Shown: positions 1-64,000 of the stretch, piece by piece
Numbering within the stretch: the first letter of the stretch is position 1
Layout of the letters: each line of letters begins with the position of its first letter
NCBI GenBank assembly: GCA_017468465.1
Contig: JAFUIN010000018.1
Coordinates: 9,766 to 73,765, forward strand
Reading direction: 5' to 3'
Length of the DNA: 64,000 bases
DNA from: Clostridia bacterium
GTDB lineage: Bacteria > Bacillota > Clostridia > UMGS1840
Position numbers and translations under genes: made by a program
The notes under the pieces: generated by a model
The model's database searches: none
The model's input: only the letters and a program-made list of their open reading frames with translations
Told to the model about the DNA's origin: nothing

Positions 1-20
1 AGGCTTCGTATTCTTCGATT

Positions 21-749
21 CTATCCTTTGTGAGTTCGGTTACCATAGTTTAAGATATATCCTTTCGCAAGATTTTCAATTTCATTGGGAAGGGGAGGAA
101 AGTCGGGAAATGTTTTATATTTTCGTTCTGCCGCTTTGGCAATCAGAAGGTCAGAAAGCTCGGGATTGCTTGGCAGAAGAGGACCGGTGAGATAGGTGCC
201 GTAAATATTTTTATACATCACGCCTTCTGTTTTATCTTCACCATTATTGCCGTTGCCGCTTAACACATTGCCTAACGCGGTAACGCCCTTTCCTAAAAAG
301 GTTTGTCCGTTGTGGTTTTCAAAGCCTACCAGCACACCGAAGGAGGTGTTTAAGGAAATGCTTCCTGTCAGCTTCTTTGCTCCCTCCCGGGTGGTCATGT
401 CCACCAGAGAAAGACCGGTATGTTCTTTGCCGCGAATGGAATAGGCGTGTCCCAAAAGAGGATATCCGCTTGCTGTGGCAAGAAGGACGCCGCCGTCATC
501 CCGGTAAGACAGGAGAGTTTCTTTGTGTTGGGACAGCTTTTGTGCTACCCGTGGAAGGTCATGGTCGCTTCCACCGCCTAAGTAAATGATATCAGCAGCT
601 TGAAAGGGAATGGGTTCTTCTATAGAACAGGTAAGAACCTCTGCTTCAATCCCGCGGAGTGCACAGCGCTTTTTCAGCACAGTGATGTTGCCGCGGTCAC
701 CGTATAAATTCAAAAGCTCGGGGAACAACTGTAAGATGGTCAGTTTCAT
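21..749 (-). CDS. gatD: GatD-like subunit of lipid II isoglutaminyl synthase (CobB/CobQ-type GATase_3 fold). Catalytic Cys and His positions are substituted.
   Basis: 242 aa, collinear with S. aureus GatD as I recall it (LGGGSD, VGFENH, GTYLxGP blocks). Its ATGA start overlaps the murT stop. The family motif xICGGYQ reads TASGYP and GTYLHG reads GTYLTG. Confidence 0.8.
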   Translation of the reverse strand: MKLTILQLFPELLNLYGDRGNITVLKKRCALRGIEAEVLTCSIEEPIPFQAADIIYLGGGSDHDLPRVAQKLSQHKETLLSYRDDGGVLLATASGYPLLGHAYSIRGKEHTGLSLVDMTTREGAKKLTGSISLNTSFGVLVGFENHNGQTFLGKGVTALGNVLSGNGNNGEDKTEGVMYKNIYGTYLTGPLLPSNPELSDLLIAKAAERKYKTFPDFPPLPNEIENLAKGYILNYGNRTHKG

Positions 750-2110
750 TTTTGTTCCCCCTTTTTTTGTTGTTTTTGATATAGTTTTACCTCTTTTTCC
801 AACGCATCTTTTGCATCAAAAATCAAGGTGTAGTTTACCAGTACATAGACCACTTCGCAATCGGTTTTCAAAAAATCCATTGCCAAGGGCACAGGGTCCG
901 GATTCATTGCCGGACTGTCACACACTTCTGTATAATAAAGGCGAAGCGCCATATCGTATAAGCGTTTTCCCGACACACCGTATGCAGTGCAGTTGGTCAG
1001 TTCTTCAAAATTTACATCATACAGCCAGGAAATATCGCATCCGTCGGAAGGCATATCGTTGATGCCGATGACCACTGCTTTTTTGCGGGGATCGTTTAAG
1101 AGGGTTGCAATGGCCTGATTAAAGCCTGCCGGATTTTTTGCCAGGTTGAGAACAACCGGCTTGGAAAGGGGAAACACTTCCATTCGTGCAGTTTGCGGAC
1201 GGTAGCTTTGAAAGGCTTCGGTGTAGTTTGCAATGCGCAGCTCCAAAAGCTCTGCCACTGCCATCGCAGCAAGCATATTGTAAATGTTATAAAAGCCAAA
1301 AATTTCTGCAGAAACTGTTTCGGTTTGGTTGAAGGTAAACTGTATTGCAGGCTCACACACTACATCGGTTGCTGAAAAATCCGGAGTGGGACGTTTGAAA
1401 TCGCAGTTGGGACAAGCATAATTGCCCAGCTGATTATAGTGATAATATTCGTAGGAAAGAGGAGCGTTACAAAAGAGACAATTTCTGCCTTCTTTTTCTT
1501 CGGTCAGCGGTTGGTCTACCCTCTGTGATACACCAAAGGTGACACACCGGTTGGAGACAGCTTTGGTGAAATAACTGCTCATGGGGTCGTCTGCATTCAG
1601 GCAAAGAAGCGCCTCCGGTGCTTTCTCAATGGCAATTTCCAGCTGTTTTAAGGTTTGGTCGATTTCTCCGTAGCGGTCCATCTGGTCACGGAATAAATTG
1701 GTTACCACGATGATATCGGGAGAAAGATGGTCAAATACGATTTTCGCAGTGGCTTCGTCAATTTCCAATACGGCATAGTCGGCCTTCAGCGCGCCAAAGA
1801 GCGAGGCTTTTGAAAGGTAGGCAGTTGCTACGCCGTCAAACATATTGGCGCCCACACAGTTGCAAACGGTGGAATACCCGCTTTTCAAAAGCAGTGTGTT
1901 AATCATATTGTTGGTGGTAGTTTTTCCGTTGGTGCCAAGCACACAAATGGTTTCGTATTTTACTTTTTGGGAGAGCATTCTGACAGCTTGCGGGCAGATT
2001 TTCAGCGCAAGTCTGCCGGGAGCAGAGGAGCTTCGTTTTCCCATCAGCTTGCCGACAAAAATCAGAAATTTACAAACCAGAATGCTTGCAATCAGCTGTA
2101 ATTGTTTCAT
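746..2110 (-). CDS. murT: MurT, Mur-ligase-type subunit of lipid II isoglutaminyl synthase
   Basis: 454 aa with a GTNGKTTT P-loop, a four-Cys ribbon (CLFC...CPNC) and the C-terminal DGCDISWLYD block. Translationally coupled to gatD. Confidence 0.85.
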   Translation of the reverse strand: MKQLQLIASILVCKFLIFVGKLMGKRSSSAPGRLALKICPQAVRMLSQKVKYETICVLGTNGKTTTNNMINTLLLKSGYSTVCNCVGANMFDGVATAYLSKASLFGALKADYAVLEIDEATAKIVFDHLSPDIIVVTNLFRDQMDRYGEIDQTLKQLEIAIEKAPEALLCLNADDPMSSYFTKAVSNRCVTFGVSQRVDQPLTEEKEGRNCLFCNAPLSYEYYHYNQLGNYACPNCDFKRPTPDFSATDVVCEPAIQFTFNQTETVSAEIFGFYNIYNMLAAMAVAELLELRIANYTEAFQSYRPQTARMEVFPLSKPVVLNLAKNPAGFNQAIATLLNDPRKKAVVIGINDMPSDGCDISWLYDVNFEELTNCTAYGVSGKRLYDMALRLYYTEVCDSPAMNPDPVPLAMDFLKTDCEVVYVLVNYTLIFDAKDALEKEVKLYQKQQKKGEQK

Positions 2111-2132
2111 CTTTTGTTCCTCTTATATGTTG

Positions 2133-3800
2133 TTACACTTCCATAATAATAGGAAGAATCATGGGCGAACGCTTGATTTTTTTGTAAAGAAAATCTGAAA
2201 CTGCGTTACGCATTTCATTTTTTAAGGTGGACCAGTCAGTAACATTTCGTTGAAGCAGACTTTCTAATGCTTCCGTGGCCACCAGACGGGTTTCTTCCAT
2301 CAGTTCTTCGCTTTCCCGCATATATACAAATCCACGGGAAATAATATCGGGGCCGGACAGCACTTGATTGTTCTGGGAAGACAGCGACACGACAATGACA
2401 ATCAGCCCATCCTGAGACAGGTGCTTTCTGTCACGCAGCACAATGTTGCCCACATCTCCCACCGAAAGACCTGCCACAAACACCTTTCCTGCGGGAACGC
2501 TGCCTGCGGGTTTTGCCTGGCTTTTGGAAACAGTGAGTACATTGCCCAGCTGCAGAATGAAAATTCTGTCTTCTGGAATGCCCACCTCCATCGCCAGATT
2601 TTTGTGGTGGATGAGATGCTTATATTCGCCATGAATGGGCATGAAAAACTTCGGTTTGGTAAGCGCTAAAATAATTTTCAGCTCTTCCCGACAGGCGTGG
2701 CCGGAAACGTGCACGTCTGCAAGATTGTCATACACCACCGAGCAACCCCGCTTAAACAGCTCGTTTACCACGGTGGAAACCAGCTTTTCGTTTCCGGGGA
2801 TGGGGTTGGCGCTTAACACCACCAAATCGTTGGAATTAAGCTCTACCTTGCGGTGTGCCGAAAATGCCATGCGGTGCAGTCCGCTCATGGGTTCGCCCTG
2901 GCTTCCGGTGGTGATAATGGTCAGATGTTCGTTGTTATAATTTTTGATGTTATCAATGTCAATGAGGGTGCCTTTTGGAATTTTCATATAGCCAAGCTCC
3001 TGAGCAACCTGCACGATGTTTTCCATGCTTCTGCCCGAAACGGCAACCTTTCGGTTGTAGCGGACAGAGGCGTCAATAATTTGCTGCACACGGTGCACGT
3101 TGGATGCAAAGGTAGCAATGATAATTCTTTTTTTGGGGTTGGAAATAAAAATGTCGTTTAAGGCTTTCCCAACCGAACGCTCGCTTTGCGTATAGCCGGG
3201 ACGCTCTGCATTGGTAGATTCGGACAACAGCAGTGTAACGCCTTTTTTTCCCAGCTCTCCAAATCTTGCCAGGTCTATCATATTGCCCGAAACGGGAGTG
3301 GTGTCAATTTTGAAGTCACCGGTGTGCAAAATGATGCCCTCAGGGGTATGAATTGCAATGGCAACCGAATCTGCAATGGAGTGGTTGGTGTGGATAAATT
3401 CCACCATGACGTCGCCGAATTTTAAGGTATCGCCTGCGTTGACCTGATTTAAGGCAACCTTTGAGAGCAGATTATGCTCTTTGAGCTTAAATTTTACAAG
3501 ACCAATGGTCAGCTTTGTACCAAACACAGGGATGGCGCATTCCTTCATCAGATAAGGGATGCCGCCGATGTGGTCCTCGTGACCGTGAGTCAGCACCAAA
3601 GCCTTGAATTTGTCTTTGTTTTTCACGATGTAAGAATAGTCGGGAATGACCAGGTCAACCCCCAACATATTTTCATCGGGGAAGGCAATTCCGCAATCAA
3701 TTAAAATTCCGATATCTCCGTACTCAATAGCGGTCAGGTTTTTGCCGATTTCGTGAAGACCGCCCAGGGGAATTACCTTCAGTATTTTCTTTTTTGCCAC
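2133..3800 (-). CDS. rnj: Ribonuclease J
   Basis: Metallo-beta-lactamase/beta-CASP protein with HGHEDHIGG. Start moved to the GTG at 3800, which follows AGGAGG (VAKKKILKVIPLGG); the longer ORF-track start has no RBS. Confidence 0.9.
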   Translation of the reverse strand: MAKKKILKVIPLGGLHEIGKNLTAIEYGDIGILIDCGIAFPDENMLGVDLVIPDYSYIVKNKDKFKALVLTHGHEDHIGGIPYLMKECAIPVFGTKLTIGLVKFKLKEHNLLSKVALNQVNAGDTLKFGDVMVEFIHTNHSIADSVAIAIHTPEGIILHTGDFKIDTTPVSGNMIDLARFGELGKKGVTLLLSESTNAERPGYTQSERSVGKALNDIFISNPKKRIIIATFASNVHRVQQIIDASVRYNRKVAVSGRSMENIVQVAQELGYMKIPKGTLIDIDNIKNYNNEHLTIITTGSQGEPMSGLHRMAFSAHRKVELNSNDLVVLSANPIPGNEKLVSTVVNELFKRGCSVVYDNLADVHVSGHACREELKIILALTKPKFFMPIHGEYKHLIHHKNLAMEVGIPEDRIFILQLGNVLTVSKSQAKPAGSVPAGKVFVAGLSVGDVGNIVLRDRKHLSQDGLIVIVVSLSSQNNQVLSGPDIISRGFVYMRESEELMEETRLVATEALESLLQRNVTDWSTLKNEMRNAVSDFLYKKIKRSPMILPIIMEV

Positions 3801-3976
3801 AATGATCCTCCTATAGTAAATTAGTAATCCGATACTAAAAATTTTTCCGAACAAACTATCTAATTAAGTATAGCACAAATTTTAGCTTCTGTCAATTATA
3901 TAACAGTATTATTTCTCTTCCTTTTTGAAAATAATCAAAATATTGGAAAAACCTTTTCCAAATCCGGAAAAAATAC

Positions 3977-4005
3977 TTTACAAAAACAAAAAACTGTGCT
4001 ATAGT
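3977..4005 (+). promoter_or_regulatory. Predicted sigma-A promoter of nfnAB
   Basis: TTTACA, 17-nt spacer, TGC-TATAGT (extended -10). Confidence 0.5.
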
Positions 4006-4134
4006 AAGATAATATTATAGAAGTTATAAATAGTGTAAAATGAGGAATTTGAAACTTTTTACCGCAATTATCGTCAAATTTGAGCAACATTTGTCAAAAG
4101 GTCTCGTTTTGCATTAGAAAGTGAGGTTAGATAT

Positions 4135-4983
4135 ATGTTTTTGGTAACCAAAAGAAAAGAGCTCAATCCCACCGTCACTCTGATGGAGGTGGAAGCTCCT
4201 CGTATTGCCAAAAAAGCAAAAGCAGGTCAGTTTATCATCTTAAGAGTGGATGAGGATGGAGAGCGGATTCCTCTGACGGTTGCGGATACCAACCCCGAAG
4301 CAGGGACTGTCACCATTATTTTTCAGATTGTGGGCGCTACTACCGAAAAACTCAACCATATTCCCCAAGGCGGATATCTTCATGATTTTGTTGGGCCTCT
4401 TGGTGTTCCTTCAGCGATAGAAGGGCTGAAAAAGGTAGCAGTTGTTGGTGGCGGTGTTGGCTGTGCCATTGCGTATCCCATTGCCAAAGCATTGCATAAT
4501 CAGGGTACCCAGGTGCATTCCATTGTAGGCTTCCGTAATCGGGATTTAGTGATTTTAGAAGACGAGTTTAAGGAAGCAAGCGACATTTTGAAGCTGATGA
4601 CAGATGACGGCTCCTACGGAGAAAAAGGGCTGGTCACAGATGCGTTGAAAGCATTGATTGAAAGCGGAGAAGAATATGACGAGGTAATCGCTATCGGTCC
4701 CCTGGTAATGATGAAGTTTGTGTCAAAGCTGACAAAAGAATATGGCATCAAAACCACTGTCAGCATGAATCCTATTATGATAGACGGCACGGGCATGTGT
4801 GGGGGATGCCGTTTGACAGTTGGCGGAGAAACCAAATTTGCCTGTGTAGACGGACCGGATTTTGACGGTCATTTGGTAGATTTTGATGAAGCAATTCAGC
4901 GTTCCCGTATGTATTTCGGAACAGAACGCCATCAGCATGAAGCAACCTGTAATTTGTTTAAGGGGGTAAAAGAAGATGCCTAA
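4135..4983 (+). CDS. nfnA: NfnA-type ferredoxin-NADP+ oxidoreductase small subunit (PyrK-like FAD/[2Fe-2S])
   Basis: 282 aa, PyrK-like fold with C-terminal CGGCRLTVGG...FACVDGPDF. Overlaps and precedes a GltD-like subunit. Confidence 0.8.
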   Translation: MFLVTKRKELNPTVTLMEVEAPRIAKKAKAGQFIILRVDEDGERIPLTVADTNPEAGTVTIIFQIVGATTEKLNHIPQGGYLHDFVGPLGVPSAIEGLKKVAVVGGGVGCAIAYPIAKALHNQGTQVHSIVGFRNRDLVILEDEFKEASDILKLMTDDGSYGEKGLVTDALKALIESGEEYDEVIAIGPLVMMKFVSKLTKEYGIKTTVSMNPIMIDGTGMCGGCRLTVGGETKFACVDGPDFDGHLVDFDEAIQRSRMYFGTERHQHEATCNLFKGVKEDA

Positions 4984-6361
4984 TATGTCACCCAAAAAGA
5001 ATCCCATGCCTCATCAGGACCCCAATGTGCGCAACAAAAACTTTCAGGAGGTTGCATTGGGTTATACTTTGGAGCAGGCAAAAGACGAAGCGGAAAGATG
5101 CTTGCAGTGTAAGCATAAACCGTGCGTAGGCGGATGCCCTGTTGCCATTGATATTCCTGCCTTTATTCAGAAAATTAAGGAAGAAGATTTAGAAGGAGCG
5201 TATGAAATTATCAATCGTTCCAGCTCTTTGCCTGCTGTTTGCGGCAGAGTGTGTCCCCAGGAAACTCAGTGTGAAGCACGTTGTGTCAGAGGAATCAAAG
5301 GGGAACCGGTTGCTATTGGACGTCTGGAACGTTTTGTTGCAGACTGGCATCGTCTGAATGTAGAAAAAGAGCCCAAGCTTGCAGCGAAAAACGGACATAA
5401 GGTAGCGGTAATCGGTGCCGGTCCGGCAGGGTTAACCTGTGCGGGGGATTTGGCGAAAGCCGGATGCGAGGTTACCATTTTTGAGGCACTTCACGTTGCC
5501 GGAGGGGTTTTGGTATACGGAATTCCGGAATTTCGTTTGCCAAAAGCCATTGTTCATGACGAAATTGAAAAGCTCAAACAAATTGGTGTAACCATTGAAA
5601 CCAACACTGTAGTCGGAAAAGCAGTATCGGTTGATGAGCTGTTTGAAGAAGGTTTTGAAGCCGTGTTTATCGGTTCCGGAGCGGGGCTTCCCAGATTTAT
5701 GAATATCAAGGGTGAAAACTTAAATGGCGTATTTTCCGCCAACGAGTTTTTAACCCGTATCAATCTGATGAAAGCTTACCGTGAGGATTCTTCCACTCCT
5801 GTTCACCACGGGAAAAACGTGGCAGTTGTGGGAGGCGGTAATGTTGCTATGGATGCCGCACGCTGCGCAAAACGGCTGGGTGCAGAAAATGTTTATATTG
5901 TATACCGTCGTTCGCTGGATGAAATGCCTGCCAGAAAAGAAGAAGTGGAGCACGCAATGGAAGAAGGCATTATCTTCAAAGTGCTTTGTAACCCAGTGGA
6001 AATTCTGGGAGATGAAAACAACTTCGTTTCCGGCTTACAATGTGTGGAAATGGAACTTGGAGAGCCGGATGAATCGGGCAGAAGAAAACCGGTTGTAAAA
6101 GAAAACAGCCAGTTTTTGCTGGATGTAGATTGTGTGATTATGTCGATCGGAACTTCTCCCAATCCGCTCATTAAAAGCACCACCAAGGGGTTGGAAACCA
6201 ACAAGCACGGCTGTATTGTTACCGAAGAAAACGGCTTAACCTCTCGCGAGGGTGTCTATGCCGGTGGTGATGCGGTAACGGGGGCTGCAACCGTAATTCT
6301 GGCAATGGGTGCCGGAAAAACCGCAGCACATTCCATTTTGGAATATTTGGAAAATAAATAA
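4976..6361 (+). CDS. nfnB: NfnB / glutamate synthase small-chain-like NADPH oxidoreductase subunit
   Basis: 461 aa with N-terminal Cys clusters (CLQCKHKPCVGGCP), a GAGPAGL dinucleotide fold and a second GGGNVAMD fold. Confidence 0.85.
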   Translation: MPNMSPKKNPMPHQDPNVRNKNFQEVALGYTLEQAKDEAERCLQCKHKPCVGGCPVAIDIPAFIQKIKEEDLEGAYEIINRSSSLPAVCGRVCPQETQCEARCVRGIKGEPVAIGRLERFVADWHRLNVEKEPKLAAKNGHKVAVIGAGPAGLTCAGDLAKAGCEVTIFEALHVAGGVLVYGIPEFRLPKAIVHDEIEKLKQIGVTIETNTVVGKAVSVDELFEEGFEAVFIGSGAGLPRFMNIKGENLNGVFSANEFLTRINLMKAYREDSSTPVHHGKNVAVVGGGNVAMDAARCAKRLGAENVYIVYRRSLDEMPARKEEVEHAMEEGIIFKVLCNPVEILGDENNFVSGLQCVEMELGEPDESGRRKPVVKENSQFLLDVDCVIMSIGTSPNPLIKSTTKGLETNKHGCIVTEENGLTSREGVYAGGDAVTGAATVILAMGAGKTAAHSILEYLENK

Positions 6362-6365
6362 AAAA

Positions 6366-6401
6366 ATGGTTACCTGCAAGAAACAGGTAACCATTTTTTT
6401 T
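6366..6401. terminator. Bidirectional intrinsic terminator (nfnB / patatin gene)
   Basis: Perfect 11-bp stem ATGGTTACCTG/CAGGTAACCAT with an A-run before and a T-run after. Confidence 0.7.
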
Positions 6402-7665
6402 AGGATGGGATTAAATCAAAGGTGGCAAGGTAAAAAGCAGCAACCGATTCTTTTGGAAACAGACCGGCAACCCGAAAAATTGCCTCCGGCGTTTTGGAAA
6501 ACAGCAGTGCTAAAAATATGGTTACAGCTTTTTGGTCCAGTTGTTTTAGAAAATTGCCCTTCAGGGAAAGCTTTTTCTTTTGAAAATTTTCATACACTTC
6601 GTTTATGTTTTTTTCTTCCATAACCGATAGAACCCGATGTTTTAATGTCTCGTGGAAGGAATCAAAGGTGTAGAGGGTAAGAGGAGATAATTCCAAAATG
6701 CTTCCTGCTGTTTCTGCGGCGGTTTCCAGCATGACAGGAAAGGTTAAGGGGCGTGTGGTGCTGCCCTGCAGAAATTTTTCCATGGCGGTATAGGCTGATA
6801 AATCTAAAAGATTGCCTTTCAACCGACGATTTTGGAAAAATTCCTTTTGTTTTTTTAATGTGACGTGCTTGCTTTTTGCCAAACGGGAAAACTCATGCTT
6901 GGCAAAGGTAAAAAGAGTTCCGTCAAAGAAGGAAAAGGCTTTTAAGGTGTCTAAATAGCCCAAACGGATATTTCGTTTTGCGGTGTCCTTTTCAAAAATC
7001 AGAAAATTACCCAAATCGTACCGGGGGCAGATGTAGACTGTGTTTTTATCGTTTGACAGCTCTTTAATGTTTGTTTGCACCAGACCTACCGATTCCAAAT
7101 TGACCACAATCAATCGGTCTGCGCCTCTCTTTTTGGCAAGGGAAACGGGCATATTATCATAATATCCGCCGTCGATGTATTCAGTGCCTCCGATACTGTG
7201 GCTTTTGACTGCCGGATAGCAGGAGGCGCTTGCTAAAAGATAGTCGTTGAGTTTTCCGTGAGGGATTTCGTCTGTGTATAGCTGACAAGGTTCGAGCCCT
7301 TTCTTTTTTACGGTTACCAATCCAAATTCGACAGGGGAAAGGCGAATTGTGTTTTCGTCAAGACAGGTTTCCAAAAGGTTTTTCAATCCGTCGGCAGTAG
7401 CTCCGCCACGTCGGAAGAATTCTTTGGCATATTCAGACAAGGTAGCTTTTTCTTTCAAGTCAAAGACCATTTTGGTGTCGATGGTTTCCCAGACCTTCAA
7501 AGCAGTATCAAAAGAATTTTGCGCAATGAGCGCACCGTTTAAGGCACCGACGGAGGTTCCTGTCACAATATGGATGGGAATATCCATTTCACGCAGTGCC
7601 TGCCAGACACCGATTTGGTATGCACCACGGGAGCCGCCCCCTGCTAAAACCAATGCGGTTTTCAC
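6400..7665 (-). CDS. Patatin-like phospholipase
   Basis: GGGSRGAYQIG oxyanion motif, GTSVGA (GxSxG) and DGGYYDN Asp motif. Start placed at the GTG at 7665 after AAAGAGGTG. Confidence 0.85.
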   Translation of the reverse strand: MKTALVLAGGGSRGAYQIGVWQALREMDIPIHIVTGTSVGALNGALIAQNSFDTALKVWETIDTKMVFDLKEKATLSEYAKEFFRRGGATADGLKNLLETCLDENTIRLSPVEFGLVTVKKKGLEPCQLYTDEIPHGKLNDYLLASASCYPAVKSHSIGGTEYIDGGYYDNMPVSLAKKRGADRLIVVNLESVGLVQTNIKELSNDKNTVYICPRYDLGNFLIFEKDTAKRNIRLGYLDTLKAFSFFDGTLFTFAKHEFSRLAKSKHVTLKKQKEFFQNRRLKGNLLDLSAYTAMEKFLQGSTTRPLTFPVMLETAAETAGSILELSPLTLYTFDSFHETLKHRVLSVMEEKNINEVYENFQKKKLSLKGNFLKQLDQKAVTIFLALLFSKTPEAIFRVAGLFPKESVAAFYLATFDLIPS

Positions 7666-7856
7666 GAAAATCACCTCTTTTTCTGCACGATGATGCGATA
7701 TGTAATATAGAAGAAACGCTTGCTTTTTTATTAGTATATCGCATTTATTGCAAAATATCAACTAAAAAATGGATAAAGTTGTGACGAATTATTTGACAGG
7801 GTGGGGCTTTTATGATATGATACAAGTAAGAAAATTTTGGAAAGGAAACAAATGCT

Positions 7857-8660
7857 ATGGCAAAAATTGTAGCAAAAAAATCTTTGGGACAAAACTTTTT
7901 GCAGGATACTTCGGTTATTGAAAACATAGTGATGCAGTCAGGAGTCAACAAAGATACCGACGTGCTGGAAATCGGTCCCGGTCTTGGTGCAGTAACCGAC
8001 TTGCTGGTAGAACGGGCGCGAAAGGTAGTGGCAGTGGAAATTGATGACCGCCTATATCATAATCTTGTGAAAAAACATGGAGACAGAGACAATTTTTCCA
8101 TTCTCAATCAGGATATTCTGGAAACCGACCTTTCCAAAATTGTGACGGATAATATGATTGTTGTGGCAAATTTGCCCTATTATATTACAACTCCCATCAT
8201 CACCATGCTGGTAGAGAATCCCTGTGGGCTGAAGTCGCTGACGGTGATGGTACAGTTAGAGGTGGCAAAGCGTATCTGTGCCGACCACACGCAAAAAGAT
8301 TACGGTGCTATTTCGGTGTTTTCCAATTATCATTGTGATACCGAGCTATTGTTTACCGTGCCGCCGGAAGCCTTTGACCCTGTTCCGAAAGTTACCTCTG
8401 CAGTTATGAAATTAACCTTCCGGAAAGAAAAAGCGGTATCACCCCGGGATGAAAAGCACTTTTTCTCGGTGGTAAAAGCGGCGTTTTCCAACAGAAGAAA
8501 AACTTTGGCAAACTGCCTGATGCAGAATTTCAAGCTGGGGCGTGAAGAGGTCAATGCGCTGCTTTCGTCCTGCGGACTTTCGGAAACTGTCCGCGGTGAA
8601 AAGCTCAGCCTGGAGGAGTTCAGGACATTAAGTGATAAAATGCTGTCTTGTAAAAAATAA
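7857..8660 (+). CDS. rsmA: 16S rRNA (adenine1518/1519-N6)-dimethyltransferase
   Basis: 267 aa with KKSLGQNFL, EIGPGLG and NLPYYI motifs. TTGACA-17-TATGAT promoter at 7793-7821. Confidence 0.9.
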   Translation: MAKIVAKKSLGQNFLQDTSVIENIVMQSGVNKDTDVLEIGPGLGAVTDLLVERARKVVAVEIDDRLYHNLVKKHGDRDNFSILNQDILETDLSKIVTDNMIVVANLPYYITTPIITMLVENPCGLKSLTVMVQLEVAKRICADHTQKDYGAISVFSNYHCDTELLFTVPPEAFDPVPKVTSAVMKLTFRKEKAVSPRDEKHFFSVVKAAFSNRRKTLANCLMQNFKLGREEVNALLSSCGLSETVRGEKLSLEEFRTLSDKMLSCKK

Positions 8661-8696
8661 AGAATCAATTTTTTTGAGAAAAATTAGAAAAAACAC

Positions 8697-8725
8697 TTGC
8701 AAAATAAAATAGGATGTGTTATAGT
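8697..8725 (+). promoter_or_regulatory. Predicted promoter of the PEPCK gene
   Basis: TTGCAA, 17-nt spacer, TGT-TATAGT. Confidence 0.5.
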
Positions 8726-8824
8726 AATGGTATAATGGCTGAGAATAGGATTTTTTCAAAAACCATTATGTTGAAAATTGATTAAAAATTTATTCTATAA
8801 ATAAGAAAAAAGGAGTTTTTGACA

Positions 8825-10576
8825 ATGACAGACAACAAATTTGTGTTAAGCTGGGTTGAAGAAATGAAAGCCCTTGTAAAGCCCGCTAACGTAGTATGGA
8901 TTGACGGTTCCGAAGAACAGCTGGAAAGCTTAAGAGAACAGTCTTGCAAATCCGGCGAAATGATCAGACTGGATCAGGAAAAACTGCCGGGATGCTTTTA
9001 TCATAGAACTGCGCAGAACGACGTTGCTCGTGTAGAAGACAGAACCTTTATCTGTGCAGAAAGCGCAGAAGAAGCCGGCCCCACCAACAACTGGATGGAC
9101 CCCAAAGCTGCTTACGAAAAATTAGGCAAGCTGTTTGATGGCTCCATGGCTGGAAAAACCATGTATGTAATTCCCTTCATTATGGGTGTGTTAGGCTCTC
9201 CCTTCTCTAAAGTTGGTATCGAGCTGACCGACAGCATCTATGTTGTGCTGAACATGGCAATTATGACCCGTGTTGGCATTCAGGCAGAAAAACAGCTGGG
9301 CGACAGCGCAGACTTCACCAAATGCTTACACGCTTGTAAAGATGTAAACCCCGATGAAAGATGGATTATGCACTTCCCCCAGGACAACACCATCTGGAGC
9401 ATCAACTCCGCATACGGCGGAAACGTATTGCTGGGTAAAAAATGTCTGGCTCTCAGAATTGCAAGCTATTTAGGTAAAAAAGAAGGCTGGATGGCTGAAC
9501 ACATGCTCATCTTAGGTCTGGAAAATCCGAAAGGCGAAGTAAAATACATTGCTGCAGCATTCCCGTCTGCTTGTGGTAAAACCAACCTGGCAATGTTAAT
9601 TCCGCCCGCTATCTTAAAAGGCTATAAAGTATACACCGTAGGTGATGATATCGCTTGGATTCGTGTTGGTAAAGACGGCAGACTCTGGGCTATGAACCCC
9701 GAAGCAGGCTTCTTCGGTGTTGCGCCGGGTACCTCTAACAAAACCAACCCCAACGCATTGGCTACTACCATGAAAAACACCATCTTCACCAACGTATTCT
9801 TAAAAGACGATAACACTGTTTGGTGGGAAGGTATGGACGGTGATGCTCCGGCATCCGGTATCGACTGGCTGGGCAATCCCTGGACTCCCGAAAGCGGTGT
9901 AAAAGGTGCACATCCCAACTCCAGATTTACCGCTCCGGCTGCACAGTGCCCCTGCATTTCTCCCGAATTTGAATCTACCGAAGGTGTTCCGCTGTCTGCA
10001 ATCGTATTTGGCGGCAGACGTGCAAAAACTGCTCCGCTGGTATACCAGTCCTTCAACTGGAACCACGGTGTATTCATGGGTGCTACCATGGCTTCCGAAA
10101 CCACCGCTGCTGCTGCAGGTCAGGTTGGTGTGGTTCGCCGTGACCCCATGGCTATGATTCCCTTCTGCGGATACAACATGGGTGACTACTTCCAGCACTG
10201 GCTGGATATGGGCACCAAAACCGATAAACTGCCCTTAATCTTCCACGTAAACTGGTTCAGAACCAATGCAGACGGCAAATTCATCTGGCCCGGCTTTGGT
10301 GACAACATTCGTGTACTGAACTGGATTTTGGCAAGATGTGCAGGCGAAGTTGACGCTGTAGAAACTGCAATCGGTTACCTGCCCAAGAAAGAAGATTTAG
10401 ACTTAACCGGTTTAGACATTTCTGATGAAGTGTTAGACGAACTGTTAAGCGTTGATAAAGAAGTTTGGCTGGAAGAAACCAAAGGCATCGGCGAATTCTT
10501 TGCAAAATTTGGCGACAGATTACCCAAAGAATTGGCTGCTGAACTGGAAAACTTAAAAGCAAGACTTTCTAAATAA
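8825..10576 (+). CDS. pckG: Phosphoenolpyruvate carboxykinase (GTP)
   Basis: About 583 aa with the FPSACGKTN kinase-1a motif and GTP-PEPCK length. Start set at ATG 8825, 9 nt after AAGGAG. Confidence 0.9.
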   Translation: MTDNKFVLSWVEEMKALVKPANVVWIDGSEEQLESLREQSCKSGEMIRLDQEKLPGCFYHRTAQNDVARVEDRTFICAESAEEAGPTNNWMDPKAAYEKLGKLFDGSMAGKTMYVIPFIMGVLGSPFSKVGIELTDSIYVVLNMAIMTRVGIQAEKQLGDSADFTKCLHACKDVNPDERWIMHFPQDNTIWSINSAYGGNVLLGKKCLALRIASYLGKKEGWMAEHMLILGLENPKGEVKYIAAAFPSACGKTNLAMLIPPAILKGYKVYTVGDDIAWIRVGKDGRLWAMNPEAGFFGVAPGTSNKTNPNALATTMKNTIFTNVFLKDDNTVWWEGMDGDAPASGIDWLGNPWTPESGVKGAHPNSRFTAPAAQCPCISPEFESTEGVPLSAIVFGGRRAKTAPLVYQSFNWNHGVFMGATMASETTAAAAGQVGVVRRDPMAMIPFCGYNMGDYFQHWLDMGTKTDKLPLIFHVNWFRTNADGKFIWPGFGDNIRVLNWILARCAGEVDAVETAIGYLPKKEDLDLTGLDISDEVLDELLSVDKEVWLEETKGIGEFFAKFGDRLPKELAAELENLKARLSK

Positions 10577-10596
10577 TAAGAAAATTGCATGAAAAA

Positions 10597-10627
10597 ACTC
10601 TGCTCAAGCTCTGAGCAGAGTTTTTTG
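10597..10627 (+). terminator. Intrinsic terminator after the PEPCK gene
   Basis: 10-bp stem ACTCTGCTCA/TGAGCAGAGT followed by TTTTTT. Confidence 0.75.
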
Positions 10628-10847
10628 TTATAAAGCATTTGTACGATTGGAAACCTGTGTGCTTTTTTTGGAGTGAAGGAGAGATCACGAACAACAGCAG
10701 TTTTCTCTCCTTCCGTCTATTGCTGTGGGGATAGCCAAAACATATCACACCAAAGGAAAAATGTCCATATTTTTCAAAAAAAAGATTGTAATTTTTCCCC
10801 ATTTAAGATATACTATAGAAAGACTGATATAAAAAAGGAGTTTTTTT

Positions 10848-12101
10848 ATGAAGTGTGCAATTATAGCCGTTGGAACCGAAGTGGTTTCCGGCGACATCGT
10901 AAATACAAATGCCCCTTATATTGCCAATGTGTTGAAGCCCTACGGTATTCGTACAGTGCTTCAAATGGCAGTGGAAGATACCGAAAAGGATATTATAAAG
11001 GCGGTAAAGAGAGGCTTAAAAAAGGCAGAGCTGGTGATTACTACCGGCGGGCTTGGTCCTACCTATGACGATATTACCAAAAAAGCGGTGGCGCGCGTGT
11101 TGGAACGGGAATTGGTGCGGGACGAATATTCGGTGGAAATGCTCAATTTATATTTTCGCCGTGCGGAAAAAAAGATGACTGAAAGTAATCTCAGCCAATG
11201 TTATTTTCCAAAAGGTTCTCGTGTGATTCAAAACCCCAACGGTACTGCGCCGGCAAGCATTACTCACACCAAAAAAGGAACGGTGATGATGCTGCCCGGG
11301 CCTCCGGTGGAGGTTTCGGCACTCTTAAAAACCGAGGACATTCAAAACTATCTGGAAAGCTTAAAAACCGAAGAAATTATGGAAACTACCATAAAATTTT
11401 TTGGCATTGGAGAGTCGCATCTGGAAGAGCTTTTGTCCGATTATATGAAAAAAGAGGACAATCTGATTTTAGCACCCTATGCCAAAACCGGTGAAGTGCA
11501 GCTGAAGATTACTGCAAAGGGCAAAACTCACGAGCAAGCGAAGGAATTGACCGATTCCTTAAAAGAAAAGCTTTATGAAATTGTAGGAGAATATATCTAT
11601 GCCGAGGGAAATCAATCCTTGGAAGAGGTTCTTCTTGCCTCTCTTTTGGAAAACAGACAAACGCTGGTGACGGCAGAGTCTTGCACCGGGGGACTCATTG
11701 GTGAAATGATGACTGCAATCCCCGGTTCTTCAGAAGTGTATGCCGGTGGGGTGGTAACCTATTCCAATCAGCTAAAAATGCGCCTGGTGAGCGTTTCCGA
11801 GGAAACCCTGGCAGAATATGGTGCAGTGTCAAAGGGCACAGCCTGTGAAATGGCAGAGGGCGCCAGAAAGAACCTGGGTGGCGACATCGGTATTTCGGTC
11901 ACAGGGATTGCAGGTCCCGGTGGCGGAACCGATGAAAAACCGGTAGGGCTGGTGTATATCGGTGTTTCTACCCGAGAGAAAACCGACGCTTACCGATTCC
12001 ATTTTGTTGGAAATCGGGAGAAGGTGCGCACCCTTTCCGCAAAAAATGCACTCCACCTGGCACTTCAGGCATCCAAACAACTGGGCAAAATCGAAAAATA
12101 G
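10848..12101 (+). CDS. cinA: CinA family competence/damage-inducible protein (MoCF-binding domain plus PncC-type NMN amidohydrolase domain)
   Basis: 417 aa with the typical two-domain layout and the conserved cinA-recA gene order. TTGTAA-17-TATACT promoter at 10786-10814. Confidence 0.85.
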   Translation: MKCAIIAVGTEVVSGDIVNTNAPYIANVLKPYGIRTVLQMAVEDTEKDIIKAVKRGLKKAELVITTGGLGPTYDDITKKAVARVLERELVRDEYSVEMLNLYFRRAEKKMTESNLSQCYFPKGSRVIQNPNGTAPASITHTKKGTVMMLPGPPVEVSALLKTEDIQNYLESLKTEEIMETTIKFFGIGESHLEELLSDYMKKEDNLILAPYAKTGEVQLKITAKGKTHEQAKELTDSLKEKLYEIVGEYIYAEGNQSLEEVLLASLLENRQTLVTAESCTGGLIGEMMTAIPGSSEVYAGGVVTYSNQLKMRLVSVSEETLAEYGAVSKGTACEMAEGARKNLGGDIGISVTGIAGPGGGTDEKPVGLVYIGVSTREKTDAYRFHFVGNREKVRTLSAKNALHLALQASKQLGKIEK

Positions 12102-12132
12102 AACATTTGTTCGATTTTTTTGTCAAAATCTA

Positions 12133-12160
12133 TTGACATTTGTAAAAATTTTGCTATAAT
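12133..12160 (+). promoter_or_regulatory. Predicted recA promoter
   Basis: TTGACA, 16-nt spacer, TGC-TATAAT. Confidence 0.6.
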
Positions 12161-12209
12161 GGGGATAAGAAATGAAGATTGCCCGAGTGGGGAAAGGAAT
12201 ATAGAAACC

Positions 12210-13217
12210 ATGGATTTAGAATTGGAAAAACGCAAAGATGACCGTAAAAAAGCACTGGAAGCTGCAATGGCACAACTGGATAAACAGTTTGGAAAAGGCA
12301 CAGTAATGCGCCTTGGTGAAAATCTTTCAATGGACGTGGATGTGATCCCCACCGGGATTATGACGTTAGACCGTGCTACCGGTGTAGGCGGTGTCCCCAG
12401 AGGCAGAGTCATTGAAATTTACGGTCCGGAAAGCTCCGGGAAAACCACCGTTGCCCTTACCATCATTGCAGAGGCACAAAAAAACGGTGGGGAAGCCGCT
12501 TTTATTGATGCAGAGCATGCGCTGGACCCCATTTATGCAAAACGATTGGGCGTGGATATTGATTCTTTGCTCATTTCTCAGCCCGATACCGGTGAGCAGG
12601 CGCTGGAAATCTGCGAAGCATTGGTTCGCAGTAATGCACTGGATGTTATCGTTATCGACTCGGTTGCAGCTTTGGTGCCCCGTCAGGAAATCGAAGGGGA
12701 TATGGGTGATTCTCATGTTGGTCTTCAGGCAAGGCTGATGTCTCAGGCACTCCGGAAGCTGACCAGCGTGATCAACAAAACCAAAACCACTACCATTTTT
12801 ATCAATCAGCTTCGTGAAAAGGTGGGTGTAATGTTTGGAAATCCCGAAACTACCACCGGTGGACGTGCGCTAAAATTCTATTCCTCCATGCGTCTGGATG
12901 TGCGCCGCTCCGAAGCCATCAAAAACGGCACCGAAATTATCGGCAACAAGGTCAAGGTAAAAGTGGTGAAAAATAAGGTTGCACCGCCTTTTAAGGATGC
13001 AGAGTTTGACATTTTGTACGGAGAAGGCGTTTCCAAAAACGGAATGCTTCTGGATTTAGGCGTGGAAGCTGACATTGTGGAAAAAAGCGGTGCCTGGTAT
13101 AACTATGGCGAAATCCGCCTTGGACAGGGCAGAGAAAACGCCCGCATTTACTTAAATGAAAATCCACAGCTTGCGAAAGAGATTGAAGAAAAAATCCGTG
13201 ACAACTGGGACGACTAA
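12210..13217 (+). CDS. recA: Recombinase RecA
   Basis: GPESSGKTT Walker A and the canonical RecA sequence throughout. Start moved to ATG 12210 ([11 protein letters not shown]...) because the ORF-track start lies upstream of the promoter. Confidence 0.95.
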
Positions 13218-13234
13218 ATAATATGGCATAAAAA

Positions 13235-13266
13235 AGGTTACTGCATTTTTGCAGTAACCTTTTTTG
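13235..13266. terminator. Bidirectional terminator (recA / ribU)
   Basis: 11-bp stem AGGTTACTGCA/TGCAGTAACCT flanked by A- and T-runs. Confidence 0.75.
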
Positions 13267-13271
13267 TATGT

Positions 13272-13847
13272 TTATTTGTAGCCGTGTAACACGGGGGATA
13301 ATCGTTTGTAGATTAAAAAGGCGATGGCCACGTTCAAAAGTCCTTTTACGAGGGTAAAGGGAAAATTCATGTAAATGAGAGCTGTCCACAAATCAGTCAC
13401 ATAGGGGTTAATTGCCTGATACATTTTAATGATGGTTTCCATAGGTAAAAAGGCAGTATAAATTGGATACACAATGTAATAGTTGGTAAAAATTCCAATC
13501 ACAGCCATAGAAAATGCTCCGATCAGAGAGCCAATCAGTGCGCCGGAACGGTTTTTCTTACGCTGATACAGCCACCCTGCAGGGGTTACAAACAGCACCC
13601 CCAACAAGAAGTTGGAAAGTGCACCGCCCAAGCCGCCGGAGGACATAAACAGATTGAAAATGTTTTTGACCAGACACACTGCAATGCCGCTTAGCGGACC
13701 AAAGGCAAAGGCTGCCAGAAGTGCAGGTAAATCGGAAAAATCCATCTTGATAAAGGACGGCATAATAGGAATGCTGAAATTAAGCAGAGTCAGCACGGTG
13801 GAAACGGCAGCAAGAAGTGCCGTTACAGTTAATTTTCTTGTTTTCAT
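13272..13847 (-). CDS. ribU: ECF transporter S component, riboflavin-specific (RibU-like)
   Basis: 191-aa multi-TM protein of S-component type, directly downstream of an FMN riboswitch. Confidence 0.75.
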   Translation of the reverse strand: MKTRKLTVTALLAAVSTVLTLLNFSIPIMPSFIKMDFSDLPALLAAFAFGPLSGIAVCLVKNIFNLFMSSGGLGGALSNFLLGVLFVTPAGWLYQRKKNRSGALIGSLIGAFSMAVIGIFTNYYIVYPIYTAFLPMETIIKMYQAINPYVTDLWTALIYMNFPFTLVKGLLNVAIAFLIYKRLSPVLHGYK

Positions 13848-13857
13848 TTTTGGTTCC

Positions 13858-13990
13858 TTTCTTTCATCCTGACTGTAACGGTCGGTATTGGAATTTCACC
13901 AATTCAGCTCAGATTTTTGAGCGCGTGGACTGTCTGCCAAGTGCGGCACTTACCACCGGTCGGGAATTTCACCCTGTCCTGAAAGTATAT
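13858..13990 (-). promoter_or_regulatory. FMN riboswitch (RFN element)
   Basis: The minus strand reads AGGACAGGGTGAAATTCCCGACCGGTGGTA...GGTGAAATTCCAATACCGACCGTTACAGTCAGGATGAAAGAAAGG, which matches the conserved RFN core blocks. The P1 3' strand abuts the ribU RBS, suggesting translational control. Confidence 0.85.
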
Positions 13991-14002
13991 TGTTTTTATT
14001 TT

Positions 14003-14935
14003 TTAGTCAAGCACATACAGCTTCACGGTTTTTTCTTCGGTGAAGGTGGTGTTTTGGGGTAGTTTTAAGGTAACAGTGTAAGAGGTGTTTTCCTCTTGCG
14101 GATTGTAGTCGTTGAGGTAGCCGTCAATTTGGGTGACAGCCTCAATTTCTGCTTCCTTACCCGCAATTTCTACTTGTTCGATATTTAGGTTGTAACGAAG
14201 CTTATCGGGCAGATTTTTAATCACAATGGGAACGGTTTTGCGTTTCAAAATGGGCACCTGCACCGTAATGCTTTCGTTGGTGATTTTTAAGAATTTATCG
14301 GTGACCTCTTCGCCACGGCTATCCACGGGAATTCCCTGGAATTCATTGTGGATTTCTGCTTTGGCGTTGGTCATATCCAGATGCACCACAACTTCGCTGA
14401 TTTTCGGTGCCACCAGTTCTGGCACCTTCACAGTTGCCTGTTTGGGAGAGATCACAATGTTTTCTTTGTCAATGTAATAATCCGGATTCAAAGTGCCGTC
14501 ATAAGAGAGCTTGATGGGCTTTTGTGTGGTGATAATCCGGTCAACATATAAGGAAATATTAGCCGGGCTTTTGGACACTACAGAAACATTTCCGTCTTCT
14601 GATTTCACCCGGACAGAGCACGAGAAATCTCCTGCGTTTTTGGCGGTGGAGACATCCACATAGGCAGATAGTGCAGAGGGGTCGAAGGTGCTTAAATAAG
14701 AGCGCTTTCCGGAAACGGTCAGAGTGGTGGTTAAGTTTTTGGGAATCGAACTGATAACATAACCTTCGCTGTTGATATCTGCTTCCCCGGTGATGGTAAT
14801 GGGGATGTCAAAGGATTCATAGCTGATTTCGGGATTCAGATTCAGTTGCACAAATGCCCATAAGAGAATTGCAATCAATAAGGAAAACACTTTCAAAACG
14901 GTGTTTCGTTTGAATGCGTCTACAAATTTTTTCAT
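14003..14935 (-). CDS. cdaR: YbbR-domain protein, CdaR-type regulator of diadenylate cyclase
   Basis: 310 aa with an N-terminal TM helix and repeated beta-rich YbbR-like segments, immediately downstream of cdaA. Confidence 0.75.
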   Translation of the reverse strand: MKKFVDAFKRNTVLKVFSLLIAILLWAFVQLNLNPEISYESFDIPITITGEADINSEGYVISSIPKNLTTTLTVSGKRSYLSTFDPSALSAYVDVSTAKNAGDFSCSVRVKSEDGNVSVVSKSPANISLYVDRIITTQKPIKLSYDGTLNPDYYIDKENIVISPKQATVKVPELVAPKISEVVVHLDMTNAKAEIHNEFQGIPVDSRGEEVTDKFLKITNESITVQVPILKRKTVPIVIKNLPDKLRYNLNIEQVEIAGKEAEIEAVTQIDGYLNDYNPQEENTSYTVTLKLPQNTTFTEEKTVKLYVLD

Positions 14936-14956
14936 TTGGAATCCCTCCTCGCTTTT

Positions 14957-15808
14957 TTATTTTTTCATCTTGTTCACAATTTTTTTGAGATTTACTTTCT
15001 TTTGATTTTGGTCTTCTTTCAAAAGCAGTTTTTTCAGTGCATCTTTCAGCACGTTCGGGCTGATGTTTCGGGTTAAGCCACCGTTACAAGCCAAGGAAAT
15101 TTTTCCTGTTTCCTCCGAAACAATAATGGAAATGCAGTCGCTTCCCTCTGTAACGCCCAAGCCGGCTCTGTGACGGGTGCCCAGTTCCGATTCCAGACTG
15201 TCATTTTGCGACAGGGGAAGCACACAAGCGGCAGCTTTGATTTTGCCGTTGCCGATGATAATGGCACCGTCGTGCAGAGGAGCTTTCGGAAAGAAAATAT
15301 TATTGATCAGCTCGGTGGACACTGCAGAGTCCAGCATGACACCGGTTCGGATAATATCCATAATTTTTGTGTTTTGCTCCAGCACAATGAGAGCACCGAT
15401 TTTTTTCTCCGACAGGGATTTTGCCGAAGCGGTTACTGCATTGATGACATTCAAGGTAGGGTCAGAATTTTCTTCTGTGTCAAAGGTCAAAAAAGAAAAT
15501 CTGCTTTTCCCCATATTGGCAAGTGCGGAACGAATTTCCGGCTGAAACAGGATAAACACAGCCAAAACACCCACTTGCATGGTGTTTTGCAAAATGTAGT
15601 TGATGGTGTTGAGCTTAAACATTTCAGAAAGCTGAACACAAACCATCAGGATGATAATGCCTTTTAATACCTGAACTGCTCTGGTATCTTTGAAAAATTT
15701 TGCAATTTTATAGATTAAAATTGCAACAATAATAATGTCCACAATATCTGCAAAGCGAATGGCAGAAAGCTGAGATATTCCGGATGTAAAATTCAATGGG
15801 AATGGCAT
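14957..15808 (-). CDS. cdaA: Diadenylate cyclase CdaA
   Basis: Three N-terminal TM helices plus a DAC domain with DGAIII and RHRAGLG motifs. Confidence 0.9.
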   Translation of the reverse strand: MPFPLNFTSGISQLSAIRFADIVDIIIVAILIYKIAKFFKDTRAVQVLKGIIILMVCVQLSEMFKLNTINYILQNTMQVGVLAVFILFQPEIRSALANMGKSRFSFLTFDTEENSDPTLNVINAVTASAKSLSEKKIGALIVLEQNTKIMDIIRTGVMLDSAVSTELINNIFFPKAPLHDGAIIIGNGKIKAAACVLPLSQNDSLESELGTRHRAGLGVTEGSDCISIIVSEETGKISLACNGGLTRNISPNVLKDALKKLLLKEDQNQKKVNLKKIVNKMKK

Positions 15809-15995
15809 ATTATCACCTCCAACCTGTTTTTATGTAAGTTTTATATAAACTTCTTCCTTTCTATTATACTACGCTTTTTATGAAATGTCACGAAAAATTT
15901 TTTTACATTTTTGTTACAAGAATCCGGAGTATGTTTATAGGGGAAACGGTAATACTAAAAATTGATGAAATAAAGAAAAATAAGGAGAATGAAAT

Positions 15996-17243
15996 GTGTC
16001 GAATATTAAGATTACGGGCAAAATTCCGTTGGTGGGAGAAGTAAGGGTAAACGGGTCAAAAAACGCAGCATTGCCGATTTTAGCTGCTACCATTTTATGC
16101 GAAAATCCGTGCTGTATTCAGAATGTGCCCAATATTTCGGACATTTTTAATATGCAGATTTTGCTGCAGTCAACCGGCAGAAAAGGGGAATTTTCAAAAA
16201 ATTGCTACTTGTGTGAGGCAGCTGCAGAAATTTCTCCCTTTGCCTCTTACGATTTGGCAAGCAGATTGCGGGCATCCTTTTTGGTTGCCGGACCATTGGT
16301 GGCAAAAACAGGCTATGCAGAGGTTGCCTACCCGGGTGGCTGTCAAATCGGAGAACGGCCGGTGGATTTACATTTGAAGGGATTTTCCAAGCTTGGTATT
16401 ACGGTGGATATTCAGAATGGATATGTAAGCCTGAAATCAAAAAAACTACGAGGAAATAGAATCTATCTTGATTTTCCCAGTGTAGGGGCAACAGAAAATC
16501 TGATGATGACCGCAACGCTGGCAAGCGGGACAACTGTTTTGGAAAATGCTGCTGCCGAGCCTGAAATTACAGACCTTGCCAATTTTTTGAATCAAATGGG
16601 GGCAAATATTACCGGGGCGGGAACCGATACTATCACCATTGAAGGGGTGAAAAACCTTTCCGGTGGAACATATGCGGTAATTCCGGATCGAATAGAAGCC
16701 GGCACCTATATGCTGGCAGCCGCAGCAACAGGTGGAAAGGTGAAGGTGTCCAATGTTTTGACGGAGCACTTGAATCCGGTCATTGCAAAGCTCCGGGAAA
16801 CGGGAACACAGGTAGCAGTTGGGGAAAACGAGGTGTTGGTAGAGGGAAAATCCAACTACAAGGCGGTGGATATCAAAACAATGCCGCATCCCGGCTTTCC
16901 CACCGATTTACAGGCACAATTTTGCGCGATGCTTGCGGGGGCGAAGGGGACTTCTATTATCACTGAAACCATTTTCGAAAATCGGTTTCATCACCTGCCG
17001 GAGCTGAAACGACTGGGTGCAAAAATCACTACAGAGGGAAGAACGGCTGTCATTGAGGGAACCGGCAAATTGAATGGTGCACAAGTCAGAGCGGGTGATT
17101 TAAGAGCTGCGGCATCTTTAGTAATTGGAGGTCTGATGGCAGAGGGCACCACCATTGTGGAGGATAACGGATATCTGTTTCGCGGATATGAACGATTGGT
17201 GGAAAATCTCAAAAATTTAGGTGCAGATATTGAAATATTATAA
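15996..17243 (+). CDS. murA: UDP-N-acetylglucosamine 1-carboxyvinyltransferase
   Basis: 415 aa, EPSP-synthase-like fold sequence (GSKNAALPILAA, catalytic-loop Cys in YPGGCQIG). GTG start after AAGGAGA. Confidence 0.9.
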   Translation: MSNIKITGKIPLVGEVRVNGSKNAALPILAATILCENPCCIQNVPNISDIFNMQILLQSTGRKGEFSKNCYLCEAAAEISPFASYDLASRLRASFLVAGPLVAKTGYAEVAYPGGCQIGERPVDLHLKGFSKLGITVDIQNGYVSLKSKKLRGNRIYLDFPSVGATENLMMTATLASGTTVLENAAAEPEITDLANFLNQMGANITGAGTDTITIEGVKNLSGGTYAVIPDRIEAGTYMLAAAATGGKVKVSNVLTEHLNPVIAKLRETGTQVAVGENEVLVEGKSNYKAVDIKTMPHPGFPTDLQAQFCAMLAGAKGTSIITETIFENRFHHLPELKRLGAKITTEGRTAVIEGTGKLNGAQVRAGDLRAAASLVIGGLMAEGTTIVEDNGYLFRGYERLVENLKNLGADIEIL

Positions 17244-17246
17244 AAA

Positions 17247-17279
17247 ACAAGCGATAGCAGAAACGCTATCGCTTGTTTT
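17247..17279. terminator. Bidirectional terminator (murA / stalk-domain protein)
   Basis: 12-bp stem ACAAGCGATAGC/GCTATCGCTTGT with flanking A- and T-runs. Confidence 0.75.
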
Positions 17280-17291
17280 GGCTGGCGCATA

Positions 17292-18371
17292 TTAACGGGC
17301 AATTTCTGCAAGCTGGAGCTGCAGAGTAACAAAGCCTTCCATATCAAATGTCACGGTTTCGCCTAAGGAAGAAGTTAAGTCAGACAAGGTGGCAGTGACT
17401 TCATTCACGAGAATTTCACCGTTACATAATATAGAAAAGATTCCCTCAATTTGCTTATCGGTGATACTGATAAGCTTGTTTAGTTTCAGGGTGTATTGCT
17501 TGCCATCAACGGTAAAATTGCCGGAGACGGTTAAAGCTGATTGGTCGGGAGAAATTTCAAAGCCTAACAAGCCGGTTGCCTGTTCTCCGTTGTAATTTTT
17601 TGCATTCAATCCGTAAAAAACAGGGGATTGCTTTTGGGTATTTGGTTCGGTGTTTTTCAATGCGGCAAGCAGACGATAATCATATTCTTCGGTATGTAGA
17701 CTGAGCTGATTGTTTTCAACGGTTACAGTTCCTTTGATTGTTTCATATTTTACGGCTTCGTTCATAATAACCTTAAACGCTCCCGTAAATCCGTTTTGTT
17801 GGGTAGAAGTTGTTTCCACAAGCGTGATTTCGCAATCTATGTAATCTCCCAATCCGCCGTTATTGCAACGCATTTTTGCAGAAAAAGAGGCATTTTTTTG
17901 AGTGGCATCCCAAGCTAATGCTACTTCTCCTTTGATTGCTTCTTTTTGGTAGCCCGAAATTTGCAGAATTTCATTGGTGGTGTAAGAAAACTCCGAAGGC
18001 ATTGCTACAGGAGCTTGTGTCGGGTTTGGAGCTTCTGTAGGGGTTGGTGCGGGCGTTGCAACGAGGGGATTGTCGGGGAGTGTGACGTCGGTTAAGAAAA
18101 CGGTATTGGTTGTGCCGTCCCATCTGACTTCTTTTTGCAGAGCTTCTCCGATGGCACGGACCGGAAGGTAGGTTGTGCCATTTACGATAAAAGGTTCTAC
18201 GCGGTTTCCGTTGGCATCTTTTGGTTGAATTTCTGTCCCGTTGATCATAATTTTGATGTCAGAAAACCACGCTTCCAGTGTTTCACTTTCTGTTTTTGCC
18301 AGCGTGATGCCACCGGTCAGCATAGAACCGATCAGCATTCCTGATACCATGCTTCTAATGTTTTGTTTCAT
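17292..18371 (-). CDS. Secreted protein with a copper-amine-oxidase N-terminal-like (stalk) domain
   Basis: Signal-like N-terminus MKQNIRSMVSGMLIGSMLTGG after AAAGGAGG, then the NGTTYLPVRAIGEAL stalk-domain motif and a Pro/Thr/Ala linker. The ORF-track start at 18488 was rejected for lack of an RBS. Confidence 0.7.
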   Translation of the reverse strand: MKQNIRSMVSGMLIGSMLTGGITLAKTESETLEAWFSDIKIMINGTEIQPKDANGNRVEPFIVNGTTYLPVRAIGEALQKEVRWDGTTNTVFLTDVTLPDNPLVATPAPTPTEAPNPTQAPVAMPSEFSYTTNEILQISGYQKEAIKGEVALAWDATQKNASFSAKMRCNNGGLGDYIDCEITLVETTSTQQNGFTGAFKVIMNEAVKYETIKGTVTVENNQLSLHTEEYDYRLLAALKNTEPNTQKQSPVFYGLNAKNYNGEQATGLLGFEISPDQSALTVSGNFTVDGKQYTLKLNKLISITDKQIEGIFSILCNGEILVNEVTATLSDLTSSLGETVTFDMEGFVTLQLQLAEIAR

Positions 18372-18624
18372 GTTTGTTTCCTCCTTTGGAACATCTGTTT
18401 TTCGCGCGGTTGTGCGTAAAAAATGCGCAGTGCTCTGGACACTACGCATGAAAAATGCACAGCTCCTTTTGCTGCGACACAAATTCATTCATCCTATTAA
18501 AGCATGTTGAAACAGAGCCTGCATTTTTACACAAAAAAAGGTATAAAAATACACACTTTAACAGGAAGCTTTATTTGAATTTATGTCGCAAATATATTGT
18601 AACACAGTTTTAGATATTATGCAA
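18372..18624 (-). promoter_or_regulatory. Promoter plus about 218-nt structured leader with a leader terminator (cassette B)
   Basis: TTGCAT(18619-24)-17-TGT-TACAAT(18596-601). Long-range helix GCGAC(18585-90)/GUCGC(18473-78). Terminator GCGUAGUG/CACUGCGC plus AUUUUUUA at 18417-18447. Confidence 0.45.
18585..18615 (-). repeat. 31-bp direct repeat, copy 1 (promoter -10 / leader 5' end)
   Basis: GTCGCAAATATATTGTAACACAGTTTTAGAT matches 19057-19087 at 30 of 31 positions. Confidence 0.9.
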
Positions 18625-18667
18625 GCATTTTTTCCTTTTATGTTTGAAAGTAAACAATCTTTTTTTG

Positions 18668-18892
18668 TTATCGAACGGAACCATTAAACAGTCCACCGTT
18701 ATTTTTCGGGTGTCTGGGACAGCCTTCGCTAAGACAATTATCACAGTCCTGGGGTTTGAAATACTCCAGACAACAGCATAGATAATTGCACTCGTCACAA
18801 CAACATTCATTTCCATTCTCACCGTTCCCGGGGCAGTCTTTCCCATGATTTCCGGGAATCAACTCAATTCCGGTGGGTCCGTCTATAATCAT
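18668..18892 (-). CDS. Small cysteine-rich protein (11 Cys in 74 aa, two CCC triplets), function unknown
   Basis: Strong RBS (GAGGAAGG, 5 nt before the ATG). Sequence MIIDGPTGIELIPGNHGKDCPGNGENGNECCCDECNYLCCCLEYFKPQDCDNCLSEGCPRHPKNNGGLFNGSVR. I do not recognise the family. Confidence 0.6.
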   Translation of the reverse strand: MIIDGPTGIELIPGNHGKDCPGNGENGNECCCDECNYLCCCLEYFKPQDCDNCLSEGCPRHPKNNGGLFNGSVR

Positions 18893-19096
18893 ATACCTTC
18901 CTCTTTTCCAAATAAAAAATGCGCCAACCGAAGTTGACGCATAAAAATGTATAACTTCGGTACTGTTGCGACACAGTCTGTTCTAAAACAGGATGAACTA
19001 CCAAAGCATACATTTTTAACAAAAGTATGCCCTGTTTTAGAACAATATTCAGCTGCGTCGCAAATATATTGTAACACAGTTTCAGATGAAAAACAA
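18893..19096 (-). promoter_or_regulatory. Promoter plus about 170-nt structured leader with terminator/antiterminator (cassette A)
   Basis: TTGTTT(19091-96)-17-TGT-TACAAT(19068-73). About 98-nt compound hairpin 19063-18966, including a perfect 13-bp inverted repeat (18980-92 / 19031-43). Antiterminator 18953-61/18927-35. Terminator GCGUCAAC-UUCG-GUUGGCGC plus AUUUUUUAUUU at 18910-18940. Confidence 0.5.
19057..19087 (-). repeat. 31-bp direct repeat, copy 2
   Basis: GTCGCAAATATATTGTAACACAGTTTCAGAT; see copy 1. Confidence 0.9.
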
Positions 19097-19210
19097 GCTT
19101 TTTTATATTTTTTTCATAAAAATTGGGTAACTGCTTTCCAGTGACATTACCTGTTTTCACAAAATTTGCGGAATTTGTGGAATCTGCCACTACAATTTCC
19201 CTGATTTTGC

Positions 19211-19239
19211 TTGACAAAATTTTCCCCTTATGCTATGAT
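19211..19239 (+). promoter_or_regulatory. Predicted leu operon promoter
   Basis: TTGACA, 17-nt spacer, TGC-TATGAT. Confidence 0.6.
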
Positions 19240-19274
19240 GAAATCAAATATGATACGAATTGGAGATTGTCTCT

Positions 19275-19367
19275 ATGATGCAATTTACGGCAAACTTATT
19301 TTTCCTGTACTGCATTACCTTGTTGTTATGTTTGGGTAATGCTGTTTGCCGTGCAACCGAAAGATAA
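19275..19367 (+). CDS. Candidate leucine-rich leader peptide (30 aa)
   Basis: GGAGA lies 8 nt upstream. Sequence MMQFTANLFFLYCITLLLCLGNAVCRATER has 6 Leu including LLL-C-L. Sits between the promoter and a terminator just upstream of leuA. Confidence 0.45.
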   Translation: MMQFTANLFFLYCITLLLCLGNAVCRATER

Positions 19368-19390
19368 TCTCTTTTTGAAGGCTATAAAAA

Positions 19391-19434
19391 AGAGTCTGCG
19401 GTTGTATCTGATTGCAACAGCAGGCTTTTTCTTT
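19391..19434 (+). terminator. Leader (attenuator) terminator upstream of leuA
   Basis: Stem 19391-19404 / 19415-19428 (about 11 bp plus AU/GU pairs, one mismatch) followed by TTTTTCTTT. CAACCG at 19354-59 can pair with CGGTTG at 19399-404 as an antiterminator. Confidence 0.55.
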
Positions 19435-19465
19435 ATATAATATTTTTTAAGAAGGAGTGAGAACT

Positions 19466-20968
19466 ATGGCAAAATGTGTGAAAATTTTTGACACAACCTT
19501 GCGCGACGGAGAACAGTCTCCCGGCTGCAGTATGAACCTAACCGAAAAAATTGAGGTGGCTCGTCAGTTAGAACTGTTAAAGGTGGACATCATTGAAGCC
19601 GGCTTTGCCATTGCCTCTCCTATGGATTTTGAATCGGTAAAAGCAATTTCCGGCGCAGTAAAGGATGCAACCGTGGCAAGTTTGGCGCGTGCAACCTATA
19701 AAGATATTGATGCGGCATACGAGGCAGTAAAAGATGCAGTAAGCCCCCGTATTCACACCTTTATTGCAACTTCTCCCATTCATATGCAATACAAGTTGAA
19801 AATGAAAGAAGAAGAGGTAATTGAACGGGTAAAAGAAATGGTTTCCTATGCCAAAAAATACTGTTCTGATGTGGAATTTTCTGCAGAAGATGCTTCCCGC
19901 AGTGACAAAGCCTTTTTAGCCAAAGTGATTGAAACTGCCATTTCAGCCGGTGCCACCACTGTGAACATTCCCGACACGGTGGGATATTCTACCCCTGATG
20001 AATTTGCGGCGTATATCACCTACTTAAAAGAACAGGTTCCGAATATAGAAAAAGCAGATATTTCTGTTCATTGCCACAACGATTTGGGAATGGCAGTTGC
20101 CAACTCTTTAGCAGCAGTCAAAGCCGGTGCAACCCAAGTGGAATGTACCGTAAACGGTATTGGAGAACGTGCCGGAAACACCTCTCTGGAAGAAGTGGTA
20201 ATGGGCATTCAAACCCGAAAAGATTACTACGATGCAGCAACCAACATCAATACCCGTCAGATTTACAGAAGTGCGAAGCTGATTTCTGCCATTACCGGTG
20301 TGAGCATCCCCCCCAATAAAGCCATTACCGGTGCCAATGCCTTTGCGCACGAATCGGGCATTCACCAGCATGGAATGCTCCAGAATCGGCAAACCTACGA
20401 AATTATGACGCCGGAATCTATCGGGAAGCCTGCCATTCAGATGGTTTTGGGAAAACATTCGGGCAGACACGCTTTTGAAGAACGTCTCCAGATTTTAGGC
20501 TATCAACTGACCAAAGAAGAACTGGACTGCACCTTTGAGCATTTCAAACTGTTGGCTGATAAGAAAAAATCTATTACCGACCGTGACATCGAAGCTTTGC
20601 TTGCCAACAAAAAGGTGCAGATTCACGAAACCTATACACTGGAGCGGTTTGTTATCAATTCGGGTAACACCATTACCTCCACCGCTATGATTAAAGTAAA
20701 ATGTGGGGATGATTTCATCGAAAAGGTGGCAACCGGTGACGGTCCCATTGATGCGGCATTCAAGACCATCAATCAGATTACCGAAAAGAATTTTATTTTG
20801 AATGACTATGTAATTCACGCTGTTACCGAAGGCGAAGATGCGTTGGGCGAAGCGGTGGTGAAGCTCCATCTTGACGGCAAAAAAGCAACCGGCAGAGCCA
20901 TCAGCACCGACATTGTGGAAGCAAGTATTAAAGCCTACTTAAATGGCGTAAACAAACTGATTGTGTAA
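19466..20968 (+). CDS. leuA: 2-isopropylmalate synthase
   Basis: About 500 aa with [11 protein letters not shown] and HxH motifs and a C-terminal LeuA dimerisation/regulatory domain. ATG 19466 lies 8 nt after AAGGAG. Confidence 0.9.
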
Positions 20969-20987
20969 GAAAGGGTGACTTTCCCCT

Positions 20988-22247
20988 ATGGGTATGACAA
21001 TGACACAAAAAATTCTGGCACATCACGCAGGGTTAGACTCTGTTGTGCCGGGGCAGCTCGTTATGGCAAAGCTGGATCTGGTACTGGCAAACGATATTAC
21101 TGCTCCGGTTGCCATTAAGGAATTTGAAAAAGCAGGATTAACCTCTGTGTTTCATAAAGACAAAATTGTCTTGGTAATGGACCATTTTTGTCCCAATAAA
21201 GATATTAAAGCGGCAGAACAGGCAATGATTAGCCGCAATTTTTCCAAAAAACACGGCATCACCCACTTTTTTGATGTGGGAGAGATGGGCATTGAACACG
21301 CTTTGCTTCCCGAAAAAGGCTTGGTAAAGCCCGGAGATCTGGTCATTGGTGCCGATTCTCACACCTGTACCTACGGCGCCCTGAATGCCTTCTCCACCGG
21401 AGTGGGCTCCACCGATATGGCGGCGGGGATGGCAACAGGAGAGGCTTGGTTCAAAGTACCCGATGCCATCAAGGTAGAGCTTAGCGGCACACTTCCCCCT
21501 TATGTGACAGGAAAAGATGTGATTCTTCACCTGATTGGGAAAATCGGCGTAGACGGAGCATTATATCAGTCGCTGGAATTTATGGGAGAAGGGGTTCGCA
21601 GTCTTTCCATAGATGACCGCCTCACCATTTCCAATATGGCGATTGAAGCAGGGGCAAAAAATGGCATTTTCCCCTTTGACGAAGTGACAAAGGAATACTT
21701 AAAAGATAAAGTCACCTCATACACCACCTATGCCCCCGATGAAGATGCCACCTATTCTCAATGTGTTAGCATCCATTTAAGTGAATTAAAGCCAACGGTT
21801 TCGTTCCCTCATCTTCCTGAAAATACAAAAACTCCGGAAGAATTTGGAGAAATTAAAATTCATCAGGTAGTCATCGGCTCCTGCACCAATGGAAGATTAT
21901 CCGACTTAAGACAGGCATATGAAATCTTAAACGGCAAAAAAGTGCATCCCGATGTTCGTTGCATCATTATTCCTGCAACGCAGAAAATTTACTTAGAAGC
22001 AATGGAACAAGGCTACTTAAAAGCCTTTATTGAAGCGGGTGCGGTGGTGTCTACCCCCACTTGCGGCCCCTGTCTTGGCGGACATATGGGAATTTTAGCA
22101 GCCGGGGAACGCTGTGTTGCCACCACCAACCGAAATTTTGTGGGCAGAATGGGACACACCGACTCCGAAGTCTATCTGGCAAGCCCCTACGTTGCGGCAC
22201 AAAGTGCTGTGGACGGTATCTTAAGCTGTCCGCTTAAATTTGCTTAA
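20988..22247 (+). CDS. leuC: 3-isopropylmalate dehydratase large subunit
   Basis: 419 aa, aconitase family with Cys ligands (GSCTNG, CGPCLG). Start could also be ATG 20994 or 21000. Confidence 0.9.
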
Positions 22248-22259
22248 GGAGATGGTAGC

Positions 22260-22742
22260 ATGATTTTTGGCACAGTACATAAATATGGCGATAATGTTGA
22301 TACCGATGTCATTATCCCTGCAAGATACTTAAACACATCGGACCCGGAAGAACTGAAACAGCACTGTATGGAGGATATCGACAAGGAGTTTGTCCAAAAG
22401 GTGACTCCCGGTGATGTCATAGTTGCCGAGAAAAATTTTGGCTGCGGCTCCTCCAGAGAACATGCTCCCATTGCTATTAAAGCAAGTGGGATTTCACTGG
22501 TAGTTGCCAAAAGCTTTGCCCGCATTTTCTACCGCAACGCCATCAATATCGGGCTTCCCATTGTAGAATGCAGTGAGGCAGTAGATCACATCCAATCTGG
22601 CGACACCGTAAGCTGCGATTTGGAAAAGGGCGTTCTGACCATCGAAAATAAAGGCCTCACCTTTTCCATCCCCCCTTTTCCGAAGGAAATTCAGGCAATC
22701 ATAGAAAAGGGCGGCTTGCTTGCCAGCATCAAAGGAGAATGA
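22260..22742 (+). CDS. leuD: 3-isopropylmalate dehydratase small subunit
   Basis: 160 aa, aconitase swivel domain (GCGSSREHA). Confidence 0.9.
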
Positions 22743-22746
22743 AAAT

Positions 22747-23814
22747 ATGAACTATAATATTGCAGTCATCCGTGGAGACGGCATTGGTCCGGAGGTTGTG
22801 GCAGAAGCGATTAAGGTGCTTCAAAAAATCGGCTCCGTATATGGACACAACTTTACCTTCACTGATGTTTTAATGGGTGGAATTGCATACGATCAAACAG
22901 GCTCTCCACTCCCACAGGAAACCATAGAAATCTGTAAAAGCTCGGATTCCGTTTTGTTGGGTGCGGTAGGCGGTCCGAAATGGGACAGCTTACCTGGTGA
23001 TAAACGTCCTGAAGCGGGGCTCCTGGGCATCCGAAAAGCGTTGAATCTGTACGCCAATATTCGTCCGGCAGTATTATTTCCTGCCTTAAAAGAAGCCTCC
23101 CCCCTTAAGGAAGAGCTGGTGAAAAACGGCATCAATATTTATGTGGTCAGAGAACTGACCGGTGGCATCTATTTTGGGGAACGTGGCAGACGAACCGGAA
23201 CCTTTGGTGAGGAAGCCTACGACACCGATTGCTACGGTGTGGAAGAAATCCGTCGCATTGCAAAAGTTGCTTTTGAAGCAGCAAGAAAACGAAACAAGAA
23301 AGTCACCAGCATCGACAAGGCAAATGTGTTGGAAAATTCCCGTCTTTGGCGTGAGGTTGTGCACGAAGTGGCAAAAGATTATCCGGATGTTACCGTGTCT
23401 GATATGTTAGTAGATAATGCGGCAATGCAGCTGGTGAAAAATCCTGCTCAGTTTGACGTAGTGCTTGCAAATAATATGTTTGGCGACATCTTATCTGATG
23501 AAGCGGCTCAGATTACCGGTTCTATCGGCATTTTGCCCTCTTCCTCACGAGGAGACGGAACACTGGGGCTTTATGAACCGATTCATGGCTCTGCACCCGA
23601 TATTGCCGGAAAAAATATGGCAAATCCCATCGCAACCATTTTGTCTGTTGCCATGATGCTTCGGGATTCCTTCTCTTTAGAGGCAGAGGCAAAAGCAATA
23701 GAAACTGCTGTAGAAACAGTTTTGAATAACGGTCTTCGCACTGCGGATTTGGGCGGAGAAAATCCCATTTCCTGCAGTCAGATGGGAGACGCCATCCGGG
23801 ATGCCATCTTGTAA
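22747..23814 (+). CDS. leuB: 3-isopropylmalate dehydrogenase
   Basis: [17 protein letters not shown] start after AAAGGAGA, plus the [11 protein letters not shown] family motif. Confidence 0.9.
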
Positions 23815-23826
23815 AGGATTTTTGTT

Positions 23827-24882
23827 ATGGAACTAAAATTAAACGGAAAAAACTACAATTCCAATATTTATATTGAAAAGGAACTCTTAAAAACTGCCGG
23901 TCTGTATGCCAAAAAGCTCACAGACGGGAACGTATTTGTTGTAACTGATTCCAACGTGTTTCCTTTGTATTTTGAAACAGTTCGCACTGCTTTGGAAGAA
24001 CAAGGGCTCAGGGTTTCTTACTACGTTATCCCTGCGGGAGAAGCTTCAAAGTCGCTCTCTATGCTTGGGGTATTGTATGAAGAATGTGTCAAAAACCGCA
24101 TTACCAGAACCGACCTGATTGTAGCATTAGGCGGCGGTGTGGTTGGCGATTTGACAGGATTTTTAGCAGCAACCTATCTTCGTGGTGTTCGTCTGATGCA
24201 AATTCCCACAACATTTCTCGCACAGATTGACTCCTCCGTGGGTGGAAAAACTGCCATTGATTTGCCCTCCGGAAAAAACCTTGTGGGTGCATTTTATCAG
24301 CCCAATGTGGTTCTCATAGATCCGGATACACTCTCAACTCTGTCAGACAAAATTTTTGCTGACGGTATGGCAGAAGCCATTAAATACGGCTGCATCAGAG
24401 ACCGGGAGCTTCTGACGCTGTTAGAATCGCCCAAAGAACATCTTACCCAAATCATTACCCGTTGTGTTACCATCAAAAAAAATGTGGTACAGCAAGATGA
24501 ATTTGACACCGGAGAACGGATGATATTAAACTTTGGGCATACCGTAGGCCACACCATCGAAAAAGCGGGAAACTACATCGAATACACCCACGGTCAGGCG
24601 GTAGCTGTTGGGATGGTGTGTATCGTACAAATAGGGCTGATGCTGGGGAAAATTTCAGAAGAAGAAGCATCGCAAGTTATTTCGCTGATCCGGTCAGCCA
24701 ATCTTCCTCTCTCGGTGCCCTATGATAAAGACGAATGTTTGAAAACCGTCTCTACTGACAAAAAAATGATGGGGGCAACACTGAATGTTGTGTTACCCAA
24801 AGGCCTGGGGGATTGCACCGTGGAGCAATGGAATCCCGATGACTTTGTTAATATGGCAAAAGAAACAGATGTTTTCCTATAA
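23827..24882 (+). CDS. aroB: 3-dehydroquinate synthase
   Basis: 351 aa with GGGVVGDLTGF and SSVGGKTAIDL motifs. Confidence 0.9.
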   Translation: MELKLNGKNYNSNIYIEKELLKTAGLYAKKLTDGNVFVVTDSNVFPLYFETVRTALEEQGLRVSYYVIPAGEASKSLSMLGVLYEECVKNRITRTDLIVALGGGVVGDLTGFLAATYLRGVRLMQIPTTFLAQIDSSVGGKTAIDLPSGKNLVGAFYQPNVVLIDPDTLSTLSDKIFADGMAEAIKYGCIRDRELLTLLESPKEHLTQIITRCVTIKKNVVQQDEFDTGERMILNFGHTVGHTIEKAGNYIEYTHGQAVAVGMVCIVQIGLMLGKISEEEASQVISLIRSANLPLSVPYDKDECLKTVSTDKKMMGATLNVVLPKGLGDCTVEQWNPDDFVNMAKETDVFL

Positions 24883-24886
24883 AAAA

Positions 24887-24926
24887 AGAGGAACAGAAAC
24901 GTAACGCTTCTGTTCCTCTTTTTTTA
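24887..24926. terminator. Bidirectional terminator (aroB / phage-like cluster)
   Basis: 12-bp stem AGAGGAACAGAA/TTCTGTTCCTCT with an A7 run before and a T7 run after. Confidence 0.8.
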
Positions 24927-25118
24927 TTCATTGGGATACATTGCTTCCTTAAGACGCTGTTCCATTCTCTTTACCACAAAGCTTTCCCGTGCTTTTGGAG
25001 GAGCTTTTTTGGTAGGCGTTTTCTCCTTTGCTGCAAGTTGCATAGAAATCCGGTGAAGCAGAAAAAGCTTCATCAGCTCTGTCCCTAACATCACTAACAA
25101 AATCAGAAGTTCTATCAT
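24924..25118 (-). CDS. Small single-TM protein (holin-like size), unknown function
   Basis: 64 aa with a hydrophobic N-terminus (MIELLILLVMLG) and a Lys-rich tail. Its start overlaps the upstream stop (ATGA). Confidence 0.4.
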   Translation of the reverse strand: MIELLILLVMLGTELMKLFLLHRISMQLAAKEKTPTKKAPPKARESFVVKRMEQRLKEAMYPNE

Positions 25119-26905
25119 TTTCTACGCTCCTTTTTCATTTCTAAATACACATTCAGCACCGAAAATTTTTCGGTTTGCCCGACATCAGTCTGCCCCTCAA
25201 TTTCCAAACGGAAAAAATTGCCGGATACATTTGGTGTACACCTGGTTTCTGTAAAATCACTATGAAAATATCGGTGGTTCCACTGCGATTTTCCATAGAT
25301 CAGATGGCTTGTGTTCTCCAGCTTTTCTGCTTTACATTCCTGCTCGGAAGAAAGCTTTACCTCGCAGTCCAGATGATTGAAGCATCCCTTCACTTTCACA
25401 ACCATTTGTGTGCAACGGGCAATTTCGTTTTCATTGACAGAGGGAAGCACCCCAAAACAAACACGATATGAAATCGGCTCATCGGTGTCGGTTTCCGGCT
25501 GATAATCAAAGTGACATTCAGCATCAAATCCTACCACATAGTTCCCACGTCCCAGAAGAAGCCGTCCGCTGTAATCTTCTGCGATGCAGCGGCAGGCAAT
25601 TCCCTCATAGCAGGTAAAGGCACCGGAGGAAACGTGATATATCAATATCTTATCATCCAATACCAGATAATATTTTCCCTGTCTGTAATACGCAAACGCA
25701 TTGTTTGGGGACTGCGGAAGTGTCACCTTTCCCTTTGATAAAAACTTATAAAGCGAGCTGGAGGGAGAATATAGCATTTGAACCGTCAGCATGGAGGAAG
25801 AAAACGACATCAGCTCTCCGTTGGAATAAAAGCTGACACTGCCCGGTGTCAGACAAATTGTGCTTCCGAATTTTGTTCCGTTTGGAACACTTAGTAAGGA
25901 CCATTGCCCATCTTCTGTAGGGTCGGAACCGACATAATGGCTCCAGCCGTATTCATAACAAACCACCACCGATTTTTCCACCACCAAAAGCCCGGTAATT
26001 TTTCCAAGATTCAAGTGGGGGTAAAGCACATTCACTTCTGAAAAGCTGCACCAGTTATTCGGTTCGCTGATATAAAGTGCGGTCGGATTTTTTTTGTTTC
26101 CTGCTGCAAAATAACGCATGGAGGGCGGGTGCCACACAAAATGCTTGCAGGAAAATGCCGTCTGTGTCACCCCCGGTAAATCCAACACATCCGGAAATAT
26201 ATCGGAAAGAGAGGTCATCTCGCTGATAGAAAAAAAGGTGTGCTCATAGTAACCTTTTTTCATATCTACCGTAATTTTGCTCCCTGCCGTATATTTCATA
26301 AAAACTGCACCGCCTATTTTCCCCAATCGGATAAACGGCGCTTGTTTTATCAGCTCATGAATGTTTTCCTTCGATGCGTTGGTGCGGTTGTCGCAGTAAT
26401 ACAACACGCCCGTATCACTGTCTATAATATGATGCCCAAACAAATCAGCCGGAAAGTCTCCGTCTGTGGTGTAGTCATCCTCCAGCTGCTCCAGAAACAG
26501 GCACAAATTCTGAGGCTCCTCCAATGTAATTTCTCCGTCGCATCTGCGATATAAGGGAAGCATGGTTTTTCCGATTCCCCCAAACAAAAAGCCGTAACCG
26601 CCGGTGGTGTGAATTACCTGAATGCCGGAGGCGTGCATTGTCAGATTACAGTTTGTTCCTGCTACCACAATTTCTGCTGTCGGTGCGGTATCCACCAGCA
26701 AAATTTCGTGTCCTTTCGGGCTTAACAGCTTGTGAATGCCTTTTACCTCATTGGAAAAAGGCCCGTAAATCTTTTTGGTTCCGTCACGAACCGTCAGTCC
26801 GCCGTTTTCAATTTCAAAATTACTGATATCCTCCACTTCGTCGCTTTTCATCAGATAAGGGGACTTGCAGTTTACCATTCCACCTGAAAAATCGTAATAA
26901 TCCAT
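25115..26905 (-). CDS. Phage structural protein, possibly a T7 gp12-type tail tubular B / nozzle protein
   Basis: 596 aa, beta-rich. The N-terminal pattern DFSGGM...(N)...GGLTVRDG resembles my recollection of nozzle-protein N-termini (LKGGIS...GLQKRP). Position follows an adaptor-like gene. RBS GGAGGT. Confidence 0.4.
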   Translation of the reverse strand: MDYYDFSGGMVNCKSPYLMKSDEVEDISNFEIENGGLTVRDGTKKIYGPFSNEVKGIHKLLSPKGHEILLVDTAPTAEIVVAGTNCNLTMHASGIQVIHTTGGYGFLFGGIGKTMLPLYRRCDGEITLEEPQNLCLFLEQLEDDYTTDGDFPADLFGHHIIDSDTGVLYYCDNRTNASKENIHELIKQAPFIRLGKIGGAVFMKYTAGSKITVDMKKGYYEHTFFSISEMTSLSDIFPDVLDLPGVTQTAFSCKHFVWHPPSMRYFAAGNKKNPTALYISEPNNWCSFSEVNVLYPHLNLGKITGLLVVEKSVVVCYEYGWSHYVGSDPTEDGQWSLLSVPNGTKFGSTICLTPGSVSFYSNGELMSFSSSMLTVQMLYSPSSSLYKFLSKGKVTLPQSPNNAFAYYRQGKYYLVLDDKILIYHVSSGAFTCYEGIACRCIAEDYSGRLLLGRGNYVVGFDAECHFDYQPETDTDEPISYRVCFGVLPSVNENEIARCTQMVVKVKGCFNHLDCEVKLSSEQECKAEKLENTSHLIYGKSQWNHRYFHSDFTETRCTPNVSGNFFRLEIEGQTDVGQTEKFSVLNVYLEMKKERRK

Positions 26906-26911
26906 AGTGTG

Positions 26912-27442
26912 CTACCTCCACTTCGGTGCTTGAATCGACGCCGGCTTTCTTCTTGCTTTTTTTGTCATACTGCTATGGATTGCCGCACAGTTGTCATAGA
27001 ATTCTTCTACCAGCTTGTCTGCCAGCCGATTGGACGGGTCATCGCTTCGCAACACAGAAAACGCTACATATTTGCATAGCTCTCCTTCATATTCGGGTGC
27101 AACCGGAATATTTTCGTTTTCCGACAAGCGCCCCGAAAACCCTTGATAATAATACACAAGATACTCTCCCTGGTGGGAAACAAACAATCCGATTTCGTCC
27201 AAATGGTATTCCAAATATCGGCTTTTCTCCCGATATATTTTATAAATTCCTTTATTTTGCGGAATAGAGACAGGTGTTTCGGGGTCGCTTACAATCACTC
27301 GCACACACTTTACTGGGCAAGCAGTGGGATACTGTGCAGTTAACAGCAAAAGCCCTTCTGTCAGATAAATATTTGCCAGTGACGTATCAATTTGTTTCCC
27401 AATTAAAACTGATGCCACATCTGCGATTTCTTTTAAGGTCAT
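26912..27442 (-). CDS. Phage structural protein, possibly a gp11-type head-tail adaptor
   Basis: 176 aa. Size, position and loose N-terminal and C-terminal pattern similarity to T7 gp11 as I recall it. RBS AAGGAGG. Confidence 0.35.
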   Translation of the reverse strand: MTLKEIADVASVLIGKQIDTSLANIYLTEGLLLLTAQYPTACPVKCVRVIVSDPETPVSIPQNKGIYKIYREKSRYLEYHLDEIGLFVSHQGEYLVYYYQGFSGRLSENENIPVAPEYEGELCKYVAFSVLRSDDPSNRLADKLVEEFYDNCAAIHSSMTKKARRKPASIQAPKWR

Positions 27443-27466
27443 AGTTTGTCCTCCTTTTTTATAATG

Positions 27467-27859
27467 TTACAGAAAACGGGTGGAAAAAGCTTTATCATCT
27501 ACCCATTCTCTGGATTCGTGAGTGTTCAGATAAGAAAGTACTTCCTTGGTTTTTTCGGAAGATTCCTCTCCGAAGTTTCCCATTGTTTTTTCTAATTTTT
27601 GGTTGTGTTCATCCATTTCCCGAATCAGTCTGTTCATATTGGAAACGGCAGTTTTTCGCACAAGTTCCACGGTTCTTGCATCCAGCTCGGCATAAGGAAC
27701 AGTCAAACAAAAGGTTGTGTGCGGTTGGTCCTTGTGATGCACCTCGAAGGTTTTCTTATGATGATTTCGCACCACAAAATACCCCGCATCAATTTCCAAA
27801 AGCCGTTCCGGAATCTGATACACATTGGTGTTTAATTTGGTTAAATGCGGTTGTAACAT
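27467..27859 (-). CDS. Hypothetical protein of the phage-like cluster
   Basis: 130 aa, RBS AAAGAGGTG, no recognised motif. Confidence 0.5.
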   Translation of the reverse strand: MLQPHLTKLNTNVYQIPERLLEIDAGYFVVRNHHKKTFEVHHKDQPHTTFCLTVPYAELDARTVELVRKTAVSNMNRLIREMDEHNQKLEKTMGNFGEESSEKTKEVLSYLNTHESREWVDDKAFSTRFL

Positions 27860-27874
27860 GTTGCACCTCTTTAT

Positions 27875-27905
27875 AAAAAAAGAAGCTGCGACATTTCGTC
27901 ACAGC
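27875..27905 (-). terminator. Intrinsic terminator immediately after the capsid gene
   Basis: Minus-strand RNA GCUGUGAC-GAAAU-GUCGCAGC (8 bp, one GU pair) followed by UUCUUUUUUU. Confidence 0.6.
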
Positions 27906-27954
27906 CTCTCTCGTTTGGCATTTTTGTTTGCCGCTTGTTTCAAAAATGTCCTGA

Positions 27955-29103
27955 TTACGCGGTAATTCCCTTTAATCTTGCCTGTCCGCCCGGATGGTCG
28001 CACAGCAGCTCGCCGTATTTTGCCAAAACGGCTGTCCATGCAGGTTTGCCGGCAATCTGTTTTAAGATTTTTCCGTCATCATCCAGCCAGTCCCAATCGG
28101 ACAGGGTGTGCATTGCGAAGGATTTGGAGTTTAACAAATCCATGGTACCATCAGGACAATGACGGTCAGCAACCAACGGAATTCCGCTGAAGGAAATTGC
28201 CTGGAATCCGCCTTCTAAAGTCATGGGGTCAATATTTCTTCTGGTTAATTCCAGGTAAGAAAGATAGTTTCTTCTCACGTCATAAGAGCAAGAAATATAG
28301 TCTACAGTGCTTCCGGCATTTTCTTCTAAGTAATCAATCGCAGTCTGAATTTTCAAGTCAGAAATTGCACCGGTGTTTTCGGAAATATACGGCATCATCC
28401 AGTAGTTTTCGCTACGGTCTACACCGTATAAAGGTTGAGTAGTATCGGAAGTTAAAATAGCTCCTAACCCGGTAATTTCTTTCTGGTAAGAATTCTGAAC
28501 TGTGATTTTATCGCCCACAGAAGCTGTCACATTGCTGTCTAACACAACAATCTTTTCAGGACGGTTAATGGCAACAATTCTTTTTGCTTTTTCGGTGGAG
28601 GAGGGGCCAATGATGTCAATAATCATCCCCTCCATCAGATATTTCACCGAATCCACCTGTACACTGTTGTCGTTACTGTCTTCCACGGTTGCAATGACTC
28701 CGGTACCGTCGGTGAACAGTGCTCTGGAATAGTTGAATTTGGCTGCTTCTAAAATGCCTTTCATTTCCTGTGTGAGTAAATCCACAAAGGAGTTGGTGTT
28801 GAGACGAGACGCTTTCATCGCCTTATCGGAAATTTCAATTACTCCGTACATATCTTTGGTGGTAGTCTCAAAGTGAGTATATTTGTTGGAACCTGCCTGC
28901 GGAAGATTGCCGGAATCGGAAGAAAAACCGAAACCGCCGTTTAACGCGTAGGGGGCAAGTCTTACCACCTTATGCCCGATAATGTTTTTGGAGGTTGTAA
29001 CAATTTTGTTGTAAAAAGGGTTGGTATTTGTGTTTAACTGGTTTCTTAAAACGTCCAGATAAAAGCTTTTCAGCGCCGCATCTGCTGTGTTGGTAGTAAT
29101 CAT
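27955..29103 (-). CDS. HK97-fold phage major capsid protein
   Basis: 382 aa. The central block KYTHFETTTKDMYGVIEISDKAMKASR...LTQEMKGILEAAKFNYSRALFTDGTG parallels the HK97 gp5 pattern (...VQASRQVMDD...LLNGDGTG). Follows a scaffold-like gene. Confidence 0.75.
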   Translation of the reverse strand: MITTNTADAALKSFYLDVLRNQLNTNTNPFYNKIVTTSKNIIGHKVVRLAPYALNGGFGFSSDSGNLPQAGSNKYTHFETTTKDMYGVIEISDKAMKASRLNTNSFVDLLTQEMKGILEAAKFNYSRALFTDGTGVIATVEDSNDNSVQVDSVKYLMEGMIIDIIGPSSTEKAKRIVAINRPEKIVVLDSNVTASVGDKITVQNSYQKEITGLGAILTSDTTQPLYGVDRSENYWMMPYISENTGAISDLKIQTAIDYLEENAGSTVDYISCSYDVRRNYLSYLELTRRNIDPMTLEGGFQAISFSGIPLVADRHCPDGTMDLLNSKSFAMHTLSDWDWLDDDGKILKQIAGKPAWTAVLAKYGELLCDHPGGQARLKGITA

Positions 29104-29158
29104 AATAAAAAGTCCTTTCCTGTCTGCCAGGGGGTGAACAATTTCACTCCCCCGACAG

Positions 29159-29689
29159 TTATTTTTTCACCATCTGAAGAAATAAATCGCCCGCTTCTTC
29201 AAAGGTTTTGGGTTTCGTACCCGGAGTGGTGTAAAACTCACCGCCTTGTCCGGAAATCAGTGCCGGGGGCGTTTGAGACAAGCGCTCCATATACTCACGG
29301 TAGGGCGCAGGAGGAGTTGTGAGCGCTCGTTTTGCAAGGGTAAAGGCAGAAGACAAATCCAAAGACAAAAGCTCCGGATTTTCTGTCAGATAAGAGATAA
29401 ATTCGTAAGCCCGATGGGTTAAGGCGTTCTCTTCCAAGAAGGCGTCAAGGTCATTTTGAAACTGTGTCATCTCATCCGGGATAGTTGCCTCCTCCAGAAG
29501 TTCTCTTGCCTCTTTCAGTTCTTCTCTGGTCTGAGAAATATATCGTTCACTTTCCCGATAAGCCTTTTCCAGCTCACCATAGTCTTTGAACTTGCCGAGA
29601 ATTAAAGGGGTGTCCCCATTCTCTCCCTGATCGGTCTCACTTGCCGGCGGAATTGCTTCCAACGCAGCGTCGGTCAGATTGTCAATCAT
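29159..29689 (-). CDS. Phage scaffolding-like protein
   Basis: 176 aa, acidic and helical. The ILGKFKDYGELEKAYRESE motif is common in phage scaffold/head-assembly proteins. Lies directly upstream of the capsid gene. Confidence 0.6.
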   Translation of the reverse strand: MIDNLTDAALEAIPPASETDQGENGDTPLILGKFKDYGELEKAYRESERYISQTREELKEARELLEEATIPDEMTQFQNDLDAFLEENALTHRAYEFISYLTENPELLSLDLSSAFTLAKRALTTPPAPYREYMERLSQTPPALISGQGGEFYTTPGTKPKTFEEAGDLFLQMVKK

Positions 29690-29895
29690 TGGTATTCATT
29701 CCTTTCTGTGTTTGTTTCTAAAAAAGCCGAACACGGTCGGCAAAGAAAAGCGGGAAAACCGATATGATTACCACTCCGGGGACTTTCTTCGGCTTCCGCA
29801 CCAACAGTATGCCAAAAATGTTGCTTCTTTACAAGTTCAACATTTTTTCAGCTTTTTTCAAACAATTTTTCTCCCAAAAAATACGTCTGTTTTTA

Positions 29896-29924
29896 TTGAC
29901 AATTACAAAAAAAGGTAGTATAAT
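29896..29924 (+). promoter_or_regulatory. Predicted serCA promoter
   Basis: Consensus TTGACA, 17-nt spacer, TATAAT. Confidence 0.65.
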
Positions 29925-30025
29925 TATTTTAATATTTGGAAAGCACATTGTTAAAAAACAGACAAAGTGCTTCAAATATAAAAATTTGACCGAAAAACAA
30001 AGAAAACAGAATGGGGAATCACATC

Positions 30026-31108
30026 ATGGAAAGAGTATACAATTTCAGCGCAGGGCCGTCTGCGTTACCGGTAGAGGTATTAAAAAAAGCGGCAGATGAA
30101 ATGTTAAATATGGGTGGTACAGGCATGTCCGTTATGGAAATGAGCCACCGTTCCAAAGATTATCAGGCAATTATTGACCGTGCAGAAGAGCTGTTTCGCG
30201 AGCTGATGGAAATTCCGGATGATTATGCCGTGTTATTCCTGCAGGGCGGTGCATCCTCTCAGTTTGCCATGATTCCTCTGAACCTGATGAACAACAGCGG
30301 AAAAGGGGATTATGTTATCACCGGTCAGTGGGCAAAAAAAGCCTACCAGGAAGGGGCGCACTATGGCGATGCTTATCAGGTAGCCTCCAGTGCTGATAAA
30401 ACCTTCTCCTACATTCCCAAATTAGATAAATCCATGTTCCGTCCCGATGCAGACTTTGTACATATCACCTTAAATAACACCATCTACGGAACCAAATTCA
30501 ACGAGCTGCCCGACGTGGGAGACGTTCCGCTGATTGCGGATATTTCTTCTTGCATTTTGTCCGAAAAGCTGGATGTTTCCAAATTTGGCATGCTTTATGC
30601 AGGTGCACAGAAAAACATTGGCCCGGCAGGTCTTACCGTGGTGATTATCCGTAAAGATTTAATCGGCAACGCCCGGGATATTACACCCATTATGTTCAAC
30701 TATCAGACTCACCTGGATTCCGGTTCTATGTATAACACTCCTCCCACCTACGGCATCTACATCTGCAAATTGGTGCTGGAATGGTTGAAAGATTTAGGCG
30801 GTGTGGAAAAAATTCAGGAATTAAACTACAAAAAAGCAAAAATTTTATATGATTATTTAGATTCTTCCGAGTTCTTTACCGGAACCGTGGTAAAAGAAGA
30901 CCGTTCCATTATGAACGTTCCCTTCCTTTCACCCTCTGATGAACTGAATAAAAAATTCATTCAGGAAGCAAAAGAAGCCGGCCTTGTAAACTTAGCAGGT
31001 CACCGCAGTGTTGGCGGTATGCGTGCAAGTATTTACAATGCAATGCCCGTGGAAGGCGTGCAGGCGCTGGTGGACTTTATGAAAAAATTTGAAGCAGAAA
31101 ACAAGTAG
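30026..31108 (+). CDS. serC: Phosphoserine aminotransferase
   Basis: MERVYNFSAGPSALP N-terminus typical of SerC, class V aminotransferase. Confidence 0.9.
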   Translation: MERVYNFSAGPSALPVEVLKKAADEMLNMGGTGMSVMEMSHRSKDYQAIIDRAEELFRELMEIPDDYAVLFLQGGASSQFAMIPLNLMNNSGKGDYVITGQWAKKAYQEGAHYGDAYQVASSADKTFSYIPKLDKSMFRPDADFVHITLNNTIYGTKFNELPDVGDVPLIADISSCILSEKLDVSKFGMLYAGAQKNIGPAGLTVVIIRKDLIGNARDITPIMFNYQTHLDSGSMYNTPPTYGIYICKLVLEWLKDLGGVEKIQELNYKKAKILYDYLDSSEFFTGTVVKEDRSIMNVPFLSPSDELNKKFIQEAKEAGLVNLAGHRSVGGMRASIYNAMPVEGVQALVDFMKKFEAENK

Positions 31109-31125
31109 AAAGGTGGCTGAAATTT

Positions 31126-32280
31126 ATGAAAATTGCTACTTTGAATAAAATCTCTGAAATTGGCTTGAAAGAGCTGAAGCCTGCCTATGAAATTACCGAC
31201 GAATTAGCCGGAGCAGCCGGGGTGTTGGTTCGCAGTGCCGCAATGCACGATATGGACCTTCCTAAAGAGCTTCACGCTATTGCAAGAGCTGGTGCAGGGG
31301 TTAATAATATTCCCATCGACAAATGTTCCGAAGAAGGAATTGTGGTATTTAATACGCCCGGTGCCAATGCCAATGCGGTAAAAGAATTGGTGATCGCAGG
31401 TCTGCTTCTTTCCTCCCGTGATATTATCGGTGGAAATGCCTGGGCAAAAACATTAACCGAAGATGTTGCAAAGGCTGTGGAAAAAGGCAAAGGCATGTTT
31501 GCCGGTGTCGAAATTTTCGGCAAAACCTTGGGCGTCATCGGCTTGGGTGCCATTGGTGCAAAGGTGGCAAACATTGCTTTGGATTTGGGTATGAAGGTTA
31601 TCGGCTATGACCCCTTCATTTCCATTGACGGTGCCTGGAGAATTTCCAAAAATGTTGTTCATGCAACCGACTTAAAACAAATCTACGAAAATTGCGATTA
31701 TATTTCTATTCACGTTCCGTTAACGCCCGATACCAAGGGCTTCATCAACAATGAAACCATCAGCCAAATGAAGCAGGGCGTTGTAATCTTAAACTATGCA
31801 AGAGCAGCTTTGGTTGCTGATGATGACATCAAAGCAGCCCTCTCCAGCGGAAAGGTTCGCCGCTATGTAACCGACTTCCCGGATGGTGACATTGCAAGCT
31901 ACCCCGGTGTCATTGCATTCCCCCATTTGGGTGCATCTACCGAAGAATCGGAAGAAAACTGTGCTTATATGGCAGCAATGCAGCTGAAAGATTATTTGGA
32001 AAACGGAAACATCAAAAACTCTGTAAACTTCCCGGAAGTGAATTTCCCCAGAGGCATGGGTCAGAAACGTGTGGTTGTGTTGCATAAAAACATTCCTTCC
32101 ATGCTGGCACAGATTTCCGGCGAATTTTCTAAACTGTCTATGAATATTGACAATATGCAGAACCGTTCCAAAAAGGAATATGCTTGCACAGTGCTGGATG
32201 TATCTGGCGATATCCCTGCAGAAACAGAAAACAGCTTAAAAGCGATTGAAGGAGTTATTCGTGTAAGAATTTTAGATTAA
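31126..32280 (+). CDS. serA: D-3-phosphoglycerate dehydrogenase
   Basis: 384 aa, 2-hydroxyacid dehydrogenase with a GLGAIG NAD fold and a C-terminal ACT-like domain. Follows serC. Confidence 0.85.
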   Translation: MKIATLNKISEIGLKELKPAYEITDELAGAAGVLVRSAAMHDMDLPKELHAIARAGAGVNNIPIDKCSEEGIVVFNTPGANANAVKELVIAGLLLSSRDIIGGNAWAKTLTEDVAKAVEKGKGMFAGVEIFGKTLGVIGLGAIGAKVANIALDLGMKVIGYDPFISIDGAWRISKNVVHATDLKQIYENCDYISIHVPLTPDTKGFINNETISQMKQGVVILNYARAALVADDDIKAALSSGKVRRYVTDFPDGDIASYPGVIAFPHLGASTEESEENCAYMAAMQLKDYLENGNIKNSVNFPEVNFPRGMGQKRVVVLHKNIPSMLAQISGEFSKLSMNIDNMQNRSKKEYACTVLDVSGDIPAETENSLKAIEGVIRVRILD

Positions 32281-32292
32281 GCTTTCTGTTAT

Positions 32293-32432
32293 GGCTTGAT
32301 AAAAGAACATAGACCGCAAAAGGCATAGGATTTCCTATGCTTTTTGTTTTTATAAGGTGAAAATTTATGTGCCACAAATTTTTAGATTATAATGCCTTTT
32401 GCTGTAAACCGATCTCACCGCTCGGCGTAGCA
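32293..32432 (+). repeat. About 140-bp structured repeat, left copy (begins GGCTTGATAAA, contains the serA terminator hairpin)
   Basis: Roughly 85-90% identical by eye to the reverse complement of 34442-34582. Confidence 0.85.
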
Positions 32433-32548
32433 TTGCATGCAGCATAAGTACGCCTTCGGGATCATGCCGTACGCAGTACCCCCTGCGGGGTTAGTTGCTT
32501 CATTCTATGTCCGTTTCGCTGCCCTTGATATAACGTCATATAAAACTA

Positions 32549-32582
32549 TAAAAGGCATAGGGAAAAGCCCTATGCCTTTTTT
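32549..32582. terminator. Terminator downstream of putP (bidirectional hairpin)
   Basis: GGCATAGGG-AAAAG-CCCTATGCC flanked by A- and T-runs. Confidence 0.7.
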
Positions 32583-32609
32583 GTTTATTATTCTTTTTAC
32601 CAAGTGGTT

Positions 32610-34121
32610 TTAGTCGTCTATGGATTTGTCAGTTGCTTTTTCATAAATTGCCAATACCTGCGGAGAGGGCATCTTGTCGCACAAAGAAACTACAACAGCA
32701 ACGATCAGACAAGCGATGAATCCGGGCAGAATTTCGTAGATACCGGTAGAAGCCAACCATACCAGCCAGCCGATATCAACAATCGCACCTACAACAATTC
32801 CGGCAACAGCACCTTTATAGGTAAACCGTTTCCAGAACAAGGATAAGAGGATAACCGGGCCGAATGCAGCACCGAATAAGCCCCAGGCGTTCGATACCAG
32901 ATTCATAATTGCTGCAGCACCTTCACCCTTGGAGCTTGCAATAAAGAAAGCAATAACAGCAACAATTACAACCACGATTCTTCCAACCCACAACAGTTCT
33001 TTATCAGAAGCACTCTTACGGATTAAGGGCTTGTAAATATCGCTGGTGAAGGAAGAAGATGCCACGAGCAGCTGAGAGTCTGCAGTAGACATAGAAGCTG
33101 CAATAATGGCTGCCAGTAAAATGCCGGCTATAAATGCAGGGAATAACATTCTGGTCAGTTCCACAAAAATCATTTCCTGTGCATTTTTACCCAACAGCAT
33201 TTGGGCAAAGCTTACGCCATCTGCAGTTACAAACATTCTGCCAAAATATGCAATAAAGATTGCAGCAGTCAAGGTGATAACTACCCAGATGGTTGCAACG
33301 GTAGCGGATTTTTTCACCATGCTGGGTTTTTTGATGGACATAAAGCGAACAATAATGTGAGGCATACCAAAGTAGCCGAGACCCCATGCCAAGCCGGAAA
33401 CAATATCCTTCCAGCTTGCAGAGAAAAAGTTTGGAACAAAGTCATACGAAGTGCCGTCTGCAGTCACTACAGCCTGACCCAAAAGGTCAGTGTTTAAGTT
33501 GCCGGCTACCGCTAACATAATCGGAACAGCAAGCAGTGCAACCAGCATCAGAAGACCCTGGAAAAAGTCAGTCCAGCAAACTGCCTTAAAACCGCCTAAA
33601 AAGGTGTAAACCAAAATAATCACTGCAAAAATTACCATTGCCAAGGTGGGGTCTAAGGTGGGGAACAGCTGAGTGAATACTTTTGCACCGGCAGAAAATG
33701 CAGATGCAACATAAATGGTGAAGCTTACTAAAAATACAACTGCACAAACAATTTTCAGTGCAGAGCTTTTTGCCATAAAACGGTTGGTTAAGTATTGGGG
33801 AACGGTGATGGCATCACCGGCTGCAGCAGAAAATTTCCGCAGTCTTTTTGCCACGATAATCCAGTTTAAGGCAGTACCGATTGCAAGACCGATGCCAATC
33901 CAAGCCTGACCGAAACCAAATGCTAAAATACTGCCGGGAAGCCCCATCAAAAGCCAGGCACTCATATCAGACGCCTGAGCACTCATCGCGGTAACCCAGG
34001 GGCCCATTTGTCTGCCGCCTAAGAAATAATCTTTTTCGTTTGCGCTTTTACTTTTGAAGAAAAACCATACACCGATGGTAAGCATACAAACAAAGTAAAG
34101 AACAAATGCTAATACTTCCAT
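32610..34121 (-). CDS. putP: Sodium/proline symporter (SSS family)
   Basis: 503 aa, about 13 TM helices, with a PutP-like N-terminus and SSS family blocks (YFLGGRQMGPW, GLPG). Confidence 0.85.
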   Translation of the reverse strand: MEVLAFVLYFVCMLTIGVWFFFKSKSANEKDYFLGGRQMGPWVTAMSAQASDMSAWLLMGLPGSILAFGFGQAWIGIGLAIGTALNWIIVAKRLRKFSAAAGDAITVPQYLTNRFMAKSSALKIVCAVVFLVSFTIYVASAFSAGAKVFTQLFPTLDPTLAMVIFAVIILVYTFLGGFKAVCWTDFFQGLLMLVALLAVPIMLAVAGNLNTDLLGQAVVTADGTSYDFVPNFFSASWKDIVSGLAWGLGYFGMPHIIVRFMSIKKPSMVKKSATVATIWVVITLTAAIFIAYFGRMFVTADGVSFAQMLLGKNAQEMIFVELTRMLFPAFIAGILLAAIIAASMSTADSQLLVASSSFTSDIYKPLIRKSASDKELLWVGRIVVVIVAVIAFFIASSKGEGAAAIMNLVSNAWGLFGAAFGPVILLSLFWKRFTYKGAVAGIVVGAIVDIGWLVWLASTGIYEILPGFIACLIVAVVVSLCDKMPSPQVLAIYEKATDKSIDD

Positions 34122-34177
34122 GTCTATAATCTCCTTTTTCTGAATTTCTGCCAGCAGAAATTCACAATTTGTATTCT

Positions 34178-34206
34178 ATTATAATATAAAAAACGCAATA
34201 AGTCAA
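34178..34206 (-). promoter_or_regulatory. Predicted putP promoter
   Basis: Minus strand reads TTGACT, 17-nt spacer, TATAAT. Confidence 0.65.
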
Positions 34207-34441
34207 GAAAATGGGGAAATATTTTACAAAAAGTGGATAAAGCTTGCATAATATGCAAAATTATGCAAGTCCGAAGGTTTGGAAAAATTTGTTCAAGGGA
34301 GGTTGTCTGTCAATTTTGAGAAGCCGCTACAGCCACTGAGAATCTTTTTTGAAGTTTGCACTAACTTTGCGTTGAGATTCCTCGACTCCACTCGGAATGA
34401 CAGCTAATGACCGCTTTAGTCCGAATGGTGTCTGAAACATG

Positions 34442-34582
34442 TGCTACGCCGAGAGGTGAGGTTAGTTGATAGCAAAAGGCATTATAATTAAAATTTGTGG
34501 GACACAAATTTTCACCTTATAAAAACAAAAGACATAAGGAAAATCCCTATGCCTTTTGCGGTCTGTATTCTTTTATCAAGCC
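34442..34582 (-). repeat. About 140-bp structured repeat, right copy (inverted relative to the left copy; begins 2 nt after the acpP stop)
   Basis: See 32293-32432. Contains a terminator hairpin and a perfect 10-bp hairpin AAAATTTGTG-GGA-CACAAATTTT. Confidence 0.85.
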
Positions 34583-34584
34583 TT

Positions 34585-34809
34585 TTATGCGTTTTCTTTT
34601 AAGTATGCGACAACATCGCCAACGGTGCTGATTCTTTCCGCGGCGTCATCGGGGATGTCGATTCCAAATTCGTCTGAAAAAGCCATAATCAGTTCTACAA
34701 CGTCCAAAGAGTCTGCACCCAGGTCATCTACCAGGGTAGATGCAGGGGTAACCTTATCCTCGTCGATGCCTAACTGTTCTACGATAATGTCTTTTACCTT
34801 GTCGAACAT
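34585..34809 (-). CDS. acpP: Acyl carrier protein
   Basis: 74 aa with the DLGADSLD phosphopantetheine attachment motif. Confidence 0.9.
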
Positions 34810-34854
34810 AACTTTGCGATAGCCTCCTTATATGTATGAGTATTTTTAATCGTG

Positions 34855-35847
34855 TTAAGAAAGATGACTACGGATTTTTCCGCATACATCCTTATCTGCC
34901 AGTTTTGCGGCAAATAAAATTGCATTTTTGAATGCCACGCGGTCAGAATTCCCGTGTGCTTTAATAACCGGTGCATTGAGACCCAAAAGGGGAGCACCGC
35001 CAACTTCTTTGGCATCCATCATTTTTTTAATTGCTTTCATACCGGGTTTTAAGATGGCAGCGGCAAGCTTGGTAAGGATGTTTTTATAAAATGCATGTTT
35101 TAAGAAATAAAAGAGGGTAGCCGCTGTTCCTTCCAATGTTTTTAAGGCAATATTTCCTGACCATCCGTCTGACACTAAAACTTCAGCATTTCCTTCCAGA
35201 ATGTCTCTTGCTTCAATGTTGCCGACAAAATCAATGTTGGCAGCTTCTTTTAAGAGACTGTGTGCTTCCACAACGGTGGAGGTGCCTTTGTGGTGTTCTA
35301 CCCCGATGTTGATCAGCCCGGATTTAGGATGCTCAATGCCCAGAATTTCTTTGGCATAGATTGTGCCCATCATGGCAAACTGAGGATAAAACTCCGGCTT
35401 GCATTCTGCATTGGCACCCACGTCGATAATGACGGCTTTCCCTTTTTTTGTGGGAAGTGTGGGGCACAACGCTGCCCGTTTAATGCCATGAATCCGTTTG
35501 ATGATGAGGGTTGCTCCGGTAAGGACTGCACCGGTGTTTCCGGCACTGACAAAACCGTCTCCCTTTCCTTCGCTGACCAGCTTCAAAGCTACGACCAAAG
35601 AAGAATCTTTCTTCTGTCGGATTGCGGCAATCGGTTCGTCTTCGTTTTCAACCACTTCGGTGGTGTTGATGATTTCCAATCGCTTCGGAACAGCCTGTCC
35701 CGCATCACGGAAAAGTTTCAGGAAGGTTTCTTGGTTGCCGGTGATAGTGATTTCGAGGTCTTCTCTTGCTTTGAGTGCTTCCACACAGCCAAAGAGCGTT
35801 TCTTTTGGTGCATAATCGCCTCCAAAGCCGTCAACGACAATTCTCAT
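34855..35847 (-). CDS. plsX: Phosphate acyltransferase PlsX
   Basis: 330 aa starting MRIVVDGFGGDYAP, the canonical PlsX N-terminus. Confidence 0.9.
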   Translation of the reverse strand: MRIVVDGFGGDYAPKETLFGCVEALKAREDLEITITGNQETFLKLFRDAGQAVPKRLEIINTTEVVENEDEPIAAIRQKKDSSLVVALKLVSEGKGDGFVSAGNTGAVLTGATLIIKRIHGIKRAALCPTLPTKKGKAVIIDVGANAECKPEFYPQFAMMGTIYAKEILGIEHPKSGLINIGVEHHKGTSTVVEAHSLLKEAANIDFVGNIEARDILEGNAEVLVSDGWSGNIALKTLEGTAATLFYFLKHAFYKNILTKLAAAILKPGMKAIKKMMDAKEVGGAPLLGLNAPVIKAHGNSDRVAFKNAILFAAKLADKDVCGKIRSHLS

Positions 35848-35885
35848 AACAACCTCCTCGTTTTGAAAACATATGTAATCTTAAC

Positions 35886-36836
35886 TTATACAAACAGTGT
35901 ACTTACAGACAAATCTTCATAAATTCTGTCGATTGCTTCTGCAAATACATTTGCAGAAGATAATACTGTAATTTTATCCAGCATTTTTTCCGGCGGCAGG
36001 GGAATGGTGTCCAAAATTACCATTTCTTCAATGGGTGATTCCTTGATTCGCTGAATTGCCGGGCCGGAGAATACAGCGTGAGAGCAGCCCACGGTGATTT
36101 TCTTTGCACCTCTATCCTTCAGTGCCATTGCAGCATGAACGATGGTGCCTGCGGTGTCAATCATATCGTCAATCATCACGACGTTTTTGTCCTTAACGTC
36201 ACCGATGATGTTCATAACTTCGGAAACATTTGCTTTGGGACGGCGCTTATCAATAATTGCAAGGGGGATATCCAGACGTTCTGCATAATATCTTGCACGG
36301 GTAACGCTGCCTAAATCGGGAGATACCATTACGGTATCTTCTGTGTTAATATGTTCTGCAAAATAGGGGCATAAAATCGCGGAGCCTAACAGATGATCCA
36401 CAGGAATATTAAAGAAGCCCTGAATCTGGGATGCGTGCAGGTCCATGGTCAGCACTCTGTCTGCACCGGCAGAGGTGATCAGGTCTGCAACCAGTTTTGC
36501 GGAAATCGGGTCTCTGGCTTTTGCTTTTCTGTCCTGACGGGCATATCCGAAATACGGAATTACCGCGGTGATTCTGCCTGCTGATGCACGTTTGAACGCG
36601 TCAATCATAATCAGCAGCTCCATTAAGTTGTCATTGACAGGATTGCAAGTGGACTGCACCACAAAAACGTCGGAACCTCTGACAGTTTCAAAAATATTCA
36701 CCGAAATTTCTCCGTCGGAGAAGTGGTTCACTGCAGACTGCCCAACTGTTAACCCTAAGTTGGAGGCAATGTCTGCTGCTAATTTCGGGTTGGAATTTGC
36801 AGTAAAAATTTTAATGTCTTTCCCGTGTGTAATCAT
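35886..36836 (-). CDS. prs: Ribose-phosphate pyrophosphokinase
   Basis: Canonical Prs sequence (YFGYARQDRK, DLHA, PRPP-binding loop). The start ATG overlaps the upstream stop (ATGA). Confidence 0.9.
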   Translation of the reverse strand: MITHGKDIKIFTANSNPKLAADIASNLGLTVGQSAVNHFSDGEISVNIFETVRGSDVFVVQSTCNPVNDNLMELLIMIDAFKRASAGRITAVIPYFGYARQDRKAKARDPISAKLVADLITSAGADRVLTMDLHASQIQGFFNIPVDHLLGSAILCPYFAEHINTEDTVMVSPDLGSVTRARYYAERLDIPLAIIDKRRPKANVSEVMNIIGDVKDKNVVMIDDMIDTAGTIVHAAMALKDRGAKKITVGCSHAVFSGPAIQRIKESPIEEMVILDTIPLPPEKMLDKITVLSSANVFAEAIDRIYEDLSVSTLFV

Positions 36837-37528
36837 TTGTTTAAGTACCCCTTTCTGTCTACCCATCCTACTATATTCTTTTGCTGTGCTCTGGCAATCG
36901 CCAAAGCGCCCTCCGGAACATCGTTTGTTACGGTGCTGCCGGCGGCAGTATATCCACGGTTTCCAACCTCTACCGGTGATACCAGATTGGTATTACAGCC
37001 GATAAAAGCGTTGTCGCCGATTCTGGAACGAAATTTTTCTTTTCCGTTGTAGTTTACCACAACGGTGCCACAGCCAAAATTGCAGAATCTTCCAACATCA
37101 CAATCACCAATATAAGTGAGGTGAGAGGCTTTTGTCCCCTCGCCGATGGTTGCATTTTTGATTTCAACAAAATCTCCGATTTTTACCCGGTCTGAAAGCA
37201 CAGTGCCGGGACGAAGGTAAGAAAACGGCCCCACTGATACTTCATTGCCGATATTTGCACCCATAAGATAGGAGCACATAATGGTGCAACCGTTGCGGAT
37301 GCGACAATCTGTAATGACCGTGTTTGGCCCGATGACACAATTTTCTCCAATTACCGTAGCTCCGGAAATGGTGGTGTTGGGAAGAATTACCGTACCGGGT
37401 GCGATGAATACAGATTCATCAATATAGCAAGCAGAAGGATCTTCCAGTTTCACACCGGATTCCATCAGCCGCATATTTGTGGCTTCTCTTTGCGATTTTT
37501 TTTCGCTGGCATAGCTTGCATAGTTCAT
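36833..37528 (-). CDS. glmU: Stand-alone GlmU C-terminal domain (left-handed beta-helix GlcN-1-P acetyltransferase). The N-terminal uridyltransferase domain is absent.
   Basis: About 231 aa aligning with roughly residues 215-456 of B. subtilis GlmU as I recall it (hexapeptide repeats, GDFVEIKNATIGEGTKASHLTYIGD, NYNGKEKFRSRIGDNAFIG). Only about 200 bp separates it from spoVG. Confidence 0.7.
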   Translation of the reverse strand: MNYASYASEKKSQREATNMRLMESGVKLEDPSACYIDESVFIAPGTVILPNTTISGATVIGENCVIGPNTVITDCRIRNGCTIMCSYLMGANIGNEVSVGPFSYLRPGTVLSDRVKIGDFVEIKNATIGEGTKASHLTYIGDCDVGRFCNFGCGTVVVNYNGKEKFRSRIGDNAFIGCNTNLVSPVEVGNRGYTAAGSTVTNDVPEGALAIARAQQKNIVGWVDRKGYLNK

Positions 37529-37636
37529 AAAAACACGCTCCAAACACAAATTTCTGTGGGCTTTTTCCATAGAAGAGAGTGTGTTTTCAAGATTGTATCT
37601 ATGCCAAAAAACCAAAAATTTCACAGATACATATAT

Positions 37637-37665
37637 AGTATACAACTTTCGTGAATAAAATTCAA
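37637..37665 (-). promoter_or_regulatory. Predicted promoter of the truncated glmU-prs unit
   Basis: Minus strand reads TTGAAT, 17-nt spacer, TATACT, just downstream of the spoVG terminator. Confidence 0.5.
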
Positions 37666-37684
37666 GAGATTTCCGAAGAAAAAT

Positions 37685-37718
37685 GAAAAAAGTGGATAAT
37701 TTTTTTCATTATCCACTC
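37685..37718 (-). terminator. spoVG intrinsic terminator
   Basis: 9-bp stem GTGGATAAT/ATTATCCAC followed by T6. Confidence 0.8.
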
Positions 37719-37728
37719 TTTATCATCC

Positions 37729-38010
37729 TTATTCTTCTGTTTCTGCAGGCATTTCAGCCAGCGCTTCTTCATATTTTGCCAGAATCAAGGTTTGAAGTTC
37801 ATCCCGAAGTGCAGTGTTGATCGGATGAGCGATGTCTTTGAATTCGCCTTCTGCCGTTTTGCGAGACGGCATTGCGATGAACAGTCTTTCTTTGCCTTCG
37901 ATCACTTTGATGTCATGCACTACGAAGCATTCGTCTAAGGTAACGGATACAACTGCTTTCATCTTGCCCACAGTGTTCACTTTGCGGACTCTGATGTCTG
38001 TGATTTGCAT
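37729..38010 (-). CDS. spoVG: Septation/regulatory protein SpoVG
   Basis: [11 protein letters not shown]...FIAMPSRK canonical SpoVG sequence. Start follows AGGGAGAAAAC. TTTACA-17-TATAAT promoter upstream. Confidence 0.9.
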
Positions 38011-38284
38011 AAGTTTTCTCCCTTTAGCATACAAACAAAGGCTGCCAAAAGCTGCCCAATGTTCCTATGCCCCTTTTCTTTTTTATCGAAGTCATTATAC
38101 AATATTTTGTTCCGTTTGTAAACCCTTTTTTGCATTTTCAGCGTTTTGCCTTAACTTCGCCGAATGAAACTGTTTCTTTTCCACAAAAAAGACGTTTTTT
38201 CAATGTTTTTTGAGGTATTTTTGCACTAAAAAATTACCAAAACCGTTCACGATAGCAAGACAGGCGACACTTTTTGTTCGCTTG

Positions 38285-38935
38285 CTACGGACTGATTCCG
38301 GGGTAAGAATTGAAGGTGTCCACCGCATTTTTCCATGCCTGTTTTTCGGCTTCTGTCCACTTTTCATCTGTGTAGCGGTAATCGCTTTTTCGTTTGATTT
38401 CCGAAAGGTGCTTGTTCAAAGCTTCATATTTTTCCATTGTGGTATCGACGATTTGTTTTACGGTTTTTTTGTTTGCAAACCGGATTTTTTGAATTTTTAT
38501 GAGGTGGGGCACACAAAGCATCCCCGTTTCTTCGTATTGTTTTTGAAACTCCGGCACCTTATAGAACTCCAAAAATGCTTTGGTATAGGCTTCGTCGTTG
38601 GATTTCTGAAGGTTGCAGAAAAAACATTCCTTGTGGGAGGAATGGTCGGTTTTAGAATGCTTATCCGGCACGTTTTTCATGACATTGTTCATAAAATCGT
38701 GATATAAAATTGCATGGGAAAGAGGGTCTCCCAATTCTGCAAGGCGGTGAGCATGAAAGTTGCAAAACCCATTGGTCCATTCAATTTTTGCACGGGTGTG
38801 CGGGGTGTTGATGCCTTCCTCTAAAAAACGCACTAGCCCTTCCGCCAGGCGGAATTCTACAAAATCACAGATGGGACAGCATCCCTTTTTCATGCGGTTG
38901 GTAAGCTCTTCGTATACGATTTCTTTTGTTTCCAA
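38285..38935 (-). CDS. Cysteine-motif protein of unknown function (possibly the DUF6062 family)
   Basis: 216 aa with CCPIC, FCNFHAH, CFFC and CVPH motifs. The family name is from memory only. Confidence 0.6.
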   Translation of the reverse strand: METKEIVYEELTNRMKKGCCPICDFVEFRLAEGLVRFLEEGINTPHTRAKIEWTNGFCNFHAHRLAELGDPLSHAILYHDFMNNVMKNVPDKHSKTDHSSHKECFFCNLQKSNDEAYTKAFLEFYKVPEFQKQYEETGMLCVPHLIKIQKIRFANKKTVKQIVDTTMEKYEALNKHLSEIKRKSDYRYTDEKWTEAEKQAWKNAVDTFNSYPGISP

Positions 38936-38953
38936 AATGATTGACGCCCTTTC

Positions 38954-39748
38954 TTATTTTTTCAGTTCCAGTGCCCGTTTGGTGCAAGCTTCCATTGCGT
39001 TGTCTATCAGCTTGTAAAAATCATTTTGTTTCAAGTGGTTTACTGCTTCGATGGTGGTGCCGCCTTTGGAGCAAACACGGTCAATTAACACCTCTGCGGA
39101 ATCGGGAGAAGAAAGGAGAAGTTTTGCAGCTCCCAACACTGTTTTTGCAGCCATGCGCAGTGCAGTTTTGTAGGGAATTCCCTGTCGTTCACCGGATTTT
39201 GCCATTGCATCAATCATCATATACACATATGCAGGAGAGGACCCTGAAACTGAAATGATGGCATCCATCAGGGATTCTTCCAGCTCGTGAATTTCAGAAA
39301 AAGCAGAAATCAGCTGTTTTACAGTTTCATATTCATCATCGGTGACAGAATCACTGCGGCAAATGGCAGTTACTCCTTCACCAACCAATGCCGGTGTGTT
39401 GGGCATAGTGCGGATGACTTTTGTGGTGGAAGACAGCTTTTCACGCAGGAATCTCGTAGTGATACCCGGTGCAACCGTGATATAAATTTTGTCGGAAAAT
39501 TCCTTCAATTCTTTTAGAATTTCTTCGTAAAACTGGGGTTTTACAGTTAAAAAAATGATGTCTGCAGATTGTGCGGTGCGGCGGTTTTCGGTGGAGGTGT
39601 TCAGCCCCGCTTCCTGAAATTTTTTCAATGGTTCTTCCGAAATGTCGCTAACATAAATTTGAGAGGGGGAAACAATGCCTGATGCTAAAATTCCGTGAAT
39701 CATAGCACCACCCATATTCCCCGTTCCGATAAAGCCGAGTTTCATCAT
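38954..39748 (-). CDS. proC: Pyrroline-5-carboxylate reductase
   Basis: 264 aa with a GFIGTGNMG NADP fold and the ProC C-terminal dimerisation domain. Confidence 0.9.
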   Translation of the reverse strand: MMKLGFIGTGNMGGAMIHGILASGIVSPSQIYVSDISEEPLKKFQEAGLNTSTENRRTAQSADIIFLTVKPQFYEEILKELKEFSDKIYITVAPGITTRFLREKLSSTTKVIRTMPNTPALVGEGVTAICRSDSVTDDEYETVKQLISAFSEIHELEESLMDAIISVSGSSPAYVYMMIDAMAKSGERQGIPYKTALRMAAKTVLGAAKLLLSSPDSAEVLIDRVCSKGGTTIEAVNHLKQNDFYKLIDNAMEACTKRALELKK

Positions 39749-39751
39749 AAA

Positions 39752-40948
39752 TTATCCTTTCTCGTTGAAATATGGCGTGTAGTTAAGCGGTGATTTTTTA
39801 CTGGGAAACAAATATTCGTAAAGCTCAATAAAGTAGTTATCCGTCATGCTGGCAATATAGTCGATAACGGTCTGGTCCGGTGATGTTTCTTCCCGATAGT
39901 TGTTTTGCCGGTAATATTTGCCGTGTTCCAAAACAAAATCAAGATGGTGTGTAAAAATGGGAGAGCTTTCCCGGTTGCTTTTCAAGTCATCACGAAGCTT
40001 TTCGTATACTTCGCGGAACATTGGGCGGAGCTTGGCTTCGATTTCCTTTACCCGCTTGCTGCCGTAAATGAAACGATAGTTTTCCTCTTTGATTTTGGCA
40101 AGTGCATCAAAATATTGCTCATCCATCCGGATGCAGTCTTTTTGATAGCTGTTTTCGATAATGTTGACACACAAATTGTTGATAATCACTGCGTTGTGCT
40201 TGCCAATCGGGGTTTCAGAAAACAGCTCCTCTGAAGGGAGAACATCGGTTTTCAAAGCGTCCTGACGGTCTTTTCCGAGATAGGCAATCAAATCACAGAT
40301 TTTCACCACACAGCCTTCCTTGGTGGAGGGGGTAAGTTTTTTTACAGCACCTTGCTCGGTGTAGCATTTTTCTACCTTCCGGTCAAACTCCAAAAAGCTG
40401 TTTAACGGCTCGGTGCGATATTCTTTTTGCTCCGATTCGCCATTGTGGCAAAGGATGCCATCTAAGGTCTGAAGAGAGAGGTTGTGACGGAAAATACCGT
40501 CCAACACCCTGACGCTGTGCACGTTGTGGTGAAACTGCCGTCCGGAATATTCCACAGAAAGCTCGTTTAAGAAGCTTTCGCCGGCATGGCCAAAGGGCGT
40601 GTGACCGATGTCATGCCCCAAGGCAATGGCTTCAATTAAATCTAAATTCAACCCTAAAATTCTGCCGATATTCCGCGCAATGCGGGACACCAGCTGCACG
40701 TGAAAGCCACGGCGGGTAATATCGTCATTTTTATAAAAAGCAAACACCTGTGTTTTGTCGGTGTAGCGGTTATAATAGGGGCTGTGCATAATTTTTTCCA
40801 CGTCCCGCAGGTAGCAGGAGCGCCAAAGCGACGGGCTGTCGTGAGCCATATCTCTGCGGATGGCGTTGTTTTCCAAAATGTAGCTGCCCCGAAAATCTTC
40901 CCTGATTTTTTCTGACAGAGCATCAGATAAAGATTGATAGAAATTCAT
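39752..40948 (-). CDS. HD-domain dNTP triphosphohydrolase-like protein (dGTPase family)
   Basis: 398 aa with the HDIGHTPFGHAGE motif. Confidence 0.8.
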   Translation of the reverse strand: MNFYQSLSDALSEKIREDFRGSYILENNAIRRDMAHDSPSLWRSCYLRDVEKIMHSPYYNRYTDKTQVFAFYKNDDITRRGFHVQLVSRIARNIGRILGLNLDLIEAIALGHDIGHTPFGHAGESFLNELSVEYSGRQFHHNVHSVRVLDGIFRHNLSLQTLDGILCHNGESEQKEYRTEPLNSFLEFDRKVEKCYTEQGAVKKLTPSTKEGCVVKICDLIAYLGKDRQDALKTDVLPSEELFSETPIGKHNAVIINNLCVNIIENSYQKDCIRMDEQYFDALAKIKEENYRFIYGSKRVKEIEAKLRPMFREVYEKLRDDLKSNRESSPIFTHHLDFVLEHGKYYRQNNYREETSPDQTVIDYIASMTDNYFIELYEYLFPSKKSPLNYTPYFNEKG

Positions 40949-41074
40949 AGAAAATCCCCTCTGTTGTATAAGGATTTTTTCATTTTATCATATCCGGATG
41001 GATTTGTCAAATTTATCCCCTTAAAAAGTCGGCGAAAAAGGGACGAAAATCGCGAAAAAATTCGGGAAAAACTA

Positions 41075-41103
41075 TAGACAAACAAAAAACAATGTGCTAT
41101 ACT
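41075..41103 (+). promoter_or_regulatory. Predicted pyr operon promoter
   Basis: TAGACA, 17-nt spacer, TGC-TATACT. Confidence 0.5.
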
Positions 41104-41194
41104 ATATAAGTATAAATTTATGGATTTTTACCCTTTGGGTAACAAATCCGGTGAAAAGCCTATGGAATTCGGGAAGGAGTCGAAAACAAACATT

Positions 41195-42115
41195 ATGAAG
41201 TTTCAAAAAGATTTGTTGGGCATCAAACAGCTGGATGCCGACCAGATTCAATATATCTTAAAAACAGCGGAGAGCATGAAAAAAATCATTTTCTCCGAAA
41301 GCACAAAAGCACCCCAGCTTGCGGGCAAATCGGTGATGACCATGTTCTACGAAAACAGCACCCGAACCCGAACTTCTTTTGAGCTTGCGGCAAAATATTT
41401 AAGTGCGACTGCTTCCAATATGGCGGTTTCTTCCAGCTCGGTAAAAAAAGGAGAAACCCTGATTGATACCACCCGCACCATCAATATGATGGGAACAGAC
41501 TGCATCGTCATTCGTCACGAGAATGCAGGGGCGCCGCATTTGGTGGCACAAAACGTGGATGCCACCGTTATCAATGCCGGTGACGGCATGAATGAGCATC
41601 CTACTCAGGCGCTTCTGGACTTTTTCACCATGCAGGAGCAAATGGGCTCGGTGGAAGGGAAAAAAGTTGCCATTATTGGTGACGTTTATCACAGCCGTGT
41701 TGCAAGAAGTGATGCCTACGGCCTTTTGAAACTGGGTGCCGAAGTAGTTATGGCAGGTCCCAGAACCTTGCTTCCCAACGATTTGGAAAGTCTGGGCGTA
41801 AAGATGTACACCGATGTGGACAAGGCGATCAAAGATGCCGACGTGGTAATGCCCTTAAGATTGCAGCTGGAACGTCAGAAAAATTGCTTTTTCCCGTCCG
41901 GATATGAATATGCAAAATATTTCGGCGTCAATGAAGAGCGGATGAAGCTGGCAAAAAAAGATGCGCTCATTATGCACCCCGGTCCGGTCAATCGTGGGCT
42001 GGAGCTGCAGTCCTCGCTCTATGCGCCGGACAAGTCGGTCATTGACCGTCAGGTAACAAACGGGGTTGCTGTCAGAATGGCAGTGCTGCATTTGTTTATC
42101 AACCGCAATCTGTAA
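41195..42115 (+). CDS. pyrB: Aspartate carbamoyltransferase catalytic subunit
   Basis: STRTR and HPTQ motifs. The start is uncertain: ATG 41195 is preferred (typical PyrB N-terminus) and ATG 41162 is the alternative. Confidence 0.85.
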   Translation: MKFQKDLLGIKQLDADQIQYILKTAESMKKIIFSESTKAPQLAGKSVMTMFYENSTRTRTSFELAAKYLSATASNMAVSSSSVKKGETLIDTTRTINMMGTDCIVIRHENAGAPHLVAQNVDATVINAGDGMNEHPTQALLDFFTMQEQMGSVEGKKVAIIGDVYHSRVARSDAYGLLKLGAEVVMAGPRTLLPNDLESLGVKMYTDVDKAIKDADVVMPLRLQLERQKNCFFPSGYEYAKYFGVNEERMKLAKKDALIMHPGPVNRGLELQSSLYAPDKSVIDRQVTNGVAVRMAVLHLFINRNL

Positions 42116-42139
42116 GAAAGGGAAGAAGGAGAGACGAAT

Positions 42140-43408
42140 ATGACCATATTACTGAAAAATCTTACCATTGTGTCCACAACCGAAGTAACAACCGGTCAGG
42201 ACATTTTCATAAAAGATGGCATCATTGAAAAAATCGGGACAGGGCTTAAAGAAACCTGTGATACCGTTCTTGATTTAAGCGGAAAAATTGCATTCCCTGC
42301 CTTTTTCGATATGCACACTCATATGAGAGACCCGGGCTTTACCTACAAAGAAGACATCGAAACCGGCACCAAAGCGGCACTTCACGGCGGTTTCTGGGGA
42401 GTTGCGGCAATGCCCAACACCAGTCCGGTAACCGATAATGTGCCTGTGGTGGAATATATTATTAATAAAGCAAATAAATTTGGCTATGCCAAGGTGTTTC
42501 CTGTTGCGGCAATTACCAAGGGGCTGGAAGGCAAAGAGCTCACCGAGATGATAGAATTAAAAGCACACGGTGCAATAGCTGTTTCCGATGACGGAAAGCC
42601 CGTTTCCGATTCCAACACCATGCGGCAGGCACTTCGCTATGCCCATATGGCAGGGATGCCCGTTGTTTGCCATTCGGAGGACTTATCTCTGGTAAACGGC
42701 GGTGTCATGAATGAGGGGGCAACGGCAGACCGGTTGGGTCTTCGTGGAATTACCCGTGCAGCAGAAGAAGCGGCAATCGCCAGAGAAATTATTTTGGCAA
42801 AAAGCTACAATCTGCCCGTTCATATCACCCACATCAGCACCAAGGGCAGTGTGGAATTGATTCGCAATGCAAAAAAAGAAGGGGTACAAGTTACCTGTGA
42901 CACTTGCCCCCATTACTTCTCTTTAACCGACGAAGCCTGCGAGGGCTACGATACCCATGCAAAAATGAACCCGCCCTTAAGAGAAGCCTTTGATGTGGAT
43001 GCCATTATTGAAGGGCTACAGGACGGCACCATTGATGCCATCGCAACCGACCACGCTCCCCATCACTTTGATGAAAAGAAGGTGGAGTTTGACCATGCCT
43101 TAAACGGCATCATCGGGCTGGAAACCAGCTTTGCGGTTGCCTGCACTTATCTTTACCACACCAAAAAACTGTCTCTTTCAAAAATTGCAGAACTGATGGC
43201 AGACACCCCTTGTAAAATCCTGAATCTTACTCCTGCAGAAATTAAGGTGGGCAATGTGGCAAACATTACCGTTTGCGATTTGAACGAAATCTGGATGCCC
43301 ACGCCGGAAAACACTGTTTCCAAAAGTAAAAACTCTCCCTATTACGGCAGAGAGCTTTGCGGCAAGGTCACAACGGTTATTACAGACGGTGTACTGAAAT
43401 TATCATAA
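42140..43408 (+). CDS. pyrC: Dihydroorotase
   Basis: 422 aa amidohydrolase with DMHTHMR and TDHAPH motifs. Confidence 0.9.
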   Translation: MTILLKNLTIVSTTEVTTGQDIFIKDGIIEKIGTGLKETCDTVLDLSGKIAFPAFFDMHTHMRDPGFTYKEDIETGTKAALHGGFWGVAAMPNTSPVTDNVPVVEYIINKANKFGYAKVFPVAAITKGLEGKELTEMIELKAHGAIAVSDDGKPVSDSNTMRQALRYAHMAGMPVVCHSEDLSLVNGGVMNEGATADRLGLRGITRAAEEAAIAREIILAKSYNLPVHITHISTKGSVELIRNAKKEGVQVTCDTCPHYFSLTDEACEGYDTHAKMNPPLREAFDVDAIIEGLQDGTIDAIATDHAPHHFDEKKVEFDHALNGIIGLETSFAVACTYLYHTKKLSLSKIAELMADTPCKILNLTPAEIKVGNVANITVCDLNEIWMPTPENTVSKSKNSPYYGRELCGKVTTVITDGVLKLS

Positions 43409-43458
43409 AAAAACTGCAAGAGAAAAGAAGTGTGTTTTGATAGAAAGGAACCAATCCA

Positions 43459-44367
43459 ATGAAAGAATTACTCAATAAAATAAAACAGATGAACAATCCC
43501 ACCGTGGCAGGGTTAGACCCGGTGTTATCCTATATTCCGTCTTACATTCTGGAAAAAGCAGAAAAGGAATACGGAAAAACCTTCAAAGCAGCGGCAGAAG
43601 CAATTTTAGAATTTAACAAAGGGCTTATGGATGCTCTTTCAGACATTGTGCCGGCAGTCAAACCCCAGTCCGCATATTACGAAATGTACGGTCTGGAGGG
43701 TGTAAGAGCCTACTACGAAACCATAAAATATGCAAAAGAAAAAGGATTTTATGTAATTGCAGACGGTAAGCGTAACGACATTGGCTCCACATCGGATGCG
43801 TATGCAACGGCATATTTAGGCAAAACACAGTTATTTGGAGACCAAGGCCGTGCTTTTGAACCCGATTCTTTAACGGTGAACCCCTATTTGGGAAGCGATG
43901 GGATTTTGCCCTTTGTAAAACGCTGTGAAGAATTTGATAAGGGAATTTTTGTTTTGGTAAAAACCTCCAATCCCTCCAGCGGTGAACTGCAGGATTTGGT
44001 GGTAGACGGCGAAGAAATTTATGTAAAAGTTGCAAAACTGGTCAACCAATGGGGCGAAAGCACAGTAAACGAAACCGGTTATTCTGCGGTTGGCGCTGTG
44101 GTAGGTGCAACCTATCCGGAACAGTCCAAAAAGCTTCGTGCCATTATGCCAAAAACCGTGTTCCTGGTTCCCGGCTATGGTGCACAGGGCGGAACTGCCA
44201 AAGATATCGCTCATCTGTTTGACAAAGACGGTATGGGTGCTGTGGTAAATTCCAGCCGCGGTATTATGTGTGCTTATCAAAAAGCAGGCGCACCCGGTGA
44301 AGCATTCTGTGAATTTGCAAGAAAAGAAGCAATCCGTATGAAAGAAGATATTACCTCTGCCATTTAA
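43459..44367 (+). CDS. pyrF: Orotidine-5'-phosphate decarboxylase (long, type 2)
   Basis: 302 aa with DGKRNDIGST and PGYGAQGG motifs. Confidence 0.85.
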   Translation: MKELLNKIKQMNNPTVAGLDPVLSYIPSYILEKAEKEYGKTFKAAAEAILEFNKGLMDALSDIVPAVKPQSAYYEMYGLEGVRAYYETIKYAKEKGFYVIADGKRNDIGSTSDAYATAYLGKTQLFGDQGRAFEPDSLTVNPYLGSDGILPFVKRCEEFDKGIFVLVKTSNPSSGELQDLVVDGEEIYVKVAKLVNQWGESTVNETGYSAVGAVVGATYPEQSKKLRAIMPKTVFLVPGYGAQGGTAKDIAHLFDKDGMGAVVNSSRGIMCAYQKAGAPGEAFCEFARKEAIRMKEDITSAI

Positions 44368-44397
44368 GATTGCGGCAGAAGACAGAGAGGATTCTAC

Positions 44398-45165
44398 ATG
44401 GAAAAATATCAGGTTACAACAGCTAAAATTACAAAAATGACAAACCTTTGCGGCACTATTTTTGATGTAACAGTAGAAAATGAATATCTGGCAAAGGCAT
44501 CCCGATGCGGTCAGTTTGTTCACATTGATTGCGGAGACGAGTTTGTGCTTCGTCGTCCCATCAGCATTTGTGAGGTGCTGCCAAACGGTATCCGGTTTAT
44601 CTTTGATGTTCGCGGAAAAGGAACCAAACGCCTTTCTGAAAAACAGGTGGGAGACACACTGGATATTTTAGGGCCATTGGGCAACGGCTTTGCCATCCGT
44701 AAGGAAAAAGCGTTGATTTTAGGCGGCGGCATTGGTGTGTATCCCTTATATGAGCTTGCAAAACAGGTTGCAGTGTGTGATGTGGCATTGGGCTTTCGCA
44801 CCAAAGAATTGGTCACGCTGGAAGACGAGTTCAAAGCCCATTGCAACAATCTGTATATTGCAACCGATGACGGAAGCTACGGCTTCCACGGCAATGCCTT
44901 GCAGGCAGTGAAAGACAAGCTGGAGAACGGTGCCTATGAGGCAGTTTACGCTTGCGGACCGCTTCCCATGTTGAAAGCGTTGAAGCAAATTACCGATAAA
45001 TATAACATTTTCTGCCAGATTTCCATGGAAGAACGTATGGGCTGCGGCATTGGCGCTTGCCTGTGCTGCAACATCAAGGTAGAGGATGAGGGGGAAGAAG
45101 GATTCAAGCACCTTCACGTTTGTAAAGACGGCCCCGTGTTTAATGCAAAGGAGGTTATACTCTAA
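44398..45165 (+). CDS. pyrK: Dihydroorotate dehydrogenase electron-transfer subunit
   Basis: 255 aa with RRPISI and a C-terminal [2Fe-2S] cluster motif CGIGACLCC...CKDGPVF. Confidence 0.85.
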   Translation: MEKYQVTTAKITKMTNLCGTIFDVTVENEYLAKASRCGQFVHIDCGDEFVLRRPISICEVLPNGIRFIFDVRGKGTKRLSEKQVGDTLDILGPLGNGFAIRKEKALILGGGIGVYPLYELAKQVAVCDVALGFRTKELVTLEDEFKAHCNNLYIATDDGSYGFHGNALQAVKDKLENGAYEAVYACGPLPMLKALKQITDKYNIFCQISMEERMGCGIGACLCCNIKVEDEGEEGFKHLHVCKDGPVFNAKEVIL

Positions 45166-46089
45166 ATGGCAAACTTAACAGTGAACTATCTGGGAGTGGA
45201 ATTTAAGAATCCCGTGGTAACCGCCTCCGGCACTTTTGGGTTCGGCATGGAATATAACGAGCTGTATCCAATCGAAAAATTGGGAGGCATTACCGTAAAG
45301 GGATTGACTCTGAATGAACGTCAGGGCAACCCTGCTCCCCGAATTTATGAAACCCCTTCGGGGGTATTGAATAGTGTAGGACTCCAAAACCCCGGTGTAA
45401 GATATTTTGCAAAAAATATAATGCCCCAGCTTAAAAAGTTAGATTTGAAAATTATCGCCAATGTATCCGGCAGCACGTTTTCCGATTATGTGGAAGCTTG
45501 TAAAATTGTGGATGCTTCGGGTGCCGATATTATCGAGCTGAATGTATCCTGCCCCAATGTAAAACAGGGGGGAGCGGCGTTTGGCACCAATCCCGATACC
45601 GTGTATGAAATTACCAAAATGGTGAAAGAAGCCATTTCCACACCTCTTTGCATCAAGCTTTCGCCCAATGTAACAGATATTTCTGCCATTGGACAAGCTG
45701 CAATGGATGCCGGTGCAGACGGGCTTTCCCTAATTAACACCGTTACCGGTATGGCGATTGACCTAAAAAACAGAAAACCCGTGTTCCACAATGTTGTGGC
45801 AGGGCTTTCCGGACCTTGTGTGAAGCCCATTGCAGTGCGCATGGTTTACCAGACCTACGGCAAAACCAAAGCACCCATCATCGGAATGGGCGGCATCGCA
45901 AACGGAAACGACGCGGTAGAATTTATGGCAGCCGGTGCTACCTTGGTTTCGGTGGGCACTATGAATTTCAAAGACCCCTTTACTCCTTTGAAAGTCATTG
46001 ATGGCTTAAACAGCTATTTAGACCATGCCGGAATTTCCGACGTAAACGAAATTATCGGCTGTGCACACCCCGCGGGCAAGAAAATATAG
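45166..46089 (+). CDS. pyrD: Dihydroorotate dehydrogenase (class 1B) catalytic subunit
   Basis: 307 aa with NVSCPN and GGI...G family blocks. Follows pyrK. Confidence 0.9.
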   Translation: MANLTVNYLGVEFKNPVVTASGTFGFGMEYNELYPIEKLGGITVKGLTLNERQGNPAPRIYETPSGVLNSVGLQNPGVRYFAKNIMPQLKKLDLKIIANVSGSTFSDYVEACKIVDASGADIIELNVSCPNVKQGGAAFGTNPDTVYEITKMVKEAISTPLCIKLSPNVTDISAIGQAAMDAGADGLSLINTVTGMAIDLKNRKPVFHNVVAGLSGPCVKPIAVRMVYQTYGKTKAPIIGMGGIANGNDAVEFMAAGATLVSVGTMNFKDPFTPLKVIDGLNSYLDHAGISDVNEIIGCAHPAGKKI

Positions 46090-46139
46090 TGACTAAAAAG
46101 ACAGAAACGACAAAATTTTAAGAAAAGAGATGTGTTAAT

Positions 46140-48056
46140 ATGATAAAAGTAAATTTACAAAACGTGTCTGCACCCGTATCCGTTTTTGAAGCGGTAAAAG
46201 CAGAAAATCCTGAAGTGTTAAAAGGCGCACTTTGCGCAGAAGTAAACGGCAGCATCGTTGGCTTGTCTGAAGAAGTCAACGAAAACGGAGAAATTACGTT
46301 GTTTGATTTTTCCGACCCGGAAGGTAAAAAAACTTACTGGCACACCACCTCTCACGTGTTGGCAGAAGCCGTAAAAATCTTGTTCCCCGAAGCAAAACTG
46401 GCAATCGGGCCTGCAACTGATACCGGCTTCTATTATGATTTTGACTACGAACCGGGCTTCACCAATGAAGATTTGGCAAAAATCGAAAGCCAGATGAAAA
46501 AAATTATCAAAAAGAATACCCGCTTGAACCGTTACACCCTATCCCGAGCAGAAGCCCTGGAAAAAGTAAAAGACGAGCCCTATAAAGTAGAGCTCATCAA
46601 CGACCTGCCGGAAGACAGCGAGCTTTCCTTCTACGAACAAGGCAATTTTACCGACCTTTGTGCAGGTCCGCACCTTACCTTCACCGGTGGAATTAAGGCG
46701 TATAAGCTTCTTTCCATCACCGGTGCTTACTGGCGAGGAGACGAGCATAACAAAATGCTCCGCAGAATCTACGGCATTTCTTTCCCCACCAGAGAAGAAT
46801 TGGATGCGCATATTACCCAGCTGGAAGAAGCAAAAAAACGTGACCATAACAAGCTGGGCAGAGAATTAGAACTCTTTACCACTGCAGATGTTATTGGTCA
46901 GGGGTTACCCATTATGCTTCCCAAGGGTGCAAGAGTGATTCAGCTGTTACAGCGTTGGGTAGAAGACGAAGAACAAAAACGGGGTTGGCTGCTCACCAAA
47001 ACTCCCTTGATGGCAAAAAGCGATTTGTATAAAATTTCCGGACATTGGGACCATTACAAAGACGGCATGTTCGTTATGGGTGATGAAGAAACCGATGACG
47101 AAGTGTTTGCGCTTCGTCCCATGACCTGTCCGTTCCAGTATCAGGCTTTCTTAAACCGTGGCCGTTCCTACAGAGACCTGCCCATGAGACTGGCAGAAAC
47201 CTCCACTCTGTTCCGTAACGAAGCCTCTGGTGAAATGCACGGCTTAATCCGTGTCCGTCAGTTTACCATTTCCGAAGGTCACTTAATGTGTACGCCTGAC
47301 CAGCTGGCAGACGAATTCAGAAATTGTCTGGATTTAACCAACTATATGCTGAAAACCTTGGGCTTATATGAAGATGTATCCTACCGTTTCTCTCAATGGG
47401 ATCCCAACAACCGTGAAAAATATATCGGCACCGATGAACAGTGGGACGAAGCCCAGGGCATCATGAAAGAAATTTTAGACGACATTGGTCTGGATTATAA
47501 AATCGGTATCGGTGAAGCTGCATTTTACGGTCCCAAGCTGGATATCCAGATTAAAAACGTACACGGAAAAGAAGATACTCTTATTACCATTCAGATTGAC
47601 CAGATGCTTGCAGAAAAATTCGGCATGGAATATGTAGCGGCAGATGGCACCAAGAAAAACCCCTATATCATTCACAGAACCTCCATTGGTTGCTACGAAA
47701 GAACGCTGGCATTGTTAATCGAAAAATATGCAGGAGCTTTCCCCTTGTGGTTAGCACCCGTTCAGCTGAAGGTTCTGCCCATTTCCGAACGCTTTGAAGA
47801 GTATGCAAAGAAGGTAACCGACCAGCTTACCATGGCGGGCTTCCGTGTGGAACTGGATAACAGAAGCGAAAAAATCGGTTACAAAATCCGTGAAGCACAG
47901 CTTCATAAACTGCCCTACATGGTAATTGTGGGTGAAAAAGAAATGGAAGAAGGAACCGTTTCCGTTCGTTCCAGAAAAGACGGCGACAAAGGCAGCCTGA
48001 AACTGGACGAATTTATCAAGGAGCTGAAAGTAGAAGCAGAAACCAAAGCAAGATAA
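46140..48056 (+). CDS. thrS: Threonine--tRNA ligase
   Basis: 638 aa with TGS, editing, class II core and anticodon domains (FRNEASGEMHGLIRVRQF). Confidence 0.95.
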   Translation: MIKVNLQNVSAPVSVFEAVKAENPEVLKGALCAEVNGSIVGLSEEVNENGEITLFDFSDPEGKKTYWHTTSHVLAEAVKILFPEAKLAIGPATDTGFYYDFDYEPGFTNEDLAKIESQMKKIIKKNTRLNRYTLSRAEALEKVKDEPYKVELINDLPEDSELSFYEQGNFTDLCAGPHLTFTGGIKAYKLLSITGAYWRGDEHNKMLRRIYGISFPTREELDAHITQLEEAKKRDHNKLGRELELFTTADVIGQGLPIMLPKGARVIQLLQRWVEDEEQKRGWLLTKTPLMAKSDLYKISGHWDHYKDGMFVMGDEETDDEVFALRPMTCPFQYQAFLNRGRSYRDLPMRLAETSTLFRNEASGEMHGLIRVRQFTISEGHLMCTPDQLADEFRNCLDLTNYMLKTLGLYEDVSYRFSQWDPNNREKYIGTDEQWDEAQGIMKEILDDIGLDYKIGIGEAAFYGPKLDIQIKNVHGKEDTLITIQIDQMLAEKFGMEYVAADGTKKNPYIIHRTSIGCYERTLALLIEKYAGAFPLWLAPVQLKVLPISERFEEYAKKVTDQLTMAGFRVELDNRSEKIGYKIREAQLHKLPYMVIVGEKEMEEGTVSVRSRKDGDKGSLKLDEFIKELKVEAETKAR

Positions 48057-48087
48057 GCTGTTTTGGGATACAGAAAGGAAGATTTTT

Positions 48088-48573
48088 ATGGAATTTACCC
48101 GTAAAATTTTAAGTCTTTTGGAACGGAATGCCACCTATTCTCCCAAGGACATTGCAGAGCTTTTGGGAGCAGAGGAAAGCCGTGTTGAAGAAGAAATCGA
48201 ACGGTTGAAAGACACCGGCGTTATTTTGGGTACCAAAACCTTAATCAACTGGGATAAAATTGCACCGGAGCTCACCGTTGCTATTATCGAGCTGAAGGTG
48301 ACACCCCAAAAAGGGGAGGGCTTTGATAAAATTGCCAGAGAAATTTATTACTTTCCCGAAGTACGAAGCGTCACTTTGATGAGCGGTGGATTCGATTTGT
48401 CGGTCACTGTTGTGGGCAATTCTATGAAGGATGTTGCCATGTTTGTGGGCGAAAAGCTGTCCACCCTGGATACCGTTGTATCCACTGCTACGCACTTCGT
48501 TTTGAAAAACTATAAAGTAGACGGTGTATTCTATACCGACGAACCCGAAGATGAAAGGGTGATTACGCTCTGA
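48088..48573 (+). CDS. Lrp/AsnC family transcriptional regulator
   Basis: 161 aa, HTH plus RAM domain layout. Paired with an aminotransferase gene. Confidence 0.8.
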   Translation: MEFTRKILSLLERNATYSPKDIAELLGAEESRVEEEIERLKDTGVILGTKTLINWDKIAPELTVAIIELKVTPQKGEGFDKIAREIYYFPEVRSVTLMSGGFDLSVTVVGNSMKDVAMFVGEKLSTLDTVVSTATHFVLKNYKVDGVFYTDEPEDERVITL

Positions 48574-49754
48574 TGAAACAAAAGAACCCTTTTTCTCCGC
48601 TTGAGTTTGTCAATAAACAGGTAAGGGAAATTCCGCCCTCCGGCATTCGTCGCTTTTTTGATATTGCGGCAACAATGGAGGATGTTATTTCCCTGGGGGT
48701 TGGCGAGCCAGACTTTGTCACCCCCTGGCACATCCGTTCCGAAGCAGTGCGCTCTCTGGAAAAGGGGCGTACTTATTATACTGCCAATGCAGGCCTTATG
48801 GAGCTTCGGCAGGAAATTGCCCGTTATCAGGAAAAAAACATTCACGTTTCTTACGACCCGAAAACCGAAATTGTGGTAACCGTAGGTGCTTCTGAGGCGT
48901 TGGACGGTGCACTTCGTGCTCTGGTTGAACCGGGAGACGAGGTGCTGATTCCGGAACCAAGCTTTGTGTGTTATAAGCCTTGCACCGTTCTTGCGGGTGG
49001 GATTCCCGTTCCCATTGAAACCAAGGCAGAAAACGGCTTCAAACTCACACCGGAGTTACTTAGAAACGCCATTACCGAGAAAACCAAGCTGTTGGTATTG
49101 CCCTACCCAAACAATCCTACCGGTGGCATTATGACTGAGGAGGATTTGTCGCTGATTGTGCCGATTATAAAGGAAGCCAACATTATGGTGATATCTGACG
49201 AAATTTATTCGGAGCTTACCTATACCGGCAAGCATGTTTCCATTGCCACCTTTGACGGCATGAAAGAACGCACCGTCGTGATTAACGGCTTTTCCAAAGC
49301 CTTCGCCATGACCGGCTGGCGTCTTGGTTATGCCTGTGCCCATCCTGATGTGCTTTCTGCCATCTTGAAAATTCATCAGTACGGCATTATGTCGGCATCT
49401 ACCTTTTCGCAATATGCGGCAATCGAAGCCTTAAAACACGGCAGAGCCGACATTGAGCGAATGAAAGAGGAATACAACATCCGTCGGAAATTTTTGGTGG
49501 ATGCCCTGAACGAAATGGGGATGACTTGCTTTAATCCCTACGGAGCGTTTTATGTGTTTCCCTCTATTCAGAAATTTCATATGACCTCCGAAGAATTCTG
49601 CCAGAAGCTTTTGGAAGAACAGCGGCTTGCGGTGGTTCCCGGAACAGCATTTGGCGACTCGGGCGAGGGTTATGTAAGAATTTCTTATGCTTATTCCAAA
49701 GAAAGCATCGCCAAAGCATTAAAACGGTTAGAGGCATTTGCCAAAGACCATTAG
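48573..49754 (+). CDS. Class I/II PLP-dependent aminotransferase (AspB/AlaT-like)
   Basis: 393 aa with NPTG and SKAFAMTGWRLGY (PLP Lys). Confidence 0.8.
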   Translation: MKQKNPFSPLEFVNKQVREIPPSGIRRFFDIAATMEDVISLGVGEPDFVTPWHIRSEAVRSLEKGRTYYTANAGLMELRQEIARYQEKNIHVSYDPKTEIVVTVGASEALDGALRALVEPGDEVLIPEPSFVCYKPCTVLAGGIPVPIETKAENGFKLTPELLRNAITEKTKLLVLPYPNNPTGGIMTEEDLSLIVPIIKEANIMVISDEIYSELTYTGKHVSIATFDGMKERTVVINGFSKAFAMTGWRLGYACAHPDVLSAILKIHQYGIMSASTFSQYAAIEALKHGRADIERMKEEYNIRRKFLVDALNEMGMTCFNPYGAFYVFPSIQKFHMTSEEFCQKLLEEQRLAVVPGTAFGDSGEGYVRISYAYSKESIAKALKRLEAFAKDH

Positions 49755-49767
49755 AAAAGAGGAAATT

Positions 49768-50262
49768 ATGACATTAAATATTGTGTTATTTGAGCCGGAA
49801 ATTCCGCAAAACACAGGCAATATTGCCCGTACCTGTGCTGCAACAGGTGCCAAGCTTCATTTGGTTGGTCCCATGGGCTTTACCATTGACGATAAAAAGC
49901 TCAAGCGCGCAGGGCTGGACTACTGGCACGATGTGGATATCACTTATTACAACAGCATCCGCGAGTTTTACGAAAAAAATCAAGGGGTGATGTATTACTT
50001 AACCACCAAAGCCCCGAAAGATTATTCCGAAGCAACCTTTGAAGACGGATGCTACCTCATTTTCGGGAAAGAAACCGCTGGTATTCCCGAAGAAATTTTA
50101 CTGGAAAATCAAGAAACCTGTCTTCGGATTCCCATGATTGGAGAAATCCGCAGCTTAAACCTTTCCAATTCGGTTGCCATTGTGGCATACGAGGCATTCC
50201 GTCAGGACGGATTTTCTCATTTTCGCCTTGAGGGTAAGCTCACCAAATATGATTGGAAATAA
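49768..50262 (+). CDS. trmL: tRNA (cytidine/uridine(34)-2'-O)-methyltransferase TrmL
   Basis: SPOUT fold with MTLNIVLFEPEIPQNTGNIARTC and a C-terminal LNLSNSVAI knot. Confidence 0.85.
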   Translation: MTLNIVLFEPEIPQNTGNIARTCAATGAKLHLVGPMGFTIDDKKLKRAGLDYWHDVDITYYNSIREFYEKNQGVMYYLTTKAPKDYSEATFEDGCYLIFGKETAGIPEEILLENQETCLRIPMIGEIRSLNLSNSVAIVAYEAFRQDGFSHFRLEGKLTKYDWK

Positions 50263-50281
50263 AACAGATTGGAGAAAAAAG

Positions 50282-51625
50282 ATGATACATAAATATCAGT
50301 TATTCGGGAATAATATTGTACTGGATATTTATTCCGGTTCCGTACACGTGGTTTCCGATGCAGTATATGATTTACTCGGAGAATATGAGTTTGACGAAAG
50401 CAAAATTTCCGAGGAGATTACACAAAAATATTCCGAAGAAGTTCTTTCGGAAGCAAAGGAAGAAATCAAAGAGCTTATCAAGGAAGGAACCTTGTATTCC
50501 CACGATATTTATAAGCCGTTTCGGGACGCAAAAACCAAAACTCCTCCCGTGAAGGCACTTTGTCTCCACATGGCACACGATTGTGACTTAAGATGCCGAT
50601 ACTGCTTTGCCGGCACCGGTGCATTCCATGGGGTAAGAAGCATTATGCCACTGGAGGTTGCAAAAAAAGCCATTGATTTTGTCATTGCACATTCCCAGAA
50701 CCGAAAAAACATCGAAATCGACTTTTTCGGCGGAGAACCCATGCTCAACTTTGATGTGGTAAAAGAAACCGTTTCCTACGCTCGTGAACAGGGATTAAAG
50801 CATGGAAAACACTTCCGTTTTACCATCACCACAAACGGTCTTTTAATCAACGAAGAGCAGATGGAATATGTGAATAAAAATATGGATAACATAGTGCTTT
50901 CCTGCGATGGCAGAAAAGAAGTACACGATAAAAACAGAAAAACCATTTCGGGAGAAGGCACATACGATAAAGTCATCGGCAAATTTATGAAAATTGCCAA
51001 TGACAGAAAACAAATGGACTATTATATCCGCGGCACCTTTACCAAGGACAATAAGGATTTCACCAAAGATGTACTCCATTTGGCAGATTTAGGTTTCAAA
51101 CAGATTTCTGTGGAACCTGTTACCTTAGACGAAAAATCGCCCATGGCAATCGGCTATGAAGATTTGCCTGAAATTTTCAAAGAATATGAAAAATTGGCAG
51201 AAGAAATCATCAAACGGGAAAAATCCGGAAAAGACCGCTTCAACTTCTTCCATTTTATGATAGATTTAGACAACGGCCCCTGTGCATTACGACGGATCTC
51301 CGGATGCGGTGCCGGCTGCGAATATGCGGCGGTTACTCCCTCCGGTGACATTTTCCCTTGTCACCAGTTTGCCGATGAACCGGAATATAAAATCGGAAAT
51401 GTGTTGGACGGCACCTATGAAATGCCCGAACAGTTCCGTGACCGTGACATCTACACCGTAAAAGGCTGCGACAGCTGTTTTGCAAAATTCTATTGCAGTG
51501 CCGGCTGCAGCGCCAGCTCCTTAAAATATGAAAAAGATTTATATAAACCTTATGACATTGCTTGTCAGATGCAGAAAAAACGTGTAGAATGTGCCATTGC
51601 TATCAAAGCTGCATTGGCAGAATGA
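50282..51625 (+). CDS. scfB: Radical SAM/SPASM peptide maturase of the SCIFF-associated (ScfB) type
   Basis: N-terminus MIHKYQLFGNNIVLDIYSGSVHVVSD is typical of ScfB. CDLRCRYC radical SAM motif and a Cys-rich SPASM C-terminus. Confidence 0.8.
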   Translation: MIHKYQLFGNNIVLDIYSGSVHVVSDAVYDLLGEYEFDESKISEEITQKYSEEVLSEAKEEIKELIKEGTLYSHDIYKPFRDAKTKTPPVKALCLHMAHDCDLRCRYCFAGTGAFHGVRSIMPLEVAKKAIDFVIAHSQNRKNIEIDFFGGEPMLNFDVVKETVSYAREQGLKHGKHFRFTITTNGLLINEEQMEYVNKNMDNIVLSCDGRKEVHDKNRKTISGEGTYDKVIGKFMKIANDRKQMDYYIRGTFTKDNKDFTKDVLHLADLGFKQISVEPVTLDEKSPMAIGYEDLPEIFKEYEKLAEEIIKREKSGKDRFNFFHFMIDLDNGPCALRRISGCGAGCEYAAVTPSGDIFPCHQFADEPEYKIGNVLDGTYEMPEQFRDRDIYTVKGCDSCFAKFYCSAGCSASSLKYEKDLYKPYDIACQMQKKRVECAIAIKAALAE

Positions 51626-51639
51626 GGTGATTGTTTCTT

Positions 51640-52200
51640 ATGATTATCGGTCTCTACGGCAGAATCGGCAGCGGAAAAACCACGCTTTGCAATTACCTTC
51701 GCACCAAAGGCTTTTTTGTGATAGACGGAGATAAAATCAGCCGTGAAATTTTGATGCCGGGAAAAGTAGGCTTCAAAGAAGTGGTTGCTTCTTTCGGAGC
51801 AGAATACTTAAATTCTGACGGCACTTTAAACCGAAAAAAACTGGGCGATTATGTGTTTTCCCACAAAGAAGCACTCCATCGGTTGAATGAGATTACACAT
51901 CCGCTGATTTGTGAAGAAGTGCAAGCGCTCATTCAAAAAAATCCCACCCGTCATATTGTGATTGAGGGGGCTGTTCTTTATGCCACCAAAATCATTGATT
52001 TTTGCGATAAAACCGTGGTGGTGACCAGCGATGCAACCCTGTCTCGCATTATGAAGCGGGATTTTCTTACAGAAGGGGAAGCAAAGAAACGCATCAACGC
52101 TCAGGAACTATATGATAAAGCAGACATTGTGATAGAAAACAGCGGAACTCTTTCAGAGTTTTATGAAAAAATTGACCAAATGCTCCAAAGCATTTTGTAA
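51640..52200 (+). CDS. coaE: Dephospho-CoA kinase
   Basis: GRIGSGKTT P-loop, about 186 aa. Confidence 0.85.
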   Translation: MIIGLYGRIGSGKTTLCNYLRTKGFFVIDGDKISREILMPGKVGFKEVVASFGAEYLNSDGTLNRKKLGDYVFSHKEALHRLNEITHPLICEEVQALIQKNPTRHIVIEGAVLYATKIIDFCDKTVVVTSDATLSRIMKRDFLTEGEAKKRINAQELYDKADIVIENSGTLSEFYEKIDQMLQSIL

Positions 52201-52215
52201 GAAAGGAAGATTTTT

Positions 52216-53568
52216 ATGGCAAAAGAACATTTACTGAAAAAACATAAAGATACTGACTATAAGAAAAAAGCAGATGCTTTTTGTGAAGACTATAAAGCCT
52301 TTCTCACCACTGCAAAAACGGAACGTCTTTGTGTGGAATATTTCACCGAAAAGGCAAAAGCAAACGGCTTTACCGATGTTTTAGCTTCACAGGGTGTAAA
52401 AGCAGGAGATAAGGTTTACTATGTCAATAAAAACCGCTCTCTTGTGCTGGCAGTTATCGGAGAAGAGGACATCGAAAACGGCATCAATCTGGTTGCCGCA
52501 CACATTGACTCACCCCGTCTGGACTTAAAACCTGCACCGGTAACCGAGGAAGGCGGATTTTCCTATCTTCGCACCCATTACTATGGTGGCATCAAAAAAT
52601 ATCAGTGGGTGGCAACACCCCTGGCACTTTACGGTGTTGTAGTGAAGAAAAATGGCGAAACTGTAAAAATTGCCATTGGTGATGGGGAAAATGACCCCAT
52701 TTTCATGATTACCGATTTGCTTCCTCATTTAGCCTCCAAGCAGATGGGGCAGAAAATGACCGAAGGAATCCCCGGTGAAAAGCTGATGGTATTATCCGGC
52801 TCCAATCCCGATTTGGATGCAGAAAGCGAAGAAGTTAAGGGTGCGCTCCTGAAAATTTTAGAAGAAAAATACAGCATTTCGGAGGAAGATTTTTATTCTG
52901 CCGAAATTGAAGTGGTTCCCCAAGGTGCTGCCCGTGATGTAGGGTTTGACCGCAGCATGGTGGCTTCCTACGGTCACGATGACAGAGTCTGTGCCTATAC
53001 AGCATTCCAGGCGCTTTTAGAAACCGGCATTCCTAAGAAAACTGCAGTGGTTCTGCTTGCCGACAGAGAAGAAGTGGGCAGTATGGGAAATTCCGGCATG
53101 CAATCCAGATTTTTGGAATACTTTTTAGAAGAAGTAAATCCTTCTGCCCGTATCAATAAAGTGATGGCAAACACCGTTTGCCTGTCCTCTGACGTTGCGG
53201 CAGCCTTTGACCCCATGTATGCAGACGTGTACGAAAAGCAGAATTCTCCCATCTTCGGATGCGGACTCACCCTGCTTCGTTACACCGGCTCCCGCGGAAA
53301 AGGCGGCTCCTCCGAGGCGAGCGCAGAGCTGGTTGCCTATATCCGTAACATTTTTGATGCCAACAATATTTCTTACCAGTTTGCAGAACTGGGGAAAGTA
53401 GATGAAGGTGGCGGCGGAACCGTAGCCCAGTATATCGCCAACTTAGGAGCCGACGTCATTGATGCCGGCGTTGCGCTGCTTTCCATGCACGCACCCTATG
53501 AAATTGCTCACAAGATGGATGTATATGAAGCATATCGCGCATATATTGCGTTTATGACGGCTCGATAA
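52216..53568 (+). CDS. M18-family aminopeptidase
   Basis: 450 aa with HIDSPRLDLKP, GHDDRVC, DREEVGS and SMHAPYE blocks. Confidence 0.8.
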   Translation: MAKEHLLKKHKDTDYKKKADAFCEDYKAFLTTAKTERLCVEYFTEKAKANGFTDVLASQGVKAGDKVYYVNKNRSLVLAVIGEEDIENGINLVAAHIDSPRLDLKPAPVTEEGGFSYLRTHYYGGIKKYQWVATPLALYGVVVKKNGETVKIAIGDGENDPIFMITDLLPHLASKQMGQKMTEGIPGEKLMVLSGSNPDLDAESEEVKGALLKILEEKYSISEEDFYSAEIEVVPQGAARDVGFDRSMVASYGHDDRVCAYTAFQALLETGIPKKTAVVLLADREEVGSMGNSGMQSRFLEYFLEEVNPSARINKVMANTVCLSSDVAAAFDPMYADVYEKQNSPIFGCGLTLLRYTGSRGKGGSSEASAELVAYIRNIFDANNISYQFAELGKVDEGGGGTVAQYIANLGADVIDAGVALLSMHAPYEIAHKMDVYEAYRAYIAFMTAR

Positions 53569-53961
53569 ACAGCGCATAATGGATGCTATGCCGTGCACAG
53601 TACTTCTGCATCCGTTTCTCATCGCCTTATCTATATGGTGACGGCTTGATAAACAGTGTGCATAATGGATGCTATGCCGTACGCAGTACTTCTGCATCCG
53701 TTTCTCATCGCCTTATCTATATGCTGACGGCTTGATAAACAGTGTGCATAATGGATGCTATGCCGTACGCAGTACTTCTGCATCCGTTTCTCATAGCCTT
53801 ATCTATATGGTGACGGCTTGATAAACAGTGTGCATAATGGATGCTATGCCGTACGCAGTACGCAGTACTTCTGCATCCGTTTCTCGTCACCTTATCTATA
53901 TGGTGACAGCTCGATAAACAGCGCGCATAACGGATGCTATGCCGTACGCAGTACTTCTGCC
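53557..53961 (+). repeat. Tandem repeat, about 4.6 copies of an 84-93 bp unit
   Basis: Units start at 53557, 53641, 53727, 53813 and 53906 (partial). The consensus is ACGGCTTGATAAACAGTGTGCATAATGGATGCTATGCCGTACGCAGTACTTCTGCATCCGTTTCTCATCGCCTTATCTATATGGTG. The first unit contains the stop codon of the aminopeptidase gene. Confidence 0.9.
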
Positions 53962-53993
53962 TGAAAGGTGGGCAGGGAAGGGATAAATTTACT

Positions 53994-54878
53994 ATGACAA
54001 GATCAGGCTTTGTTGCCTTGGTGGGGCGTCCCAATACGGGAAAATCCACCTTACTTAACAGCATCATCGGAGAAAAGGTGGCCATAGTGTCCTACCGCTC
54101 TCAGACGACCCGTAATCGGATTGTGGGCATTTTAACCCAAGGGGACGACCAGATTGTATTTACGGATACCCCGGGCATTCACAAACCCAAAACAAGACTC
54201 GGGGAAGAAATGATGGCAGCGGCAAACGGTGCCATTACCGATTGCGACGTTACTGTTTTAGTGGCAGAACCGCGTCTCCCGGGAGAGATTGAGAAAAAAA
54301 TCATTCAAGGCTTTCAGAAGAATCACATTCCTGCCATATTGGTGCTCAATAAAATTGATACAGTTCCCAAGGAAAATCTGCTTCCTGTGATTTTAGAATA
54401 TTCCAAGCTGTATGATTTTATTGAAATTATTCCCGTATCTGCCTTAAAACGTGACGGCATTGACCTATTGATTTCTGCTCTGAAAAAACATTTGGTTGAA
54501 GGACCGTTCTTTTATCCGGAGGATATGAAAACCGATATGGATGAGCGCACCGCTGTGTGTGAAATTGTCCGTGAAAAGCTCCTGAAGCTCTTAAATGAGG
54601 AAATTCCTCACGGCTTGGCGTTGGAAACGGTTGTGATGGAGCAGTCGGCAAAACTTTTGAAATGCGGTGTCAATATTTACTGTGAAAAAGACGGTCACAA
54701 GCGCATTATTATCGGAAAAGACGGTGCTTTTATCAAAAAAATCGGAATGCTTGCAAGGGAAGAGCTGGAGAAAAAATACGGCAAAAAAGTGCATCTGGAG
54801 TTATGGGTAAAAGTCAACCGTGACTGGAGAAATAACATTTATAAAATCCGTAGTTTTGGTCTTGGTGATGTAGAATAA
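53994..54878 (+). CDS. era: GTPase Era
   Basis: MTRSGFVALVGRPNTGKST, DTPG and NKID G-motifs plus a KH domain. The ORF-track N-terminal extension runs into the repeat array and was rejected. Confidence 0.9.
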   Translation: MTRSGFVALVGRPNTGKSTLLNSIIGEKVAIVSYRSQTTRNRIVGILTQGDDQIVFTDTPGIHKPKTRLGEEMMAAANGAITDCDVTVLVAEPRLPGEIEKKIIQGFQKNHIPAILVLNKIDTVPKENLLPVILEYSKLYDFIEIIPVSALKRDGIDLLISALKKHLVEGPFFYPEDMKTDMDERTAVCEIVREKLLKLLNEEIPHGLALETVVMEQSAKLLKCGVNIYCEKDGHKRIIIGKDGAFIKKIGMLAREELEKKYGKKVHLELWVKVNRDWRNNIYKIRSFGLGDVE

Positions 54879-54883
54879 AAATA

Positions 54884-54912
54884 AAAAGCCGTATGAAAAA
54901 TACGGCTTTTTT
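54884..54912 (+). terminator. era terminator
   Basis: AAGCCGTA/TACGGCTT hairpin followed by TTTTTT. Confidence 0.8.
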
Positions 54913-54934
54913 CCACAGAAAGAGGTTCCTTACG

Positions 54935-55486
54935 ATGAACTTGATGGATATTATTTTAACCGGCATCGGCTTAAGTATGGATGCGGCAGCTGTTTCCATA
55001 ACCAATGGAATGGCGTATCACATGAATCGTGATAAAAAGCTTATGATGCCGGTATTTTTCGGAGTGTTTCAAGGCTTGATGCCGATGTTGGGTTTCTATG
55101 CAGGGGGCGTGTTCTCTCAGTGGCTCACCAAATACTCAGGTGTTGTTATTTTTGTGATTTTGGGCTTTTTGGGCATCCAGATGGTTCGGGAAGGGCTGTC
55201 GCACAATTTGCATGAAAAAAAAGAACCCGTTTTCATGACCTATCGGATTCTTTTTGTGCAGGCGATTGCCACCAGTATTGATGCGTTTGCAGTGGGGGTT
55301 GCATTTTGTGCAACAGGAGTTTCTACGGTTTGGTTTCCCGCCTCGGTGATTTGTGTCACCACCTTAATCATTAGCTTTTTTGCTGTATTCTTAGGGAAAA
55401 AATTCGGAGAAATGCTTGGGAAAAAAGCAGAAGTTTTCGGTGGTTCAATCCTTTTGCTTCTGGCGCTTAAGGCTCTTTTGTTTTGA
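54935..55486 (+). CDS. mntP: Manganese efflux pump MntP
   Basis: About 183 aa, six TM helices, with the duplicated SMDAAAVS / SIDAFAVG motifs. Confidence 0.8.
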   Translation: MNLMDIILTGIGLSMDAAAVSITNGMAYHMNRDKKLMMPVFFGVFQGLMPMLGFYAGGVFSQWLTKYSGVVIFVILGFLGIQMVREGLSHNLHEKKEPVFMTYRILFVQAIATSIDAFAVGVAFCATGVSTVWFPASVICVTTLIISFFAVFLGKKFGEMLGKKAEVFGGSILLLLALKALLF

Positions 55487-56044
55487 CAAAGAAGCTTCTT
55501 CAGACGCACACAGCCAACGTGCCGGTGTGCATAGAATTGCTACAAAAGCAGTCAGCACACTTTGCAGGCTGGTGAGCAGCACAACCGGAAGCGCGGCAAG
55601 ACAGGCGGAAAATACTTCATCAACGCCCATTTCATAGAAAAACATAAAAATCCGCTGTCCTGCATAATCGTAAGGGATGCTGTCGTTTTTCCACAGCACG
55701 ATAAAGATATAGAAAAACAAATCCAATAAGAACACTTCGCCCGCAGCCACCAACCAGTTGGTGATGCGGGTTTCTTTTTTCAGCTGTTCCCCGACAATGA
55801 CGGAAATTATAATTCCGGAAAGGCCCATCCACAAAAAATCTTGTCCATAACAAAACAGACTGATGGCAAGAAAGGTAACAGCAGCGGTTAAAATGCCGGC
55901 ACCGCTTCCTAACAGTGTTGCAACATACAATGTCCCAGTGTGATAGGGCAAAAGCGGCATCTTAAAATAATGCGCCACAAAGAACAGCACAAGATTCAGG
56001 CAAATACCTATGTATAAGAGTAAAATCGGTTTATTGTCCCGCAT
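55445..56044 (-). CDS. Hypothetical integral membrane protein
   Basis: 199 aa, about 5-6 TM segments, no recognised motif. Its 3' end overlaps mntP by 42 nt (convergent). Confidence 0.5.
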   Translation of the reverse strand: MRDNKPILLLYIGICLNLVLFFVAHYFKMPLLPYHTGTLYVATLLGSGAGILTAAVTFLAISLFCYGQDFLWMGLSGIIISVIVGEQLKKETRITNWLVAAGEVFLLDLFFYIFIVLWKNDSIPYDYAGQRIFMFFYEMGVDEVFSACLAALPVVLLTSLQSVLTAFVAILCTPARWLCASEEASLSKQKSLKRQKQKD

Positions 56045-56098
56045 AAAAACACCTTTGTTTCTTCGATTTATCGTTTGTGATCAAGCAGTTTTTTCCAA

Positions 56099-58162
56099 TC
56101 AGTTTACCTGAAATAAAGAGTTGGATACAATTTCATAAGTCATCTGGCTGTCGTTATAATGAATTTTTAAGTATTCGGTGGGTTGCTTCAAAAAGCTGGT
56201 AACAGAGGCAGTATCAAAGGCTACCGAAATCACTCGCACCCCATCTTTTAAGGTAACAAGCTCGGTTTTTTCGCCACGGTGTATTACCAGGATATTTTTG
56301 CCTTCCATTCTGGTTTTGGAAATTGCCTCAAAAAACAGCTTTTCCTCTTGTGGACGGCTGAAGCTGAGGGGTTGCGTCATCACCAGAATAATGTTTTGCT
56401 TTTCGGTATTCAAAGCTTCTTCTAAGCGGTTCCATTCTTCCATGCCTTTATTCAGAATGCGATTTTTTGCATTGTCTATGGTCACAATTTCAATTTTGTC
56501 ATTCTCAATGTTTTTGTCTGTAAAAGGATAGATGGAGGGGTTAATTTTTTCCAGTACGGTGCTGGTGAGCAACCGGGTGAAAAAGGTGTCATAGCTTCTG
56601 CTTCCGCCATAGATGGATAAGGAGTTGGAGAGTCCCAGATTTTCGGTCATCACATCATTTTTTGGCAAAGAATCTTTTAAGATGATTCCGGTTGCTTTAT
56701 CATATTCTTCTTTAGAAATTTCACGGGTATATCCGTCCGGATTGGTTACCCGATAAGTTTCATTTTTTGTTTTTTCGGCGTAAGTTGCAGGTGCAACTGT
56801 GGTAAGTGTAAAGGTTCCGACAGCTCCCTGATATTCCATCAGAATGGTTGCGGTTGACAGGGCTTCGCCGTAAAAATAGCCGTTTTTTATGGTGCCGTTT
56901 CCTTCTTTTAGGGAGAATTTTATCTGCTTGCTGTCCACTTCCATGGGCATTCCCGTCTGGTCATAAACAGTGGCAGTCAGCTGTTTTGGCACGTTGGAAT
57001 AGCAAATAGCATCAGTTGCCTTGATTCCGTATGGCTTTTTCTCTTCTGCTTCGGCAATGATCCCGATGGCATTGGCAACCGGACGTTCATAGCCGCCGGA
57101 TAACTCGTGAATATATTTCAGCTCCCCTGATGTGTTGTCAATCACCGCACATTGAGTGGAACCGCCGCCGTCTAAGTTGATGGCATAGTAAGCTCCTTCT
57201 TTGAGGCATAGCTCTGCCATTTTCTTTTGGGTGATACCGGATTGATTGACTACCGTAATCATCCAGAGGGTTTTGCCGTCTTTGGAAATCCCTAAAGCAG
57301 GGAAGGCTGTGGTTCCGGAAATGGGATAAGACATTTCTTGCACCAATTCTCCTTTGTCGACCAGCAGCGAGCCTCCTCCTATGGTAAAATCAGGCAAAAA
57401 TTCCAGCGTGGGTGTGGTGATAACCTCCAAGGTCACCTTGTCGCCCACCTGAATCTGTTCAAAAAGGGTGGTCAAATCGGACAGTCCTGCCACAACAAAG
57501 CCATTTTCAGGAATGGCTACCGGGGGCATATCCCGACGGATTTCGGTAAGAATTCCGTTTTCTACCACCAATTCTACCAAGGTGCCTTCAGATCCGAGAG
57601 ATTCCTTGCCCCAGTGCTGATCGAAAATGGCGATTCCATCCAATGGAGAATATTTATTGTAGGTTTTTACAAATTCAAACACCTCATCCCGAAAACCCAG
57701 CTTGATTTGATTGGAAAACACATCAAAAGAATATTGGTGGTCATCGCTGTAGGAAAAAGAATATACCTTTTCTTCCAAAGCATTGGAAAGCATCTTTCCG
57801 TCTTTGGCATTATAGCCCACAGCAGAGCCTTTTGACGCTTCCGATGAGCGGTTGAAATAGTCAGCATTCATCACTACGGCAGCACCATTATCGGTTCCGA
57901 TATTCCGGCTGGATTTCAAGGTGGAGGCGCCTTCTTGGGGATAAAGAATATCCAGTTGCAGATTGGGGTTGTTAAGGTCACACTCCACTACCTGATAACG
58001 AAAAAATTCTCCGTCTGAAATGGATTCTGTGATGCGCACTTCAACACCGGAGAGCGGGTTGGTAACTGTGGTTTTAGTGTGGGGGGTATGATATGCCAAT
58101 GCAATAGAGCTTATTTGAAGTCCAATTAAACACCAGGCAGAAATTTTGGTAAAAAGTTTCAT
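56099..58162 (-). CDS. Secreted phosphodiester glycosidase (NAGPA/DUF2233) family protein
   Basis: VVMNADYFN and AINLDGGGST motifs. Signal-peptide start MKLFTKISAWCLIG follows AGGAGTG. Confidence 0.7.
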   Translation of the reverse strand: MKLFTKISAWCLIGLQISSIALAYHTPHTKTTVTNPLSGVEVRITESISDGEFFRYQVVECDLNNPNLQLDILYPQEGASTLKSSRNIGTDNGAAVVMNADYFNRSSEASKGSAVGYNAKDGKMLSNALEEKVYSFSYSDDHQYSFDVFSNQIKLGFRDEVFEFVKTYNKYSPLDGIAIFDQHWGKESLGSEGTLVELVVENGILTEIRRDMPPVAIPENGFVVAGLSDLTTLFEQIQVGDKVTLEVITTPTLEFLPDFTIGGGSLLVDKGELVQEMSYPISGTTAFPALGISKDGKTLWMITVVNQSGITQKKMAELCLKEGAYYAINLDGGGSTQCAVIDNTSGELKYIHELSGGYERPVANAIGIIAEAEEKKPYGIKATDAICYSNVPKQLTATVYDQTGMPMEVDSKQIKFSLKEGNGTIKNGYFYGEALSTATILMEYQGAVGTFTLTTVAPATYAEKTKNETYRVTNPDGYTREISKEEYDKATGIILKDSLPKNDVMTENLGLSNSLSIYGGSRSYDTFFTRLLTSTVLEKINPSIYPFTDKNIENDKIEIVTIDNAKNRILNKGMEEWNRLEEALNTEKQNIILVMTQPLSFSRPQEEKLFFEAISKTRMEGKNILVIHRGEKTELVTLKDGVRVISVAFDTASVTSFLKQPTEYLKIHYNDSQMTYEIVSNSLFQVN

Positions 58163-58433
58163 AAAGCAAGTCACTCCTGTTATGTAAATTTCTCTATTTT
58201 GACGGAATAATTTCCGGAAAAGTTCGGCTTTATCCGTAAATGGATAGTACATATCATTATAATAAAAAAAAGGGAGTTCGTCAATCTTTTTTTCAAACAA
58301 TTACTCCAAAATTATAAAGAATTCGGAATTTTTCCGTATTATTTGTGAAAATAACTTGACGAAACTGCAAAAATACAGTAAAATAATAAGGTAGTAAAAT
58401 GGTACAAGTTTATGTCAAAGGAGGAAACAGAGC

Positions 58434-59486
58434 TTGAAAAAAATAACTGCTTTTGTATTGATTCTTGCAAGGCTTTTGATGTCTTGCTCTGTTTGCCTTG
58501 CGCGCGATGTGTCCACCTTTGATGTGCTTTCCAATATGGACAATGCGCTTTTGGAACGGTTTCGTGCCGGCGGCTTATCTGATGAAATGATTAAGAGCTT
58601 TATGGACGTTTTGGATGATGAAGCAGATAAGCTTCAAAAACCGGAAGACCGTCAAACATTAGAGCAGTATTTTTTGAGTCTGCTGCTTTTGTATGTGTTT
58701 CAGCAGGAACGGTTTTTACCGGTTATGGTGGCGTTTGACCAGCAGTTTCAGGAAGAAGTGGTGTATATTGCCGAAACGGGGAAAATTCCGGAGAGTTTGG
58801 AAATCTTTTTCCTTTCTGTGATGGGAAATAACATTGCCTATATCCCTCCCGTTACAGAGGAATATTACGATGACGTAGTCGAAGAAACACCGGCCCCCAC
58901 CGAAGAACCCACCCCGACTCCTACTCCCACGCCGACTCCGCCGTTTTCCGATTTGGAAGGATATTCCTGGGCGTTGGATGCTATTCGGCTGTTGCACGAC
59001 AGAGGATTTGTGCAAGGCTATCCTGATGGCACGTTCCATCCGGAATCGCCCATCAGCCGTGCAGAGCTTGCTGTTCTGGTCAGCCGTGTGTTTTTAGATC
59101 AGACATACAGCTATTCCAAAAGTGAGTACCCCGACGTTTCTTTGGATGACTGGTATGCAAAAAGTTTACTGAATGCAGAGTATTTTTCCATTTTTCAGTG
59201 GATTTACGAAGGGGAATTTCAACCGGACCTTCCGGTGACCCGTCAAGAGATTTGTGCTGCGGTTTACAGGGCTTTTCGTCGAAGCGGAAGAACCACTCTG
59301 AAAGCAGTTCCCCGATTTGAATTTTTAGATTTTTCCACCATCTCCAGTTATGCCTATGACCCCGTTCAGCAGCTTCAGCAAGCGGGTTGCATCAAAGGCT
59401 ACGATGACGGTTGCTTTTACCCGGATAGAATTGCCACTCGTGCAGAAACGATGCAAATTATAGCATCTGTTTTACAGTTGCCTTAA
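58434..59486 (+). CDS. SLH-domain cell-surface protein
   Basis: TTG start after AAGGAGGA, signal peptide, (TP)n linker and three SLH-like repeats (FSDL...GYPDGTFHP, YPDVS..., FLDFS...GYDDGCFYP). Confidence 0.75.
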   Translation: MKKITAFVLILARLLMSCSVCLARDVSTFDVLSNMDNALLERFRAGGLSDEMIKSFMDVLDDEADKLQKPEDRQTLEQYFLSLLLLYVFQQERFLPVMVAFDQQFQEEVVYIAETGKIPESLEIFFLSVMGNNIAYIPPVTEEYYDDVVEETPAPTEEPTPTPTPTPTPPFSDLEGYSWALDAIRLLHDRGFVQGYPDGTFHPESPISRAELAVLVSRVFLDQTYSYSKSEYPDVSLDDWYAKSLLNAEYFSIFQWIYEGEFQPDLPVTRQEICAAVYRAFRRSGRTTLKAVPRFEFLDFSTISSYAYDPVQQLQQAGCIKGYDDGCFYPDRIATRAETMQIIASVLQLP

Positions 59487-59531
59487 GCCAAAGCTATTTT
59501 TTCATACGGAAATTGAGAAAGGAATCCTTTT

Positions 59532-61220
59532 ATGAAAAAACTTACCTTATTGATGTTAATGTTTTATTTATGCACTTGTACGGTGTTTGCAGAGCCGACG
59601 GCTTCTCCGTCACCCACCCCGTCATCTGCACCGCAGGTTAGTCAACCTTATTCCGGAAGTGCTTATATTACCATATTGCACACCTCGGATATTCACGGAA
59701 ATATTCAACGCAGTAAAGAAAAAGGCACTTTGGGCTATTCCGGCATTGCAGCAATTCAGAAATCCTTGCCGGAAAGCATTTTGGTTGATGGCGGTGATTA
59801 TTTGACATCCAATTTGTTTACGGCGCAAGATACGGCAAATGATGTGTTATCATTGATGAATACAGTTGGTTACCATCTGGCAGCAATCGGCGAAGCGGAT
59901 TTGCGCAATGGCGTTTCTGTTTTGCAGGACATTCAGGCAAAAGCCGCTTTTCATATGCTTTCCAGTAATGTGACTGTAGGAGCCGAACGAAAACCCTTAC
60001 TTGCTTCCACCAAAATCATTGAAACAAAAGGAATTAAATTGGGCTTTTTCAGCATTTTGAATCCGGAGCTTCGCTTGGTTTCAGGCTTGGAGGAAATGAC
60101 AGATATTTATCTGGAGGATGCCAGCAAAACAGCGCAGAATTGTGTCAATTCGCTGAAAGCGGAAGGTGCCGATGTGATTATTGCATTAACTCACATGGGC
60201 ACAACAGGCAGCACCTCTGTTGATCAGCTTGCGGCTTTTGTTACGGGCATTGATTTTATTTTTGACGGACACGACCATCAAGAAGAAAACGGCAGATTTA
60301 TCGGTGATACCTTAATTATGAACCCCGGCGGAAACGGGGAAAAGCTGATGCAGCTGGATTTGAAATTCGGTGCAAATAAACAGCTTCTTTCTTTCTCCAC
60401 TACACAATGGTCTTATGAGGCGACCGAAAGTCTCAACCTGGATGAAACCATTATGAATCTGGAGAACAGCATTGTACAGACACAGGCTGAATTTTTGAAC
60501 GAGGGCGTCGCAGTTTCCAGTGTTGAGCTTTCTTATGGTGATGACATTGGTTATCGTTCTACTGCACTGGGAAATTTTGTGGCAGATGCCTATCGGGAAA
60601 AAACCAAAGCAACGGTTGCTTTGGTAGATGCGGGAAGTATTGGCGCAGGTGTGCGTGGCGGTTCGGTAACCAAGGCAGATATTTTAGCGATATTGCCGAA
60701 AAACCATGGAATTCAGACGAAAAAGATTACTCCCAAAGCGTTAAAAACAGCGTTGGAAAGTGCAGTTTCCGGCATCAAGCTGAAAGAGGACGGAACCATT
60801 GACCCCGAAAGCGCAACTGAGAAATTTCCTCAGATTTCAGGGTTTCAGCTTTCTGTGAACTTGAAAAATGAACCCGGAGACCGTGTTGTTCGTATCAAGC
60901 TGGATAATGGAGTCAGCTTGAATTTGAATGATGACAGAAGCACCTTTACCATTGCCTCCAACAGCGGTGTATTGGCAGGAGGAAATGATTATGACATCTT
61001 TGCCTTATCTCCTCTTTATGAAGAGCATGGAGCAGAGGGACAGGCACTTTTGGAATATTTGAACTATTCCGACGAATATCCGGAGCACAGCGCGGAACGT
61101 GTTGTGATGACCAACCAGCAAAAGAATTATACCGGGTTGATTCTGAACATTCTGATTTCTGTTCTGGCTGTGGTTGTGATGCTGATTGTTGTTATCAAAA
61201 TGATGACAAAGGTAGCGTAA
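59532..61220 (+). CDS. Bifunctional metallophosphatase / 5'-nucleotidase with a C-terminal TM anchor
   Basis: ILHTSDIHGN and GGD motifs, THMG, a 5'-nucleotidase C-terminal domain, and a hydrophobic tail LILNILISVLAVVVMLIVVI. Confidence 0.8.
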   Translation: MKKLTLLMLMFYLCTCTVFAEPTASPSPTPSSAPQVSQPYSGSAYITILHTSDIHGNIQRSKEKGTLGYSGIAAIQKSLPESILVDGGDYLTSNLFTAQDTANDVLSLMNTVGYHLAAIGEADLRNGVSVLQDIQAKAAFHMLSSNVTVGAERKPLLASTKIIETKGIKLGFFSILNPELRLVSGLEEMTDIYLEDASKTAQNCVNSLKAEGADVIIALTHMGTTGSTSVDQLAAFVTGIDFIFDGHDHQEENGRFIGDTLIMNPGGNGEKLMQLDLKFGANKQLLSFSTTQWSYEATESLNLDETIMNLENSIVQTQAEFLNEGVAVSSVELSYGDDIGYRSTALGNFVADAYREKTKATVALVDAGSIGAGVRGGSVTKADILAILPKNHGIQTKKITPKALKTALESAVSGIKLKEDGTIDPESATEKFPQISGFQLSVNLKNEPGDRVVRIKLDNGVSLNLNDDRSTFTIASNSGVLAGGNDYDIFALSPLYEEHGAEGQALLEYLNYSDEYPEHSAERVVMTNQQKNYTGLILNILISVLAVVVMLIVVIKMMTKVA

Positions 61221-61258
61221 AACCAATCAAAGTAAAGAAGTAGAAAGGACTTGTTTGC

Positions 61259-61843
61259 TTGAAAATCGTAAAAAGAATTCTCATTATACTGGTGTGTATC
61301 CTGATAGCAGGATACGCCATCTATAAAATTGCATATCCCTACGTAGCACCCATATTGTTTGACTATATTGTAGAGACCAATCTGGACGCATTTGTCAAAC
61401 TGGAGAAGTCTTTGTCAGAGTCGTTGGAGCCGGAGGAAACACACACTCCTTCTGTACCTGACGAGAAAGAACCCCAAACGGAACAGACAGACGAAGAGAA
61501 TCCGCAACCTATCGATGAACCATCGGAGCCGAATACTCCGTCAGCCAAACCGGCTCCCACCAAAAAGCCGGAGATGGAAATTCAGTCGGTAAAAACCACG
61601 ATGGGTGTTTTTACGGGAGAACATCTGGCAAGAGCGCTGAAAAACATTTCCCCGAAAGATAAGACAAGGATTATATCTCTTTGTCAAAGCGCTGTTTCTG
61701 CTTCGGACATCTTAAAAGTCAGCAAAATGATGCTTCAGGATGGATTAAGCAAGGAACAACAAAAATATATTGAAAACTATTTAAGAGATAATTTGTCGGT
61801 TCCCTCCAAGCGTGAGATTCTGGAAATTCTGAAACAATATTAA
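61259..61843 (+). CDS. Hypothetical membrane-anchored protein with an acidic Pro-rich linker
   Basis: 194 aa, TTG start, N-terminal TM helix, no recognised domain. Confidence 0.5.
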   Translation: MKIVKRILIILVCILIAGYAIYKIAYPYVAPILFDYIVETNLDAFVKLEKSLSESLEPEETHTPSVPDEKEPQTEQTDEENPQPIDEPSEPNTPSAKPAPTKKPEMEIQSVKTTMGVFTGEHLARALKNISPKDKTRIISLCQSAVSASDILKVSKMMLQDGLSKEQQKYIENYLRDNLSVPSKREILEILKQY

Positions 61844-61856
61844 GGAGATTACTCTT

Positions 61857-62570
61857 TTGGAAACAGTTGCACAAATTGGAAACCGTTTTGAAATTTTTCA
61901 GCGGGAAGATTGCTTCAAATTCGGCACCGATGCGGTGCTGCTGGCACGATTCTCCAGAATCCGGAGAAAAGATGTGTTGTATGATTTTTGCGCGGGGACG
62001 GGAGCGGTAGGCTTTTTTTGTCACTTGCTCTATCAACCCAAAGAAATTGGATTTGTGGAAATTGATTCTGTAATGAGTGAGCTGTCTCATAAAACAGCAA
62101 TACATAACAACATAGCAGAAAAGTGTAGGTTTTTCTGTACCGATTTGGCAGACTTCAATGAGGATAAATCATTGCCCTATGCCGATTGTGTAACTGTGAA
62201 TCCGCCTTATTTTCTCAATCAAAGCGGAAAAACCAATCAAAATGAGAATCTGAAAATCGCCCGCCATACAGGAGATTTTTCCCATGAAACACTGTTTCAG
62301 AAAGCATACGATTTACTGAAGGATGGGGGCAAGCTGTTTCTCATTCAACGGGTACAGAATTTAGCAGAAATTTTATATTTGATGCGAAACCATCGGCTTG
62401 AGCCAAAGCGGCTTCGGATGGTGCATAGCTATCGGGACAAAGAAGCAACGCTTTTTTTGGTAGAGGGTGTCAAAAACGGCGGCACATGGTTGGACTGTTT
62501 GCCACCCCTTGTGTTATATGAAGAAAACGGCGAAATGACAGAAGAATTTCGTCAAATGCAGGAGTTTTAG
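61857..62570 (+). CDS. SAM-dependent methyltransferase, TrmN6/YfiC-like (tRNA m6A37)
   Basis: 237 aa with the DFCAGTG SAM motif and the NPPYF N6-adenine motif. Confidence 0.65.
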   Translation: METVAQIGNRFEIFQREDCFKFGTDAVLLARFSRIRRKDVLYDFCAGTGAVGFFCHLLYQPKEIGFVEIDSVMSELSHKTAIHNNIAEKCRFFCTDLADFNEDKSLPYADCVTVNPPYFLNQSGKTNQNENLKIARHTGDFSHETLFQKAYDLLKDGGKLFLIQRVQNLAEILYLMRNHRLEPKRLRMVHSYRDKEATLFLVEGVKNGGTWLDCLPPLVLYEENGEMTEEFRQMQEF

Positions 62571-62572
62571 AT

Positions 62573-63400
62573 ATGATGGGAACTCTATATCTGGTTGCCA
62601 CGCCAATCGGCAATATGGGAGATTTGTCTCCTCGCGCCTTGGAAGTGCTGGAGCATGCCGATTTGATTGCGGCGGAAGACACCCGGGTAACCGGGTCGCT
62701 ACTCAAAAAACTAGAGCTGGATAAAAAACTGATTAGCTATTATGAACATAATGCCAGCATGCGAAGCGGGGCACTATTAAGCCGCTTGGAACAGGGCGAA
62801 ACAGTCGCATTGGTGTCTGATGCAGGCACTCCGGCAATTTCCGACCCGGGGGAAGACATTGTGGCAAGATGTATTGAAAAAGGAATCGAAGTGATTCCTG
62901 TTCCCGGTGCCTGTGCCTTTGTCTGTGCATTGACGGTTTCCGGCTTTTCCACCAAACGCTTTACCTTTGTGGGCTTTTTATCTGCAAAGCAAAATGAACG
63001 AAAAAAAGAGTTGGAAGAGTACGCACACGCAACCGAAACTTTGATTTTCTATGAAGCGCCTCATCGACTTTTGAAAACCCTTTCGGATATGAAAGAAATC
63101 TTCGGAGCAGAGCGTAGAGTATCGGTCTCCCGTGAAATTACCAAGAAATTTGAAGAACACATTCGCGGCACATTGTCAGAGGTGCTTTCTCATTTTGAAA
63201 CCCATCCCATCAAGGGCGAGTTTGTCATTGTGGCAGAGGGCGGAACGAAAGCAGAATCTGCCTTGAATCAGCTTTCTTTAGAAGCGCATCTGGAGCATTA
63301 TATTTCCTTGGGGCACTCCAAAAAAGACAGCATCAAGCTGGTTGCGCAGGACCGTAATCTTCCCAAGCGGGATGTCTATACATATTTTCACAAAGAATAG
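62573..63400 (+). CDS. rsmI: 16S rRNA (cytidine1402-2'-O)-methyltransferase
   Basis: GTLYLVATPIGNMGDLSPRA N-terminus, tetrapyrrole-methylase fold. Confidence 0.9.
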   Translation: MMGTLYLVATPIGNMGDLSPRALEVLEHADLIAAEDTRVTGSLLKKLELDKKLISYYEHNASMRSGALLSRLEQGETVALVSDAGTPAISDPGEDIVARCIEKGIEVIPVPGACAFVCALTVSGFSTKRFTFVGFLSAKQNERKKELEEYAHATETLIFYEAPHRLLKTLSDMKEIFGAERRVSVSREITKKFEEHIRGTLSEVLSHFETHPIKGEFVIVAEGGTKAESALNQLSLEAHLEHYISLGHSKKDSIKLVAQDRNLPKRDVYTYFHKE

Positions 63401-63404
63401 CATC

Positions 63405-63440
63405 AAAAAAAGCAGGTAACAAAGCGTTACCTGCTTTTTG
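63405..63440 (+). terminator. rsmI terminator
   Basis: 10-bp stem AGCAGGTAAC/GTTACCTGCT followed by TTTT. Confidence 0.75.
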
Positions 63441-63566
63441 AAATTCACTATCCTGTAAAATTTATGACGAGAACCGCACAACAAGACCATTTGCGAGGAA
63501 TGAATGCTTGGAGAGGCTAACCTCTCAAGGCATAGTGGAATTTAAGGAACATAAGCAAAAAATTTA

Positions 63567-63743
63567 TTATTTGAATTTTCTTTTTCTTGCTTCTTCGGAT
63601 TTTTTCTTTCTTTTAACGCTGGGTTTTACATAGTGCTCTCTTTTTCTGATTTCAGAAAGAACACCTGCTTTTGCACACTGTCTTTTGAATCTTTTTAATG
63701 CGTTATCTAAAGATTCGTTATCTTTTAATCTGATTTCTGCCAT
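63567..63743 (-). CDS. rpsU: 30S ribosomal protein S21
   Basis: 58-aa ORF not in the supplied track (below the length cutoff): [70 protein letters not shown]. Confidence 0.9.
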
Positions 63744-63816
63744 CTCGGTTTGTCCCTCCTCCCATAAACGCAGTCAACGCTGCCGGACAAATTTCAATCA
63801 TAAATCTACGAATGAT

Positions 63817-63845
63817 ATTATAATATATAATTTCTGGTCTGTCAA
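63817..63845 (-). promoter_or_regulatory. Predicted rpsU promoter
   Basis: Minus strand reads consensus TTGACA, 17-nt spacer, TATAAT. Confidence 0.65.
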
Positions 63846-63982
63846 CAATTTTTTTTAATTTTTTCTAATTTTTTTGAAAAAAATAATAATTGAAATTTTT
63901 TTGTCGGATAGGGGAGGGGAAGCGGATTGCACAAGAGGGATTGACAGAATCACCTCCGGCTGATAAAATAAAAAGAAGGTGG

Positions 63983-64000
63983 ATGCAGTTGCACCGTTTC
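63983..64000 (+). CDS. Start of an unidentified gene, truncated by the window end
   Basis: TTGACA-17-TAAAAT promoter (63941-69), RBS GAAGGTGG and an ATG at 63983. Only 6 codons are visible. Confidence 0.3.

Follow-up and report, generated by a model that had tools for sequence, protein, structure and literature searches.

The 64,000-nucleotide stretch of clostridial DNA analyzed here (the window) contains, near its start, a murT-gatD pair in which the GatD protein appears to have lost its glutaminase active site, and the locus raises the question of what such a protein is kept for. In the structural literature, conservation across GatD enzymes is described for the catalytic Cys and His. The gatD gene and the elements of its product that bear on this question are the following:

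21..749, minus strand: gatD, GatD-family (GATase_3) gene of 242 amino acids without the catalytic Cys and His, interpreted as encoding a pseudo-glutaminase subunit
450..485, minus strand: former nucleophile elbow LLATASGYPLLG, residues 89 to 100, with Ala93, Ser94, and Pro97 at the Cys94, Gly95, and Gln98 sites
171..200, minus strand: GTYLTGPLLP, residues 184 to 193, with Thr188 at the His189 site and the MurT-contacting G-P-x-L-P kept
555..578, minus strand: oxyanion strand and the residues that follow it, GGGSDHDL, residues 58 to 65
687..713, minus strand: lid/interface loop LNLYGDRGN, residues 13 to 21, with the Tyr gate (Tyr16), Asp18, and, at the contact with the MurT Trp, Gly20

The gatD product matches Pfam GATase_3 (PF07685; 2.1e-24), and in a phmmer search against the PDB, it matched S. 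aureus GatD (5n9m/6gs2; E, 7e-48) over residues 2 to 241. It missed the NCBIfam equivalog cutoffs, scoring 181 versus 450 bits for NF052463 and 151 bits, below the cutoff of 400, for NF045636; both models are narrow and of the Staphylococcus/Streptococcus type. An AlphaFold2 model of the protein had a pLDDT of 88.6 and a TM-score of 0.85 to 6gs2_A. The phmmer alignment to S. aureus GatD is free of gaps around both catalytic sites, with the elbow LLATASGYPLLG standing opposite GLTICGGYQFLG. At the position of S. aureus Cys94, the protein has Ala93 (codon GCA, nt 471-473), and at that of His189, it has Thr188 (codon ACC, nt 186-188), so that GTYLHGP reads GTYLTGP. In addition, the oxyanion Gly95 is replaced by Ser94, Gln98 by Pro97, Arg128 by Lys, and Glu65 and Gln66 (S. 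aureus numbering) by Asp and Leu, respectively. We rejected a shift of the alignment that would mask a Cys or His, as neither phmmer nor MAFFT placed a gap at either site and the flanking GY.LLG and GTYL.GP were in register. The first-pass annotation of this DNA had reported both substitutions, with an offset of -1 to S. aureus GatD from the GGGSD block onward; the offset is correct, and the substitutions were upheld by the alignment to S. aureus GatD. It had further suggested that glutamine hydrolysis was lost. In S. aureus, the C94A, H189A, and R128A variants are inactive for glutamine deamidation (PMC5871853), and glutamine-dependent amidation is lost in C94S and C94G (PMC6113224, PMC3266927). 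These published mutants at the same residues back the predicted loss, and further pocket residues, namely, Gly95, Gln98, Glu65, Gln66, and Arg64, have changed as well. We would therefore expect the label "glutamine amidotransferase" to be functionally wrong for such proteins, the murT-gatD pair presumably no longer generating its own ammonia from glutamine.

A survey of the A/T variant in relatives, as had been proposed with the annotation, revealed that the loss is clade-wide. The catalytic Cys is absent from all 34 closest clusters, which form one monophyletic clade (at least 34 clusters at 90% identity, with 9 GTDB species among them). The Cys94 site is occupied by Ala, Gly, Thr, or Ser (34/34) and the His189 site by Ser, Thr, or Ala in 33 of the 34 members, the exception being the basal member P0012, which has Ser at the Cys site and retains the His. 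Cys, His, and Arg128 were present in all 71 other GTDB loci retrieved, and the His was also kept in 85/85 of the nearest Cys-bearing homologs. Titles of the nine GTDB-representative metagenome-assembled genomes (MAGs) of the clade state or appear to indicate that they are ruminant gut assemblies. A literature search found no described Cys-less GatD or ammonia-dependent MurT.

Farther out, among the 150 nearest cluster representatives at 50% identity, 20 lacked the Cys and/or the His, and for most of these 20, the nearest neighbor is live. Five further dead-GatD lineages have MurT adjacent or fused, namely, P0142, P0239, P0223, the P0217 cluster, and the fusion P0255. The MurT proteins of all five keep D..SW, and GTNGKT was kept in the four separate MurTs in which it was checked. 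In P0142, GatD has the EKD and A-S-x-Y-P changes in common with the dead clade. Judged from these residues, the inactivation of GatD beside an intact-looking MurT is recurrent.

All of the sequences come from metagenome assemblies, and the substitutions might be read as an assembly or sequencing artifact or as signs of a pseudogene decaying in a lineage without wall amidation. This is extremely unlikely, however: the same substitutions recur across many samples, in no fewer than 34 independent clusters; gatD is an uninterrupted reading frame; and its product is confidently folded in the AlphaFold2 model. Within the clade, dN/dS was 0.07 to 0.10 for gatD and 0.05 to 0.06 for murT, values that stem from the three closest, least-saturated pairs only, since more distant pairs are saturated (dS, >1). 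Purifying selection on the Cys-less gatD is strong. Because a single clade shares the loss and dN/dS is low, the substitutions are not due to chance, sequencing error, or gene decay. Constraint is nevertheless relaxed relative to that on live GatD, though the gene is still selected, as pairs of dead GatD proteins are 10 to 17 points less identical than pairs of live ones at equal MurT identity.

The pattern of conservation within the clade differs between the glutamine pocket and the surface that faces MurT. Live relatives read GGGSD-R-E-Q, with Arg64, Glu65, and Gln66 conserved in 93%, 98%, and 96%, respectively; at the last four of these positions, the dead clade has Glu/Asp, Lys/Asn, Asp, and Leu, with Asp in 97% and Leu in 94% at the Glu65 and Gln66 sites. 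The Gly95 site is Thr, Ser, Asn, or Gly, the Gln98 site is Pro in 100% of the clade, the Arg128 site is mostly Lys (Lys or Arg in 33/34), and Arg152 is relaxed. Asp64, Leu65, Pro97, and Arg83 are newly fixed, and pocket positions 93, 94, 188, 63, and 149 vary inside the clade, which fits the loss rather than the gain of a binding site. The Tyr gate, present in 85/85 live sequences, is lost in about one-quarter of the dead clade (Tyr in 26, Ser in 8, and Asn in 1). On the MurT side, Asp18 and Gly20 of the lid loop are invariant in dead and live sequences alike, and Gly189, Pro190, Leu192, and Pro193 are invariant throughout the clade. The MurT-contact elements are thus all invariant: Gly20 (Gly21 in S. 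aureus), the xGPxLP loop, and, in the partner, Trp362 and Asp359. In S. aureus, the loop after His189 contacts MurT (PMC6113224), and contact roles have been described for Gly21, the GPxLP loop, and the partner residue Trp352 (PMC6085368, PMC6113224). By the measure of residue conservation, the glutamine pocket is remodeled or relaxed and the putative MurT interface is kept.

Two alternatives turn on this pocket. In one, the dead site would bind glutamine or a related metabolite and tune MurT to nitrogen status, with the nitrogen for amidation still coming from ammonia or with amidation perhaps switched off. Pseudoenzymes often keep ligand binding, and the invariant Asp18 and the Lys or Arg at the Arg128 site in 33/34 members would suit such a sensor. 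Most of the residues expected to hold glutamine (Glu65, Gln66, Gln98, and Gly95) have changed, however, and the partial loss of the Tyr gate also speaks against a sensor, which we consider very unlikely. The other holds that a substitute nucleophile keeps the glutaminase alive, the candidates being Ser94, which adjoins the former Cys site; another Cys of GatD; or the MurT residue Cys358 (DGCD), which lies directly before the Asp349 equivalent in the window MurT. The basal member P0012, with its Ser and His, could be cited in its favor. Yet position 94 is Thr, Ser, Asn, or Gly, P0012 alone has His at position 188, Ile occupies MurT position 358 in 7/11 clade members, no Cys column is newly conserved, and S. 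aureus C94S is inactive (PMC6113224). Ser94, MurT Cys358, and GatD Cys29 were each rejected as nucleophiles, being unconserved in the clade or, in the case of Cys29, found also in 61% of live relatives. A surviving glutaminase of this kind is therefore highly improbable.

The partner gene and its diagnostic elements are located as follows:

746..2110, minus strand: murT, Mur-ligase-like synthetase subunit of 454 amino acids, apparently intact
1919..1936, minus strand: MurT P-loop GTNGKT, residues 59 to 64
1403..1480, minus strand: MurT Cys4 zinc-ribbon insertion, with CLFC at residues 211 to 214 and CPNC at residues 233 to 236
1025..1057, minus strand: MurT DMPSDGCDISW, residues 352 to 362, in which DMPSD replaces DNAAD of S. 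aureus

MurT contains the Mur_ligase_M (PF08245; 1.4e-18) and MurT_C (PF08353; 1e-27) domains and matches S. aureus MurT (1.5e-64). The Mg-binding Glu (Glu108 in S. aureus) is kept within LEIDE at residues 115 to 119. Within DGCDISW (residues 356 to 362), Asp359 (nt 1034-1036) aligns to S. aureus Asp349, the third residue of the catalytic triad and part of a negative gate, and Trp362 to Trp352, the Trp of the interface; both are invariant in 11/11 clade MurTs and retained in the five other dead-GatD lineages. The genes murT and gatD overlap by 4 nt (ATGA), an arrangement found in 9/9 clade loci. The description of MurT as intact and of the two genes as translationally coupled, both made from the first reading, accordingly stood up: the P-loop, LEIDE, the two CxxC pairs, Asp359, and Trp362 are kept, so MurT looks intact at the level of its motifs, and the ATGA overlap is consistent with coupling. 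We rejected remodeling of MurT as a sign of a new reaction, as only 16 of its 454 positions are clade specific and these are mostly at variable sites. DMPSD is an exception. It was found in 11/11 clade MurTs and in the separate P0142 lineage, but no MurT with a live GatD partner (about 74 compared) carries it, and it is absent from four other dead-GatD lineages.

The pair lies between two further genes:

1..46, minus strand: 5' end of a FemAB-family gene, MVTELTKDRIEEYEA..., which runs off the window and overlaps the 3' end of gatD by 26 nt
24..71, minus strand: C-terminal tail of GatD, LAKGYILNYGNRTHKG, the last 8 codons and stop of which are dual-coding with the femAB start
2133..3854, minus strand: RNase J gene, 22 nt upstream of murT, a conserved neighbor throughout the lineage

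The RNase J gene and murT are probably transcribed as one unit. The first 15 femAB codons (window positions 46 to 2) are near-identical to those of orthologues, and the full-length orthologue in locus L001 matches PF02388 (FemAB; 1.7e-67), with S. aureus FemX (6snr; 9e-52) as the closest solved structure to its product. Both the GatD tail and the 26-nt overlap also occur in the live relatives P0032 and P0035, and the overlap is missing from the relatives L010, P0044, and P0042; the fusion of gatD and femAB into one operon by overlapping frames thus appears to be restricted to the clade and the two live relatives nearest to it, P0032 and P0035. Two candidates were discarded in the light of this distribution. 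The invariant tail LAKGYxLNYGNRTHKR is not a motif of the dead clade, as it is dual-coding with the femAB start, present in live P0032 and P0035, and disordered in the AlphaFold2 model. Likewise, acquisition of femAB is not a cause or correlate of GatD death, since those live relatives already carry the gene.

These features could be taken to indicate a repurposed ligase, a possibility also raised in the first-pass annotation. MurT and the Cys-less GatD would attach some other nucleophile in place of ammonia (an amino acid, an amino-acid amide, or a diamine) to the D-Glu alpha-carboxylate, or act on another substrate, and the new amine would be bound by what was once the glutamine pocket or by the MurT loop next to it. 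Some bacteria carry non-amide substituents on the D-Glu alpha-carboxyl group. Asp64, Leu65, Pro97, and Arg83 are fixed rather than free to vary, DMPSD recurs in P0142 together with the EKD and A-S-x-Y-P changes, and a branch-adding enzyme of the FemAB family is encoded in the operon, all of which would suit such a function. On the other hand, the variation at core positions 93, 94, 188, 63, and 149 is unexpected for a specific ligand site, the catalytic and substrate motifs of MurT are unchanged and its clade-specific positions few, DMPSD is lacking in four other dead lineages, and femAB predates the loss of the Cys. On balance, repurposing in this broad sense is unlikely, and a re-tooling of the pair for the coupling of another amine, with the GatD pocket and the DMPSD loop forming the new donor site, is quite unlikely. 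If the latter were true, the pair and FemAB together would give these uncultured ruminant-gut Clostridia a peptidoglycan chemotype not yet described.

Alternatively, glutaminase activity could be provided in trans: the ammonia would come from a canonical GatD encoded at a second locus or from a different class I glutaminase, and the Cys-less protein would serve as a regulatory or assembly paralogue. No second GATase_3 protein or Mur ligase is encoded within the 64-kb window. A weaker argument is that none of the nine clade MAGs had a second locus among the 80 loci kept, given that the scan patterns matched 0/85 live Clostridia GatDs. Moreover, the Cys-less gatD is the murT-coupled copy in every clade member, and its product keeps the residues for the MurT surface (Asp349 and Trp352) at which a live glutaminase site forms. 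As it would be able to occupy that surface, any live copy would face competition from it. We therefore regard supply in trans as rather improbable.

In light of this, we propose that the pair is probably an ammonia-dependent lipid II isoglutaminyl synthase in which the Cys-less GatD is kept as an obligatory noncatalytic subunit. The use of free ammonia with GatD as a scaffold had been raised in the first-pass annotation, and among the explanations considered, it is the best supported by analogy and by the data, namely, the selection on gatD, the invariant contacts, the unremodeled MurT, and the precedent of the S. aureus C94G variant. MurT/GatD-C94G retains NH3/NH4Cl-dependent amidation, which is seen at pH 8.5 but is absent at pH 7.5, and S. 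aureus MurT by itself has no activity, whatever the donor (PMC3266927). It is because MurT alone is inactive even with ammonia that we infer a structural role for the Cys-less GatD. By analogy with S. aureus, it would bind the C-terminal domain of MurT and complete, or hold open, a cavity leading to the MurT active site. MurT, to judge from its intact motifs, would activate the D-Glu alpha-carboxylate of the stem peptide with ATP and then amidate it. Ammonia is high in the ruminant gut, and free NH3/NH4+ may be the nitrogen source. The Asp349 equivalent, kept in every dead-GatD lineage with a MurT checked, has lost its His partner; more speculatively, it might form part of an acidic gate that receives ammonium. 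With the overlapping FemAB-family gene, the operon may constitute a lipid II tailoring module in which the MurT-GatD pair amidates D-Glu and the FemAB-family enzyme attaches a branch amino acid. Since ammonia is used in the S. aureus case only at pH 8.5, an efficient enzyme at cytoplasmic pH would need adaptations. The newly fixed Asp64, Leu65, Pro97, and Arg83 and the recurrent DMPSD could reflect a gained function, against simple loss.

MurT/GatD is under pursuit as an antibiotic target. The dead GatD maintained under strong selection in this species-rich clade, together with at least five other lineages that pair an inactivated GatD with an intact-looking MurT, provides evolutionary evidence for an essential noncatalytic role of GatD. 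It is also an indication that, where ammonia is plentiful in the habitat, free ammonia may sustain peptidoglycan amidation in vivo. The clade also offers a natural test of the proposed ammonia path and of the role of MurT Asp349 without its His partner.

The closest known counterpart is the MurT/GatD system of S. aureus, S. pneumoniae, S. pyogenes, and M. tuberculosis. The clostridial pair shares with it the two translationally coupled genes, the GatD fold (TM-score of 0.85 at approximately 41% identity) with the Gly21 and xGPxLP interface, and the MurT domains with the P-loop, Glu, Cys4 ribbon, Asp349, and Trp352. It differs in that GatD is without Cys94, His189, and Gly95 and has Pro, Asp-Leu, and Lys at Gln98, Glu65-Gln66, and Arg128, in that DMPSD takes the place of the S. 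aureus DNAAD in MurT, and in that femAB is joined by the 26-nt overlap. Similar to the S. aureus GatD-C94G, -C94S, and -C94A mutants, which still form the complex (PMC3266927, PMC6113224, PMC5871853), the protein has lost the nucleophile; those, however, are single laboratory substitutions, whereas here a natural lineage of at least nine species has lost the whole catalytic apparatus. The femAB gene resembles those of the FemX/FemAB lipid II aminoacyl transferases, such as S. aureus FemX (6snr) and Weissella FemX, in its PF02388 match but, unlike them, is physically fused into a murT-gatD operon by overlapping frames. Archaeal MurT-like ligases belong to the MurT branch of the Mur ligases and have no GatD partner (PMC11915815); where those lack a gatD gene altogether, the clostridial clade has kept GatD as a conserved dead subunit. 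A parallel is also found in CPS1 of ureotelic vertebrates, an ammonia-using enzyme that keeps a class I glutaminase domain in which the catalytic Cys is replaced by Ser294 and the glutamine site is otherwise altered (PMC4655335). CPS1 is eukaryotic, is an ATP-grasp enzyme rather than a Mur ligase, and carries its dead domain as a fusion and not as a separate subunit. In both cases, however, a glutaminase homologue without its nucleophile is conserved beside an intact synthetase, and for the clostridial pair, the use of ammonia is predicted.

The window GatD lacks both residues of its catalytic pair, as the first-pass annotation had proposed (Cys to Ala, His to Thr). The alignment with S. aureus GatD is gap free around both sites, with LLATASGYPLLG opposite GLTICGGYQFLG at the nucleophile and GTYLTGP opposite GTYLHGP at the histidine. 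Below, GatD without the catalytic Cys and His is called dead (gatD*, GatD*) and GatD with both is called live; sites named by the live residue carry S. aureus numbers, and residues of GatD* carry window protein numbers, which are offset by -1.

746 to 2110, minus strand: murT, ORF of 454 amino acids
21 to 749, minus strand: gatD*, ORF of 242 amino acids
471 to 473, minus strand: codon GCA, Ala93 at the Cys94 site
186 to 188, minus strand: codon ACC, Thr188 at the His189 site

In addition, Ser94 occupies the site of the oxyanion Gly95, and Pro97 occupies that of Gln98. The 242-residue protein matches Pfam GATase_3 (2.1e-24), and the 454-residue protein contains the Mur_ligase_M and MurT_C domains; the NCBIfam GatD and MurT equivalogs were both matched with scores well under their cutoffs, which are narrow. 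A search of solved structures returned S. aureus GatD (5n9m/6gs2) as a full-length match (E 7e-48), and the clade alignment gave a confident AlphaFold2 model (pLDDT 88.6) that most closely resembles GatD as solved in the complexes of S. aureus, S. pyogenes, and S. pneumoniae (TM-scores of 0.84 to 0.86). The same annotation had described MurT as intact and the genes as translationally coupled, and both statements hold: MurT retains the P-loop (GTNGKT), LEIDE, the FRDQMDRYGE loop, both zinc-ribbon CxxC pairs, and DGCDISW, in which D359 and W362 align with D349 and W352 of S. aureus, respectively, and the end of murT shares ATGA with the start of gatD*.

A search of 5.8 billion proteins yielded 5,327 homologues. 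In all 34 of the closest clusters (here, the clade), reaching down to ~56% identity, Cys is absent (Ala, Gly, Thr, or Ser instead) and Gln98 is replaced by Pro, and His is absent (Ser, Thr, or Ala instead) in all but one. P0032 and P0035, the closest live relatives at 58% identity, are the first to show the canonical CGGYQ...LHGP, which then runs through the remaining matches listed. The Cys-less sequences are monophyletic in a neighbor-joining tree, and since its basal member, P0012, has Ser at the Cys site yet keeps His, these sequences suggest that Cys was lost first and His later. Among GTDB species-representative genomes, the clade consists of nine "Clostridia bacterium" MAGs (L001 to L009), several of them with titles naming the gut of water deer or water buffalo; the other titles bear sample codes, which we read as other ruminant animals. 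The window protein shares its 90% cluster with MBQ7950988.1, annotated as "glutamine amidotransferase [Clostridia bacterium]." Cys, His, and Arg128 are all present in the 71 other loci of the GTDB scan (71/71; Actinomycetota, Chloroflexota, Oscillospiraceae, and others), the search patterns of which miss typical Clostridia GatDs.

Selection maintains the dead subunit, and constraint on its pocket is relaxed. For the three least-saturated genome pairs (dS of 0.5 to 0.7), dN/dS was 0.07 to 0.10 for gatD* and 0.05 to 0.06 for murT, which rules out a decaying gene. An artifact or pseudogene is contradicted by the data, these ratios included, and a substitute nucleophile in GatD* or MurT is contradicted by the sequence data. 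At matched MurT divergence, dead-dead pairs have clearly lower GatD identity than live-live pairs; conservation of GatD exceeds that of its MurT when GatD is live and falls short of it when GatD is dead.

GatD identity in dead-dead and live-live pairs, by MurT identity
MurT 60 to 65%: dead-dead 57%, live-live 69%
MurT 65 to 70%: dead-dead 60%, live-live 71%
MurT 70 to 75%: dead-dead 58%, live-live 75%

Among the positions with 85% or greater conservation in live relatives, those changed in the clade include C94, G95, Q98, R64, E65, Q66, R128, R152, and H189. In live GatD, a Tyr (Tyr30 in S. pneumoniae, Tyr17 in S. aureus) plugs the path of ammonia (PMC6085368, PMC6113224). It is present in 85 of 85 live sequences, and the counts at this position in the dead clade are Tyr 26, Ser 8, and Asn 1. 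The change affects about one-quarter of the clade; Ser is also found in P0142, a separate Cys-less GatD, and the window protein keeps the Tyr (Y16, nucleotides 702 to 704). Invariant in clade GatD are Asp18, GFENH, GNNGED, and two contacts with MurT, namely Gly20 (to the MurT Trp) and the G-P-x-L-P that follows position 188 (PMC6085368, PMC6113224).

All known catalytic and interface motifs are kept in 11/11 clade MurTs, and only 16 of 454 positions are clade specific relative to the closest live sisters, mostly at variable sites; judged by its sequence, clade MurT is unremodeled. In 11/11 clade MurTs, D-M-P-S-D stands just before the D349 equivalent; the corresponding segment of S. aureus is DNAAD, and the live sisters have N-A-Q or Y-E-S there.

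1043 to 1057, minus strand: DMPSD, window MurT residues 352 to 356

DMPSD recurs in the MurT of locus L090, the partner of P0142; it occurs in 0 of about 74 MurTs paired with live GatD and is absent from those of four other dead-GatD lineages. The L090 MurT is no closer to the clade than to the live sisters (45% to each; clade versus sisters, 56%), and the motif reflects either parallel adaptation or shared history. The Asp349 equivalent is kept in all six dead-GatD lineages although its His partner is gone, which suggests a role beyond the catalytic triad, one possibility being part of an acidic gate (PMC6085368) facing the former active site. DMPSD and GatD Asp64, Leu65, Pro97, and Arg83 are substitutions that have newly become fixed instead of varying freely, which leaves room for a repurposed donor site, a reading that we consider improbable.

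Glutaminase activity is abolished by C94A, H189A, and R128A (PMC5871853), and amidation with glutamine as the donor is abolished or severely reduced by C94S and MurT-D349N (PMC6113224). A C94G complex lost glutamine-dependent activity and kept NH3/NH4Cl-dependent amidation at pH 8.5, MurT alone was inactive whatever the donor, and the S. aureus enzyme uses ammonia only at high pH (PMC3266927). Because GatD* is conserved, interface competent, and pocket degenerate and lies next to an intact MurT, the simplest explanation, and one that we hold to be reasonably probable, is that MurT/GatD* acts as a lipid II isoglutaminyl synthase that depends on ammonia and for which GatD* would be structurally indispensable. 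Ammonia is abundant in the ruminant gut, which would remove the advantage of a glutaminase.

All clade loci share the order RNase J, murT, gatD*, a FemAB-family gene, DUF2344, and GT4/pyruvyl-transferase, with a divergent NfnAB-like pair upstream of RNase J-murT-gatD*. The FemAB-family gene (PF02388, 1.7e-67; closest solved structure, S. aureus FemX 6snr, 9e-52) starts 26 nucleotides inside gatD*.

46 to 2, minus strand: first 15 codons of the FemAB-family gene, MVTELTKDRIEEYEA, the remainder lying beyond the window's left edge

The GatD tail, LAKGYxLNYGNRTHKR (24 to 71, minus strand), is disordered in the AlphaFold2 model and invariant in the clade because it is dual coding with the femAB start; live P0032 and P0035, both already with femAB, have it in common. 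The overlap is also found in the closest live relatives (loci L081 and L087) and is absent in L010, L083, and L089. Since P0032 and P0035 have femAB and the more distant live relatives L010, P0044, and P0042 lack it, with gatD followed directly by DUF2344, the likely order of events is femAB insertion, Cys loss, and then His loss.

The NfnAB-like pair (4135 to 6361, plus strand) comprises a DHODB-type Fe-S subunit and a GltD-like pyridine-nucleotide oxidoreductase and is kept, among L001 to L009 and L085, in every clade locus whose contig reaches far enough upstream. Between it and rsmA lies a patatin-like phospholipase (6400 to 7761, minus strand) that weakly resembles CBASS and anti-phage lipase models (E 3e-6 to 1e-5). 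Elsewhere, a phage major capsid protein-like ORF of 382 amino acids (27955 to 29103, minus strand; NCBIfam NF033394, 3.5e-64) lies between the housekeeping genes aroB and serC, with neighbors at 25115 to 26905, 26912 to 27442, and 29159 to 29689; its 596-residue neighbor had no NCBIfam match. This region may be a small phage remnant or capsid-like island.

In a library of 1.84 billion clusters at 50% identity, both Cys and His are present in 129 of the 150 nearest representatives; 20 others lack one or both, and the remaining one is truncated. The whole clade accounts for a single one of these 20. Because the nearest neighbor of most of the other 19 is live, their sequences imply many independent losses in the GatD family. 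Genomic context was examined for five. Four (P0142, from a Ruminococcaceae/Oscillospiraceae MAG; P0239, from an Anaerovoracaceae MAG; P0223; and the P0217 cluster) lie directly downstream of a MurT with intact GTNGKT and D..SW. The fifth, P0134, does not adjoin MurT and stands at the end of a purine-biosynthesis operon (purN/IMP cyclohydrolase/purH/purD); it has Gly at the Cys position, retains His, overlaps the purD 3' end (L092, 4001 to 4729), and may belong to the GatD family but have another partner. In P0255, a MurT-GatD fusion, Gly replaces both Cys and His, and D..SW is kept. Single-chain fusions of about 670 to 940 amino acids are found among the 50%-cluster representatives (P0126, P0128, P0132, P0149, P0183, P0184, P0193, P0229, P0234, P0253, P0255, and P0258).

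Neither a natural GatD lacking Cys or His nor a MurT that depends on ammonia was described in anything that full-text literature searches returned, and structural papers describe the catalytic residues as conserved among GatD enzymes (PMC6113224, PMC5871853). The window system is a recognizable MurT/GatD that differs from the known ones in its loss of catalytic residues. CPS1 provides a precedent for an ammonia-using synthetase that keeps a dead glutaminase module (PMC4655335).

Follow-up and report, generated by a model that had tools for sequence, protein, structure and literature searches.

A putative promoter-attenuator leader RNA with a long-range anti-antiterminator pairing in gut Clostridia and their prophages

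Two stretches on the minus strand of a 64-kb window (the whole piece of DNA analyzed here) are, as judged from sequence, genuine copies of a widespread and uncatalogued leader RNA found in gut Clostridia and their prophages. Each of the two cassettes is probably a self-contained transcription unit, in which a promoter is coupled to a portable cis-acting transcription attenuator. The leader defines a new family within a known kind of regulator; what is unusual about it is the long-range anti-antiterminator. A broader reading, which we put forward only tentatively, is that it represents an abundant new class of riboregulator carried by gut Clostridia (Oscillospirales-like lineages and Monoglobus) and their prophages: a promoter-attenuator cassette with a 15-bp pseudoknot anti-antiterminator, through which a new ligand or a dedicated RNA-binding factor would bring dozens of accessory, surface and prophage genes, otherwise unrelated, under common control.

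Inspection of the window provides the starting point for this proposal (Table 1). The 31-bp direct repeat described in the initial annotation is present (18585-18615 and 19057-19087; identity 30/31), and its first 25-26 nt match exactly, where shuffled sequences are expected to give 0 such repeats. On the minus strand the sequence of each copy reads TGT-TACAAT with TTGTTT or TTGCAT 17 nt upstream, as had been proposed, a consensus match that points to a sigma-A-type extended -10 promoter in both cassettes. The promoter and +1 segment of cassette B are an exact repeat of those of cassette A. The blocks listed as common to the two transcripts (UGUGUCGCA, CAUUUUU(C)AUGCGU and GCGCAUUUUUUA) were likewise found, and folding gives both leaders the anticipated long hairpin at the transcript 5′ end, closed by GCGAC/GUCGC and far better than that of shuffled sequences. 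The perfect inverted repeat noted in cassette A measures 14 bp. Terminators had been placed before each RBS, and the terminator scan locates there hairpins of 10-11 pairs followed by 6 U in both cassettes; a G+C-rich hairpin directly before a U-tract is the arrangement expected of an intrinsic (Rho-independent) terminator. What the initial annotation had missed is the pairing between the hairpin apex and the segment that precedes the terminator (the anti-antiterminator), the conserved AAUAUU bulge and the large size of the family.

Table 1 Features of the two leader cassettes and of the genes that follow them
Feature	Position	Strand	Description
Cassette A, promoter	19068..19096	(-)	-35 TTGTTT 19096-19091, 17-nt spacer, extended -10 TGT-TACAAT 19076-19068; from sequence
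Cassette A, start	near G19061	(-)	predicted
Cassette A, long 5′ hairpin	18966..19063	(-)	fold z -7.3 vs shuffled sequence
Cassette A, P1	19063-19053 with 18976-18966	(-)	
Cassette A, 5′-side bulge	~19052-19044	(-)	CUGAAUAUU
Cassette A, P2	19044-19031 with 18992-18979	(-)	14-bp perfect inverted repeat
Cassette A, apical hairpin	19030-19025 (GCAUAC) with GUAUGC	(-)	
Cassette A, segment A	19002..19018	(-)	UAAAAAUGUAUGCUUUG; 3′ side of apex; complementary to segment B, RNAduplex -11.2 kcal/mol
Cassette A, segment B	18958-18943 (part of 18943..18961)	(-)	GAAGUUAUACAUUUUU
Cassette A, antiterminator 5′ arm	18961-18953	(-)	ACCGAAGUU; within the 18943..18961 B feature
Cassette A, intrinsic terminator	18913..18942	(-)	AUGCGUCAAC-UUCG-GUUGGCGCAU, then U-tract; terminator scan, hairpin 18942-18919
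Cassette A, SD	18903-18895	(-)	AGAGGAAGG
Gene for 74-aa Cys-rich peptide	18892-18668	(-)	downstream gene of cassette A; ORF list
Cassette B, promoter	18596..18624	(-)	-35 TTGCAT 18624-18619, 17-nt spacer, TGT-TACAAT 18604-18596; from sequence
Cassette B, start	near G18589	(-)	predicted
Cassette B, long 5′ hairpin	18473..18590	(-)	fold z -5.4 vs shuffled; inverted repeat I2
Cassette B, P1	18590-18576 with 18487-18473	(-)	
Cassette B, bulge	~18575-18569	(-)	AAUAAAG
Cassette B, segment A	18529-18513	(-)	UAAAAAUGCAGGCUCUG; in AU-rich apical hairpin; A:B duplex -17.0 kcal/mol
Cassette B, expression platform	18417..18466	(-)	segment B, terminator and U-tract
Cassette B, segment B	18466-18451	(-)	GGAGCUGUGCAUUUUU
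Cassette B, terminator	18449-18423	(-)	AUGCGUAGUGU-CCAGA-GCACUGCGCAU; U-tract 18422-18417
Cassette B, SD	18384-18380	(-)	GGAGG
Gene for secreted protein	18371-17292	(-)	copper amine oxidase N-terminal-like domain (Pfam Cu_amine_oxidN1, E 2.3e-10)

These parts suggest a series of pairings that exclude one another. Transcription would start from a sigma-A-type extended -10 promoter, at the base of the long P1/P2 hairpin, and segment A would at first be paired with a U-rich strand, A′, within the apical hairpin. Behind the hairpin would emerge, in order, segment B, segment C (the 5′ arm and loop of the terminator) and segment D (its 3′ arm and the U-tract). In the read-through (antiterminator) state, A′:A and B:C would form and D would be left free, and polymerase would continue into the RBS and the gene ~20 nt downstream. 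In the termination state, A:B and C:D would form, and the product would be a transcript of ~150-200 nt. The A:B helix, a loop-to-tail pseudoknot, would thereby serve as the anti-antiterminator. In about half of the family the re-pairing of A′ with A2, a repeat of the core of A, would cut the cost of switching when A departs; this re-pairing is possible in 37/80, compared with 18% in controls. A 'two-register' apex, with A′ held by A or by A2, was considered as a general mechanism and is kept here as a feature of a subtype.

Folding energies agree with this order of events. In both window copies the transcript that ends just short of D has the antiterminator B:C as its minimum-energy fold, and in cassette A that fold contains the 9-bp antiterminator of the initial annotation (18961-18953 with 18935-18927), in which the partner of the B region is the 5′ arm and loop of the terminator, the alternative to segment A. 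B:C is thus predicted to take the 5′ arm and to exclude the terminator, as the alternative helix of an attenuator does. Once D is present, the terminator fold of both copies is ~6 kcal/mol more stable than the antiterminated fold, and the addition of A:B to the terminator would bring an estimated 5-7 kcal/mol of extra stability if pseudoknot penalties are ignored. The sequence of a nascent antiterminator followed by more stable terminator and A:B folds suggests that the choice between them would be set kinetically. We infer the switching, the default state, the kind of effector and the start site from sequence, and termination could be constitutive. As A:B crosses P1/P2, a pseudoknot is needed in cis, and with no more than 6-10 nt between P1 and B, the hairpin must bend at the bulge or junction, or else A must leave the apex. 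This geometry of A:B in cis is our main structural reservation.

The family was first reached through the peptide rather than through the RNA. Alignment of the homologues of the Cys-rich peptide led to 80 genomic loci of uncultured gut Clostridia, and the close homologues (L002-L023, L063 and L079) share the same leader type, with the exception of L010; L001 and L010 have kept only the terminator end. All 25 leader-bearing loci of this peptide-derived set (25/25) combine an extended -10 (TGnTAnnnT, at a constant distance from P1) with a P1 hairpin that begins ~5 nt after it and a terminator that immediately precedes the RBS. Distant homologues of the peptide have as neighbors instead a divergently oriented XRE gene and a palindromic operator. 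A DNA pattern built of three conserved blocks, which fixes AAAAAKG, TTTTNNTGCG and RCGCAYTTTT, recovers only the two known copies in the 64-kb window. Among the 80 genome loci it matches 22 times, in 20 loci, and several of these matches are extra copies; it further detects at least 120 loci in a metagenome collection and 18 viral contigs in IMG/VR. The A:B duplex reaches -10 kcal/mol or better in 112/123 of the metagenome matches listed; the metagenome and viral sets were collected by the pattern and then filtered on this energy, and those 112 were kept. The covariance model R1 finds exactly the two copies in the window, a result that mainly reports the absence of a third copy, because both copies were part of the alignment from which R1 was built. 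R1 also recovers leaders that fail the pattern (L014, L016, L018, L020, L021 and L023) and the leader of L220, a locus outside the pattern scan. BLAST of a typical leader against phages returned only two unannotated metagenomic 'Bacteriophage sp.' GenBank records, and against plasmids no match.

Altogether the leader is represented by >100 non-redundant copies. The initial annotation had described an attenuator duplicated in front of two adjacent genes; both copies are real, but they belong to a large family that precedes many kinds of genes and represent more than a local duplication. The Infernal scan against Rfam that it had recommended is in agreement with its view that the element matches no known class of cis-regulatory RNA. 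Across the 64-kb window only an FMN riboswitch (13852-13990) passes the gathering threshold of Rfam 15. Within 18200-19500 at E<=10 no family was found, the best match being rliA with 23 bits against a threshold of 50. The region gave no T-box match even at E<=10, and the leaders are not classed as T-box leaders; known sRNA models also received no support from the scan at E<=10. The same search on 20 further leader-carrying loci gave a single tRNA match and nothing else. In the literature, only general catalogues of unnamed candidate RNAs were found for the motif.

Conservation and covariation in other genomes had been named beforehand as the test on which the initial reading would stand or fall, and the family now supplies both. 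Covariation supports three helices, namely P1, the terminator (C:D) and A:B, and RNAalifold independently predicts the first two. In alignment A4, 96.4% of the cells are paired over the first 8 bp of P1, and one of its pairs exchanges freely (GC:20 CG:16 AU:5 UA:2). The terminator helix is paired in 95-97% of cells and covaries across the family. Segment A comprises ~15 nt on the 3′ side of the apex (UAAAAAUGnnnnCUYUG), and segment B the 15 nt before the terminator (GRAGnnnnnCAUUUUU). Their complementarity amounts to -8 to -20 kcal/mol in 25/25 leader-bearing peptide-derived loci, with compensatory variants, and the subtypes differ from one another by compensatory changes: AAAAUGCAAAUUCC / GGAGUUUGCAUUUU, AAAAAUGCGGAUUCC / GGGGUCUGCGUUUUU and AAAAAGUGUUUUCUCU / GGAGAGGCACUUUUU. 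The five A-U pairs of A:B are invariant, which suggests that part of the conservation may serve another purpose, for example pausing.

The alignments were scored for the termination-state structure. Alignment A3 (78 sequences; A′:A2, A:B and C:D) is 88.1% paired and scores 0.305, compared with 0.201 for shuffled alignments; 0/500 shuffles scored as high, and sliding the partner by 1-3 columns reduced the score to 0.14 or less. Alignment A4 (45 full-length sequences; P1, A′:A2, A:B and C:D) is 89.4% paired and scores 0.325 vs 0.206, with changes on both sides in 31 pairs as against 20.3 +/- 1.9 in the shuffles, a contrast that kinship among the sequences inflates in this and the other comparisons with shuffled sets. 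Alignment A5 (32 peptide-derived sequences; A:B and C:D) is 96.2% paired and scores 0.467 vs 0.217, and its A:B helix is 95.7% paired with both-side changes in 10/15 pairs; these sequences were both detected in the peptide-derived loci and aligned by the model, which biases the alignment towards the modeled structure. The peptide-derived set, which is free of the pattern bias, agrees with the other sets. For the antiterminator-state structure the values are 78.7% paired and a score of 0.219 vs 0.190 shuffled. B:C across the 78 sequences is 79.8% paired, with both-side changes in 6/11 pairs, and the support for B:C and A′:A (~79% paired) is clearly weaker than that for the other helices. An L002-like subtype has a different antiterminator pairing.

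The rest of the hairpin behaves differently. Its interior varies in sequence, in length and even in branching across the family, which bears out the caveat of the initial annotation that the interiors of the two long helices differ, and which speaks against a ligand pocket common to the copies. Sequence conservation is seen at the base of P1 (UGC/GCA) and in the 5′-side bulge that follows P1, with the consensus (G/U)AAUAUU. The helices P1, A′:A, A:B, B:C and C:D account for the conserved positions with the exception of the AAUAUU bulge.

The position of the leader relative to coding sequence is consistent with control in cis. In 72/101 usable non-redundant copies the U-tract is followed on the same strand, at a distance of up to 40 nt (median 21 nt), by an SD and the start of an ORF of >=35 codons, and in 91/101 an ORF start lies within ~200 nt. 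The Cys-rich peptide has 135 homologues, none of which matched Pfam, NCBIfam or PHROG, and its comparison with PDB sequences gave nothing meaningful. L016, L020 and L021 repeat the order leader-peptide-leader-stalk protein, while units of leader and peptide stand in tandem in L005, divergently in L006 and in a different chromosomal context in L220. Besides Cys-rich peptides, the genes downstream of leader copies encode Cu_amine_oxidN1 proteins, BspA-type LRR proteins, M23 and CHAP hydrolases, Ltp-type lipoproteins, small XRE regulators, peptidases, Dam-like and EcoRI-like methylases, a glycosyltransferase, an AMP-binding enzyme, a sigma-factor fusion, and HicB-like and HIRAN-like proteins. These genes share no common pathway and several are typical prophage accessory genes. 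The leader appears from these contexts to behave as a portable promoter-attenuator cassette.

Four other explanations have to be weighed against the proposed attenuator. In a metabolite or ion riboswitch, which we regard as unlikely, the long hairpin and the A:B pseudoknot would form an aptamer and a ligand would stabilize one state; given the Cys-rich peptide, a thiol-reactive compound or a metal is a possible ligand. The layout of pseudoknot, antiterminator and terminator is indeed typical of riboswitch expression platforms, the unpaired AAUAUU bulge and the base of P1 are conserved, and no protein partner is evident. Against this, the competing pairings explain nearly every conserved nucleotide, the helix interiors vary in the manner described, no Rfam family matches, and LRR surface proteins, XRE regulators, methylases, peptidases and sigma factors offer no metabolic theme. 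Conserved unpaired nucleotides that would form a pocket, and an association with a single pathway, were not found; AAUAUU is the sole conserved element that the pairings leave unaccounted for. The absence of pocket-like conservation and the unrelated genes make it more likely that the balance is shifted by an RNA-binding protein or an RNA in trans, or by pausing of polymerase at U-runs, than by a metabolite. An attenuator governed by a leader peptide was rejected, as the leaders hold no conserved ORF or SD: their only recurrent AUG is that of AAAAAUG, which has no SD and which L014, L016 and L018 do not contain, and the ORFs that begin there in the two window copies span 11 codons and >50 codons.

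A dedicated antitermination protein that acts on polymerase or on the leader could instead overcome the terminator, by analogy with lambdoid PR′-tR′/Q, LoaP and put-like RNAs, and the -10-like AAUAUU at ~+20 to +27 would then be a sigma-dependent pause or loading site. Like the lambdoid PR′-tR′ region (with its '6S' transcript and Q) and the LoaP leaders, the cassettes combine a promoter, a short and constitutive structured transcript, a terminator and accessory or phage genes; AAUAUU is kept at a constant distance from the start, early in the transcribed region as in PR′-tR′/Q; and copies occur in prophage contigs, including the 18 IMG/VR viral contigs and the 2 GenBank phage records. This explanation, however, leaves the kept complementarity of A:B and B:C unexplained, AAUAUU is a poor -10 match that sits in an RNA bulge, and those flanks of the copies that were read revealed no Q- or LoaP-like gene, binding element or conserved antiterminator gene in the loci examined, whereas the RNA secondary structure covaries and includes an explicit antiterminator. 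We consider it improbable as it stands, but it merges with the proposed attenuator if the protein chooses between RNA folds, and in that sense such a protein is a live alternative and may even be the effector. It is less probable still that there is no switch, that is, that the 5′ hairpin only stabilizes or processes the mRNA and the terminator is a fixed, leaky dampener of accessory genes. The hairpin starts at the predicted +1 as known 5′ stabilizers do, long near-perfect duplexes are substrates of RNase III, and the terminator fold is the minimum-energy state; a fixed dampener, however, needs neither A:B nor B:C, and yet both are kept by compensatory changes across subtypes. Least of all do we favor a free-standing gene for a trans-acting sRNA, in which the downstream genes would be mere neighbors or expressed by leakage, and whose probability we put at very little. 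Strong terminators and several copies per genome would fit such a gene, ~10% of copies lack any ORF within 200 nt, decayed ORFs follow some (for instance L121, L134 and L137), and in the abundant human-gut type 137 nt separate the leader from its gene. In 71% of the non-redundant copies, though, an SD and a start codon lie on the same strand no more than 40 nt past the U-tract, which leaves no room for another promoter, and the covariation of A with B within each copy indicates action in cis. The terminated product could additionally act in trans.

Comparison with known systems places the proposed attenuator among familiar regulators and shows where it departs from them. The classical multi-segment attenuators of Firmicutes and Proteobacteria (trp/his/leu, and the logic of pyrR/TRAP) are likewise built as a chain of exclusive pairings that ends in a terminator before the gene, and are likewise decided by whether an upstream segment is free to pair. 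The present leader differs from them by having no conserved leader peptide and none of the known protein-binding repeats, such as (G/U)AG triplets or a PyrR box, by an anti-antiterminator in which the apex of a 5′-terminal hairpin of 100-170 nt forms a long-range helix of ~15 bp, and by regulated genes that are mutually unrelated. In the pseudoknot riboswitches (ZTP/pfl, c-di-GMP-II, fluoride and preQ1-II) a hairpin loop likewise pairs with a 3′ tail, and the free tail decides the fold. The pseudoknot of the leader is much longer (~15 bp) than theirs, its interior helices vary freely, no conserved pocket nucleotides are seen, its genes share no pathway, and the RNA matches no Rfam model. Type III toxin-antitoxin loci of the ToxIN-like kind show the same order of promoter, structured RNA, leaky terminator and protein gene. 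An antitoxin RNA of this type found no support, since the leader holds no tandem repeat units and the diverse downstream products (the Cys-rich peptide, the Cu_amine_oxidN1 protein and others) are not ToxN-like endoribonucleases.

The clear covariation and the simple pairing scheme make the leader a good candidate for Rfam and for experiments, and engineered Clostridia might use it as a terminator switch that is compact and modular. Should the switch prove real, a single RNA element would govern many diverse genes in abundant and little-studied gut anaerobes of humans and ruminants, among them those for surface LRR proteins, cell-wall hydrolases, XRE regulators, orphan methylases and a sigma factor, as well as accessory genes of prophages and the gene for the conserved Cys-rich peptide. 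The effector, once found, would disclose a regulatory signal common to these bacteria and their prophages.

The two cassettes of the window, on the minus strand, precede the Cys-rich peptide gene (cassette A) and the gene for the secreted stalk protein (cassette B). Across 26 nt spanning the promoter, the +1 position and the first bases of the closing helix P1 they are identical (18585-18610 versus 19057-19082), while the whole aligned promoter-plus-leader regions are only ~75% identical. This difference suggests gene conversion, or a strong constraint, acting on the promoter-proximal part.

Tandem leaders with different cargo are also found elsewhere. At genomic locus L063, a leader in front of a HicB-like antitoxin-type protein is followed by another in front of the Cys-rich peptide. 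Among the metagenome loci, L121 has a truncated XRE ORF (MSF*) after the first copy and the intact XRE gene after the second; in L132 the second leader directly follows the first, and precedes a different Cys-rich peptide. Beyond the two copies, the leader covariance model has a weak, partial match in the window (34474-34557, minus strand), which scores 19.9 bits with an E of 0.009 and spans just model positions 32-109; it is probably a chance similarity of AT-rich sequence.

Coordinates of leader-related and neighboring features
Feature	Location	Strand	Remark
Tandem leaders	L063 1880-2250
Tandem leaders	L121 493-915
Tandem leaders	L132 219-620
FMN riboswitch RF00050	window 13852-13990	-	101 bits
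leuA own leader	window 19211-19456	+ (opposite to cassettes)	
Cys-rich peptide	window 18668-18892	-	family also in loci L024-L080

The leuA leader presents a promoter-like element (TTGACA-17-TATGAT, plus strand), followed by an SD, a 30-codon ORF (MMQFTANLFFLYCITLLLCLGNAVCRATER) with Leu codons in a run, and then a hairpin that resembles a strong terminator, with a fold z of -5.0. A search for a T-box match found none, and the element appears to be a leucine attenuator of the leader-peptide type, not a T-box.

The Cys-rich peptide family shares the pattern MIIDxTGIELIPGNxGKDCPGNGE..ECCCDEC..CC..C..C..CPR, with no match in Pfam, NCBIfam, PHROG or PDB. In more distant lineages, such as Fumia xinanensis (L055), the peptide occurs without the RNA leader; its gene adjoins a divergent XRE HTH gene, and a ~34-bp palindrome (ATAGACTAATACATTATATAATGTATTAGTCTAT) covers the -10.

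In viral contigs (L201-L218 from IMG/VR and phage record MT835845.1, L219), the leader is followed by proteins of ~110-160 aa that, judged by eye, resemble HIRAN-domain proteins; their PHROG matches are only to PHROGs of unknown function. Other viral cargo is a ~550-aa sigma-factor fusion protein, and the locus of this fusion (L096 type) is very common in human-gut assemblies.

Follow-up and report, generated by a model that had tools for sequence, protein, structure and literature searches.

The open reading frame on the minus strand at positions 18668..18892 of the window, by which we mean the whole 64,000-nucleotide stretch of Clostridia DNA that was analysed, is a real gene under strong purifying selection. 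Judged from its sequence, the 74-aa product belongs to a new family of considerable size, which falls into the broad class of small cysteine-rich, probably metal-binding proteins; the signature of the family (CPGNGE...CCCDEC) is distinctive, and its regulation is unusual. The best reading of our data, to which we give a little less than an even chance, is that of a conditionally expressed mini-protein which binds metal or Fe-S at two sites. Expression appears to be off by default through two unrelated mechanisms, a leader RNA in the window's clade and a divergent Cro/CI-type repressor in other lineages.

The gene starts with ATG, and no longer ORF is possible in that frame. The initial annotation described a 74-aa protein with 11 cysteines, including two CCC triplets, and the ORF listing agrees with this exactly. 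The cysteines are found at positions 20, 30, 31, 32, 35, 39, 40, 41, 50, 53 and 58, where they form CC runs in addition to the two triplets, and they make up 15% of the protein. A Shine-Dalgarno-like ribosome-binding site, GAGGAAGG (18896..18903, minus strand), ends 3 nt 5' of the ATG, and GGAGG-like sites are present at the equivalent position in the homologues. The identical NCBI entry is MBQ7951003.1, 'hypothetical protein IJ278_04720 [Clostridia bacterium]', from a MAG with at least two paralogs, IJ278_02955 and IJ278_03625. In comparison with five homologues, the non-synonymous differences are 0.10-0.17 per site, with the synonymous differences saturated (0.87-0.97), and thousands of relatives carry an intact ORF instead of lacking it or having it disrupted. 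The earlier view of a probable real gene with a good ribosome-binding site and its own regulated leader is thus borne out by the site itself, by the terminator-bearing leader described below, by the selection and by the thousands of homologues. Housekeeping genes (leuA, murA, cdaA) surround the gene in the window. No second convincing small Cys-rich ORF was found within the window, where all other ORFs whose Cys content reaches 8% overlap with known genes, and a search for extra copies of gene and leader gave one Cys-rich gene and two leaders. The protein is acidic and small, and it is probably cytoplasmic, since neither a signal peptide nor a membrane segment is visible in the sequence.

The family is large. 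A single-sequence search returned 136 matching clusters (45-111 aa), which carry neither a name nor a Pfam domain; an exhaustive profile search gave 613 representatives at 50% identity, and a corresponding search of the collection clustered at 90% identity gave 3,094 clusters, so that the family comprises at least this number. From the named genomes, the hosts are gut and rumen Clostridia, including unclassified Clostridia MAGs, Oscillospiraceae, Ruminococcus, Acutalibacteraceae, Faecousia and the cultured Fumia xinanensis NSJ-33 (L052, with the homologue at 5001-5219). The MAGs nearest to the window have 3-4 dispersed paralogs each.

Searches against known families returned no match for the window protein in Pfam and NCBIfam at E<=10, and when 147 divergent members were searched singly against Pfam (E<=1), the sole match was the HTH_3 domain of one fusion protein. 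Pfam Cys_rich_KTR, CPCC, CPXG, VLP and CWC were absent for the window protein and for all 147 members. The lack of resemblance to SCIFF, to bacterial metallothionein and to the clostridial Cys-rich small domain, which had been noted from the letters, is upheld by these profile searches, also for the 147 members, and no characterised family came up in them. Scans of the window protein with PHROGs and PADLOC gave nothing, the best match in a profile search of PDB sequences (shisa-3, E 0.17) is a chance match from Cys content, and a search of the literature on the family found nothing relevant. AlphaFold gave no confident fold, with a pLDDT of 51.7 for the full length (95 sequences) and of 56.7 for residues 1-62 (150 sequences). 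Such low confidence is expected of a metal-thiolate protein, and equally of a disordered peptide or a RiPP precursor.

The signature of the family begins with M-I-[IV]-D-x-T-G-x-x-L-I-P-G-N-x-G-x-D-C-P-G-N-G-E, followed after 2-11 residues by C-C-C-D-E-C-[DN]-[YF]-x-x-C-C and, after a further 6-9 residues, by C-x2-C-x4-C-P-[RH]. Ten cysteines, not eleven, are conserved, and the canonical ten are present in 189 of 336 members. The second CCC begins with C39, which is a Cys in 17 of the 336 members and mostly L, M or I in the others; the earlier count of eleven is correct for the window protein, and conservation extends to ten. Residues L11, P13, G14, G17, C31, C32, C35, C40, C41, C50 and C58 show no variation among 150 sequences, and Pro follows C58 in 247 of the 264 members which have a residue at that position. 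Conservation is in general centred on the cysteines and on Gly, Pro, Asn, Asp and Glu turn residues, and two CxxC knuckles (C32-D-E-C35 and C50-x-x-C53) and a terminal C-P are visible in the sequence.

The pattern of Cys losses is informative with respect to the architecture. C40, C50, C53 and C58 are jointly lost in 36 of the 336 members, which keep C20, C30-32, C35 and C41. C30 alone is missing in 23 of the 336 and C31 alone in 17, and both are missing in 3. This co-loss, and the fact that C30 and C31 can stand in for each other, suggest that the protein has two Cys sites which are separable from one another. Site I would consist of C20, C30 or C31, C32, C35 and C41, and site II, a separable four-Cys site, of C40, C50, C53 and C58; the adjacent C40 and C41 would bridge the two. 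Module I (residues 1-41; 18770..18892, minus strand) is the most conserved part and consists of the MIIDxTGxxLIPGN hairpin, the GxDCPGNGE loop and CCCDEC[DN]Y..xC; it is kept alone in short-subfamily, fused and tandem variants. Module II (residues 40-60; 18713..18775, minus strand), with the pattern C-x9-C-x2-C-x4-C-P-[RH], follows from the co-loss of its four cysteines. The C-terminal tail (residues 61-74, with the stop codon; 18668..18712, minus strand) varies in length and sequence across the family. The domain occurs alone in short forms (P0091, P0101, P0107), in tandem (P0221), behind 60-aa helical N-terminal extensions (P0117, P0120) and N-terminal to HTH_3 (P0260, a single cluster from a 1.3-kb contig). 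The fusion, tandem and extended forms argue for a folded domain and not a cleaved precursor.

These features are what leads us to propose that the protein binds metal. The thiolates of both Cys sites would hold zinc, iron-sulfur or another thiophilic metal, with the cysteines of site I set among invariant turns of Gly, Pro, Asn, Asp and Glu, and the protein would fold only around the bound metal. Conservation of Cys and turn residues is as expected for a metal-organised fold, and the co-loss of C40/C50/C53/C58, the C30/C31 redundancy, the two knuckles with the terminal C-P and the modularity of the domain (HTH_3 fusion, tandem, N-terminal extensions) are in line with it. That AlphaFold predicts no metal-free fold even with 150 sequences is also consistent, but is not specific, as the low confidence fits a disordered peptide or a RiPP precursor equally well. 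On the other hand, the Cys spacing is unlike the known zinc-finger, ferredoxin or metallothionein signatures, and the regulators found next to family genes are not the classical ArsR/SmtB, MerR or CsoR metal sensors.

Another function for the same thiolates would be that of a metallothionein-like sponge, induced by metal stress, which only sequesters excess Zn, Cu or Cd in a metal-thiolate cluster. The Cys content of 15%, the CC and CCC runs typical of such clusters and the absence of a predicted AlphaFold fold all agree with this, and default-off control would suit a stress-induced protein. We nevertheless consider it unlikely, because the models for bacterial metallothioneins are unmatched, because the non-Cys residues are very strongly conserved within a modular two-site architecture, and because the HTH_26/XRE repressors of the family also control unrelated cargo and are not of the ArsR/SmtB, MerR or CsoR type. 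The 3-4 dispersed paralogs per genome and the occasional plasmid-borne short forms also speak against a mere sponge.

The initial annotation had alternatively suggested a RiPP precursor and, as a speculation, long-range pairing with the only radical SAM peptide maturase in the window. In such a case the conserved N-terminus would be the leader, and a radical SAM maturase encoded at a distance, for example ScfB, would introduce thioether cross-links into the Cys-rich core. The maturase of the window (50282-51625) is a genuine ScfB, with 643.9 bits to NCBIfam TIGR03974 against a cutoff of 425, and it falls below the cutoff of the 'not_ScfB' exception model. The earlier remark that this scfB lacks its usual adjacent substrate gene is also correct, since no SCIFF-like ORF is found beside it or elsewhere in the window. 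A true ScfB with no SCIFF-like ORF in the window, together with the small size of the protein, its conserved N-terminus, its Cys-rich C-terminal half and the several dispersed paralogs per genome, is what makes a precursor conceivable; C-D-E-C also loosely resembles the C-G-E-C of SCIFF. Other findings speak against it. NCBIfam, a library which we take to include the SCIFF precursor model TIGR03973, gave no match at all at E<=10, and the 599,728 bases surveyed at 74 family loci contain no radical SAM/SPASM relative of ScfB. No maturase, protease or exporter recurs among the neighbours, and none is present in the Pfam tables of twelve of the loci (L001-L012). The N-terminus is Cys-free, as had been described, but it is not the variable leader that this description would imply, as MIIDxTGxxLIPGNxGxD is the best-conserved region of the family, and the Cys-bearing region is conserved as strongly as the supposed leader. 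A precursor is also hard to reconcile with a domain placed N-terminal to HTH_3, in tandem or behind 60-aa extensions, and with repressor or attenuator control yet no biosynthetic operon. We regard a RiPP precursor, and likewise the long-range pairing with ScfB, as very improbable.

In the window's clade the Cys-rich gene is preceded by a structured 5' leader RNA of about 170 nt (18893..19066, minus strand; nhmmer match 19063..18897). It follows a sigma-A-type promoter (TTGTTT, 17 nt, TG-n-TACAAT; approximately 19063..19096, minus strand), and positions 19057-19080 and 18585-18608 share an identical 24-nt motif which covers the -10 box. The leader contains, in order, P1 (TTGCGAC/GTCGCAA), P2, a central hairpin, a linker and a terminator. 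This first leader folds with -57.8 kcal/mol (z -7.6), and in 11 aligned leaders 20 of the 28 consensus pairs have compensatory changes. The intrinsic terminator (ATGCGTCAACTTCGGTTGGCGCAT and TTTTTTATTT; 18910..18942, minus strand) was found by the terminator scan, in the minimum-free-energy fold and from the covarying stem pairs; its hairpin (18942..18919) is followed by the T-run, just 5' of the ribosome-binding site.

The linker, CAGTACCGAAGTTATACATTTTTA (24 nt; 18942..18965, minus strand), appears to act as the switch. In the window it forms a duplex with the central segment of -21.3 kcal/mol (z -5.9) and with the terminator arm of -12.6 kcal/mol (z -4.2). Across 25 leaders the pairing of linker and central segment amounts to -15 to -24 kcal/mol, with a median z of -3.66 and z < -2 in 23 of the 25, and the alternative pairing with the 5' arm and loop of the terminator, i.e. 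the antiterminator, has a median z of -2.03. The partner sequences differ among leader subgroups yet remain complementary. Duplex energies were used to judge this long-range pairing because the register of the A-run and T-run slips between subgroups, which defeats covariation analysis in fixed columns. The leader thus has the marks of a transcription attenuator, namely a terminator directly before the ribosome-binding site and a mutually exclusive, covarying alternative pairing. The sigma-A promoter would drive transcription of the leader, whose lowest-energy state would form the terminator just before the ribosome-binding site, and pairing of the linker with the 5' half of the terminator would instead give read-through and turn the gene on. 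As the terminator is part of the minimum-energy state, the fold predicts that expression in vivo is off by default. A leader peptide was also considered and is ruled out, as no AUG is conserved across the leader subgroups.

Rfam 15 gave no match at E<=1 over 17000-20500, focused sensitive scans gave only sub-threshold chance matches, and for 10 related loci nothing relevant was found in Rfam. The window's leader is therefore an attenuator RNA absent from Rfam, as far as its sequence and folding indicate, and a candidate for a new class of regulatory RNA. A second, paralogous promoter and leader is present at 18417..18608 (minus strand), from the leader alignment, the terminator scan (18449..18423) and an nhmmer match (18591..18417). 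It precedes the gene for a 359-aa protein (17292..18371, minus strand) with a Pfam PF07833 Cu_amine_oxidN1 (stalk) domain (E 2.3e-10) and an apparent N-terminal signal sequence. The stalk gene has the leader type in common with the Cys-rich gene, and a common function is not implied by this. The same gene order with the second leader is also found in three other loci (L028, L032, L033). In the sequence examined, the leader was seen only before Cys-rich genes, including the HTH fusion in L073 (two copies), before the syntenic stalk-domain gene and before one membrane protein gene, which adjoins an integrase (L062).

In other lineages the equivalent switch would be a divergent Cro/CI-type repressor acting on a palindrome over the -10 box. 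The neighbourhoods of the Cys-rich genes differ by lineage, and when neighbouring ORFs were clustered, the only neighbour recurring across distant genomes was a small divergent HTH gene, the remaining recurrent clusters being synteny among closely related MAGs. The survey of homologue neighbourhoods proposed in the initial annotation therefore points to small HTH repressors as recurring neighbours and to no maturase, protease or exporter. A 67-74-aa HTH_26 (PF13443) protein is found beside the family gene in 17 loci (49.4 and 48.4 bits for the divergent partner, against a gathering cutoff of 22) and a classic XRE HTH_3 repressor in 4 further loci, so that the arrangement of repressor and palindrome is present in at least 21 genome loci. 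The intergenic region contains a TTTACA-N17-TATAAT promoter overlapped by a near-perfect 32-bp palindrome, TAGACTAATACATTATATAATGTATTAGTCTA, as putative operator, and in the repressor lineages the palindrome overlaps the -10 box of the promoter of the Cys-rich gene. ArsR/SmtB, MerR and CsoR-type metal sensors are not among the neighbouring regulators of the family. The HTH_26 protein has two invariant Cys of its own, which may be of importance.

HTH_26 was also evaluated as a dedicated partner of the Cys-rich protein. In the reverse test, in which 72 testable HTH_26 loci were taken independently from metagenomes, the Cys-rich gene was found beside 20 of the 72, and in the other HTH_26 loci unrelated small genes occupy the equivalent position. 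We reject a dedicated partnership on this result, and HTH_26 is therefore a generic silencing cassette.

A further reading is that the family belongs to mobile elements, as an accessory (small toxin, anti-defence protein or transfer regulator) which would be silenced by Cro/CI repressors and domesticated in the chromosome of some lineages. Short-form members are found on plasmid-like contigs, where a relaxase/NikA gene adjoins in L070 and a Rep3 replication gene in L071; the short-form gene is in each case directly downstream of that for a protein with HTH and coiled coil. An integrase adjoins the family gene in L004-L006, with a Mob_Pre gene in L005. The widely varying genomic contexts and the fact that the cassette of HTH_26 and palindrome also drives unrelated small genes are in agreement with this, as is a repeat of about 300 nt which accompanies many cassettes in the window's clade. 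Nonetheless, tblastn found no family member in 72,556 curated plasmids and 50,697 phages, viral contigs contained a relative in only 1 of 2.9 million, and PHROGs and PADLOC gave no match. The window gene, moreover, is situated among housekeeping genes (leuA, murA, cdaA), and deep conservation with ten fixed cysteines would be unusual for fast-evolving conflict proteins. Overall, an accessory role on mobile elements seems quite unlikely to us.

The conditionally expressed two-site metal or Fe-S protein accordingly remains our preferred reading in its general form, and the HTH associations invite a more specific version of it. Four different associations with HTH proteins give rise to the speculation that the protein senses redox state or metal and works together with HTH proteins. 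The reverse test (20 of 72) weakens a partnership of this kind, as does the restriction of the HTH fusion to a single cluster. By analogy with WhiB-like proteins, the family could represent a new class of small metal/Fe-S redox-sensing domain which acts on transcription with HTH proteins and, in the window's clade, is switched by an undescribed riboswitch-like attenuator, although we hold the chance of this full proposal to be low.

The family may be of general interest, as more than 3,000 clusters in Clostridia of the human and animal gut are at present without name, domain model or predicted fold. Ten fixed cysteines in combination with two unrelated off-mechanisms suggest that the product is needed only under particular conditions, and metal, redox or thiol stress are candidate conditions in strict anaerobes. 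Definition of the cofactor would add a new small metalloprotein fold, and the family merits a Pfam or NCBIfam entry, which would end the bare annotation as "hypothetical protein". Since a cultured carrier exists (F. xinanensis NSJ-33), experiments are feasible.

The protein can in some respects be compared to several known systems. SCIFF (TIGR03973) is likewise a small Cys-rich clostridial peptide, and an ScfB gene is also present in the window. SCIFF is, however, about 45 aa long with 6 Cys in the C-terminal half, whereas the window protein has 74 aa with ten conserved Cys from residue 20; the SCIFF model is unmatched, the N-terminus differs and the Cys-rich domain occurs in fusions. SCIFF also sits beside scfB, whereas the window gene is 31 kb away from it and family genes are adjacent to it in none of the 74 loci. 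With the metallothioneins SmtA/BmtA the family shares the small size, the Cys density, the conditional expression and, probably, the thiolate-metal chemistry. The model Pfam Metallothio_Pro is unmatched, the non-Cys residues of the family are strongly conserved, and the control is by HTH_26 or XRE HTH_3 repressors or an RNA leader, whereas metallothioneins are under SmtB/ArsR. The clostridial 2x[4Fe-4S] ferredoxins resemble the family in the acidic core of about 55-60 aa, the 8-10 Cys, the strictly anaerobic hosts and a motif ending in Cys-Pro (C50-x2-C53-x4-C58-P in the window protein), but CxxCxxCxxxCP is absent from the window protein, there is no Fer4 match, and CCC and CC runs are not characteristic of ferredoxins.

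WhiB-like (Wbl) proteins of Actinobacteria are small and Cys-rich, have several paralogs, are occasionally found on mobile elements and are linked to transcription factors. The comparison is a functional analogy only and implies no homology, as Wbl proteins have 4 Cys and belong to another phylum. The window's leader is similar to attenuating riboswitches and leader RNAs in the order of its parts, with promoter and structured domain followed by mutually exclusive pairings for terminator and antiterminator and then by a ribosome-binding site, and differs from them in having neither an Rfam match nor a conserved leader peptide. Finally, the repressor lineages, where the repressor is a bare HTH of 67 aa, its palindromic operator covers the promoter of a small gene and the cargo can be exchanged, resemble acr-aca cassettes and C-protein operons. 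The genes of those systems are co-directional, whereas the Cys-rich and HTH genes are divergent, and the cargo is here deeply conserved and mostly chromosomal.

The Cys-rich gene of the window is associated with a leader RNA present in two paralogous copies on the reverse strand, at 18893-19066 and 18417-18608, both structured and with a covarying terminator/antiterminator. No Rfam family matched either copy, and the leader is a candidate for a new class of riboswitch or attenuator. On the forward strand, the region upstream of leuA (19211-19456) gave neither a T-box nor any other Rfam match. A promoter-like site in it is strong (TTGACA-17-TATGAT, matching at 11 of 12 positions) and is followed by a 30-codon ORF (MMQFTANLFFLYCITLLLCLGNAVCRATER, about 19275-19367) that includes several consecutive Leu codons and could be a leucine leader-peptide attenuator.

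In many loci of the window's clade the leader and Cys-rich cassette is immediately preceded by a repeat of about 300 nt, as in L001 (5441-5740). The repeat was also found in L015, L018, L021, L028, L029, L032 (two copies), L033, L046, L075 and L156, with 67-84% identity among non-identical loci, and is absent from the window itself. It has no match to an Rfam family and could either be mobile or represent a further non-coding RNA.

At two loci (L013:4700-5000 and L022:4700-5000) just the 3' half of the leader's terminator is left next to an intact Cys-rich ORF, and the shortened leader appears to adjoin the start of a gene on the opposite strand. This arrangement is the opposite of the one which the initial annotation had named as speaking against the Cys-rich gene, namely loss of the ORF with retention of the leaders. 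A single extra leader copy lies beside an integrase gene (L062:3546-3763; integrase L062:2219-3421), and the 280-aa ORF downstream of it (L062:3776-4618) was read as having hydrophobic stretches and a CxxCxGxG-like motif. Two tandem leader copies (L073:178-323 and 464-607) precede the gene for P0260 (L073:618-1088), a 156-aa fusion protein that carries an HTH_3 domain C-terminal to the Cys-rich one and is known from a single cluster. On plasmid-like contigs, short-form Cys-rich genes have directly upstream of them genes for proteins of 173-188 aa (L070:468-1034 and L071:519-1040). Precomputed Pfam assignments gave no family for these proteins, whose sequences we read as combining an HTH-like N-terminal part with an extended coiled coil.

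The radical SAM maturase ScfB of the window (50282-51625, forward strand) is bona fide (TIGR03974, 643.9 bits), and no gene for its SCIFF precursor was found beside scfB or anywhere else in the 64 kb. The 174-aa ORF directly upstream of scfB (49738-50262) looks, as we read its sequence, like a tRNA methyltransferase.

In other lineages the palindrome TAGACTAATACATTATATAATGTATTAGTCTA, 32 bp and near-perfect (L007:5948-5980), overlaps a TTTACA-N17-TATAAT promoter and adjoins the gene for a highly conserved HTH_26 repressor. The same cassette occurs in L037-L040, L052, L067, L068 and many of L076-L155, and the small cargo genes under it vary from locus to locus. The repressor is a bare HTH protein of 67 aa, in which residues 51 and 56 are invariant cysteines (..ETLCLLLxCTPN.., alignment A7) that could constitute a thiol-based switch.

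Follow-up and report, generated by a model that had tools for sequence, protein, structure and literature searches.

The window analysed here, a 64,000-nt stretch of DNA from a Clostridia bacterium, carries phage-like structural genes between aroB and serC, and the question raised by this locus is why a host chromosome should keep them. A sequence-only reading had described an orphan set of head, adaptor and nozzle genes and had left three explanations: a domesticated capsid-forming module, a satellite borrowing the remaining parts, or a very recent deletion. The six co-oriented, close-packed ORFs that it had placed at 24924-29689 are indeed present there on the minus strand. We refer to them as A to F in transcription order. 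The features of the locus are as follows.

24880..24923, both strands: bidirectional terminator hairpin in the F-aroB gap (AAAAAAGAGGAACAGAAGCGTTACGTTTCTGTTCCTCTTTTTTT, read off the sequence)
24924..25118, minus strand: F, 64 aa, a single hydrophobic segment at the N-terminus, basic tail (hydropathy, conservation)
25115..26905, minus strand: E, predicted tail nozzle / tail hub protein, 596 aa (AF2 model, Foldseek, f3 orthology)
26912..27442, minus strand: D, probable head-to-tail adaptor, 176 aa (orthology to f5)
27467..27859, minus strand: C, small conserved protein of family f10, 130 aa (f10 HMM, BLAST)
27955..29103, minus strand: B, predicted major capsid protein, podovirus/SU10-type, 382 aa (PHROG, NCBIfam)
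29159..29689, minus strand: A, predicted scaffolding protein, shortened form, 176 aa (f1 HMM, BLAST, hhalign)
29720..29741, minus strand: terminator-like hairpin and T-run in the leader, just 5' of the A ribosome binding site (pattern scan)
29750..29799, minus strand: 5' leader stem-loop (GCGGAAGCCGA...TCGGTTTTCCCGC), near-invariant in sequence in five species
29806..29838, minus strand: promoter-like element 5' of A, GAACTTG-N20-CATACT, conserved in five clade loci

The six genes and their products

Genes A through E follow each other at distances of 55, 95, 24 and 6 nt, and E and F share 4 nt, the ATGA overlap that had been noticed before. As had also been claimed, a purine-rich ribosome binding site precedes each of the six starts (AGAAAGGAA, AGGAAAGGA, AGAGGTG, AAGGAGG, GGAGGT and AAGGAG). 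The composition of the module is fully ameliorated to the host, with a GC content of 0.442 that equals the 0.437 and 0.432 of the flanks.

Searches of Pfam, PHROG and NCBIfam with the six proteins matched no families other than those of capsids. B was recognised by NCBIfam NF033394 (capsid_maj_Podo; 3.5e-64, 217 bits, cutoff 80) and by phrog_14242 (4.1e-51), and B homologues carry PF17236 (SU10_MCP); the NCBIfam profile search gave no N4-gp56 match. These matches make B a major capsid protein of podovirus type, and its nearest relatives among cultured phages, Arthrobacter phage Jasmine and Microbacterium phage Shocker, are 27% identical. The assignment of A comes from related gene clusters, about 70 of which place the scaffold family f1 between portal and capsid. 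The f1 HMM matches A with 8.9e-45, BLAST aligns A to both the N- and the C-terminus of the 330-aa scaffold of one such cluster (L008), and f1 in turn aligns with family f46 in hhalign (99.3%). Judged by this homology A is a scaffold. C has no match in the three databases; it is recognised by the f10 HMM (9.9e-45) and by BLAST against a 107-aa protein at the equivalent position of L008 (1.5e-10).

D aligns in hhalign with f5, a 187-aa protein sited between capsid and nozzle in the full clusters (95.2%, E 2.5e-8; controls below 1%), and by this alignment the two are orthologous. A W-R pair at the C-terminus of D is invariant. Profile searches of the PDB with D gave no match, its single-sequence AF2 model is too low in confidence to use (pLDDT 39), and the head-tail adaptor family phrog_442 was matched weakly (0.006) by one f5 member only. 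From its orthology we infer that D is probably the head-to-tail adaptor. E could be placed by its fold. Its sequence is 7-12% identical to any solved nozzle, and profile searches of PDB sequences gave no match. The AF2 model (pLDDT 83.6, pTM 0.83) was searched with Foldseek, and the top 30 PDB matches were all podovirus nozzle or tail-complex chains, the best being Pa223 (1.2e-14), SU10 (5e-13), T7 gp12 (2e-10) and P22 gp10 (2.8e-10), with TM scores against solved nozzle chains of up to 0.6 (target-normalised) and a probability of 1.0. The modelled fold of E is thus that of a tail nozzle, which bears out the T7 gp12-type assignment made from its sequence, and comparison with f3 (HMM 1.8e-13; hhalign 98.7%) identifies the two as orthologous. 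Of the earlier gene assignments those of scaffold, capsid and nozzle stand, and that of the adaptor goes no further than probable. F fits the single-membrane-segment claim by hydropathy, the hydrophobic stretch being residues 1-23 only. It is kept with the identical overlapping start in five related loci (L007, L011, L091, L093 and L094) and is not present in the sister clusters L095 and L097.

Conservation and selection in the clade

All six genes are intact here and in every relative examined, in line with the earlier claim that frameshifts are lacking. The loci L007, L011, L012, L091, L093 and L094 share the same six-gene set with 6 metagenome contigs, and the serC/serA/leu context is conserved in relatives; at L091 the flanking genes have changed. 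Clusters of the E family (n=31) all have a length of about 596 aa, and nozzle identity reaches down to 38% among relatives with an intact module. The ratio of dN to dS lies between 0.05 and 0.21, with synonymous sites saturated: about 0.2 for A, 0.05-0.10 for B, 0.16-0.21 for C and 0.12-0.19 for E, which evolves fast yet under purifying selection. B is conserved on a par with SerC, SerA and LeuB, and retains 82% identity at a divergence that gives 77% for LeuB and 58% for AroB. In the deepest comparison the identities are 39% for E, 37% for D and 82% for capsid B. On this comparative evidence the module is old, functional, vertically inherited and selected for.

A very recent deletion is refuted by the intact state of all six genes throughout a clade in which dS is saturated. 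The wider idea of a functionless, decaying prophage remnant draws on the local lack of terminase, portal, fibre, lysis and integrase genes, and we hold it to be highly improbable: besides intactness over that distance and the low dN/dS, the capsid is conserved like housekeeping enzymes, the composition is ameliorated, promoter and leader are conserved, and a portal is kept at a second locus. The conserved serC/serA/leu context contradicts recent horizontal copying.

Portal locus and regulation

When the six reading frames of the window were searched with relative-derived profiles for terminase (f4) and portal (f2), neither family gave a match. There are no tRNA genes in the window and no att-like direct repeats flanking the module, and Pfam and PHROG revealed no integrase, replication or regulatory module with the six genes. 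That nothing else for building a virion lies nearby, as had been stated, holds for the 64-kb window but not for the genome, since clade relatives encode a portal at a separate locus. In 4/4 clade species inspected a P22/SU10-type portal stands alone directly behind spoIIIAA-AH on a separate contig, in the order spoIIIAA-AH, an ORF of 43-82 aa, the portal and an ORF of 76-81 aa (L098, L101, L103 and L186). It has P22_portal and SU10_portal domains. The 18 portal clusters form one clade with 65-92% identity, the next match being at 46%. The link to the module is based on MAG binning and composition: portal P0155 (J6A61_02280) and the E homologue J6A61_06745 are found in one MAG, and tetranucleotide correlations between portal loci and module loci are 0.91-0.98. 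The description of the set as an orphan without a portal was therefore misleading, as a matching portal occupies a second fixed site in clade genomes.

The two loci also share a promoter motif. The composite GAMCTTG-N18-21-YAYAMT occurs once per clade locus (239 kb, both strands), either 5' of A or 5' of the portal operon and nowhere else, and in a deep lineage matching promoter variants are found at module locus and portal locus alike. In the promoter of A, TTGTAA is -35-like and CATACT is -10-like. Because the two promoters do not share a -10 element (CATACT versus TACAAT), the case for co-regulation lies with the -35-proximal motif and its spacing. From this similarity module and portal are probably switched on together, and the loci appear to be co-regulated. 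The leader stem-loop is recognisable in L091 too; RNAalifold gives 12 pairs with almost no covariation, and Rfam gave no match. The sequence of the terminator-like leader hairpin is not kept in the other species compared, and a role as attenuator is speculation.

The portal also bears on a capsid-forming, cf-PICI-like satellite that would borrow terminase and tails from a helper phage. The module has its own capsid, scaffold and connector-side proteins and no local terminase or fibres, as such a satellite would; yet integrase, att repeats, tRNA, replication and regulatory genes are all missing, the site is fixed, the module vertically inherited and its composition ameliorated, and with a portal on another contig in a fixed host context the element could not move as a single unit. 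We regard a satellite as very unlikely.

A candidate particle system and its relatives

Of the explanations offered before, the domesticated capsid-forming module is the one supported. By analogy, we consider it reasonably likely that the locus belongs to a multi-locus, domesticated, GTA-like particle system, an analogue of FpGTA with a different capsid family. The six genes (scaffold, capsid, small conserved protein, probable adaptor, nozzle and small membrane protein) would be the head-assembly and tail-hub half of this phage-derived system, which selection would have kept, fixed in the chromosome and vertically inherited, in a clade of gut Clostridia that form spores. It would be divided among at least two loci, the module at serC/aroB and the portal with two small conserved ORFs behind the spoIIIA operon. 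In analogy to FpGTA and RcGTA, scaffold and capsid would assemble around the portal, and adaptor and nozzle would close small, short-tailed particles. Host DNA may be packaged into them, and genes for the terminase and for any receptor binding or lysis would lie elsewhere.

A use that involves no DNA is rather unlikely in our view: the packaging motor would be lost, and the shell or portal-tail complex would serve some other purpose, for example as a compartment for proteins, as a decoy that is secreted or as a mother-cell structure associated with sporulation. No large terminase was located within the window or next to the portal, either that of the clade or that of sister cluster L095, and scanning metagenomes with the nearest type of TerL gave no contig of the composition of the clade. 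Neither module nor portal locus has tail needle, fibre or lysis genes, which sister clusters L095 and L097 do have, and the portal is fixed right after spoIIIAH with no terminator-like site in between. However, the search for TerL covered just ~64 kb and ~20 kb per locus of each genome, and the portal has its own promoter, with a -35 element unlike that of the sigma-E-like promoter found at spoIIIA in the same genomes. In P22 and T7 assembly adaptor and nozzle join the portal after DNA packaging, and strong purifying selection on D and E is thus hard to explain without packaging.

Slightly less probable still is an anti-phage role, in which old prophage structural proteins would poison or hijack the assembly of related podoviruses and form no autonomous particle. 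Interference by capsid or scaffold proteins is seen in satellites and in some defence systems. Here structural genes persist without the remainder of a phage, the faster change of E and D relative to the capsid could reflect an arms race, and related true (pro)phages exist, such as the L123 provirus and a group in IMG/VR (32-34% identity, contigs of 27-69 kb). Yet fast evolution of nozzle and distal tail is normal in functional phage and GTA tails, and the searches of Pfam, PHROG and NCBIfam returned capsid families only. At least seven assembly partners (portal, scaffold, capsid, C, D, E and F) are conserved and syntenic at dN/dS of 0.05-0.2, and a complete, mutually compatible assembly set is better explained by particle production.

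The particle system that we favour belongs to a wider family. The capsid family has at least 489 matches in species-representative genomes, mostly Christensenellales-like, and about 70/80 loci hold a contiguous TerL-portal-scaffold-capsid-f10-f5-f3 cluster between host genes, among them RNase J, SSB and IspG. Identities of capsid, portal and TerL follow those of the adjacent RNase J (Pearson 0.91-0.97); the full cluster co-diverges with its host flanking genes. In the literature searched we found no description of this cluster of Christensenellales-like MAGs, which continues into DUF7934. Its scaffold, capsid, f10, f5 and f3 are orthologous to A, B, C, D and E, and it shares with the module host-gene flanks, strong conservation and the lack of a recognisable integrase. 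Unlike the module it includes TerL (PF03237) and portal (PF16510) in one run, whereas the window clade has no local TerL, has moved the portal behind spoIIIA, has no DUF7934 or f20/f41 genes and has acquired F. On the capsid tree the large co-diverging clade does not include the window clade, which branches immediately outside it as a sister lineage; neighbours of the window clade include real proviruses (L123). Such a position suggests that it may have originated from a separate prophage capture.

With T7 (gp11/gp12), P22 (gp4/gp10) and SU10 (adaptor/nozzle) the module shares the order from scaffold and capsid to adaptor and nozzle, and the E model and the portal domains fit podovirus tail machines; unlike these phages, the element in the window does not constitute a virus genome. 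In RcGTA and the other GTAs of alphaproteobacteria, tailed-phage particles have become domesticated and are inherited vertically, and their structural genes are spread over several co-regulated loci. The window clade would resemble RcGTA in these respects. RcGTA differs in being siphovirus-like, in its protein families, in a terminase inside the main head-tail cluster and in its CtrA/GafA regulation, a counterpart of which was not identified in the window clade. FpGTA of Faecalibacterium prausnitzii is a two-operon podovirus-like element (PMC12946183, Nat Commun 2026;17:2046). It encodes TerL, portal, scaffold, capsid and conserved hypotheticals, is chromosomally fixed and near-ubiquitous in its host lineage, has operons 125 kb apart without integrase or replication genes, and forms small particles with about 8.5-9 kb of host DNA each; packaging of the GTA type is also reported for two genera of Christensenellales without a known gene cluster (PMC12946183). 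Compared by annotation, the FpGTA capsid is of the N4-gp56 family and that of the window NF033394 capsid_maj_Podo/SU10-type. FpGTA keeps TerL, portal and capsid in one operon and baseplate, fibre and lysis genes in a second, whereas the window clade, in which the searches gave no terminase and no lysis operon, is split between portal and scaffold. What FpGTA and the window clade have in common is a chromosomally fixed podovirus-like gene set in separate loci.

The six-gene module and its proteins

The module consists of six open reading frames on the minus strand of the window (24924-29689), lying between aroB and serC, so that host genes abut it on both sides:

23827-24882, plus strand: aroB, flanking host gene
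25118-24924, minus strand: F, 64 aa, single N-terminal hydrophobic segment
26905-25115, minus strand: E, 596 aa, nozzle
27442-26912, minus strand: D, 176 aa, probable adaptor
27859-27467, minus strand: C, 130 aa, small protein
29103-27955, minus strand: B, 382 aa, capsid
29689-29159, minus strand: A, 176 aa, scaffold
30011-31108, plus strand: serC, flanking host gene

From A to E the genes are separated by gaps of 55, 95, 24 and 6 nt, E and F share an ATGA overlap, and a purine-rich ribosome-binding site precedes every start. The description given in the sequence-only reading was thus found again in its coordinates, packing, ribosome-binding sites and ATGA junction. A bidirectional hairpin terminator is located between F and aroB. 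The GC content of the module (0.442) equals that of its flanks, and the composition is hence ameliorated. Neither tRNA genes nor att-like flanking repeats were found around the module. Terminase and portal profiles built from relatives did not match anywhere in the 64-kb window, and the lack of both genes nearby, as claimed before, holds for this stretch. The window also contains an FMN riboswitch (RF00050, 101 bits) at 13852-13990 on the minus strand, upstream of a 191-aa open reading frame (13272-13847), which is ordinary and unrelated to the module.

By its family matches B is a podovirus-type major capsid protein. It matches the NCBIfam model NF033394 (capsid_maj_Podo) with 217 bits against a cutoff of 80 (E 3.5e-64, residues 5-380) and phrog_14242 at 4.1e-51 (residues 5-371). 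The window protein itself has no match in Pfam, and PF17236 (SU10_MCP) is present in its homologues. The nearest capsids of cultured phages are only about 27% identical. Membership in this family predicts an HK97 fold for B. PDB sequence profile searches with the capsid family and the nozzle family gave no match. The fold of E could be compared at the level of a model, built on an alignment of 31 homologues (pLDDT 83.6, pTM 0.83). In a Foldseek search of the PDB the top 30 matches are all podovirus nozzle or tail-hub/tail-complex chains (E 1e-14 to 2e-9, probability 1.0), from Pa223, Pan3, PhiM1, Kp7, SU10, P22 (gp10), Sf6 (gp8) and also T7 (gp12), the protein that the N-terminus of E had earlier been said to recall. 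Judged by its predicted fold, E is therefore a podovirus tail nozzle of the T7 gp12 / P22 gp10 / SU10 type.

A matches the HMM of a scaffold family at 8.9e-45, and this family sits between portal and capsid in related clusters. Since A aligns with both ends of a 330-aa scaffold, it can be seen as a shortened scaffold. Profile and BLAST comparison place C in a small family whose gene follows that of the capsid in relatives. The ortholog of D is f5, a protein of 187 aa that relatives encode between capsid and nozzle (hhalign 95.2%; controls <1%). The position and size of D fit a podovirus head-to-tail adaptor of the T7 gp11 / P22 gp4 type, and D may well have this role; a weak match to phrog_442 (head-tail adaptor) was seen in one of 47 D-family members (0.006). 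PDB profile searches with the D family, also with D plus f5, were negative, and a single-sequence AF2 model of D (pLDDT 39) was too poor to use. Searches of C, D, E and F against Pfam, PHROG and NCBIfam returned nothing usable, and F has no detectable relatives beyond the window clade, the species that carry the six-gene module. The earlier gene calls were thus largely right: scaffold, capsid and nozzle are now backed by the scaffold HMM, NF033394 and Foldseek, and D is a probable adaptor by its position, its size and its orthology to f5.

The module is old and under selection. All six genes are intact in six metagenome contigs of the same species as the window and in further species (L007/L013, L011, L012, L093/L094), and synteny is conserved across the clade. 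The deep lineage L091 also has all six; here the nozzle is just 38% identical and the flanking genes are different. All 31 clusters of the E family are about 596 aa long. In pairwise comparisons the capsid has a dN/dS of 0.05-0.10 and the other module genes one of 0.12-0.21, and synonymous sites have reached or passed saturation. At the deepest divergence compared, identity is 82% for the capsid, 77% for LeuB and 58% for AroB. Intact genes across the clade, low dN/dS and saturated dS together exclude neutral decay and a very recent deletion, the latter being one of the three explanations considered before, and we regard a neutral remnant as extremely improbable. In contrast, the proposed domesticated module gains support from vertical synteny, the dN/dS range of 0.05-0.21 and ameliorated composition.

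A portal locus behind spoIIIA and its promoter

The view of the module as an orphan lacking a portal had to be corrected. A search with the portal of L095, the closest outgroup cluster, led to the portal cluster P0155, whose NCBI name carries the locus tag J6A61_02280. By its tag it shares its assembly with the E homologue J6A61_06745, and this assembly carries the six-gene module. The context is as follows:

L098:5188-12182: spoIIIAA-AB-AC-AD-AE-AF-AG-AH, 80-aa open reading frame, 614-aa portal of the P22/SU10 type, 79-aa open reading frame, host genes

The 80-aa frame overlaps the portal start. The arrangement of spoIIIAH followed by the portal is present in all four window-clade species inspected (L098, L101, L103, L186), and the portal of the deep lineage is 65% identical. 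The frame before the portal (43-82 aa) is conserved, overlaps the portal start and ends in the C-terminal motif SAIKRGMYNQ...SEA.KNV; the one after it (76-81 aa) is also conserved and coiled-coil-like. Comparison of these small flanking frames with f8, f15, f26, f10 and f9 by hhalign revealed no relation. The 18 portal clusters form a tight clade with 65-92% identity to P0155, and the next best match has 46%. Tetranucleotide composition correlates between portal loci and module loci (r 0.91-0.98; 0.98 for the deep-lineage pair L186/L091). The portal clade, the shared assembly and the matching composition argue for a portal that the clade has retained at another, fixed locus. The portal is thus fixed behind spoIIIA elsewhere in the clade genomes, and the system is split over several loci.

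Promoter features connect both loci. A is preceded by a conserved promoter-like element, TGAACTTGTAA-N17-CATACT, and upstream of the pair of 80-aa frame and portal, just past the spoIIIAH stop, we found TGA(A/C)CTTGT(A/G/C)-N17-TACAAT. The consensus GAMCTTG-N18-21-YAYAMT occurs exactly once per clade locus and always upstream of A or of the portal pair (239 kb, both strands), where about 0.5 matches would be expected by chance. In the deep lineage both promoters have the variant GAC(A)TTGAAA. From this common motif, present once per locus, we infer that the two loci are co-regulated. The promoter of A is followed by a leader stem-loop of about 50 nt (window:29750-29799, minus strand) that is nearly invariant in five species and can still be discerned in L091, the deep lineage; a terminator-like hairpin then follows in the window at 29720-29741 (minus strand), just before the ribosome-binding site of A. 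The stem-loop may be a regulatory leader. The leader gave only a chance-level match in Rfam and RNAalifold detected no covariation, and therefore we do not claim an RNA family. On the other side of the 320-nt divergent intergenic region, back-to-back with the promoter region of the module, the serC promoter (window:29896-29924, plus strand) has a perfect sigma-70 consensus (TTGACA-17-TATAAT).

The position of the portal raises the thought that the particle is coupled to sporulation. Because the portal is fixed right after spoIIIAH and no terminator-like site was found between spoIIIAH and the portal operon, the portal might be expressed in the sporulating mother cell, and the head and nozzle module likewise via the common promoter motif. 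Particles would then be released at mother-cell lysis, and so the system would need no holin or endolysin of its own. If true, endospore formers would possess a system for gene transfer or particle release that is timed by development. In these genomes spoIIIA has a sigma-E-like promoter (GTCATA-N16-CATAnAGT), and the module and portal promoters share with it just a CATA/TACA-like -10 element, while the -35 element differs. A shared sigma-E promoter for module, portal and spoIIIA was for this reason rejected as unproven. We consider the coupling to sporulation unlikely.

Contiguous clusters in related genomes

The capsid B belongs to a large family, with 3107 homologous clusters in the protein collection and at least 489 matches in species-representative genomes. 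Most of the matches listed are from Christensenellaceae, Borkfalkia, Fimimonas and other Clostridia MAGs of animal-gut origin. About 70 of the 80 loci listed have the capsid gene within a conserved cluster of about 10 kb, with this order:

f9 > <f7 TerL (PF03237) > f8 > (f15) > portal (PF16510) > scaffold > capsid > (f10) > f5 > f3 > (f20/f41) > DUF7934

L019:4238-14547 is an example, and the contiguous cluster was found in about 70 of the loci L014-L090 and in L106-L142. Host genes flank it, for example those for polysaccharide deacetylase, SSB, RNase J, an O-methyltransferase, U32 peptidase or IspG. When all genes of a representative locus (L019, about 21 kb) were scanned with Pfam, neither an integrase nor a recombinase domain was detected. 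Capsid, portal and TerL diverge in step with the neighbouring RNase J; their pairwise identities correlate with those of this host protein (Pearson 0.91-0.97, n = 13-16) as tightly as in a host-versus-host control, and the capsid is on average even more conserved than RNase J. Such a pattern indicates that the contiguous cluster is a vertically inherited, domesticated element. No description of this TerL-portal-capsid-nozzle family was found in the literature searched, and we propose it as a candidate GTA (gene transfer agent) family. With it, GTA-like packaging in gut Christensenellales has candidate genes that can be tested.

Conservation within the clusters L014-L090 is uneven. On average, capsids (f0) are about 65% identical in pairwise comparison, TerL proteins about 63% and portals about 48-56%, whereas nozzles (f3) and DUF7934 proteins (f6) reach only about 21%. 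Distal tail parts thus seem to diversify on a conserved head. In many full-cluster genomes RNase J lies directly downstream of the cluster, past f12 and f11; in the window it is found at 2133-3854 (minus strand), at a distance of about 21 kb from the module. Downstream of the full cluster, L008 and L069 have f11, f12, serA and serC, and thus the serC/serA neighbourhood also occurs in the window, in rearranged form.

The window module can be placed within this architecture. E matches the f3 profile at 1.8e-13 (hhalign 98.7%) and D matches f5, and hence the module corresponds to the scaffold-to-nozzle segment of the contiguous cluster. In a tree of the major capsid proteins the window clade is sister to L095, then to L097, L106, L116 and L123, just outside the large clade. 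Within this sister group the contiguous clusters L106, L116 and L135 carry a window-type D or E beside TerL and portal, and one member, L123, is a 48-kb provirus with a longer tail module. The terminases of the sister-group clusters are of a different subtype, and the window clade system may derive from a related but separate capture. The capsid of L095 is 61% identical to that of the window, and its cluster lies between host genes:

L095:4040-13385: portal, scaffold, capsid, C, D, nozzle (667 aa), 276 aa, 248 aa, 56 aa, amidase_2, holin

After the nozzle-like gene this cluster thus has two further tail genes ahead of the amidase and the holin. No terminase was found in the 4 kb upstream of the L095 portal. 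The 500-nt gap before this portal contains two small frames, one for a Cys-rich, Zn-ribbon-like peptide and one for a hydrophobic peptide. Further away, IMG/VR contigs of 27-69 kb (L143-L185, many from metagenome 3300045988) carry capsids with 32-34% identity to the window capsid, accompanied by TerL and portal of the same families. These viral contigs are probably the nearest true phages.

The terminase profile (f4) had no match in the window or in any clade locus, including the neighbourhood of the portal. Metagenome contigs were also scanned with the closest TerL type (L116, L147, L135); of the 80 loci returned none had the tetranucleotide signature of the clade (maximum r 0.76), and no solitary TerL with the promoter motif was among them. 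These searches would fit a particle that has no terminase and serves another use. If the window clade truly is without a terminase, it would offer a rare instance in which such a portal-capsid-nozzle machine is retained for a non-packaging function. However, a conserved adaptor and nozzle would be expected only with a DNA-filled head, and we therefore infer that a clade terminase exists; the terminase-less particle seems unlikely to us.

A proposed split particle system compared with known systems

The window clade has a split system, with head and nozzle genes on the serC side and the portal on the spoIIIA side, both under strong selection and with promoter features in common. We think it probable that the parts act together in a GTA-like manner. 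Scaffold and capsid would assemble around the portal supplied from the spoIIIA-adjacent locus, a terminase encoded elsewhere would fill the head with host DNA, and D and E, as adaptor and nozzle, would close the portal vertex. Release and adsorption functions might be encoded elsewhere or be supplied by cell lysis. The identities of A, B and E, their orthology and that of C and D to the full clusters, purifying selection, the second locus and the common promoter motif are shown, whereas particle assembly, DNA packaging and the terminase are putative. If the particles are active, they would represent a major, widespread route of DNA exchange in animal-gut Clostridia. A role of these proteins in interfering with the assembly of related phages appears improbable; the module holds an entire scaffold-to-nozzle segment and the clade retains a portal.

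Two other known types of capsid-encoding systems differ from the window system. Phage satellites of the cf-PICI/PICI-like type have an integrase, att sites and a replication/regulation module and form a contiguous mobilisable element; none of this is seen in the module, and the portal is on a separate contig. A satellite, which had been named as one explanation for a capsid set that borrows its remaining parts, is thus not borne out and is extremely unlikely. Encapsulin nanocompartments are HK97-fold shells with cargo and have neither portal nor tail, whereas the window set has a nozzle and a portal conserved in the clade; no encapsulin family of Pfam or NCBIfam was matched by the proteins.

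Two features of the module are those of gene transfer agents. Phage-derived structural genes are fixed in the chromosome, vertically inherited and under purifying selection, and the module brings no functions for integration, excision or replication, as judged by the lack of such domains in the six proteins and of a tRNA gene or att repeat. Very few lineages are known to possess such agents. The literature searched holds no account of the window element, be it a spoIIIA-linked portal or a podovirus-like GTA in Clostridia of this kind. In gut Firmicutes the first podovirus-like GTA, FpGTA of Faecalibacterium prausnitzii, was reported only in 2026 (PMC12946183). It is also divided, with a 10.5-kb operon for TerS, TerL, portal, scaffold, capsid and hypothetical proteins and a second operon of 5.5 kb, 125 kb away, for baseplate, fibre and lysis genes; its capsids measure about 40 nm and contain about 8.5-9 kb of host DNA (PMC12946183). 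The same study describes two further genera, HGM11616 and QANA01, with fragments of 4.1 kb and 6.3 kb packaged in a GTA-like way; both are assigned to Christensenellaceae (Christensenellales in the data table), and no gene cluster was identified for them (PMC12946183). The FpGTA capsid (RCH50849.1) is annotated as N4-gp56 family, while the window capsid matches just NF033394 in NCBIfam at E<=0.1. Since the capsid families differ, a comparison of family names and not of sequences, we do not assign the window system to FpGTA. It is another lineage, which by analogy plausibly works alike. Taken together, the window system is in our judgement likely to be a GTA-like, domesticated phage particle system, split over several loci.
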